From Acaryochloris marina S15 (GTDB taxonomy: Bacteria > Cyanobacteriota > Cyanobacteriia > Thermosynechococcales > Thermosynechococcaceae): a stretch of DNA of 32,000 nucleotides. Numbering within the stretch: position 1 is the first letter of the stretch; each line of letters starts with the position of its first letter. The notes beneath the pieces were generated by a model. The model searched no databases and had not been told where the DNA came from. It saw nothing but the letters and a program-made list of their open reading frames with translations. This document shows, piece by piece, positions 1 to 32,000 of the stretch. Position numbers and translations under genes: made by a program. Where the stretch lies: assembly GCF_018336915.1 (NCBI RefSeq), contig NZ_CP064923.1:5430001-5462000 (forward strand), given 5' to 3'.

Positions 1-362
1 GCCCAGGTGCATGTGAGCCTCTCAATGTCTGTGCTTCAGCAGAGAATAGCTTCAGGCTATTTAAATATTCTGACTCATACTTTTTGCCTTTAAAACTAGT
101 GCAATCAATATATTGCAATTAGGAATTTGACTCATCCGAATATTTGCAAGGCTTATCAATAATGGACAGATCTTGATATGCCACGCTTTTTGCTTTGAAC
201 AGATTCTGTTGATCATCATAATGATGCAAAAAGCAGAGCAATCGTTACACCTAATCCCTACATACCTCGTAAATACAAAAGCTTTGGTATTTGTTCAAAA
301 CCTCTAAAAACAAGGGAAAGCTATGCTAAATAGCCTATTGTAGGCTCTCAGGAAAATTAGTT

Positions 363-839
363 ATGACCTTTAAATTGCTTCGAACTGTCATCTCCAACAA
401 TTTATGTTTGGGTATTTTTGCAACAGCTTTCATGCTCTTTGCAGGTTGTTCCTCAGACAGTCCATCAAAAAGTGGTGATGCGAATTCACCAGACAAGGCT
501 ATATCTGCTGCTCTTCAAGCCGCCAAAGAGAAAGAAACGATTGCTAAAAGCGCTATTGGAGCCACTAATAGAGCACAGCAAATTCATTTACTTGAAAACT
601 CAACTTTTGCAAATTCCTTCGGTGCACTGGGTCTTAGCCCAGATTTTGGAATTGATGCATTCTATGATCTGCAGATTGTGTCAGCTGATGCGGGTCGCGC
701 TTATTTAACAGCAAGTGCAAAGCAACCCAACTTCAAGAGCTTCAGTGGTGTAGTCATTAATGCCAACGGCACAACCACAGCTAAAATCTGTGCAACAAAA
801 TCTGCATCTCAAACTCCGCCGCCGATAGATTGCAAGTAA
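363..839 (+). CDS. Pilin-like (cyanobacterial type IV pilin-like G/H type) protein carrying a lipoprotein-type signal peptide
   Basis: ATG ORF of 158 aa. The hydrophobic N-terminus ends in a lipobox-like L-F-A-G-C. The mature part carries the I-G-x-x-N-R-A-Q-Q core also found in the prepilin at 8317-8784 (SAIGATNRAQQIHLLENSTFANSF vs SYIGSVNRAQQTYRLEFPVFSNTM). Confidence 0.6.
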   Translation: MTFKLLRTVISNNLCLGIFATAFMLFAGCSSDSPSKSGDANSPDKAISAALQAAKEKETIAKSAIGATNRAQQIHLLENSTFANSFGALGLSPDFGIDAFYDLQIVSADAGRAYLTASAKQPNFKSFSGVVINANGTTTAKICATKSASQTPPPIDCK

Positions 840-985
840 TATCACGTTTAATCTGGCGGAAACTTTTAAGCAGGTTATTTTGGGAATATGCTGTATCGGT
901 GCAATCTTTGAACGGTGCTGAATTATGCGGATAACATGGGCATTTTAGTGTTGCAGAGTGCTGTGGCCCTCACCGCTACAGCGAG

Positions 986-1301
986 TCACTTTGGTGTCAG
1001 TGGGTTGCGATCGCAATCTCCATACATATTCCAACTCACTCCATCCACCTGAGCCCAAATCACAACCTGGCGATTCAGTTCGGCAGCAATGCTTCAAGTG
1101 AAACGACCAGTGCAAGGTTTATCTGAATCTTTGCCCATCCGTTGGCAACCCTCCCAATAGTCTTCAACCACATTACGGAAAGAGGTTTCTAACTCATTAA
1201 CGGTTTCTCCATCAAAGGCAATCACATCCTCCCACCCGGCCAAAGAAGATTCGATCTTCAGCATCCAACTGAATAACAACTTCATACCCTCTATATTCCA
1301 T
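986..1301 (-). pseudogene. hicB: HicB-family antitoxin pseudogene (one frameshift plus one in-frame TGA)
   Basis: My minus-strand translation from the ATG at 1301 gives MEYRGYEVVIQLDAEDRIFFGRV, a canonical HicB N-terminus. The frame then breaks near 1227-1235. The listed ORF (1094-1285) continues in another frame as EDVIAFDGETVNELETSFRNVVEDYWEGCQRMGKDSDKPCTGRFT and stops at TGA (1094-1096). The same frame reads on as SIAAELNRQVVIWAQVDGVSWNMY to a stop at 986-988. This matches the usual HicB tail (G-K-F-x-L-R-I-x-x-E-L-H-R ... S-L-N-x-W). Confidence 0.55.
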
Positions 1302-1435
1302 CAGTTATTCCCGCTCTGAAAAAAAAATATTACAGATGTAACCCACCTCACCATTCTTTTACGAGTAAAAGAGTATCCTACCCATAGGTGAGGCCGTTTG
1401 CTGGAGAAATCGACTGATGAGAAAGCAATACCACC

Positions 1436-2062
1436 ATGAATCCTTTTTATCCAGGCTATTACACGGAAAATGAGCTAAGAGACTTTGGTTTCAAATCCGT
1501 TGGCCAGAACGTTCAAATAGCCAAGAACTGTACCATTGTTGGCCTTGAAAATATCGCGATCGGTGACAACGTTCGCATTGATGCCTATTGTTCCATTTTT
1601 GCCCATAAGGAAGGCTGGGTCACATTAGGCTCCTTTATCCATATTGGCGGCTATTGTCTCCTATCTGCTGGAGACGGCATCCGGATGGATGATTTTAGCG
1701 GTCTCTCTCAAGGGGTCCATCTCTACAGCAGAACCGATGACTACACGGGCAAATTCTTAACTAATCCCACCGTACCCAAGAAATACACTGGCATCGTCGG
1801 GGGAACGATTACCCTGGGCCGCCATGCCATCATTGGCTCCAGCTCCGTTATTCTGCCCAAAGTTGCTATTGGCGATGGCACCGCCGTGGGGGCACTATCC
1901 TTAGTTACAAAAAGCTTAGACCCTTGGGGCGTATATTTCGGCAGTCCAGTCAAAAAGCTGAAAAACAGATCTAAACGGCTGCTGAAATTGGAAGCAGAGT
2001 TAATGGCGGAATTGGAAAGGCCCGCCGACAGCCTACCCATCTCTCTATCTGCCATTGGATAA
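1436..2062 (+). CDS. Left-handed beta-helix (hexapeptide-repeat) acyl/acetyltransferase
   Basis: 208-aa ORF with repeated [LIV]-G-x-x-x-x hexapeptides (IAIGDNVRIDAYCSI, ITLGRHAIIGSSSVILPKVAIGDGTAVGALSLV). These are typical of O-acetyltransferase LbH proteins. Confidence 0.8.
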   Translation: MNPFYPGYYTENELRDFGFKSVGQNVQIAKNCTIVGLENIAIGDNVRIDAYCSIFAHKEGWVTLGSFIHIGGYCLLSAGDGIRMDDFSGLSQGVHLYSRTDDYTGKFLTNPTVPKKYTGIVGGTITLGRHAIIGSSSVILPKVAIGDGTAVGALSLVTKSLDPWGVYFGSPVKKLKNRSKRLLKLEAELMAELERPADSLPISLSAIG

Positions 2063-2911
2063 AGGATGCAGGTGGAGAAACTCAAGTACAGCTGAGTTAA
2101 AACGCTCCGCTTCGACTAAAAACGGCCAATGGTTGCCAGGCAACCGTTCGACTTGAAGCTGATTGAGATAGGTCTGGTAGGTTTTTAAATTGCTGGCACG
2201 GCGATTAATCCCTTGCTCGGGCTGAACTAACAGAGTCGGAATATCGATTGGCGCGGTTAAACCGGGGATAGCAACGGATTCCTGAAAGATTTCATTGCGG
2301 GCAGGCACCGTAAACTTACTCCCCCAACTACCATCCGCTTTTTGTTCAATCCCCTCAGCAAAGATCTTTTGCTGAAGAGGACTCCAGCCTTGAAACTGAT
2401 TGAGGGTGAGAGCTTTCGCCTCTGCCACTTCGTAACTAGAGAACGGCCCCATCCCTTGCAAAAAGGGCAATACCTTATAGAGCAACGGAAATGTAAAGTT
2501 CACAAAGCCAGGCATTTTGTTGATGAAAAAGGGATCAACCAACACCATGCTGGATAATCGTTGGGGGGCAGCAGTGGCCCAAATGGGTAGCAGCTTAGCA
2601 GCCCAAGAATGGGCAATCCCATGGACCTGGGACCAACCCAAGTGATCTAAGAGGGCTTCTAGATCACCCATTAACTCAGTAAACGTATACCCCTGAGTCG
2701 GTTTATCACTCTCCCCATGTCCCCGCATATCTAGGGCCACCAGATGATAGCGATCTCCTAATGCCACTGCCAAATCAGACCAGACCCAGGCATGATCACC
2801 CAACCCATGCAAGAGCAACACAGGCTCAGGGCCTGTAAACCATTCCAAGTAGGAAAGTTGAATATGGGGGAGGGTTAGGGTTTTCCGAATAGGTTCCATA
2901 GGCTCAATCAT
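2045..2911 (-). CDS. Alpha/beta-fold hydrolase
   Basis: The ORF runs 2045-2944 from a TTG. The first ATG gives MIEPMEP at 2911. Motifs: LLLHGLGDHAWVWSDL...LDMRGHGESD, a nucleophile-elbow-like GIAHSWAA, and a C-terminal GNHWPFLE. It overlaps the convergent acyltransferase gene by 18 nt. Confidence 0.8.
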   Translation of the reverse strand: MIEPMEPIRKTLTLPHIQLSYLEWFTGPEPVLLLHGLGDHAWVWSDLAVALGDRYHLVALDMRGHGESDKPTQGYTFTELMGDLEALLDHLGWSQVHGIAHSWAAKLLPIWATAAPQRLSSMVLVDPFFINKMPGFVNFTFPLLYKVLPFLQGMGPFSSYEVAEAKALTLNQFQGWSPLQQKIFAEGIEQKADGSWGSKFTVPARNEIFQESVAIPGLTAPIDIPTLLVQPEQGINRRASNLKTYQTYLNQLQVERLPGNHWPFLVEAERFNSAVLEFLHLHPLSNGR

Positions 2912-3001
2912 CCCTAAGAATGGGGGGCTTTGTCTATTGGCCAAAGACGGCGAACCCCCTACGCTACACTAAAAAGCATAGGTCAGAATATCTAGGAGCC
3001 A

Positions 3002-3919
3002 ATGGCAGACTCTGCAAAGATCATGCGCCATAGCCAATTGTTGAACCGATTGGTGATTGACCGCGACACCACAGAAGAATTGGGTCGGATCGATGTGGTC
3101 TGGATGCATCCCCCCGCCCATCGAGTCATGGGGTTTATCTGTAAACCTGGCTTTATGACCAAGCAGCGCTATGCCTTTAACCTCAAGCAGCTTTATCGGA
3201 TTGGCCCTGAGAGTATTTTGGTCTCTGCCGGTGCCGCTGAAACCAATGCCAAAGAAGTTGCCTTACTAGAGACTCTGATTGGCCTAGAGCTATGGACCGA
3301 TGCCGGAGAACGGTTAGGCCGGATTATCGATTGCCTCTTTGATCAGAAAACGGGCAATATCACCCACTATTTGTTCAAGTCAGCGGGCTGGCGAGGCTTT
3401 ACCAGTGGGGTCTACCAACTGCCACCTCGATCCGTAATGAGCTTTGGCCGTAAAAAAGTGCTAGTCACGGCTAAGGTCAGTGAAAACCTCAAAGTATTTC
3501 AAGAGGGACTAGAAGATCGACTGGTACAGGTAAGCGATCGCATCAAGTCTGGCTATACCCAAGAATTCGATTCCCTCACGTCTCGGGCCCAAAAGCTAAC
3601 CAAACAAGCCGAAGAACGACTGCAAAAGCTGGCTGAACAGGCCAATGAACAGGTAGAAGCCTTTAACCAAGAAACAGATGAAGACGAAGAAGACTTCAGC
3701 CAGCAGCTCCAGGAAAAATCGCAAAAGCTGATGCAGCAAGCCAAACAAAAAGGTCGAGCCCTATGGGAACGAGTGGAAGATGGTGCCTTTAACCTCACGG
3801 AAGAACTAGCCAGCCCGAATGAATCCCGTCCTCGCCCCAAGGTAGAGCCGGTTACCCAGGAAGAGGTGATTAAAAATATTCCCATTGAGGATTTAGAGGA
3901 TGACGAACCTTGGATCTGA
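3002..3919 (+). CDS. PRC-barrel domain protein with a long acidic coiled-coil tail
   Basis: AGGAG lies 5 nt upstream of the ATG. The N-terminal 150 aa resemble cyanobacterial PRC-barrel proteins (HSQLLNRLVIDRDTTEELGRIDVVWMHPPAHRVMGFI; a second half-barrel at LIGLELWTDAGERLGRIIDCLFDQKTGNITHYLF). The C-terminal 120 aa are Q/E/K-rich and end in EDLEDDEPWI. Confidence 0.65.
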   Translation: MADSAKIMRHSQLLNRLVIDRDTTEELGRIDVVWMHPPAHRVMGFICKPGFMTKQRYAFNLKQLYRIGPESILVSAGAAETNAKEVALLETLIGLELWTDAGERLGRIIDCLFDQKTGNITHYLFKSAGWRGFTSGVYQLPPRSVMSFGRKKVLVTAKVSENLKVFQEGLEDRLVQVSDRIKSGYTQEFDSLTSRAQKLTKQAEERLQKLAEQANEQVEAFNQETDEDEEDFSQQLQEKSQKLMQQAKQKGRALWERVEDGAFNLTEELASPNESRPRPKVEPVTQEEVIKNIPIEDLEDDEPWI

Positions 3920-4613
3920 CGCCAGCGCCCTGCTAACGCGGGTGCCGGAACCAGAATTAATGGATGATGATGATCAGGCTCGTGCCTATGCAGAAGCTGA
4001 TTTTGCAGAACCCCACAATCATTTTGTTCAGCTTCTCCAAGAGACCTTTCCTCAGTTACCCCAATCAGGAAACGCTCTTGACTTAGGCTGCGGTCCTGGG
4101 GATATTACTCTGCGCTTTGCCCACGCGTTTCCAGCCTGGTCAGTGGAAGGATGGGATGCATCGGAGGCCATGCTGAACTATGGCTATCAGGCTGTAGCAG
4201 CAGCCGCACTCCAAGACCGCATCACCCTCAAAAAAGTATATGTACCTCAAAGTGATACGGTCAGCGATACCAAACGTGATACGGTATCGTTTCCCTTAAT
4301 TTTTTCGAATAGTTTGCTCCATCATTTGGCCGATCCGATGGCTCTTTGGACAGAGGTAAAACAGCAATCGGGGGCAGGGACGGCGGTCTTTATTATGGAT
4401 TTGATGCGACCCACAAAGCGAGAGACAGCAAGGAATTTCGTCGATCTCTATGTGCAAGATGAACCAGAAGTCCTACGGAAAGATTTCTTTAATTCGTTGT
4501 TGGCAGCTTATCGAGTGGATGAGGTGAAAGCTCAATTAGTACAAGCTGGGTTAGGTGGTTTGCAGGTGCGTGCGGTTAGCGATCGCCATCTCATTATCTG
4601 GGGCCAACTTTAG
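3900..4613 (+). CDS. Class I SAM-dependent methyltransferase
   Basis: SAM-binding motif I (ALDLGCGPGDITLRFA), the N-terminal VPEPELMDDDDQARAYAEADF element and the post-I/II pattern (IFSNSLLHHL). The start overlaps the upstream gene by 20 nt. Confidence 0.75.
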   Translation: MTNLGSDASALLTRVPEPELMDDDDQARAYAEADFAEPHNHFVQLLQETFPQLPQSGNALDLGCGPGDITLRFAHAFPAWSVEGWDASEAMLNYGYQAVAAAALQDRITLKKVYVPQSDTVSDTKRDTVSFPLIFSNSLLHHLADPMALWTEVKQQSGAGTAVFIMDLMRPTKRETARNFVDLYVQDEPEVLRKDFFNSLLAAYRVDEVKAQLVQAGLGGLQVRAVSDRHLIIWGQL

Positions 4614-4755
4614 TATCGCGACCTGAAGTTTAAATTCACATATTCATTGTTTCCAAACCAAAAACTACTGATTTCTCATTAAGGCGTGGAAAACTGATAG
4701 AGATTTTTGCACCTTCAACTTGGGTATGGGTTCTTCTCCCAAGTCCATTACCCAG

Positions 4756-4983
4756 TTACCTGACAAAGACCAGGGCATAAAGCGAGAAGATAGCCGAACC
4801 ACCATAAAACGCCATTGCAATCCAGTAACAGATCGGCTCTTGGCTACGGTGTTTTTTATGGGCCCACTTACCAAACTCTAACGTGCGTCGCCCCCCTCGC
4901 ACCCAAACCGAGCCAGAGGTCAATCCATCCCACAGCAGATAGCCAGTCGAGAGCAACAAAACGGCAAATAGAATTTTCTCCAC
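4756..4983 (-). CDS. Small two-TM membrane protein (hypothetical)
   Basis: 75-aa ORF with two hydrophobic segments (ILFAVLLLSTGYLLW and YWIAMAFYGGSAIFSLYALVF) separated by a basic loop. I recognise no family. It starts only about 20 nt after the hupE terminator, so its expression is uncertain. Confidence 0.35.
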   Translation of the reverse strand: MEKILFAVLLLSTGYLLWDGLTSGSVWVRGGRRTLEFGKWAHKKHRSQEPICYWIAMAFYGGSAIFSLYALVFVR

Positions 4984-5000
4984 AGTTACCTCATGCCTCT

Positions 5001-5039
5001 AAACAACAAAGAATGCCGTTATCAAACGAAACGGCATTC
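5001..5039 (-). terminator. Rho-independent terminator of hupE
   Basis: A 10-bp perfect stem (plus-strand gaatgccgtt 5011-5020 with aacggcattc 5030-5039) and a 9-nt loop. On the minus strand it is followed by tttgttgttt. It lies 70 nt after the hupE stop. Confidence 0.6.
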
Positions 5040-5109
5040 ATATATTGCCCAATCAACCCTAAAAACAGGTGGGGCACTTATTCAGTTGTCAGGTATCAAA
5101 CACCCGCTG

Positions 5110-5748
5110 TTAAGCAACGCAAAGATAGACACCCAAGCTGGTCACAAAGCCACCCATAAAGAGTTGAGCTAGGCGAGCATGGCGTTGAAACAACTGCTGG
5201 CAAAATAATCCAAGCCCAACACCACTCAAATGCAGCAACGCTGTAGCCACTACAAAGCCCAATCCATAGGATAGGCCAGAAGCCGAGGCTGGCATTTCTG
5301 CACCATGAGCAAAACCATGAAGCAGGGCAAATGAAGCAACAATCGCAGCACTCTGACCCATGGGAAGACGGATGGCAGCTGTAATCAAGACCCCTAACAT
5401 CAGCACAGAAGAAGCAATGCCTTGCTCAACAAACGGAACGGCTATCCCCGTCGTGCCAATAAAGCCACCTAAGATCATGACCGACACGAAGGTTAACGGT
5501 ACGGCCCATAATGCCCGACGTTCCATCTGAGTTGCCCAAAGGCCTACCGCTACCATTGCAGCGAGGTGATCTAATCCACCTATTGGATGGGTAAATCCAT
5601 GCATAAAACCGATGCCATGGCTGCCATCGAAATGGGCTTGGGCACTCACAGGCATCAGCACAATGGCTAGCAATAGTGCTGGTAGTAGAAGTTGCGATAA
5701 TCGAATGCTTGTACTCGTCCATCGCAGCGAACGAATCATCTTATTCAC
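5110..5748 (-). CDS. hupE: HupE/UreJ family metal (Ni/Co) transporter
   Basis: Signal peptide ending in VSAQA-HFDG, followed by HGFTHPIGGLDHLAAMVAVGLWA and a C-terminal LHGFAHGAEM, which are the HupE/UreJ signature motifs. GTG start at 5748 with GAGGT 7 nt upstream. An alternative ATG lies at 5739. Confidence 0.85.
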   Translation of the reverse strand: MNKMIRSLRWTSTSIRLSQLLLPALLLAIVLMPVSAQAHFDGSHGIGFMHGFTHPIGGLDHLAAMVAVGLWATQMERRALWAVPLTFVSVMILGGFIGTTGIAVPFVEQGIASSVLMLGVLITAAIRLPMGQSAAIVASFALLHGFAHGAEMPASASGLSYGLGFVVATALLHLSGVGLGLFCQQLFQRHARLAQLFMGGFVTSLGVYLCVA

Positions 5749-5787
5749 AATCTGTACCTCGCAGATATGTATGTTGTAGAGAAGAAT

Positions 5788-5980
5788 GCAATCAAGGGTA
5801 TTCTGGCTTGTTGTTTAGCAGTATTCTTGCGTAGGACCGCTTGCCAATTCAGATAGGCAAACACCGTATTGCATCGATACATGAACAACTTACAGTTGCG
5901 GGACAGCGACGGGCTTACACCGAACTTTCCCCAGTTGTTTGACAGGTTTATTACAGCCCTGCCAACAACCTGATTGGCCG
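5788..5980 (-). promoter_or_regulatory. Cobalamin (B12) riboswitch in the hupE leader
   Basis: The minus strand reads ...CAAUCAGGUUGUUGGCAGGGCUGUAAUAAACCUGUCAAACAACUGGGGAAAGUUCGGUGUAAGCCCGUCGCUGUCCCGCAACUGUAAGUUGUU...CAAGCCAGAAUACCCUUGAUUG. This contains the conserved GGGAA / GGUG-AA-CC / GCUGxCCCGCAACUGUAA core. It also has a B12-box-like AGCCAGAAUACC. A possible P1 pairs CAAUCAGG with CCUUGAUUG. It ends about 40 nt before the hupE start. Confidence 0.8.
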
Positions 5981-6106
5981 CAAACAGCCCTCCAAATCAT
6001 TGATTGTGAGGTGAGTATATCACTATTACAAAACCCTGTAGCTAAGGATTCATAAAGAATATGTGCGATAGATTTGGAACGTATTCGAAGCTGTAAAGAA
6101 ACTGCC

Positions 6107-7834
6107 ATGTTAGAGCATGATGTTGTAATCGTTGGGGGTGGTTTGGCAGGGTGCCGTGCTGCCCTAGAAATTGCTCGAAAGGCACCCGACCTTAATCTGG
6201 CAATGATTGCCAAGACCCATCCCATTCGGTCCCATTCTGTTGCTGCCCAGGGAGGCATTGCCGCCACCCTCAAGAATGTAGATGACCAAGACAGTTGGGA
6301 AGCCCATGCCTTCGATACCGTCAAAGGCTCCGATTATCTAGCCGATCAGGACGCCGTCGCCCTCCTTACCCAAGAAGCCCCAGACGTCGTGATTGACCTA
6401 GAACATCTAGGGGTGTTGTTTTCTCGTCTGGAAGATGGTCGAATCGCCCAGCGGGCTTTTGGCGGCCATACCCACAACCGCACCTGCTACGCCGCTGACA
6501 AAACCGGCCATGCCATTCTCCACGAGCTGTACAACAATATTCGCCGCTACGGCATCACCATCTACGACGAATGGTACGTGATGAAGCTGATCCTAGAAGA
6601 CAACCGGGCCAAGGGTGTGGTTATGTATCACCTTTTGGATGGTGAGTTACAGGTTCTACGGGCCAAGGCCGTGATGTTTGCCACGGGTGGCTATGGTCGA
6701 GTCTTCAACACCACCTCGAATGACTTTGCCTCTACAGGGGATGGTCTATCCATGACAGCACTAGCTGGCTTGCCCTTAGAAGATATGGAATTTGTCCAGT
6801 TCCATCCCACCGGCTTATATCCTGCTGGCGTTTTGATTTCAGAAGCCGTCCGGGGAGAAGGGGCTTATCTCATTAATAGTGAAGGGGATCGGTTTATGGC
6901 CACCTATGCCCCCAACAAAATGGAGCTAGCCCCTCGCGATATTACGTCTAGAGCCATCACCACAGAAATTCGCCAAGGCCGTGGTCTACATCTCGATGGT
7001 AGTGCAGGGGGACCATTTGTTTACTTGGATTTGCGTCATATGGGGCGGGAAAAAATCATGAGCCGTGTCCCCTTTTGCTGGGAAGAATCCCACCGCCTAG
7101 CAGGGGTCGATGCAGTCACCGAGCCAATCCCAGTGCGACCCACCGCCCACTATTCCATGGGGGGTATTCCGGTCAATACCGATGGACGGGTGCGCAATAG
7201 TGCCGATGGCTTGGTGGATAATTTCTTTGCTGCTGGGGAATGTGCCTGTGTCTCGGTCCATGGCGCTAATCGTTTAGGCAGTAATTCTTTACTGGAATGT
7301 GTGGTGTATGGTCGGCGAACTGGCAGTGCGATCGCAACCTACATTCAAGATCAATCCCTCCCTCATATAGATGAACAACAATATCTCCAAGAAGCCCAAC
7401 AGCAGATCAAAGCATTGCTCGCTCAATCCGGTGACATCCGCATTAACGATATTCGCCAACAAGTCCAAGATTGCTTGAGTCAACATTGCGGTGTATTTCG
7501 CACCGCCGACATTATCCAAGAAGGCTTAGAACAACTCCAAACCTATAAACAGCAGTATCCAAACATTCGCCTCGATGATAAAGACAATCTTTGGAATACC
7601 GAAATTATCGAAGCCCTGGAGTTACGTAACTTAATGGTCGTAGGTGAAGTGATCATGACCGGTGCCCTGCAACGCCAAGAAAGCCGTGGTGCTCATTCTC
7701 GTGAAGATTTTCCCACTCGCAATGACGATCAATTTCTGCAACATACCTTAGCCTATTTTTCCACAGCCGGAATCGAGCTGAAATATATGCCCGTCAATTT
7801 AAACCAATTTGAGCCTCAAGAGAGAAAATACTGA
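6107..7834 (+). CDS. sdhA: Succinate dehydrogenase / fumarate reductase flavoprotein subunit
   Basis: FAD dinucleotide fold (HDVVIVGGGLAGCRAALE), the covalent-FAD His region (RSHSVAAQGGIAA), and the active-site motifs HPTG and RGEGA...APRD. The C-terminal helical domain carries ESRGAHSREDFP. The ORF opens at TTG 6074. I prefer ATG 6107 (MLEHDVV). Confidence 0.9.
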   Translation: MLEHDVVIVGGGLAGCRAALEIARKAPDLNLAMIAKTHPIRSHSVAAQGGIAATLKNVDDQDSWEAHAFDTVKGSDYLADQDAVALLTQEAPDVVIDLEHLGVLFSRLEDGRIAQRAFGGHTHNRTCYAADKTGHAILHELYNNIRRYGITIYDEWYVMKLILEDNRAKGVVMYHLLDGELQVLRAKAVMFATGGYGRVFNTTSNDFASTGDGLSMTALAGLPLEDMEFVQFHPTGLYPAGVLISEAVRGEGAYLINSEGDRFMATYAPNKMELAPRDITSRAITTEIRQGRGLHLDGSAGGPFVYLDLRHMGREKIMSRVPFCWEESHRLAGVDAVTEPIPVRPTAHYSMGGIPVNTDGRVRNSADGLVDNFFAAGECACVSVHGANRLGSNSLLECVVYGRRTGSAIATYIQDQSLPHIDEQQYLQEAQQQIKALLAQSGDIRINDIRQQVQDCLSQHCGVFRTADIIQEGLEQLQTYKQQYPNIRLDDKDNLWNTEIIEALELRNLMVVGEVIMTGALQRQESRGAHSREDFPTRNDDQFLQHTLAYFSTAGIELKYMPVNLNQFEPQERKY

Positions 7835-8174
7835 TTTCTATCGACAAAAGTTTCTTTTTATAAGCTTTATTGTCATCAATAATCATTTTTACTTGCAAAT
7901 ACTTCTTTTTAAGATACTGACCTTTCACCTCATCTCTCTAGTTGTTGGCAGCAAAAAAATGGGTCACAAATTGTTGTGCTTTTGTCCGTGAATATACGGA
8001 CAGTTCACCCCAATCTCAATGTTAGGTTGACCATAGCAACACTATTTTTAGAGGGTTTGAAGCTTGCGTTATCTCTTTGCTCGTCACCCAACGTAGTTAA
8101 ATCGTTTTCCAGATTGTTAACAACTAACATTGAATTCATGTTGTTACCGATAGCTGTTAGCAACTGTTTTTTAT

Positions 8175-8220
8175 CCCCATGAAGTTTGTTGTTTGCAAAC
8201 TATATGGGGCTTAGTTTTTT
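8175..8220 (+). terminator. Terminator-like compound hairpin plus T-run in the sdhA-pilin intergenic region
   Basis: Outer stem ccccat (8175-8180) with atgggg (8204-8209). Inner stem agtttg (8183-8188) with caaact (8196-8201). It is followed by cttagtttttt (T6 at 8215-8220). The U-tract is offset 5 nt from the stem, so confidence is modest. Confidence 0.35.
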
Positions 8221-8316
8221 GGCAACTTATTCTTTACTCAAAGCTTTGCTCTACCCATTTCTTGGACTATATTGCCCAGCATTGAGTTGCTTCTGATCAT
8301 CACTTCTACAAGCACC

Positions 8317-8784
8317 ATGTTTTCGTTCATCCCTAGCTATAACAGCCTCCGGCAATATCCCGAACAAGGTGTGACCCTTTTAGAGCTATTAGTCAGTGTC
8401 GTTATTGTGGGTATTCTGTCTGCTGTGGCCGTGCCATCCATGTTGCAGCAATCTTTGAAAGCTCAACAAGCTGTCGCTCAAAGCTATATTGGCTCCGTTA
8501 ATCGCGCTCAGCAAACCTACCGACTAGAATTTCCAGTATTTTCCAATACCATGGCCAATCTCGAAATTGATTTGCCACTTGTATCAGATCAATATACCTT
8601 CCAATTTGGAATCACGAACTCTACTCTGGGAGAATTCCAAGCAATACCGAACAACAATGATTTAGATGCCATCACCGGCTGTGTCTTTGCCACAATAGTG
8701 GCAGGATCCTCTGCAACCACCACTAGCACGATGTTGGAACAATCTGGGACAGGGGTAGCACCTGCAGTTCCGCCGTCCTGTTAA
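8317..8784 (+). CDS. Type IV pilin-like protein with prepilin N-terminal cleavage/methylation motif
   Basis: QG|VTLLELLVSVVIVGILSAVAVP is a class III signal (Gly at -1, Glu at +5, hydrophobic helix). It is followed by the pilin-like IGSVNRAQQ core. The ORF opens at TTG 8272. The first ATG (8317) leaves a 20-aa leader. Confidence 0.75.
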   Translation: MFSFIPSYNSLRQYPEQGVTLLELLVSVVIVGILSAVAVPSMLQQSLKAQQAVAQSYIGSVNRAQQTYRLEFPVFSNTMANLEIDLPLVSDQYTFQFGITNSTLGEFQAIPNNNDLDAITGCVFATIVAGSSATTTSTMLEQSGTGVAPAVPPSC

Positions 8785-9796
8785 TATCTAGCGGTTGAAT
8801 ATTGTAGTGTTCCTGAATAGCTGTAATAGGCTGCTCCAACAATTCTGAGAAAGACCAGTAGGGGCTGAACAAGTCTTGACGAACGGCAGTCCCTTGCACA
8901 AAGGCCTGGATCACCAAACTCGGGACAAAATTATTTTGACTCGGCTCCAAAACACCCAAGGTGGTGAATTCTAAGCCCAGGTGAAAATCCAACACCACCT
9001 CTAGCAACAACTCAAACCCAAATTGACTGCCACTCATGCCCGCTTCAAAACCCGCCACCACAATTTCGCCGACGGGGCTGGTATCAATACCCGATAACAA
9101 ATGAATCAGATCATGAGGCACCAGGATATCGCTAAAGCTTTTCTGCTCGCCGGGTAAGGGAAAGTTGCGATCGCGATAGTACTGATACAGCTCTTTCCCC
9201 AAGGTGCCATCGGGTAAATCTTCTAAAACTTGATACTGACAGGCCGTTTCAGGATCACCGATATATTGGTGCATGGCGCTAACAATACACTTCAGTTTCT
9301 GCCACCATCCGCCTGGCAAGAGTTTGACTAGGGATCGCACCGAGTAATCCCAAAATAACCCTCGCAATTGTCCAGCATGCACCCGCTGTAAGCTCTTCAA
9401 GGTATGGGGTTGATGTGGGCAACCTTGGGCAAACTGCTGCACTAAGTCCACTTCAGCTTGCTCAACCTCCATCGATAGGTAAGGCATCAGGATCAAAAAT
9501 TGCAGGGCCAGCTCTTGATACCTACCTATTAATTCACGCCCCAATATTTCTGGACTAATTATAGGTAGGTCCTCAATCGACCCTTGCCATTGGAGCAGAT
9601 GGTCTTGAATCGACTGCATCATGTCTCTGGCTAAGGGATGCATGGGTTGTTGTCCCTGAAGGGTGGCAACCGTTTTCAGACTAGATAGTAGTGTGACTGA
9701 CTGATGCTCATTCCAAACCATACCTTGAAAGTAAGGTGGACTGGGGACTTGAGTGGAAGAAGAAGTAGGGTTGACGGGCGTAGCGATAGTCGACAT
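8723..9796 (-). CDS. Coq4-family-like protein (H-D-x-x-H-x11-E metal motif) with N-terminal extension
   Basis: The listed ORF (to 10132) runs antisense through tetR, so I start it at ATG 9796 (MSTIATPV, 357 aa). It contains LEDLPDGTLGKELYQYYRDRNFPLPGE followed by VPHDLIHLLSGIDTSPVGE, which is H-D-x-x-H-(11 aa)-E. Both are hallmark Coq4/COQ4 family elements. Confidence 0.6.
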   Translation of the reverse strand: MSTIATPVNPTSSSTQVPSPPYFQGMVWNEHQSVTLLSSLKTVATLQGQQPMHPLARDMMQSIQDHLLQWQGSIEDLPIISPEILGRELIGRYQELALQFLILMPYLSMEVEQAEVDLVQQFAQGCPHQPHTLKSLQRVHAGQLRGLFWDYSVRSLVKLLPGGWWQKLKCIVSAMHQYIGDPETACQYQVLEDLPDGTLGKELYQYYRDRNFPLPGEQKSFSDILVPHDLIHLLSGIDTSPVGEIVVAGFEAGMSGSQFGFELLLEVVLDFHLGLEFTTLGVLEPSQNNFVPSLVIQAFVQGTAVRQDLFSPYWSFSELLEQPITAIQEHYNIQPLDINRTAELQVLPLSQIVPTSC

Positions 9797-9826
9797 AGTT
9801 GCTCCCCTAATAGCGATATCTTTATA

Positions 9827-9846
9827 TTGACCGACCAGTCGGTCAA
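9827..9846. promoter_or_regulatory. Perfect 9-2-9 inverted repeat, candidate TetR operator
   Basis: TTGACCGAC-CA-GTCGGTCAA lies in the 111-bp divergent intergenic region. It is 31 nt from the Coq4-like start and 62 nt from the tetR start. Confidence 0.5.
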
Positions 9847-9907
9847 ATGTCAAGTGAGAGTATGAAATGCCTACAGCAAAAGACACAGGAACAGCTATGA
9901 TGACGCC

Positions 9908-10516
9908 ATGAGTCCCAAAATTGTTGACCGAGAAGCCAAACGACAGGCAATTCTGGCCGCTGCGATCGCAGTCTTCGCAGAGAAAGGGTATCACTCCACT
10001 AAGATGGCCGATATTGCCCGTAAAGCTGAGATGGGCAAAGGCACACTCTACGAGTATTTCCGCACCAAGGAAGAACTCCCCAAAAGCATTTTTAGCCTGA
10101 TGGTACAGGAGTTCGATCAACAAATTTCGCAACTAGAGGAAGCTCATTCCGATCCAGTTGAGGCCATCATGGCAGGAATTCAGCTCTGTTTTCAGGATCT
10201 TGATGAGTTCGCCTATATCACCCCCTTAGTCTTCGAGATTCTGGGTAACAAGGAGCTGGATCGATCAATTGGGTTAAGTGAAGACTTTGAACAGTGGATG
10301 GAGTGCTTAAATCAGTTCTTTATTACTCACATTCAAGCCGGTCAAGCCCAAGGGCAAATCTCATCTACTCTCTCGGCTCCCATTTTTGCTCGCATGCTGG
10401 TGAGTACCTTAGATGGGATGGCCACCCACTACTGTATGTTCCACCTTCAACCGAAGTTTTTTACAGCTCAAGTCAAAGTACTAGAGGATATGGTCCGCTC
10501 TTATATCAAAACTTAA
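9908..10516 (+). CDS. TetR/AcrR family transcriptional regulator
   Basis: N-terminal HTH signature: RQAILAAAIAVFAEKGYHSTKMADIARKAEMGKGTLYEYFRTKEEL. At 202 aa it has the typical size. Confidence 0.9.
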   Translation: MSPKIVDREAKRQAILAAAIAVFAEKGYHSTKMADIARKAEMGKGTLYEYFRTKEELPKSIFSLMVQEFDQQISQLEEAHSDPVEAIMAGIQLCFQDLDEFAYITPLVFEILGNKELDRSIGLSEDFEQWMECLNQFFITHIQAGQAQGQISSTLSAPIFARMLVSTLDGMATHYCMFHLQPKFFTAQVKVLEDMVRSYIKT

Positions 10517-10754
10517 GCAGTGGTTTCAACACTGACACAATGGTGCCCACCTAAATTTTTAACGAACTCTAACTTATTTATCCCGTTCAGTATTCGCTAT
10601 AGTCTCCAAGCAATTTTCCCAAACTTGCTCACTCTCAATTTTGGCTAAGAATCCTACTGAAAAACAGGATGATTTTTTCATTGCTAGCTTGTCACGTTTT
10701 CACTCTCTCAACAAACGTTTGGTCATTTCTATAATCAAGCAAAAAGCAGGTTAA

Positions 10755-10771
10755 CTTATCAATATGATAAG
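10755..10771. promoter_or_regulatory. 7-3-7 inverted repeat upstream of higB (possible HigA operator)
   Basis: CTTATCA-ATA-TGATAAG lies 59 nt upstream of the higB ATG. Confidence 0.3.
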
Positions 10772-10829
10772 ATTGTCAGTGACTGCAACTAGAGCCGAAC
10801 AATGAAATATATTTTTCGACAAAATCGAC

Positions 10830-11132
10830 ATGCGAATTATTTCAGACTCTCGCCTACGAGCAGCTTCCGCAAAATCCCCTAATTCTCAGTCCAGTGTCAG
10901 AGCGTGGATCAAGATTACAAAATTCGCCAATTGGCAAACCCTTGAAGATACACGTCAGACTTTTCCAAACGCTGATCTAGTAGGTAAGTTGACCGTCTTT
11001 AACATCGCCGGAAATAACTATCGACTGATCACTCTCATTGACTATCAGCAAAGCAAAGTATTTATCCGTCATTTTTTAACCCATGCCGAATACGACAAAG
11101 GCAAGTGGAAATATGATTCTTGGAACAAATGA
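10830..11132 (+). CDS. higB: HigB-type mRNA interferase toxin (type II TA)
   Basis: VFNIAGNNYRLITLIDYQQSKVFIRHFLTHAEYD aligns by eye with E. coli HigB (VFNVGGNELRVVAMVFFESQKCYIREVMTHKEYD). 100 aa. Confidence 0.8.
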   Translation: MRIISDSRLRAASAKSPNSQSSVRAWIKITKFANWQTLEDTRQTFPNADLVGKLTVFNIAGNNYRLITLIDYQQSKVFIRHFLTHAEYDKGKWKYDSWNK

Positions 11133-11529
11133 TGCATCTACCTACGAAAGCTTGGTACAAGAATTTATACCCCGACCAATTCACACCGATCAGCAGCTAC
11201 AAGCTGTCCAAACTAGAATTGATACCCTGATAGATTTAGAGCGTGAACTCACACCTGATGAAACGGACTATCTGGATCTTTTAGGCACTCTCGTCTGGGA
11301 ATATGAGCAAACTTTAGAAGCTATTCCCGATATCTATGGGGTGGACTTACTGAAAGTTTTAGTTGAGGACAGAGGGCTAAGACAAAAAGATCTAGTACCT
11401 ATTTTTAAAGCTGAATCGATCATCTCAGATATTTTTAAGGGACGGAGACAACTCACAACTAGACATATCCAGGAATTAGCGGAGTATTTTGCTGTGTCTC
11501 CTGCAGCTTTTTTCCCTCTCAACAGTTAA
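11113..11529 (+). CDS. higA: HigA-type HTH antitoxin
   Basis: C-terminal XRE-like HTH: LRQKDLVPIFKAESIISDIFKGRRQLTTRHIQELAEYFAVSPAAFF, compared with E. coli HigA SRVLSGKRKLTLEHAKKLATRFGISPALF. In-frame starts lie at 11083 and 11113. Both overlap the higB 3' end. Confidence 0.75.
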   Translation: MILGTNDASTYESLVQEFIPRPIHTDQQLQAVQTRIDTLIDLERELTPDETDYLDLLGTLVWEYEQTLEAIPDIYGVDLLKVLVEDRGLRQKDLVPIFKAESIISDIFKGRRQLTTRHIQELAEYFAVSPAAFFPLNS

Positions 11530-11688
11530 CGCTTATTGCTATCGTAAAAAGCCTAAATCCCATGGGACAAGGGATACCCCTAAGAGAATCTAGACTTTGG
11601 GTTGATGATTTCTATAAACGAAAACCTCACTGGCCAAAGAACGGCTTATTATGAAGGAACATTAAGATAGTATTCTTCATTATTTGCC

Positions 11689-12591
11689 ATGACCACTCAG
11701 GTACCCACCAGCCCACCACTTGAAATTAAAACTTGGATTTGGCGAGGTCACCAGATTAAGTACACCGTCAAAGGCACCGGACAACCGATGGTTTTGATTC
11801 ATGGCTTTGGCGCTTGTATTGGTCACTGGCGCAAAAATATTCCTGAGCTGGCCGAAGCCGGATACCAGGTCTGGAGTTTAGATTTACTAGGCTTTGGCGA
11901 CTCTGATATGCCTGCCATCGATTACACCCTAGAAGTTTGGCAAGACCTATTCAAAGACTTTTGGGAAGAGTTTATCCAAGAGCCCGCCGTCTGGGTAGGG
12001 AACTCCATTGGCGGACTGCTGGTATTAATGATGTTGGCCGACCATCCCCAAATGGGCACCAGTGGTGTTTTGCTCAACTCCGCTGGCAGTATGAATATTC
12101 GCAGAGAAGAAGCGATCTTGCCCCTGCGGATGGTCATGGGTCCCATGCGGATGATGATGCGCTCTAAGCTGTTCGGTCCATTTTTCTTTAACCAAGTTCG
12201 AGGCAAACGCGCCATTCGCAACTCCCTCTCCCAAATCTATGGCAACAAAGAAGCCATTACAGATGAGTTAGTGGAGATGCTTCACAATCCGTCTTGCCGG
12301 GAAGAAGCCTGTCAGGTCTTCCTATCTGTTTTGACCGGGCCACCAGGACCTCGTCCCACCGAGTTGCTTCCTCGCATTAAGCAACCCTTACTTCTGCTTT
12401 GGGGCGAAGACGATCCCTGGGCCGCTTTGCGCACAGCCAAGGTCTATCGAGATTTGAGTGAAGATCCGAATGCCGAGCCTAAAGTCACCTTTGAAATCAT
12501 TGCCAAAACCGGACATTGCCCCCACGATGAGCGCCCCGATGTCATCAATCCGATGATTATTAATTGGCTCAAGGATCTGCAGGCTGCCTAA
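11689..12591 (+). CDS. Alpha/beta-fold hydrolase
   Basis: MVLIHGFGACIGHWRKNIPELA...LDLLGFGDSD, a nucleophile elbow (VGNSIGG), and a C-terminal GHCPHDERPD. 300 aa. Confidence 0.8.
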   Translation: MTTQVPTSPPLEIKTWIWRGHQIKYTVKGTGQPMVLIHGFGACIGHWRKNIPELAEAGYQVWSLDLLGFGDSDMPAIDYTLEVWQDLFKDFWEEFIQEPAVWVGNSIGGLLVLMMLADHPQMGTSGVLLNSAGSMNIRREEAILPLRMVMGPMRMMMRSKLFGPFFFNQVRGKRAIRNSLSQIYGNKEAITDELVEMLHNPSCREEACQVFLSVLTGPPGPRPTELLPRIKQPLLLLWGEDDPWAALRTAKVYRDLSEDPNAEPKVTFEIIAKTGHCPHDERPDVINPMIINWLKDLQAA

Positions 12592-13943
12592 ACCAAAATC
12601 TGGCCATTGCTATTGATGACTTGTTGATACCAGTGAGCTGAGTCTTTGAGGGTCCGCTGCTGGGTCTCATAGTCTACGTAAATAATGCCGAATCGTTTGT
12701 CATAACCAAAGGCCCACTCAAAGTTATCCATAATCGACCAGAGGAAATAGCCTTTGCTCTCAATGCCATCATCAATAGCTCGGCCATAGGCTTGCAGATA
12801 TCGAGTCAGAAAATCGATCCGTTGTGGATCATGGACCTGGCCATCCCTATGAACCCAGTCACAGTTCGCCATGCCGTTTTCTGTAATCACAATGGGCAAT
12901 TGATACCGTTCATAGATAAACCGAGGCCCCCAATACAGGGCTTCTGGAGTAACAGGCCAATCCATAGTGGTTCGGGGTCCCCCTGATGGGTGGACTATAG
13001 AGGTCGCACTCTTGTCTGAATTCGCACGAACGGTCTGACCCTGATAAATATTGAGGCCATAGAAATCCAGAGGTTGGCAGATTGTTTCTAAATCACCCGA
13101 TTGAATAGTGGGCATGATCTGCTGAAATCGGGCCATGCCATCTTCAGGATAGTGCCCCAAGATCAACGGATCGGCAAACCAAGTATTGTTCCAGCAATGC
13201 TTACCGTTGACGGCTAAGGTGCTGGCTCGGGCTGCAGCAATATCATCAGGATGATCGGTGGCAGGGATAGAGACAATGCCCACTAAAGCCGTTCCGATTT
13301 GGGGAGAACGTTTGGCCTGGGTTCGAATTACCTGCACTGCTTTCCCATGAGCCAGCAAGGAATGATGAATTGCCGTCAGTACTTCACTAAAACTAAGTTT
13401 GAGACCAGGGGCATGGTCTCCGGATTGGTGGCCCAAGCCAATAAAGCATTGGGGTTCATTATGCGGCATCCAGTGGGTGACTCGGTCTGAGAGCCGATCT
13501 ACTACGACTTGAGTATATTCCGCAAACCAATCCGCACTGTCCCGATTTAGCCAGCCTCCTTTTTGAAATAAGGCTTCTGGATAATCCCAGTGAAAGAGCG
13601 TCACCCAAGGTTCAATATTGTGTTCGAGTAGGGTATCGATGATGCGATCGCAATAATCTAGCCCCTTCTCATTCACTGGCCCAATGCCCTCTGGCAAGAT
13701 GCGCGGCCAGGATAAAGATAGACGATAAGCCTGCAAGCCAATATCAGCCATCAACTGAATATCTTCTGCATACCGATGGTAGTGATCACAGGCAACCGCC
13801 CCCGTATGCCCCCCAGCCACTTTATGGGGTTGGCGACACATCACATCCCAAACCGAAAGGCCCTTGCCATCTGCCTCGGCCCCTCCCTCAATTTGATAAC
13901 TTGCAGCAGCAGCCCCCCAGACAAACTGTTCAGGAAATGGCAT
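12588..13943 (-). CDS. Glycoside hydrolase family 1 beta-glucosidase
   Basis: FPEQFVWGAAAASYQIEGG at the N-terminus, an acid/base motif (HNEPQC), a nucleophile motif (VITENGMA), and WSIMDNFEWAFGY near the C-terminus. Confidence 0.9.
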   Translation of the reverse strand: MPFPEQFVWGAAAASYQIEGGAEADGKGLSVWDVMCRQPHKVAGGHTGAVACDHYHRYAEDIQLMADIGLQAYRLSLSWPRILPEGIGPVNEKGLDYCDRIIDTLLEHNIEPWVTLFHWDYPEALFQKGGWLNRDSADWFAEYTQVVVDRLSDRVTHWMPHNEPQCFIGLGHQSGDHAPGLKLSFSEVLTAIHHSLLAHGKAVQVIRTQAKRSPQIGTALVGIVSIPATDHPDDIAAARASTLAVNGKHCWNNTWFADPLILGHYPEDGMARFQQIMPTIQSGDLETICQPLDFYGLNIYQGQTVRANSDKSATSIVHPSGGPRTTMDWPVTPEALYWGPRFIYERYQLPIVITENGMANCDWVHRDGQVHDPQRIDFLTRYLQAYGRAIDDGIESKGYFLWSIMDNFEWAFGYDKRFGIIYVDYETQQRTLKDSAHWYQQVINSNGQILV

Positions 13944-14144
13944 CTTTGTCTCCTCCTATAGCAACAAACCTGATTCAGCATAGACCACTCTTGTTTGCGG
14001 TATGTTACAGCCCCCACATCATGGCGATCCCCTTGCGATCCCCTCCACTGAGGGGGTTAGGGAAATCCTTGTGACTAGGTTCAATTATTCATGTGAGATA
14101 TGTCACTGAGTCGCCCTAGTAAAGCTGGCATTGTCTAGACATAG

Positions 14145-15131
14145 ATGTTCTGGGGAATACCCAAGATGGTTAGCACTTGTATCGCACCGACACCCACTTT
14201 ACTCAATAATCGCTACCAGATTATTCGCATCCTTGAGGACGGGCCCTGGAGTATTGCATGGTTGGCTGAGGATACACAGCTTCCTTCTCGACGGCAATGC
14301 ATTATCCGCCAGGTCAAGCCCCTCACCGCAGATGCTGACATTCAAAAACAGCTTTGCGATCGCATCCAAGCCGAAATCGAAATCTGGCAAAAGCTAGGTG
14401 GCATCCATGACCAAATTCCTTGGTTATCCAGTTTTGCCGATAGCACTGGCCAAGTCTATCTCATGGAAGAATGGGTGCCAGGACTGACCCTCACCCAAAC
14501 CGTGCAAGAACAAGGCGCATTAGACGAAGCCACTGTTCAACAGATCATGACCAAGCTGCTGTCTCTCGTCGATTATTTACACCAAAATCAAATCGTCCAC
14601 TGCACCTTGGAACCCAACAATATCGTGTTGCGGCAAGACGACAACAAGCCCGTCCTCCAGTACGGCGGCATGTTAAATCAGGTGATCGCCAACACATTTT
14701 TGGACAACAATATTCGGCCCAACCCTTGGATGTCCACCTCTGGCTTCCTGCCCCATGAGCAGGTCATCCTCGACCAACACTATTACTCCAGCAACCTTTA
14801 CAGCCTGGGTCTGATCGGCATTTATTTGTTGACCGGGAAAGACCCCTACGATCTGTTTAACCTCAACACCGGGTCCTGTGATTGGAACACCCAGACCTTA
14901 GCCCAAGATTCAGCCTTTGCTGCCATTTTGAACAAGGCGATTGCTCGGTTCCCAGGAGAGCGATTCCTGACGGCTCGGCAAATGATGAAGGCTTTGGCTG
15001 CTCCAGGGCAATTCGTTCAACAATCCCTCTCGGTTCACTCCACTCTAGTGGAGCAAATGGGAGCCTATTTAGATTCATGCCTTCTGAGTCTAAATCCCTC
15101 TGAGCCGCCCCTCAATTCCTATTCTGGGTAA
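14145..15131 (+). CDS. Stand-alone Ser/Thr-kinase-fold protein, predicted catalytically dead (pseudokinase)
   Basis: It aligns by eye with the cyanobacterial Hanks-kinase pattern (LLNNRYQI..., QIPWLSSF, YLMEEWVPGLTL, LHQNQIVH). Every catalytic element is replaced. The G-loop GxGGFG is EDGPWS. The VAIK Lys is IIR. HRDIKPxN is HCTLEPNN (14598-14621). DFG is YGG. Confidence 0.7.
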   Translation: MFWGIPKMVSTCIAPTPTLLNNRYQIIRILEDGPWSIAWLAEDTQLPSRRQCIIRQVKPLTADADIQKQLCDRIQAEIEIWQKLGGIHDQIPWLSSFADSTGQVYLMEEWVPGLTLTQTVQEQGALDEATVQQIMTKLLSLVDYLHQNQIVHCTLEPNNIVLRQDDNKPVLQYGGMLNQVIANTFLDNNIRPNPWMSTSGFLPHEQVILDQHYYSSNLYSLGLIGIYLLTGKDPYDLFNLNTGSCDWNTQTLAQDSAFAAILNKAIARFPGERFLTARQMMKALAAPGQFVQQSLSVHSTLVEQMGAYLDSCLLSLNPSEPPLNSYSG

Positions 15132-15204
15132 GCCTCTCCTCCCAACATCTTGAGTTTGCTTTGGGTGATACCCATCACGTTAATAGCGTGATAGCTCTCA
15201 GTCA

Positions 15205-15237
15205 GGTCAGTGATGATTCTCATCGCTGACCTTTTTT
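15205..15237 (+). terminator. Rho-independent terminator after the pseudokinase gene
   Basis: A 12-bp stem (ggtcagtgatga with tcatcgctgacc, one G-U pair), a 3-nt loop, then TTTTTT (15232-15237). Confidence 0.65.
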
Positions 15238-15350
15238 AGATCTGGGATGCTATGCATATCCCCCAAAAAGAAGAACCCATAGTTCCGCAAAGGGTTTGCA
15301 ACTCGGGTTTACTTCCCAAATGAGGGTATTGATGACTGAGAGAAAATGAA

Positions 15351-15890
15351 ATGGTTAGCAATTTCTTAAACAAAAACACTCAACGCTCCAAAACCTATTG
15401 GCATCTTCAACAAAGCGGCACAGCCCTACAAACAACATGGGTGAACTCAACCCAACCCCTGCAAGCCACCTCACCTAAACGCGATCACGGTAAAGTTGCA
15501 CGTTCTACTGATGTTCGATCTTCACTGTTCCAAGCCTTAAGCACCACGCCCGACACCCCCTCTCTAGGAGAGCTGATCGCCCTCTCTTGCCACCGTCTAG
15601 TTTCATATATTCAGCTATCTAGCTTTCTACCCCTCTATGTCAAGCAAGCCTGGATTCGGCAAATTAGAGTGATTGATTTACAGCGCTGGCAAGCTGGGTT
15701 AGCCATTCTAGAAGAGCTATCTTTCGATCACCGCTGCGCTCAGACAGACTATCGCCCTGGCCATGACATCTTTGATTACAACAGCAGCCAGAACCAGGAT
15801 TTCAATGCCGAGATGACTTGTATTGAGCATGAACTCAATACCATTGAAATGATCCTCAACTATGCTGAAGACTCCGCTGAAGCCAGCTAG
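15351..15890 (+). CDS. Hypothetical soluble protein (no recognisable family)
   Basis: 179-aa ATG ORF with no TM segment and no motif I recognise. It lies between two terminator-like elements. Coding status rests on ORF length only. Confidence 0.4.
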   Translation: MVSNFLNKNTQRSKTYWHLQQSGTALQTTWVNSTQPLQATSPKRDHGKVARSTDVRSSLFQALSTTPDTPSLGELIALSCHRLVSYIQLSSFLPLYVKQAWIRQIRVIDLQRWQAGLAILEELSFDHRCAQTDYRPGHDIFDYNSSQNQDFNAEMTCIEHELNTIEMILNYAEDSAEAS

Positions 15891-15934
15891 AACATCAGCC
15901 ACCCAATCAATCCAAGCATGAGAAGCCATTGATC

Positions 15935-16216
15935 ATGGGAGCAGTCTACCTGCATAAACTTTTCTTTTTATTCGGCCTATCCATCTTATGTGCGCTGATC
16001 TTTATCCCTTTGCTCACTGCCAATTTACCAGGTTGGCTATTTCTCATCACTCTCCCTGTTGGCGCAATTATTTATATTGTGTTTCAGGCAGGCTTTGATC
16101 GCCTCACCGAATCGTTCAAAGGATCAATGGGTAAGGTCGTCTGCTTCACCATATGTATGGTAGGCGGCATAGTGGGTGCAATGATGTTGGAGTTACTGAA
16201 ATCTCTACTGGGTTAA
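15935..16216 (+). CDS. Small three-TM membrane protein (hypothetical)
   Basis: The ORF opens at TTG 15929. The ATG at 15935 gives MGAVYLHKLFFLFGLSILCALIFIPLL..., with three hydrophobic helices. No family recognised. Confidence 0.45.
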   Translation: MGAVYLHKLFFLFGLSILCALIFIPLLTANLPGWLFLITLPVGAIIYIVFQAGFDRLTESFKGSMGKVVCFTICMVGGIVGAMMLELLKSLLG

Positions 16217-16502
16217 GGGATTGATTTTGGTCTGACTCTGTTGCAAAATTCGTCGCGTACTATTTATCTTGCATGCACCACCAGCCCGACATGTTCAACA
16301 ATAGACGCCAACGATGAACTGAACTAGCTTCCGTTAGTTCCCTCATCGCCGCTAGCTTGATAGATTGCATCGGTATCCGTCATTGAGAGAACTCCCAAAG
16401 CAAGCATTATAATTTGCCCCTAGCCAACTGCAAAACACGCCTATCAGCAGCTCACAGCCTGATTGATATTGGCCGTAAATTCACTCTAGATTTTATACAG
16501 TC

Positions 16503-16545
16503 AAAAATAAACAAGATAGAGGACGTTATCTTGTCTATTTTCATT
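16503..16545. terminator. Weak AU-rich hairpin flanked by an A-run and a T-run (bidirectional terminator shape)
   Basis: Stem acaagata (16511-16518) with tatcttgt (16527-16534) and an 8-nt loop. tcaaaaataa lies upstream and ctattttcattcttttt downstream. Only 2 G-C pairs. Confidence 0.35.
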
Positions 16546-16698
16546 CTTTTTGGGGAATTCTAAGCCAATACTCAAATCCTTGTCTTCAATTGCGATTACC
16601 TTCTACGCCAACACCAGCAACGATTAATCCAAAAAATCCAGACATCATGGCTACAACCCATGCACTATCCATCTTTTAAGCGACTACGGAGTTAGTGA

Positions 16699-18828
16699 AT
16701 GCAAACCGTAGCCAACTACCTACGGTCACTACCAACAGACTATAGAGTTATTTATAGTAAATATTTTCTAGCATTCATTACCTTAGGGTTTATTGCCTAC
16801 GATTTAACTGAAATTGGCCCCAAGATCGGATCCTTATCTCGCACTGTTTTACCCGTTTTACCGATCTGTTCTTCACTGCTGATATTAGGGGCATTAAGGA
16901 TTTTTCTACCCCAACGTCCACCCAAATGGATTCAAGGGCTATTCGTTTTTTTATTGTTTGTTGTGCAAGCCCGATATCTCTTGTGGCGGGCAACCCATAC
17001 TCTAATTTTGAGTGGGCCAGATGGTGTATTTTGCATCGGCCTCTTTGCTTATGAACTGCTCAGCATTCTGAATAGCTGGACCAATAACTATTTAATCTTA
17101 CGGTCTCCCAATCGCAGTCTCGAAGCCGATCAATATAGTCAGTGGGTGCAAAAGACCTATAAGCCCAGCGTCGATATTTTGATCCCCACTTATAATGAAT
17201 CCCACAAAATGTTGGAACGGACGCTGATTGGTTGTAAATCCCTGAAATACCCGAAACAACAAAAACACATTTGGTTACTGGATGATGGACAACGACCCGA
17301 TGTTAAAGCGCTGGCCCAAAAATGGGGATGCAATTACCTCACTCGGCCCATTAATGACCATGCTAAGGCAGGAAACCTCAATCATGCTTTAAAGCATGTC
17401 AGTAGCGAAATTTTGGTGGTTTTTGATGCTGACTTTGTCCCCCTCAATCACTTTTTGGAACGAACCATTGGATTTTTCAAAGCAGACGATAATTTGTCCA
17501 TGGTCGTCACTCCTCAAAAGTTCTACAATCCCGACCCTCCTCAAAAAAACCTAGGCGGGCGGTTTATTACGGATGAGCAAACTGATTTTTACCAAGTGAT
17601 TCAGCCCGCCCGAGATTCTGTCAATGCTGTGGTTTGTTCGGGTAGTTCTGTGCTGTATCGACGCCAGCATTTAGATGCCATTGGTGGCATTCCTCTAGAT
17701 ACCATTGTTGAGGACTATGCCACGGGCATCTTAATGCAAGCTCGGGGTTATAAGACCGTCTATTTAAATGAACTGCTGAGTGTCGGCTGTGCCGCCAACA
17801 ATATTAATGAATATCTAAAACAACGGATGCGTTGGGCAGAAGGCACCTTGAGGATGGTGATTAGCAAACGTAATCCTCTGTGGTTGCCTGGCCTCAACTT
17901 TATACAGCGGTTTACCTATGCTGCGGGCACCCTGTACTGGCTGGAAGAGATGCTGAAAACCTTGAGCTTTTTGGCTCCTCTTTTCTACTTGCTGTTTGGA
18001 TTCAAAAGCATTGACATCACGTTAGGGGAAGCCAGCACCTATACCTTCTATAATTATTCTCTTTCTATGATTGTGATGAGCTGGATGCGAGGCAGCGTCC
18101 TGTTATTGATTATCTATAATCTCTTGCAAGGGTTTCATATTTTCAAAGTTGTACTGAAAATATTTTTATATTCTCAAATCTCTGATTCCTTCCAGGTCAC
18201 GAATAAACAGTTAGATAGCTTTGGTATAAAGTTCAATCTTCACAGTTTGGCGCATATTTTCATACTTTTAGGACTCACTCTATTCGCGATCATGTATGGC
18301 TTATTCCATCCCACAGGTGACGATCTATATATCATCAATCTCATTTGGGCCCAAGTGAATCTGCTCTTTTTAGCAGCAGCCCTGATTGCGGGAGTGAGTG
18401 CCGATCATGATCGGGGACACCCTCGGGTCTTTTCGGATGAGGTCTGCCAGGTAACGACCCAAACAGGACAAAGCGCCATGGGTCAATTTATAGATATTTC
18501 GGAAGCAGGCTGTCGCTTTCGCACCCATAACCCTACCGCACTACAACTGAATGAGACCGTTGAATTAGCCGTACCCAGGACCAGCTTACGAATGATGGCT
18601 GAGATCCGCAATCAGCAGAAAAACGGCACGGTGTATGGCTGCATGTTTAAGGATGTAGACGCGGTCACCCTCTGGAAAATCGTTAACTTTACCTATTGCA
18701 ACCCCCAAAACTGGAAACTGCCTCGAATTCCTACAGAGTGGGATACGATTCGTGCGATCGCATCTGGCTTATACGGCCTCTACCCTTTTCGCAACCTGAA
18801 AGTATCCTGTAAGATCAACCCACGCTAG
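16699..18828 (+). CDS. BcsA-like processive family-2 glycosyltransferase (cellulose-synthase-like) with C-terminal PilZ domain
   Basis: GGAG RBS. GT2 motifs: DILIPTYNES, LLDDG, HAKAGNLN, FDADF, TIVEDYATG, QRMRWAEG (QxxRW) and FQVTNK (FxVTxK). Multiple TM helices on both sides. PilZ signatures: R-G-H-P-R (RxxxR, 18412-18426) and D-I-S-E-A-G (DxSxxG, 18493-18510). Confidence 0.85.
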   Translation: MQTVANYLRSLPTDYRVIYSKYFLAFITLGFIAYDLTEIGPKIGSLSRTVLPVLPICSSLLILGALRIFLPQRPPKWIQGLFVFLLFVVQARYLLWRATHTLILSGPDGVFCIGLFAYELLSILNSWTNNYLILRSPNRSLEADQYSQWVQKTYKPSVDILIPTYNESHKMLERTLIGCKSLKYPKQQKHIWLLDDGQRPDVKALAQKWGCNYLTRPINDHAKAGNLNHALKHVSSEILVVFDADFVPLNHFLERTIGFFKADDNLSMVVTPQKFYNPDPPQKNLGGRFITDEQTDFYQVIQPARDSVNAVVCSGSSVLYRRQHLDAIGGIPLDTIVEDYATGILMQARGYKTVYLNELLSVGCAANNINEYLKQRMRWAEGTLRMVISKRNPLWLPGLNFIQRFTYAAGTLYWLEEMLKTLSFLAPLFYLLFGFKSIDITLGEASTYTFYNYSLSMIVMSWMRGSVLLLIIYNLLQGFHIFKVVLKIFLYSQISDSFQVTNKQLDSFGIKFNLHSLAHIFILLGLTLFAIMYGLFHPTGDDLYIINLIWAQVNLLFLAAALIAGVSADHDRGHPRVFSDEVCQVTTQTGQSAMGQFIDISEAGCRFRTHNPTALQLNETVELAVPRTSLRMMAEIRNQQKNGTVYGCMFKDVDAVTLWKIVNFTYCNPQNWKLPRIPTEWDTIRAIASGLYGLYPFRNLKVSCKINPR

Positions 18829-19304
18829 CCATCGCCACAGTCACCGATAAATGCACTCACTCATAAAATTAAATGCACCTGAACCGTCATTCTTGAGCGA
18901 CACCTGTGTACTATTGAGATCGGACGGATCAACTACGATCTAAGTGTTTCCCCTGATTTGCTCAAGACACATCATGAATTATGCTGTGCCTAGGTAAACA
19001 GGAGTCTTGTTCTTACTTCGTTTAAGATAAAGATTACACCTAAAAAAGGTAGATTTAGACCATTTGAATAACTCACGTTGTCTATGATCTAGTCCAATCA
19101 AGGTAAAGATACTCTTGATCAATTTCCTGGTACTCATTATAGTTTTGGCCCGCTCAACTTAGAGCCCAAGATGATGACACCTTGTTGATTTAAAGTGAAA
19201 CTCTCGTAAAAATACGGAGTATTCAGAGTTAGCTAGAGCGTCTTAATAGGGAATCCTTGTAATGAAGAGCTGTGGGTCTCATGGAGGTAAAAGGGAAGAG
19301 AGAC

Positions 19305-19685
19305 ATGACAACAGTAATGGTAGTTGATGACAGCCCCACCATGCGTGCCATGCTAACGGATATGTTACAGCGCAATGGTCTAGAGGTCATTGAAGCTGAA
19401 GACGGCTTAGCAGCTAAAACAATGCTGCAGGCCAGTAGCTATCCAGACTTGGTGATCACAGATATTGTGATGCCTCGCATGAACGGCTATGAATTGTGCC
19501 GCTGGGTCAAAAATGACCTAACCGACCGCAACTTACCCGTGATTATGTGCTCTACCAAGGGTGAAGCATTTGATCGACATTGGGGCATGAAGCAAGGGGG
19601 AGACGCTTACATTACCAAACCCTTTAACCCCTCAGAAATGCTCGATCTCATTCGTAAGCTACTCAAAACCCGGGCCGAGTCCTAG
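19305..19685 (+). CDS. Single-domain CheY/PilH-like response regulator
   Basis: Receiver motifs: VMVVDDSPTMR, DLVITDIVMPRMNGYELC (phospho-Asp) and the PilH-type tail STKGEAFDRHWGMKQGGDAYITKPF. The ORF opens at GTG 19272. I prefer ATG 19305 (MTTVMVVDD). Confidence 0.85.
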   Translation: MTTVMVVDDSPTMRAMLTDMLQRNGLEVIEAEDGLAAKTMLQASSYPDLVITDIVMPRMNGYELCRWVKNDLTDRNLPVIMCSTKGEAFDRHWGMKQGGDAYITKPFNPSEMLDLIRKLLKTRAES

Positions 19686-19702
19686 GGATTGGGTCAGCCA
19701 AT

Positions 19703-20188
19703 ATGGGAATCGAGATAGAGCGTAAGTTTCTCGTTACAGGAGAAGCATGGCGATCCATGGGCCATAGCGTCCCTCTCATTCAAGGGTATTTAGCAGGAAG
19801 TAATCAGGCCACCGCCAGGGTTCGTATTGCCGGAGACATCGCCTTCCTCACCGTTAAAGGAAGAGTCAAAAATCTGACGAGACAGGAGTTTGAATATGAG
19901 ATCCCTGTAGCTGATGCTCAAGCTATGATGGATCTTTGCCATCCGAGAGTCGTTGAAAAAACCCGCTACAAGATTCCGATAGAAGACCTCATTTGGGAGG
20001 TTGATGAGTTTGCTGGCCAGAATCAAGGGTTAGTCCTGGCAGAAGTAGAGCTGACCTCTCCTGAGCAATCTGTCCCATTACCCGATTGGATCGGCCTAGA
20101 AGTCTCGGATGATCCGAGATATTTCAATTCTTACCTAGCGGCTCATCCCTATAAAACTTGGCCCCATGAGTCAAGCTCCAATCCATAA
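19703..20188 (+). CDS. CYTH-domain protein (triphosphate tunnel metalloenzyme family)
   Basis: N-terminal E-x-E-x-K signature (IEIERKFLV), and later RVR...TVKG, EFEYEI, KTRY and EVEL strands typical of CYTH. It starts 17 nt after the receiver gene. Confidence 0.8.
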   Translation: MGIEIERKFLVTGEAWRSMGHSVPLIQGYLAGSNQATARVRIAGDIAFLTVKGRVKNLTRQEFEYEIPVADAQAMMDLCHPRVVEKTRYKIPIEDLIWEVDEFAGQNQGLVLAEVELTSPEQSVPLPDWIGLEVSDDPRYFNSYLAAHPYKTWPHESSSNP

Positions 20189-20211
20189 TCAGGCTAGAAA
20201 TTACCATTAAA

Positions 20212-20242
20212 TTAGCCCTCATGCTTAAGGCATGAGGGCTAA
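20212..20242. terminator. Bidirectional hairpin between convergent CYTH and prohibitin genes
   Basis: A 13-bp perfect stem (ttagccctcatgc with gcatgagggctaa) and loop ttaag. The T-rich tract is only on the minus-strand side (atttaatggtaattt). Confidence 0.6.
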
Positions 20243-20266
20243 TCGCTTCGCAAATTAGGCCGGTCT

Positions 20267-21100
20267 TTATCCCTTACTATCTGCGTTGACATTAAAGAGA
20301 AATGGCACCTGTCCGCTATCTTTGCCACTGCCACTAATTAAGACACGGGGCATTTGGGAACCCCCTTTCCTCCAGGCTTCAATCGCTTCTTTTTGCAGAA
20401 CTAATTTGCCCCCTTGATCCTTCAAGGTTTCTGCCAATAGACGTTGGGCTTCTGCCTTACCCTTAGCACGGTTCACTTCAGCCAGGGCTTCTTGCTCAGC
20501 TTCCCGAGCAACATAAACCGCTCTCTGAGCGCGCTGTTCGGCAATTTGTTTCTCTTCAACGGCCTGAGCAAATTCTGGGGAAAAGTCGAGATCTACAACG
20601 CTAGTATCAAGAACGATAATGCCGTATTTTTCCAGTCGCTTACTCAAAGCATCGTCAAAATCGGATTTCAAGACTTCCCGTTGGGTAATAGCTTCTTCCA
20701 CGGTGCGGCGAGAGGCAGCAATCTTAAAAGACTCCTGAGTCTGGGGCGCAATGATTTTGGAAACAATATTTTGAAGAGAACCTTGCTTCCGTCTTACTTC
20801 TACCACTTCCGTTGCATCGAGCCGAAAGTTAATGGCAAAACGGGCGGTGAGGTCCTGTAAGTCTTTGGTAGAACTTTGGGCAGGAACTTCAAATTTTTGG
20901 ACCGTCAAATCGTAAATATCGACTCTAGAAACAAAGGGAGCTTTGAAATGAATGCCTTCAAGGAGCGCTCCATCCCGCGCTTTTCCCAAAATACTGAGCA
21001 CGCCAGCTTGACCGGGATTGATAATCACAACAGCATTGAGGCCCAACAGTACCAATAACGCAATGATAATTCCGAGATTTGCTGGATTCCAATCCTTCAT
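20267..21100 (-). CDS. Prohibitin / SPFH (band 7) family protein
   Basis: An N-terminal TM anchor, then the SPFH core (VIINPGQAGVLSILGK...GIHFKAPFVSRVDIYDLTVQ...TKDLQDLTARFAINFR) and a coiled-coil A/E/Q-rich region. Confidence 0.85.
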   Translation of the reverse strand: MKDWNPANLGIIIALLVLLGLNAVVIINPGQAGVLSILGKARDGALLEGIHFKAPFVSRVDIYDLTVQKFEVPAQSSTKDLQDLTARFAINFRLDATEVVEVRRKQGSLQNIVSKIIAPQTQESFKIAASRRTVEEAITQREVLKSDFDDALSKRLEKYGIIVLDTSVVDLDFSPEFAQAVEEKQIAEQRAQRAVYVAREAEQEALAEVNRAKGKAEAQRLLAETLKDQGGKLVLQKEAIEAWRKGGSQMPRVLISGSGKDSGQVPFLFNVNADSKG

Positions 21101-21130
21101 GCTTAAGCCTTTTTGGTAATCTTGCCTTTC

Positions 21131-22540
21131 TCAGGGTAGCTGATTTATCTCTTCCAAGGGCAGGGATTTAGCTTCAATCTTTTTAGGAAGCTGCTGAGGG
21201 AGTGTCACCGTAAAGAGGGTACCTTGCTGCAACCGACTGCTGACACTCATTTGACCTTGGTGATTGTGGCAAATCCCTTGTGCGATCGCAAGCCCCAATC
21301 CCGTTCCCATCACTTTGCCAGAGGAAACGGGTTGAGCCGCCGGTATTAACGACCGCTGTCGAGCCGGATCCGCCCGATAAAACCGATCAAAGACATGGGG
21401 GATGGCTTCCGCCGGAATCCCGAGTCCCTCATCTTCAACTATCGCCTTTAGATAAGGTATACCTTGTCGAAGAGACTGTTTGAGGGTCACCCTGACCCTA
21501 CCCTCCGCAGGGGTGTATTGAATACCATTACTCACCAGATTGGTAAACAACCGCACCAGCTGATCGTAGTCTCCGATCACAGAAAAGGACTCTTCACCGG
21601 GTATCGTTTCTGCCCCCGTCTCTTCTAAATTTAGGTGTAGATGCACCCCCTTACTCGTCGCTAAAGCCCGTTGGTCTTCAACCACTTCCATCAAGACAGC
21701 ATCCAACGGACAAGGCTGGTAGTCAATCTGGAGCATGCCACTGTCTTGGCGGGCTAAAAACAGCAGGTCATCCACCAAGCGTCCAAGGCGCTGAGTCAGC
21801 CGCTCAATCACTTCTAACTGTTGCCGTTGCTCAGGCATCTCCAGTTCAGGATCTGCTAAAGCGACTTGCACATTGGTTTGGATAAGGGCAATCGGATTCC
21901 GCAACTCATGGGAGGCATCCGCCGTAAACTGCTTCAGATGTTGGTAAGAGTCTTGAATCGGTTCAATGGCTAACCCCGAGAGAAACCAACCCGTCATTGC
22001 CACTAACCCCACTAACAAACTCGTCCCCAAGCTCAGGTCAATAAACAGTTGGCGAGCGGGTTTCGTCACCTCAAACCAAGGATGGCTCACTCTTAGATAG
22101 CCCAGCACATTGCCATTCAACATGACCCGCTGGGTGAGCTGCCGCAACAAGTAATCGTCTGCAATTTCAACGGTTTCACCACGGTAGCCCAACCGAATGG
22201 GGACCTCCAAGGTTTCAGATAGAGTTGACCAAAGCAAATCACCGTCTGAATTAAACCATTCCAGATCAATCCGGTCATCATCCACCGCATCCGGCGGATC
22301 ACCAAAGCTTGCTTCTAAATTAACGATAAACGGAGAGTCTAGAGGAGAGAAATCTGCATTACTCGCCTCGACGACTAACGAGCGCTGTACCACCTCCACC
22401 ACATGGCTCAAGGTATCATCCACCCGCTCAATCAGCGTGCCCCGCACATACAGGTAAAAACCACTGGCAAATACCAGCAGTAAAATTGCAGTGACCCCTG
22501 TATACCAGAGTGCTAATCGCCGTCGAGTTTTTTGGAACAT
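21131..22540 (-). CDS. Membrane sensor histidine kinase
   Basis: Two TM helices bracket a periplasmic region of about 130 aa. H-box FTADASHELRNPIA, N-box LVSNGIQYT, G1 VEDEGLGI, G2 GTGLGLAIAQGI. No cognate regulator is adjacent. Confidence 0.9.
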   Translation of the reverse strand: MFQKTRRRLALWYTGVTAILLLVFASGFYLYVRGTLIERVDDTLSHVVEVVQRSLVVEASNADFSPLDSPFIVNLEASFGDPPDAVDDDRIDLEWFNSDGDLLWSTLSETLEVPIRLGYRGETVEIADDYLLRQLTQRVMLNGNVLGYLRVSHPWFEVTKPARQLFIDLSLGTSLLVGLVAMTGWFLSGLAIEPIQDSYQHLKQFTADASHELRNPIALIQTNVQVALADPELEMPEQRQQLEVIERLTQRLGRLVDDLLFLARQDSGMLQIDYQPCPLDAVLMEVVEDQRALATSKGVHLHLNLEETGAETIPGEESFSVIGDYDQLVRLFTNLVSNGIQYTPAEGRVRVTLKQSLRQGIPYLKAIVEDEGLGIPAEAIPHVFDRFYRADPARQRSLIPAAQPVSSGKVMGTGLGLAIAQGICHNHQGQMSVSSRLQQGTLFTVTLPQQLPKKIEAKSLPLEEINQLP

Positions 22541-22554
22541 ACCGTAGAGACTAT

Positions 22555-23124
22555 TTATTCTGACGCCGTTTCTAAAGCCAGCTTTTCCTTATCTCGTTTC
22601 CGTTTCTTGGCATAGAGCTGGATCGTCACCACCATCGCCACCACCATGGCAAAAATCACCCATACGGTTATATCCGTCGGCAGACTATTTTTGAAGACCG
22701 CCAACAGCACAATGGCCACTAGCATCAAGGTTGGCGCTTCATTGAGTGCCCGCAGTTGCTGCCCTGACCACCCACAGGTTCCTTCTTCCAGCTTTTTCAT
22801 CAGCCGACGACAGTAGAAGTGGTACACCAGCAACAATGCTACAAACCCTAATTTAACCTGTAGCCATCCTTGCTTCAGCAGATCAGGCTGAGTCACGAGC
22901 ATCCCAATCGCCATCGTCACAGTCACCATCATCCCAGGACTGGTAATGATGCTATAGAGACGCTTTTCCATCAGCGTATACTGCTGCTTGAGAATAGCAG
23001 GTGCAGGCTCCGGCTCATCGTTGGCTTCTACGTGATAGATAAATAAGCGGACTAAATAAAAGAGTCCAGCGAACCAAACAACAACGCCAATAATATGAAA
23101 TGCTTTAAACCAAAAGTAAGCCAT
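22555..23124 (-). CDS. hemJ: Protoporphyrinogen IX oxidase HemJ
   Basis: MAYFWFKAFHIIGVVVWFAGLFYLVRLFIYHVEA is the characteristic HemJ N-terminus. The protein is a 189-aa multi-TM protein. Confidence 0.85.
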   Translation of the reverse strand: MAYFWFKAFHIIGVVVWFAGLFYLVRLFIYHVEANDEPEPAPAILKQQYTLMEKRLYSIITSPGMMVTVTMAIGMLVTQPDLLKQGWLQVKLGFVALLLVYHFYCRRLMKKLEEGTCGWSGQQLRALNEAPTLMLVAIVLLAVFKNSLPTDITVWVIFAMVVAMVVTIQLYAKKRKRDKEKLALETASE

Positions 23125-23400
23125 GAACCTGCCAACACTTCAAAAGACCTAAAACCCATCCTAAACTAACCCTTGCCATGGCAAGAGAGTTACTAGGCGT
23201 TGCGTCATCTTCCTTAAAGATTGGGCATCAAAACTCAGTTCAAGTCAGCTCCAATAAGCCTGAAACAGACATCAGCAATCGCCTTCTCGCTTCAACATGG
23301 GCTCGGCTTAACCTGAGTGGCAAGATTGAAAGTGCAATCTCTCTTGCCAGGCAATAGCTCCAGACATGAGATGTCATTCATAAGAGATTGCACCGCAGAT

Positions 23401-24057
23401 TTATGCTTCTACCAAAGGAGGGCATGTCACACTAGTCCCCCCTAATCCACAATAGCCACCCGGATTTTTAGCCAAGTATTGCTGGTGATAATCTTCCGCA
23501 TAATAAAATTCGGGAGCATCCAACACTTCAGTCGTAATTTCATTTAGGCCAGCTTTTTTTAAAGCTTCCTGATAAATACCCTTGGAAGACGATGCTAGTG
23601 CCTTTTGCTGCTCCGAGTAGGTGTAAACGCCAGAACGATATTGCGTGCCCACATCATTCCCTTGCTGCATCCCTTGGGTTGGATTATGGCTTTCCCAAAA
23701 AACTTGCAGAAGACTGTCGTAACTAATTTTAGAAGGGTCAAAAATAACCATCACGACTTCGTTATGCCCCGTCATTCCTGAACAGACTTCTTGATATGTG
23801 GGGTTAGGCGTGACACCACTGGCATAGCCCACAGCAGTCACATACACCCCCTCCTGTTGCCAAAAACGTCGTTCAGCCCCCCAAAAACAACCCAAGCCAA
23901 ACATGGCTTGCTCCAACCCTTCAGGAAAAGGAGGTTTGAGAGGATGACCATTGACAAAGTGCTTCTCAGGAACAGGCATCGATTTTGCCCGCCCTGCTAA
24001 TGCGTCCTCTGAAGTCGGTAAGGTAAGCTTTTTCCCAAATAATCCAAAAAGAGCCAT
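23401..24057 (-). CDS. msrA: Peptide-methionine (S)-S-oxide reductase
   Basis: Active-site motif [13 protein letters not shown], then [26 protein letters not shown] and [15 protein letters not shown]. Confidence 0.9.
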
Positions 24058-24981
24058 AGTGCCAAAAATTAATTGATGAAGGACAGAGAGATACTACCTT
24101 CAGGGTAACGAATCCATAGGAACGCAAGGTTACCCTGGCATACATAGAACGATATATCTAGTCTCTACGAGATTGAAAGATAAAGAACGCAATCATATAG
24201 CCATTTTCTTATTCCACCTCCAAAAGCCTAATTTACAGCGACAACCCACAACTAACTATATAGATAAAAACACCGAGAATAACTTTAAGAATTAGTTGAA
24301 GCAGCAGGCCATATATTAAATAATTTCTTTCACTTTCATAGATAAAGCAAAGAGTTTTATCGGAAAACACTGACTCCTCTCAGCATTAATTGATTTTCAG
24401 AGCATAAATATCAGAGTTTTTACTGAGGTGGCCATATTTCTGAAGTAGCTACGCTAGTTATAGAATTCTCCCCAAAGAAAATATTCCGTATTTTCTCGCA
24501 ATAGACAAAGCTCAAAATTCTAGCAAACAATCAACAAAGCAGCTATTAATCAACAAACTAAATTCACATCTAAAGTGCTTCCATCAATGGAGGTTATTTT
24601 TACAATCAATCCATTCATACAATCAGACTAAAAATACAAGCACAAACCAAAAAGCTACAGATAAAATCACATAAAGGCTCATTGTTTCACTTCTAATTAA
24701 GTTATACATTAGAAGAATTTTAATGACGTCAATTCATACATAGCAGTGCCAGCATTGATATATAACCTGATATATCAATGCAAGTACATTGCGGTGCCAC
24801 TCATATTCATGAAAGCCATATCATCAAACCCAAAAAATCAATAAAAAAGCTATTCCTTGATTAATTCATAAATTAATTAGCCAAGAAAACACCTAAAAAT
24901 ATCGCCTAACCAATAAATATCAGAAGTAAATCCACGAGATCTCTTCACTCATTTTTCAGACCTTAAATAACATCCAGTGCA

Positions 24982-27900
24982 ATGACCAACCCAGCCAATT
25001 CTCAAGAATCTCATGATGTTATAAGCTCTGATCTTGATCATGATAGAACTTCTGAAATAGAATTCTCGCTTAGCAATAATTCAACTCTCTTAAGCGACCA
25101 GAAAGAAGACGAACATCTGTTTAAAGATGAGACAAAACCACCACAACCTTCCATTGAAGCATTAGAATCTTTATCAATTGAAGGGGCAAGCTCTCAGCAA
25201 AACGATTTCGTTGAACAATATCGTTTCGACGAGTATCTTAACAGCAAAACTTTTTCTCTTTCTCCAAATCTTACCTCTCTACTTAACCCTGCAGAGCAAC
25301 AAGCAAGCTGTTTAAACTGTGGTCAAGTGGGATGCGCTTGTTCACCTAACCGGACCCAGCAACAAGACGACCCTCATTACCATCATGGCCATACGTCACA
25401 CCATCATGGCCATACGTCACACCATGCTCATGGTTTAGAGGGAGACTTCCCTGTATGGAATACAGCTAACACTTCAGCTAATATCAACCCATCTTCTTCT
25501 CTAGCTGTTAGCAATACATTTCAACTCCACAGCAATCCCAATGCGCAACACACGATTTACTTAGACTTTGACGGACATACCACATCCGGAACATGGTGGA
25601 ACAATGGGGGAACCATCCGATCTTCCGCCTATAATCGAGACGGTAATAGCGCGTCTTTCAGTACAAGTGAATTATTAGAAATTCAGTCGATTTGGCAGCA
25701 GGTCGCTGAGGATTTTGCCCCTTTTAATGTCAACGTCACGACCCAAGACCCAGGCGCTGCAGCCTTAAGCAGAACAAGTAGCAGCGACAGTCAATGGGGC
25801 GTTCGTGTTTTATTCACTGATAACCGCAACGAGATAGATGGTACGGCAGTTGCTGCAGGCGCAGGAGGCATTGCCTATGTCGGTAGTTTTAATCGCAATG
25901 TTGATCAGGCCGTTTTTGTTTTTAATAAAGGGGCTAGAGCTGCTGCCGTCACTGCAAGTCATGAAGTTGGGCACAGTTTATATCTCAGGCACGATGGTAT
26001 CAGTGGTCAGACCGCTTACCATCCTGGCCATGGCAGCGGTGCCACGAGTTGGGGCACTATCATGGGAGCCCCTTTTCAGGAAAACCTGACGCAATGGAGT
26101 AAAGGAGATTACTACAACGCAGATAACACTGAAGACGACCTTGCCATCATCACCACAAGAAATGGCTTTGATTATCGCTCCGACGATCATGGCAATAGCC
26201 AAGCCAATGCTTCAGCACTATCCCTAAACAATGCCGGTCAAATGAGTTCCTTCGGCATTATTGAAAGGAATACAGATGTTGACTATTTTTCCTTCACAAC
26301 AGGAGCAGGCGACGTTTCATTTACAATTACTCCTACATCAAAAGCATTCGTTGGGAATGGTAGCGGTGGCTATGCCACTGAATACTTAGATGCTCAAGGC
26401 GCTAATCTCGATATCTGGGCGGGACTATACAACTCTAATGGCACATTGTTAACATCTTCTAACCCGAGCAATCTTTTAACTGCAAGTTTAGACTTGTCCC
26501 TTACTGCAGGAACTTACTTTATCCGCATTGATGGTGTGGGCAAAGATAATCCCTTAGTCAGTGGATCACAAGGCTATTCTGATTATGGCAGTTTGGGCCA
26601 GTATTCAATCCTTGGCAATGTTGAATCACTCTCCGCGAGAATAATTGAAGCATCAGGGAATGCCTCATTACTCACTACGGTGGTTGGTTATCAACTTCAA
26701 GGGCAGGGAGCTGCTGCTCAGTTTCTTCGGTTGAACGGAAATGTGGTCAGCGAAAACACTTTCTCCGGCTGGTCTGCTATTGGTGTAGAGCGGTTAGGGC
26801 AAGGGTATCAGTTACTGTGGAAAAATGTTGATGGACGCTATTTAGACTGGCGGGTGGATGCAAATGGGACTTATCAGAGCTCTCAAAGTATCAGTGAAAC
26901 AGAACTCACTAGTTTAGAACCGACTTTTCAGCAAGATCTCAATGGTGATCAAGAGATTGGATGGGCATCAACGGCGATAGAAACGGTTGGGACTGCCTCC
27001 TTAACAACAACGGCAGTTGGTTATCAACTGCAAGGGCAGGGAGCTGCTGCTCAGTTTCTTTGGTTGAACGGAAATGTGGTCAGCGAAAACACTTTCTCTG
27101 GCTGGTCTGCTATTGGTGTAGAGCGGTTAGGGCAAGGGTATCAATTACTGTGGAAAAATGTTGATGGACGCTATTTAGACTGGCGGGTGGATGCAAATGG
27201 GACTTATCAGAGCTCTCAAAGTATCAGTGAAACAGAACTCACTAGTTTAGAACCGACTTTTCAGCAAGATCTCAATGGTGATCAAGAGATTGGATGGGCA
27301 TCAACGGCGATAGAAACGGTTGGGACTGCCTCCTTAACAACAACGGCAGTTGGTTATCAACTGCAAGGGCAGGGAGCTGCTGCTCAGTTTCTTTGGTTGA
27401 ACGGAAATGTGGTCAGCGAAAACACTTTCTCTAGCTGGTCTGCTATTGGTGTAGAGCGGTTAGGGCAAGGGTATCAGTTACTGTGGAAAAATGTTGATGG
27501 ACGCTATTTAGACTGGCGGGTGGATGCAAATGGGACTTATCAGAGCTCTCAAAGTATCAGTGAAACAGAACTCACTAGTTTAGAACCGACTTTTCAGCAA
27601 GATCTCAATGGTGATCAAGAGATTGGATGGGCATCAACGGCGATAGAAACGGTTGGGACTGCCTCCTTAACAACAACGGCAGTTGGTTATCAACTGCAAG
27701 GGCAGGGAGCTGCTGCTCAGTTTCTTTGGTTGAACGGAAATGTGGTCAGCGAAAACACTTTCTCCGGCTGGTCTGCTATTGGTGTAGAGCGGTTAGGGCA
27801 AGGGTATCAGTTACTGTGGAAAAATGTTGATGGACGCTATTTAGACTGGCGGGTGGATGCAAATGGGACTTATCAGAGCTCTCAAAGTATCAGTGAAACA

Positions 27901-28671
27901 GAACTCACTAGTTTAGAACCGACTTTTCAGCAAGATCTCAATGGTGATCAAGAGATTGGATGGGCATCAACGGCGATAGAAACGGTTGGGACTGCCTCCT
28001 TAACAACAACGGCAGTTGGTTATCAACTGCAAGGGCAGGGAGCTGCTGCTCAGTTTCTTTGGTTGAACGGAAATGTGGTCAGCGAAAACACTTTCTCTGG
28101 CTGGTCTGCTATTGGTGTAGAGCGGTTAGGGCAAGGGTATCAGTTACTGTGGAAAAATGTTGATGGACGCTATTTAGACTGGCGGGTGGATGCAAATGGG
28201 ACTTATCAGAGCTCTCAAAGTATCAGTGAAACAGAACTCACTAGTTTAGAGCCGACTTTTCAGCAAGATCTCAATGGTGATCAGAGAATTGAGCAAGCTT
28301 CTCTCGCTCATAATTTAAGATATGGTGATTTATTACTAGGTGGTCCTAGTGATCAGATGCTGGTGGGGAATGCTAGGAATGATTTGCTAATAGCAGGAGA
28401 TAGCTCAGATCAATTTGTTTTTTTGAATCCCACGGATGGTATTGATACGATTACTGTTATACCTGGTAAAGATTTGATTCAGATCTCTGCTGCAGACTTT
28501 GGCAGGGATTTAGTGGGTGATGTACATTTAGCCAGTGAACAATTTGGATTAGGGGTTGCGGCAACCCCTGACCAGGAAAGTTTTTTGTATGATCAGCTTT
28601 CGGGATATTCACGCTATGATGCTGACGGTATAGATGGCATCGCTTCTATCCATATTGCGACTCTTAGCTGA
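24982..28671 (+). CDS. Large modular extracellular zinc metalloprotease: Cys/His-rich pro-region, reprolysin-like catalytic domain, PPC domain, 5 x 111-aa tandem modules, RTX-like C-terminus
   Basis: Zinc site HEVGHSLYLRHDG (25960-25998), preceded by LHSNPNAQHTIYLDFDGH. Pre-peptidase C-terminal-type domain (DVDYFSFTTGAGDVSFTI...GTYFIRIDGVG). The C-terminal segment LLGGPSDQMLVGNARNDLLIAGDSSDQFVF...YDADG resembles the tail of type I secreted Ca-binding proteins. No N-terminal signal peptide. Confidence 0.85.
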   Translation: MTNPANSQESHDVISSDLDHDRTSEIEFSLSNNSTLLSDQKEDEHLFKDETKPPQPSIEALESLSIEGASSQQNDFVEQYRFDEYLNSKTFSLSPNLTSLLNPAEQQASCLNCGQVGCACSPNRTQQQDDPHYHHGHTSHHHGHTSHHAHGLEGDFPVWNTANTSANINPSSSLAVSNTFQLHSNPNAQHTIYLDFDGHTTSGTWWNNGGTIRSSAYNRDGNSASFSTSELLEIQSIWQQVAEDFAPFNVNVTTQDPGAAALSRTSSSDSQWGVRVLFTDNRNEIDGTAVAAGAGGIAYVGSFNRNVDQAVFVFNKGARAAAVTASHEVGHSLYLRHDGISGQTAYHPGHGSGATSWGTIMGAPFQENLTQWSKGDYYNADNTEDDLAIITTRNGFDYRSDDHGNSQANASALSLNNAGQMSSFGIIERNTDVDYFSFTTGAGDVSFTITPTSKAFVGNGSGGYATEYLDAQGANLDIWAGLYNSNGTLLTSSNPSNLLTASLDLSLTAGTYFIRIDGVGKDNPLVSGSQGYSDYGSLGQYSILGNVESLSARIIEASGNASLLTTVVGYQLQGQGAAAQFLRLNGNVVSENTFSGWSAIGVERLGQGYQLLWKNVDGRYLDWRVDANGTYQSSQSISETELTSLEPTFQQDLNGDQEIGWASTAIETVGTASLTTTAVGYQLQGQGAAAQFLWLNGNVVSENTFSGWSAIGVERLGQGYQLLWKNVDGRYLDWRVDANGTYQSSQSISETELTSLEPTFQQDLNGDQEIGWASTAIETVGTASLTTTAVGYQLQGQGAAAQFLWLNGNVVSENTFSSWSAIGVERLGQGYQLLWKNVDGRYLDWRVDANGTYQSSQSISETELTSLEPTFQQDLNGDQEIGWASTAIETVGTASLTTTAVGYQLQGQGAAAQFLWLNGNVVSENTFSGWSAIGVERLGQGYQLLWKNVDGRYLDWRVDANGTYQSSQSISETELTSLEPTFQQDLNGDQEIGWASTAIETVGTASLTTTAVGYQLQGQGAAAQFLWLNGNVVSENTFSGWSAIGVERLGQGYQLLWKNVDGRYLDWRVDANGTYQSSQSISETELTSLEPTFQQDLNGDQRIEQASLAHNLRYGDLLLGGPSDQMLVGNARNDLLIAGDSSDQFVFLNPTDGIDTITVIPGKDLIQISAADFGRDLVGDVHLASEQFGLGVAATPDQESFLYDQLSGYSRYDADGIDGIASIHIATLS
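25381..25422 (+). repeat. Perfect 21-bp tandem duplication (catcatggccatacgtcacac x2)
   Basis: Positions 25381-25401 are identical to 25402-25422. The duplication is in frame and encodes HHGHTSH-HHGHTSH within DDPHYHHGHTSHHHGHTSHHAHG. Confidence 0.95.
26641..28290 (+). repeat. Five in-frame tandem copies of a 333-bp (111-aa) unit
   Basis: Unit starts are at about 26641, 26974, 27307, 27640 and 27973. Units 2-5 differ from each other at only 1-3 positions by manual alignment (tctggc/tctagc/tccggc; caatta/cagtta; gaaccg/gagccg). Unit 1 diverges only in its first 60 nt or so. Unit 5 decays after ggtgatcag (about 28283). Confidence 0.95.
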
Positions 28672-28895
28672 AGGCCTGGGCTATCTCCTTAAGATATTCA
28701 ACTTGTGCTTTAATGTGAGCTATTTTTCATTGGGTTGATAATCCTCACATCATTAAGTACTAAGAAACACAAATTTCTAAAGAGTCAATCTAGCAACTTG
28801 TAACAGTCGTGCTACCCTGTTGGCAATTCTAATTATTTTGTCTTGGAATTAGCTTTCCCTAGATGAGCGCCACATTAGTTCGACCGAAGTAATTT

Positions 28896-31800
28896 GTGTA
28901 CGTAAAACAACTCGAGCTTTCTCATTTCAAGTCTTTTGGTAGCACCACTTCGATTCCTTTGCTGCCAGGGTTTACGGTTGTTAGCGGACCGAATGGTTCC
29001 GGTAAATCTAATTTATTAGATGCCTTGTTGTTTGCCTTGGGATTAGCAGGGTCACGGGGAATGCGGGCGGAGCGTTTGCCAGACTTGGTAAATCATGCCC
29101 AAATTAAGCGGGGACATGCGATCGCAGAGACCCGAGTCACGGTCACCTTCGAACTATCCCCCCAAGAGCTGGAAGAGTTAGCAGCAGCGGAAGCTGCCGA
29201 AGCCGAAGAAGCCGAAAGACACACCGACACCACGACGGTATCAGCGATACCAAAACCGGATACGGAATCCACTCTAGCCCCCAATGAATGGCAGGTAACT
29301 CGCAAACTGCGGGTGACCAAGCAAGGCACCTATACCTCGTCCTATGCCATTAATGGCGAGTCCTGCACCCTCACCCAGCTCCACGAGCAGCTGAATCGCC
29401 GTCGGATTTATCCAGAGGGCTATAACGTCGTCCTCCAAGGGGACGTCACCAGCATTATTTCCATGAACGCCCGGCAACGCCGAGAAATTATTGATGAGCT
29501 GGCCGGGGTTGCTAACTTTGACCGGCGGATTAATCAGGCCAAAGATAAGCTAGATGCCGTTAAAGATCAAGAAGAGCGTTCCCGCATCGTCGAGCAGGAA
29601 CTCAATGATCAGTGCGAACGCCTAGCCCGTGATCGGATCAAAGCGGAAAAGTATCAGAAACTGCGCACTGAACTGCAATCGAAAGCGGCCTGGGAAGGGG
29701 TGCTTGCCTGGCGTGACTTACAAGCCCAGATTGACAAGAAACAAAAACAACTCGCCACGGAACAGAAAACCCAAGCCAAGCTAGAGACCGAAACAACGGT
29801 ATTAGCCACGGAATTAGAAGAAATCTCCCAGAAGCTGGCAACCCTCAATGCCCAAGTCAAAGCTCTAGGAGAAGAAGAACATCTCGCCCTCCAAGCTCAA
29901 ATTGCCACCCAGGAAGCTGAACTCAAGCAGCTCCAGCGCCAGCAAGGTGAACTGGAGCAATCGCAACAGCAAGTCGCCCAATCCATTCAACATACGCAAC
30001 AGCAACTGCAAACCTTCCAGGCTGAGATTAAGCAGGTTAGTGAACAACACCAAATATTAACCACTACTGAAGTTGCCCGGTTAACTCAGGCTCGTGAACA
30101 GGCCCAGCAAGCCCTGGATACCACCCGGCAACAGGCTCAGGCCATTGCCCAATCTGCTGATGCCTGGATCGAGCAGCAATCCCACCTGAATCAGCAAATC
30201 AAAACGGTTCTGCAAGCTTTGGAACCCCAGCGGGCCGAACAAGCTCAACTACAAGAGCGGGTCCAGCAATTAGATCGCCAAAGCGATCTCCAGCAGCAAT
30301 CGGTTCAGCAGATCGCCCAAGAGTTGACGGAGACCCAAGAACAGCTAGAGGCAGCTGAAGCTGAGGTCTTACAACGACAAGAGCAGGTGCAAGATTGTGC
30401 GGGTGCGATCGCAGAAGTGGATCACGATATCAATACCCAGCAAGAAACCCACAATCGACTGCTACGCGAACAACAAGAGAAGCAGCGCCAGCTCGACAAA
30501 CTAGAAGCCCAAGAACAGGCCCAGCAAGAAGTTCAGGGTACCCATGCCACCCATATCATTCGTAAAGCCAAACTGGCAGGAGTCCATGGTCTCGTAGCTC
30601 AACTAGGGCAAGTAGATGCCCATTATCAAACCGCCTTAGAAATTGCTGCGGGCGGTCGCCTTGGTTGTCTAGTCGTCGATGATGACGCCGTCGCCTCAGC
30701 CGGCATTGACCTCTTAAAGCGAGAGCGAGGCGGACGAGCGACCTTCTTGCCCCTGAATAAAATGCGCCCCCCGAAGGGACTGCCCTCCTTAACCGCCTCA
30801 GGTGCCATTGATTTTGCCATCGAACTGATCGATTTTGACCCGATTTATGAACCAATTTTTGCCTTTGTATTTGGCAATACCGTTGTCTTCAAAACCCTGA
30901 GTGATGCCCGTCGCCATATCGGTAAATACCGGATGGTGACGCTGGATGGAGAACTTCTGGAACCCACGGGTGCCATGACGGGAGGCAGCCGCAATCGCCA
31001 TAACACCCTTCATTTTGGTACGGGTGAAGCAGGAGAATCAGCTGCCATTATGGCGTTGAAACAACGCCTATCAGAAATTGCGACGTTGCTACAGCCCATT
31101 GAAAACAAAATTGAGCAGACCCAAGCTCGATTAACCAGTAAACATCAAGAGTTAAGCGGCCTGCGTCAGCAACATCGTGAGGCCCAGCTCAAAACGGAAC
31201 AGTTGCAGAAAGAACTCAAGGTGTTGGCCGACCGACAAGCCCACCTAGAAAAGCAGCAGCAAACCTATGGCCTAGATTTGAAGGGCGCTCAGGATCGCCT
31301 CCAGACCCTGCAAACCAATTTGCCCCAACAAGAAACAGAGTTAGAACAGCTGCGAGAATCCCTAGAAGAACTGGAACAGTCCCAAACCCACGGTGAATGG
31401 AAGACCCTACAAAACCAGATTCAGGGCCAAGAGTCGATTGTGGCCGGACGAGAACAGGCCCTGCGCGAAGTCCAACAAAAGATTCAAGAGCTGACTAGCC
31501 AGCAAGAGCGTCTGCACGAGAAACAAGAACAGGCCGAGGTCACCCTCCAAACCTTGCACACCCAAACCGAAACCCAGGTCACCCAAAAAACCGAAAATCA
31601 AGAACAGCAACAGAAAATCGAGGCCACCATCGCCACGTTCCGCACCGAGTTGGGTAAATTGGAAGAGCGCTTAGGGAGTGAGAAACAAGAACGCGATCGC
31701 GTCGAGACCCATCTACAAGAACGCACCGCTGCCCATCAGCAATTGCTATGGCAAATCCAAAAAACCCAAGATAAGCAGCAGGAGCAACAAGAGCTAATTC

Positions 31801-32000
31801 AGCAGCTACAAACCCAACTACAAGCCAAAGCAACAGAACTCCCCGACCCCTTACCGGAAATTCCGGATGACCTCACCCTAGAGCAGCTTCGCGAGGAATT
31901 GCAAAAGCTGCAAAAGCGCCTCCAGGCCATGGAGCCGGTGAATATGCTGGCCATCGAGGAATACGAGCGGACCCAAGAGCGGCTGGTTGAGTTAACGGAC
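28896..32000 (+). CDS. smc: Chromosome segregation protein SMC (5' partial, runs off the window)
   Basis: It is absent from the ORF track because it has a GTG start and no stop in the window. My translation begins (M)YVKQLELSHFKSFGSTTSIPLLPGFTVVSGPNGSGKSNLLDALLFALG (Walker A). This is followed by a long Q/E-rich coiled coil, then the hinge (GVHGLVAQLGQVDAHYQTALEIAAGGRLGCLVVDD...TFLPLNK...GKYRMVTLDGELLEPTGAMTGG), then a second coiled coil. The frame is open for 1035 codons to position 32000. Confidence 0.9.
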   Translation, partial: MYVKQLELSHFKSFGSTTSIPLLPGFTVVSGPNGSGKSNLLDALLFALGLAGSRGMRAERLPDLVNHAQIKRGHAIAETRVTVTFELSPQELEELAAAEAAEAEEAERHTDTTTVSAIPKPDTESTLAPNEWQVTRKLRVTKQGTYTSSYAINGESCTLTQLHEQLNRRRIYPEGYNVVLQGDVTSIISMNARQRREIIDELAGVANFDRRINQAKDKLDAVKDQEERSRIVEQELNDQCERLARDRIKAEKYQKLRTELQSKAAWEGVLAWRDLQAQIDKKQKQLATEQKTQAKLETETTVLATELEEISQKLATLNAQVKALGEEEHLALQAQIATQEAELKQLQRQQGELEQSQQQVAQSIQHTQQQLQTFQAEIKQVSEQHQILTTTEVARLTQAREQAQQALDTTRQQAQAIAQSADAWIEQQSHLNQQIKTVLQALEPQRAEQAQLQERVQQLDRQSDLQQQSVQQIAQELTETQEQLEAAEAEVLQRQEQVQDCAGAIAEVDHDINTQQETHNRLLREQQEKQRQLDKLEAQEQAQQEVQGTHATHIIRKAKLAGVHGLVAQLGQVDAHYQTALEIAAGGRLGCLVVDDDAVASAGIDLLKRERGGRATFLPLNKMRPPKGLPSLTASGAIDFAIELIDFDPIYEPIFAFVFGNTVVFKTLSDARRHIGKYRMVTLDGELLEPTGAMTGGSRNRHNTLHFGTGEAGESAAIMALKQRLSEIATLLQPIENKIEQTQARLTSKHQELSGLRQQHREAQLKTEQLQKELKVLADRQAHLEKQQQTYGLDLKGAQDRLQTLQTNLPQQETELEQLRESLEELEQSQTHGEWKTLQNQIQGQESIVAGREQALREVQQKIQELTSQQERLHEKQEQAEVTLQTLHTQTETQVTQKTENQEQQQKIEATIATFRTELGKLEERLGSEKQERDRVETHLQERTAAHQQLLWQIQKTQDKQQEQQELIQQLQTQLQAKATELPDPLPEIPDDLTLEQLREELQKLQKRLQAMEPVNMLAIEEYERTQERLVELTD

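Follow-up and report, generated by a model that had tools for sequence, protein, structure and literature searches.

Five homogenised W_rich_C domains of an Acaryochloris marina zinc metalloprotease, a putative Ca2+-stabilised extracellular extender

In the extenders of RTX adhesins, such as region II of Marinomonas primoryensis MpIBP/MpAFP, the tandem repeats are identical and Ca2+ sits in the linkers between them (PMC4083281, PMC7493085). An array resembling these in several respects is found in Acaryochloris marina S15, in the 32,000-nucleotide stretch analysed here (NZ_CP064923.1, positions 5,430,001 to 5,462,000; the window). Its tandem repeats are near-identical, about 100–110 residues long and variable in copy number, and they are part of a putative acidic exoprotein of the T1SS type with a candidate RTX tail. 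A conserved acidic element lies exactly at the inter-repeat junction, which is predicted to be ordered. There are also differences: RTX-adhesin extenders have tens to about 120 copies, whereas the Acaryochloris array has 2–6, and RTX adhesins have an N-terminal retention module, whereas the Acaryochloris cargo is a protease. An Ig-like (BIg-type) extender fold was rejected, because Foldseek against the PDB matched neither BIg nor any other extender domain: one unit had no match at E<0.001, and the three-unit matches listed are all propellers.

Serralysin-type and other metalloproteases secreted by T1SS (M10/M12 with RTX C-terminal domains) share with the window protein a zinc-protease head that lacks a signal peptide, and the window protein has a candidate RTX-type tail at its C-terminus. 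Annotation as an RTX protein with PF00353 is found among close homologues of its protease part, and Peptidase_M10, M10_C and RTX occur together in other W_rich_C proteins. The catalytic domain in the window, however, matches Reprolysin_3/5 (M12-like) rather than M10 and has a Tyr at the usual Gly. Its degenerate RTX block scores below threshold, part of the tail has been lost, and there are no adjacent T1SS genes.

The features of the gene are listed in Table 1. By exact-sequence look-up, its product is identical to A. marina WP_212663540.1 / QUY42371.1, annotated as a 'zinc-dependent metalloprotease family protein'. The earlier note had also placed the array inside a metalloprotease gene, in agreement with a match of the head to PF13582 (Reprolysin_3) at 27.5–30 bits, above the cutoff of 22.4, and with the presence of the motif HEVGHSLYLRHD. 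Compared with HExxHxxGxxH/D, this motif keeps all three His, the Glu and the terminal Asp, with Tyr replacing Gly. By these sequence features the head is metzincin-like (M12/reprolysin-like), with putative protease activity. There is no N-terminal hydrophobic signal in the first 200 aa, where the maximum 15-aa Kyte-Doolittle hydropathy is 0.71. A cysteine-switch role for the CLNCGQVGCAC motif is possible. Picocyanobacterial homologues have a similar motif, CGCRACS. The His-rich stretch varies from strain to strain and overlaps 2.2 copies of a 21-bp repeat at 25379–25425 (Tandem Repeats Finder). In a profile search, the domain between protease and array matched PF04151 (PPC) only at E=1.1, and Por_Secre_tail with E=0.015. 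The MBIC11017 orthologue is called 'Bacterial pre-peptidase C-terminal domain' in one source.

Table 1. Features of the protease gene and its W_rich_C array (window coordinates)
Feature	Position	Strand	Basis or remark
Complete protease gene	24982..28671	+	1229 aa (ORF list and translation)
Cys motif CLNCGQVGCAC	25309..25341	+	Sole four cysteines of the protein
His-rich stretch HYHHGHTSHHHGHTSHHAHG	25375..25434	+	Partly encoded by 21-bp tandem repeat
Putative M12/reprolysin-like zinc protease catalytic core	25771..26073	+	PF13582 and zinc motif
Zinc motif HEVGHSLYLRHD	25960-25995	+	Within catalytic core
Candidate Met-turn GTIMGAP	26053-26073	+	3' of zinc motif
Beta-rich domain linking protease and array, PPC-like (weak)	26182..26628	+	Tentative
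W_rich_C unit 1	26629..26961	+	First 54 nt are array-edge sequence, not homogenised
W_rich_C unit 2	26962..27294	+	PF07483 match
W_rich_C unit 3	27295..27627	+	Gly to Ser (GGC to AGC)
W_rich_C unit 4	27628..27960	+	In-frame 333-nt unit
W_rich_C unit 5	27961..28293	+	Last 10 nt diverge at array edge; DQRIE replaces DQEIG
D-L-N-G-D-Q junction loop 1	26935..26952	+	Model and family conservation
D-L-N-G-D-Q junction loops 2-5	27268-27285, 27601-27618, 27934-27951, 28267-28284	+	
C-terminal tail	28294..28671	+	Degenerate RTX-like nonapeptides 28330-28422; end ...IHIATLS-TGA
Relic of lost last 14 codons	28672..28713	+	Reads RPGLSP, stop, DIQLVL, stop in frame

Tandem Repeats Finder identifies a single array of period 333 at 26683–28287, with 4.8 copies, 99% matches and zero indels. 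A repeat search gives five copies at exact 333-nt spacing in frame with the ORF at 24982–28671, the whole array spanning 26629–28293. The five near-identical modules that the earlier note had put at 26641–28290 are therefore confirmed, with coordinates right to within about a dozen bases. No competing ORF of at least 100 aa overlaps the array on either strand. Units 2, 3 and 4 are pairwise exactly 2 nt apart, at unit positions 138, 139 and 183. The differences previously seen to cluster in one codon pair are indeed TCT-GGC, TCT-AGC and TCC-GGC at unit positions 136–141, and the Gly to Ser change of unit 3 is the sole amino-acid difference within units 2–4. Unit 5 differs from units 2–4 by 2 nt plus 6 changes within its last 10 nt, at the array end. 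In unit 1, 26 of the first 54 nt differ and just 2–4 sites beyond, so that about 275 nt are conserved, as had been described. The units end in FQQDLNGDQEIG (units 1–4) or FQQDLNGDQRIE (unit 5), and each has 12 acidic and 4 basic residues. The near-identity of the five units is far beyond chance.

The array is at a conserved chromosomal locus and its copy number varies from 2 to 6 between strains, as had been predicted: at the syntenic locus there are five units in the window strain and 6, 4, 3 and 2 in the orthologues. The gene neighbourhood is conserved between strains and its genes are of unrelated functions. Six units are present in the draft assembly of NIES-2412, four in Moss Beach (5.70 Mb contig) and three in MBIC11017 (6.50 Mb contig), the last two at the same locus. 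It is very improbable that the five copies are a repeat collapsed or inflated in assembly. Short reads are unable to resolve 333-nt units that are 99% identical over 1.6 kb, and such arrays do break assemblies, as is evident from several Bradyrhizobium draft contigs of 650–1040 bp made of little besides W_rich_C units; of all the counts, that of six identical units in the NIES-2412 draft is the least secure. The window, however, stems from a 5.88-Mb contig, units 2, 3 and 4 each have a unique SNP combination, and the reading frame is exact across the array. Since the MBIC11017 and Moss Beach counts also come from multi-megabase contigs, the copy-number variation would be real even with one miscount.

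The unit cores are 0–7 nt apart within an array and 33–46 nt apart between distant strains, which bears out the ongoing homogenisation proposed from the window alone. Divergence of the cores between strains equals that of the flanks, at 14–16%, and strain-specific substitutions are spread across all units of an array. MBIC unit 1 is 7 nt from MBIC unit 3 and 39 nt from window unit 1. Unit omega is 0.09–0.14, similar to that of the protease part, with dS of about 0.7 between strains, and 9 of the 13 variable core sites are synonymous. Concerted evolution thus maintains the likeness of the units, which remain under purifying selection (omega about 0.1). The route of homogenisation is either gene conversion or unequal crossing-over in the 1.6-kb tract at 26683–28287. 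Recent duplication by itself also yields near-identical copies, and the internal units of NIES-2412 are 100% identical; yet there is little chance that each strain recently and independently duplicated one ancestral unit, without gene conversion or any homogenisation of older copies. The same two unit starts occur in every strain, LSARIIEASG... in unit 1 and WASTAIETVG... in later units, and all strains also share the junction of units 1 and 2 and the array end. The ancestor therefore had at least two units, older than the divergence of the strains. Moreover, the cores of unit 1 and of the last unit carry the substitutions of their own strain, and the core differences show the opposite of the first units of all strains grouping together. 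In this the array is a clean textbook case and not a new kind of system.

The earlier note had named no family for the modules, while pointing to similar ones in cyanobacterial and proteobacterial exoproteins. A single unit matches PF07483 (W_rich_C) cleanly, at 95.3 bits (E=2.8e-27; gathering threshold 26.2 bits), with unit residues 11–111 covering profile positions 1–105 of 105, and the whole protein matches in five stretches (411.4 bits, E=1.2e-125). The modules can therefore be named, and the members of W_rich_C bear out this similarity. The family is uncharacterised rather than one with an established role: no solved structure or functional paper on W_rich_C was found, and one survey paper mentions it. 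It has 1444 representative clusters, usually with 3–13 units per protein, and its signature is an I-E-x-x-G start, GW-PIGAE, GY-V-WK, Y-VW-tD-GNY and an E-x3-F-x-Q-D-L-N-G-D-G-x-I-G end. In an alignment of 825 units, those of the window are in register with the family consensus, and within the terminal motif they depart from it once, with Gln in place of Gly at loop position 6. The period of about 111 aa, the tandem arrangement and the terminal FQQDLNGD-x-IG are all typical of W_rich_C. Judged by sequence, each 111-aa unit is a full-length PF07483 member and nothing essential differs. The unit-to-unit protein identity of 94.6% is in the top tenth of the family, of which the median is 67%.

AlphaFold models of one unit (pLDDT 88, pTM 0.79) and three units (pLDDT 92.8, pTM 0.70, junction residues about 90) are confident. 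The unit is predicted to be a compact beta domain of propeller-blade-like meanders, followed by a short helix (ISETELTSLEPTF) and then E-x3-F-x-Q-D-L-N-G-D-(G)-x-I-G. This terminal element is predicted to continue without a break into the first strand (I-E-x-x-G) of the unit that follows, forming an ordered junction. Taking pTM and pLDDT only, the array may be rigid. Each unit locally aligns to two propeller blades. Among 232 Foldseek matches of the three-unit model at E<0.001, all 50 of those listed are propeller proteins or propeller-containing assemblies; the single-unit model has no match in the PDB at E<0.001, with TM 0.44 or less. A closed propeller was rejected, since the three-unit model has TM 0.15–0.21 and rmsd of about 17–28 Å among the matches listed, the unit number varies from 1 to 13, and the helix and loop separate the units.

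Within the family, conservation is highest at the junction, where 93% of units have E(-5), 89% have D5 and 83% have G6, and the positions conserved across it are E(-5), F(-2), Q0, D1, N3, D5, G6, I8 and G9. D-x-N-x-D is present in 74% of 504 non-redundant W_rich_C units. The proposal that the loop is a calcium loop of the EF-hand/dockerin kind stands as a resemblance, through D1, N3 and D5, but not as membership. The likeness to this DxDxDG class of loops lies in the D-x-N-x-D spacing, the Ile at position 8 and the helix before the loop; in other W_rich_C proteins the EF-hand_5, EF-hand_1 and Dockerin_1 profiles weakly match this loop, these sub-threshold matches falling exactly on it. Position 6, a Gly in 83% of the family, is Gln, Thr or Glu in Acaryochloris, and position 12, here Ser, is T/S/A/P/G in the family and nowhere acidic. 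A canonical EF-hand, with its 12-residue loop, was rejected on these two positions, there being no acidic bidentate residue, and a helix-loop-helix because in the model coil and a beta strand, in that order, come after the loop. No EF-hand Pfam profile matched the window protein at E<=1, and a profile search touched an EF-hand protein over the helix-loop segment only at E=0.6, which is not significant. Dockerin type I, a duplicated Ca-loop and helix segment, was rejected in the same way, with no PF00404 match to the window protein at E<=1; in other W_rich_C members the PF00404 matches are marginal, single stretches of 14–15 residues, none passing alone. The conserved acidic residues and the ordered modelled junction are no more than suggestive of Ca2+ in the inter-unit linkers.

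The lack of a detectable N-terminal Sec signal and the acidic units are traits of T1SS substrates. In the tail, PF00353 (GGxGxDxUx repeats) aligns to a single stretch that scores 16.3 bits (E=0.0097) and so falls short of the cutoff of 23, while one orthologue (P0004) carries a recorded PF00353 match, as do many homologues of the protease domain. No T1SS ABC transporter or membrane-fusion genes are present in the 32-kb window. Genetic linkage is not obligatory for T1SS cargo. T1SS ABC and AprE/HlyD-type fusion genes adjoin W_rich_C genes in two unrelated loci, in Reyranella and on a metagenome contig, with four W_rich_C proteases around the ABC/fusion pair in one of them. The window strain, NIES-2412 and Moss Beach have lost the 14 residues at the ancestral C-terminus through a TCA-to-TGA nonsense change, after which comes another in-frame stop; the MBIC11017 counterpart reads SKPELFHQDIQLVL followed by a stop. 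If these stops had removed an extreme C-terminal secretion signal, export would have been lost, the gene would be dying and the array would be expanding by neutral drift. Arrays are largest (4–6 units) in the three truncated strains, and the tail has a raised omega (0.38–0.50 against distant strains) with 9 nonsynonymous and 2 synonymous changes relative to NIES-2412. Such decay is nevertheless unlikely: none of the three truncated strains has a broken 3.7-kb ORF, omega among these strains is 0.14–0.22 for the protease part and units (small counts), the catalytic residues are intact, the variable core sites are mostly synonymous as given above, and T1SS signals also lie outside the last 14 residues.

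On balance, and with modest confidence, we infer that the five PF07483 domains of this A. marina zinc metalloprotease form a Ca2+-stabilised extracellular extender or presenter array. The ordered junction of the three-unit model favours a stalk over a binding array. Five units would give only a short stalk. The Acaryochloris loop is without the usual Gly and the family is without the acidic position 12 of EF-hands. The absence of T1SS genes from the window, the sub-threshold RTX match and the loss of the last 14 tail residues also speak against an extender.

A live though less probable rival is that the units bind a ligand, for example exopolysaccharide, cell-surface glycan or substrate polymer, their multiplication serving avidity, and that they anchor the protease on the cell envelope, sheath or substrate. 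Conserved Trp and Tyr would then be binding surfaces and the loop would only stabilise the fold. The aromatic positions (GW-PIGAE, GY-V-WK, Y-VW-tD-GNY) are conserved family-wide and are kept in picocyanobacterial homologues, which retain the beta domain but have Pro/Thr-rich linkers, as often found in carbohydrate-binding modules, in place of the D-L-N-G-D loop. Such linkers are the usual way of stringing independent binding modules, therefore the W_rich_C domain may exceed a spacer role. The local similarity to propeller blades includes those of fucose lectins and B12-binding surface lipoproteins, and diverse enzyme heads are expected of a generic anchor. However, the strongest conservation is at the inter-unit junction rather than in an identifiable pocket, no lectin or CBM match is significant by sequence or fold (TM 0.44 or less for one unit, 0.15–0.21 for three), and the gene neighbourhood suggests no ligand. 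Ligand binding and a stalk are mutually compatible.

Elsewhere, the partner domains of W_rich_C are M10 serralysin with RTX, M8, S8, FG-GAP, CAP and cadherin-like, and the heads of the proteins are varied proteases or adhesins. This diversity suggests that W_rich_C is a generic scaffold. For the extender array of A. marina, the protein would be exported by type I secretion and, judging from the motif, its acidic junction loops would bind Ca2+ outside the cell, stiffening the array into an elongated, semi-rigid extension. The mechanism would then resemble that of the Ca2+-clamped extender repeats in RTX adhesins, with a different fold. With respect to the C-terminal tail, the extension would space or present the protease/PPC head at the N-terminus, and its length may be tuned by recombination-driven changes in unit number.

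A single tandem array is present in the window, found by Tandem Repeats Finder at 26683-28287 with a period of 333, 4.8 copies, 99% matches and 0 indels, and a repeat search likewise gives an exact 333-nt spacing between five copies. Its host is the sole long ORF of the region (24982-28671, +), encoding a protein of 1229 aa that is identical to A. marina WP_212663540.1 / QUY42371.1, located on a 5.88-Mb contig, and annotated by NCBI as a zinc-dependent metalloprotease family protein. When cut in frame (see table), units 2 to 4 have 2 nt pairwise differences, at unit positions 138, 139 and 183, which generate a TCT-GGC / TCT-AGC / TCC-GGC cluster. Unit 5 has six further changes, all in the last 10 nt. 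In unit 1 the first 54 nt hold 26 differences and the remainder only 2-4. The five near-identical 333-bp units and the codon-pair cluster described in the earlier note are thus borne out by repeat finding and unit alignment.

Features of the protease gene, its repeat units and nearby genes (window coordinates).
Feature	Position	Strand	Remarks
PilZ-domain family-2 glycosyltransferase (cellulose-synthase-like), then response regulator, CYTH gene	16699-20188		syntenic in all strains examined
Acidic N-terminal region	N-terminus	+	signal peptide absent
Cys motif CLNCGQVGCAC	25309-25341	+	all four cysteines of the protein; upstream of protease
His-rich stretch HYHHGHTSHHHGHTSHHAHG	25375-25434	+	contains 21-bp tandem repeat, 25379-25425
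Reprolysin-like zinc-protease core, motif HEVGHSLYLRHD	25960-25995 (motif)	+	PF13582 exceeds cutoff
Beta domain, weakly PPC-like	between protease core and units	+	weak profile match
Unit 1	26629-26961	+	in-frame cut
Unit 2	26962-27294	+	in-frame cut
Unit 3	27295-27627	+	in-frame cut
Unit 4	27628-27960	+	in-frame cut
Unit 5	27961-28293	+	in-frame cut
Tail, 125 aa	after unit 5	+	degenerate RTX nonapeptides; PF00353 16.3 bits, under cutoff
SMC chromosome-segregation ORF	~28890-32000	+	extends beyond window end; SMC_N and hinge domains in orthologous loci

A single unit matches the W_rich_C profile (PF07483) with 95.3 bits, covering profile positions 1-105 of 105. The earlier note could name no family for the unit; a named one does exist, although it is itself uncharacterised. 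A literature search found no functional data on W_rich_C, the sole mention being in a domain-architecture survey that holds none (PMC2605481), and no paper on the DLNGDG motif in a W_rich_C context. An RTX review reports up to 28 RTX proteins in A. marina MBIC11017 and gives no functional data on W_rich_C (PMC3034196). With phmmer, run exhaustively against 1.84 billion representative proteins, 1444 clusters were identified at E<=0.001, in which the W_rich_C proteins typically have 3-13 units each; a word-indexed homologue search with the single unit as query returned no scoring match. The family consensus, built from 825 units in 185 proteins, is t.IEs.GsT.L...Y.L...GP.Lky.GapVtaGqFGgWtPIGAE.tagGYeVaWKn...gqY.vW.tDsnGNy.S...LeslEt.FqQDLNGDGtIG, with conservation highest in the terminal motif. 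Median identity of units within a protein is 67%, compared with ~35% between proteins; it is >=90% in 17 of 171 multi-unit proteins and 94.6% in the window protein. High identity among the units of one protein is a habit of the family, and the window feature is a regular member of this known but unstudied domain family.

The terminal motif contains the D-L-N-G-D loop, with occupancies among units of 93% for E(-5), 78% for F(-2), 88% for N3, 89% for D5, 83% for G6 and 82% for G9. This loop had been described as EF-hand/dockerin-like, and the resemblance holds at D1, N3, D5 and I8. Membership of the canonical EF-hand or dockerin families is rejected, however, since position 12 is never acidic in W_rich_C, position 6 in Acaryochloris is Gln, Thr or Glu rather than Gly, the loop is followed by a strand rather than a helix, and the EF-hand and dockerin profiles have no match in the window protein. 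In other W_rich_C members these profiles do give weak Pfam matches on the loop. Candidate further ligands are the nearly invariant Glu, five residues ahead of D1, and the conserved I-E with which the following unit begins.

An AlphaFold2 model of a single unit, with a 56-row unit alignment as input (pLDDT 88, pTM 0.79), has seven or eight strands and a helix (ISETELTSLEPTF), followed by the D-L-N-G-D loop. In a three-unit model (pLDDT 92.8, pTM 0.70) the junction residues are at ~90, which points to a connection between units that is predicted to be ordered, not floppy. Foldseek comparison of one unit with the PDB found no match at E<0.001 (best E=0.018, TM 0.44 or less); three units gave 232 matches at E<0.001. 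The 50 of these that were listed are without exception beta-propeller proteins or assemblies that contain a propeller, with TM of 0.15-0.21 and rmsd of ~17-28 A. A closed beta-propeller made of units is rejected on these values, and the listed matches at low TM suggest that the units share the blade-like four-stranded meanders of propellers without their closure. Searches of the PDB by sequence with one unit, or with the 56-row profile, gave chance-level matches only (DARPins; an EF-hand protein, E=0.6). The modelled fold is represented by no solved structure.

At one syntenic locus in five Acaryochloris genomes or contigs there are six units in NIES-2412 (P0001), five in the window strain (WP_212663540.1), four in 'Moss Beach' (P0271), three in MBIC11017 (CP000828.1; P0002) and two in a metagenome contig (P0003). 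The strain-to-strain variation in copy number that had been predicted is therefore real. A more distant homologue (P0004) has one unit and true RTX repeats. In Bradyrhizobium drafts, W_rich_C units make up most of the contigs L074 and L065 (651-762 bp) and of L055, which closes a 177-kb scaffold. Arrays of this kind evidently interrupt short-read assemblies, so copy numbers from draft genomes are to be distrusted. That the count of five in the window is an assembly artefact is highly improbable.

Divergence was counted over a unit core of 263 nt. Cores within one array differ by 0-7 nt, versus 37-44 nt between the window and either MBIC11017 or the metagenome contig, and 33-46 nt (14-17%) over all distant pairs. 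This contrast upholds the earlier suggestion of recent expansion or gene conversion. The non-repeat parts of the gene have diverged to the same extent as the cores (14-16%). Common to all strains are the start of unit 1 (LSARIIEASG...), the start of later units (WASTAIETVG...) and the array end, meaning that at least two units are older than the divergence of the strains. Each core nevertheless bears substitutions of its own strain. With at least two ancestral units, this demonstrates that the likeness of the units is the product of concerted evolution and not merely of independent recent duplication; duplication without homogenisation has very little probability. In the three closely related strains, variants private to one strain have come to occupy entire arrays; for example, each of the six NIES-2412 units carries them at five sites, and window units 2-5 share an R-to-W change.

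Against distant strains, at dS ~0.7-0.9, omega (dN/dS) is 0.09-0.14 for the units and 0.14-0.19 for the protease part. The units are kept by purifying selection. The tail has a raised dN/dS, and decay of the gene following truncation of the tail is considered unlikely. Homogenisation of tandem repeats together with copy-number change is well understood; this array is a clean, well-sampled example, in which the edges are preserved and the cores homogenised under purifying selection.

The His-rich stretch varies between strains. Its 21-bp repeat in the window encodes HHGHTSH twice, in frame; NIES-2412 and 'Moss Beach' have HYHEGH..., and in MBIC11017 the stretch is far shorter and the HHGHTSH duplication is absent. 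It is speculation that CLNCGQVGCAC is a cysteine-switch-type latency element. Gly is normal in the metzincin zinc motif HExxHxxGxxH where HEVGHSLYLRHD has Tyr, a replacement conserved in the Acaryochloris clade and P0004, with the canonical Gly in Cyanobium homologues. A TCA-to-TGA nonsense change (window 28669-28713) ends the protein at ...IHIATLS. In frame, the DNA past it still encodes RPGLSP*DIQLVL*, the counterpart of the SKPELFHQDIQLVL* in which the MBIC11017, P0003 and P0004 orthologues end. Loss of these last 14 tail residues is common to the window strain, NIES-2412 and 'Moss Beach', which have the three largest arrays. An NCBIfam scan of the protein gave nothing beyond one sub-threshold T9SS-tail match.

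No type I secretion system (T1SS) genes were found within the window. The upstream neighbours are PilZ-GT2, response regulator, CYTH, Band 7, histidine kinase, UPF0093 and MsrA genes, and the downstream neighbour is SMC, which runs off the window end and for this reason no ORFs are listed downstream of the protease gene. These genes are syntenic in other strains. Being functionally unrelated and mostly on the opposite strand, they give no operon link of the protease gene to a T1SS or to themselves. The glycosyltransferase is probably c-di-GMP-controlled, given its PilZ domain and cellulose-synthase-like character; no link between it, the response regulator or the CYTH gene and the protease was found. 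In MBIC11017 a DDE transposase gene (L001 5791-7209) lies between msrA and the protease gene, an insertion that the loci of the window, NIES-2412 and 'Moss Beach' lack.

A genome survey with the back-translated signature motif found copies spaced much as units are in many Bradyrhizobium, Reyranella, Rhodospirillales and Acetobacteraceae genomes; some cyanobacteria have them too. In a Reyranella sp. MAG (L005 1-17986), a C39-ABC transporter gene and an AprE/HlyD-type fusion gene have four W_rich_C exoprotein genes around them, a cluster that resembles a secretion island devoted to W_rich_C proteases. Three of the heads are Peptidase_M8-like and one is Peptidase_S8 plus RTX. The same transporter and fusion pairing recurs with W_rich_C in a metagenome contig, and further partner domains are Peptidase_M10 with M10_C and RTX, FG-GAP, CAP and cadherin-like. 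The T1SS-gene neighbours, partner domains and taxon spread mark W_rich_C as a building block of exoproteins of the T1SS type, many of them proteases.

The array is most probably a semi-rigid extension, placed outside the cell and stabilised by Ca2+, that would space or present the protease head and whose length recombination would set. This statement as a whole is favoured with modest confidence; the secretion route, Ca2+ binding and spacer role are what we infer. Such an array would be analogous, not homologous, to the Ca2+-clamped extenders of RTX adhesins (PMC4083281, PMC7493085). The main alternative, less probable and compatible with an extension, is a multivalent binding array. In its favour are the picocyanobacterial homologues (Cyanobium/Synechococcus, P0013-P0117), which have the protease/PPC/W_rich_C plan of the window protein and keep the domain and its aromatics, with Pro/Thr-rich linkers joining units that end in QQQFxVDxxGxP and have no D-L-N-G-D-G-x-I-G loop. 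The same homologues have a conserved ...TTPWLVxTQPLL C-terminus in place of the RTX tail, and some have units on both ends of the protease. A CGCRACS sequence resembling CLNCGQVGCAC is also conserved in them.

The array exposes a gap in what W_rich_C does, despite >1400 representative clusters. The family combines a confidently predicted fold without a solved relative and a strikingly conserved acidic junction, and it occurs repeatedly with T1SS genes and with secreted proteases. It is conceivable, if doubtful, that W_rich_C is a structurally new Ca2+-clamped repeat module, which would give type I-secreted exoproteins a second class of extender or presenter, one that is not Ig-like. If so, mainly Alphaproteobacteria and cyanobacteria would use it to keep proteases (M8, M10, M12-like, S8) a fixed distance away from the cell or substrate, and recombination within the array would adjust this reach over short evolutionary times.
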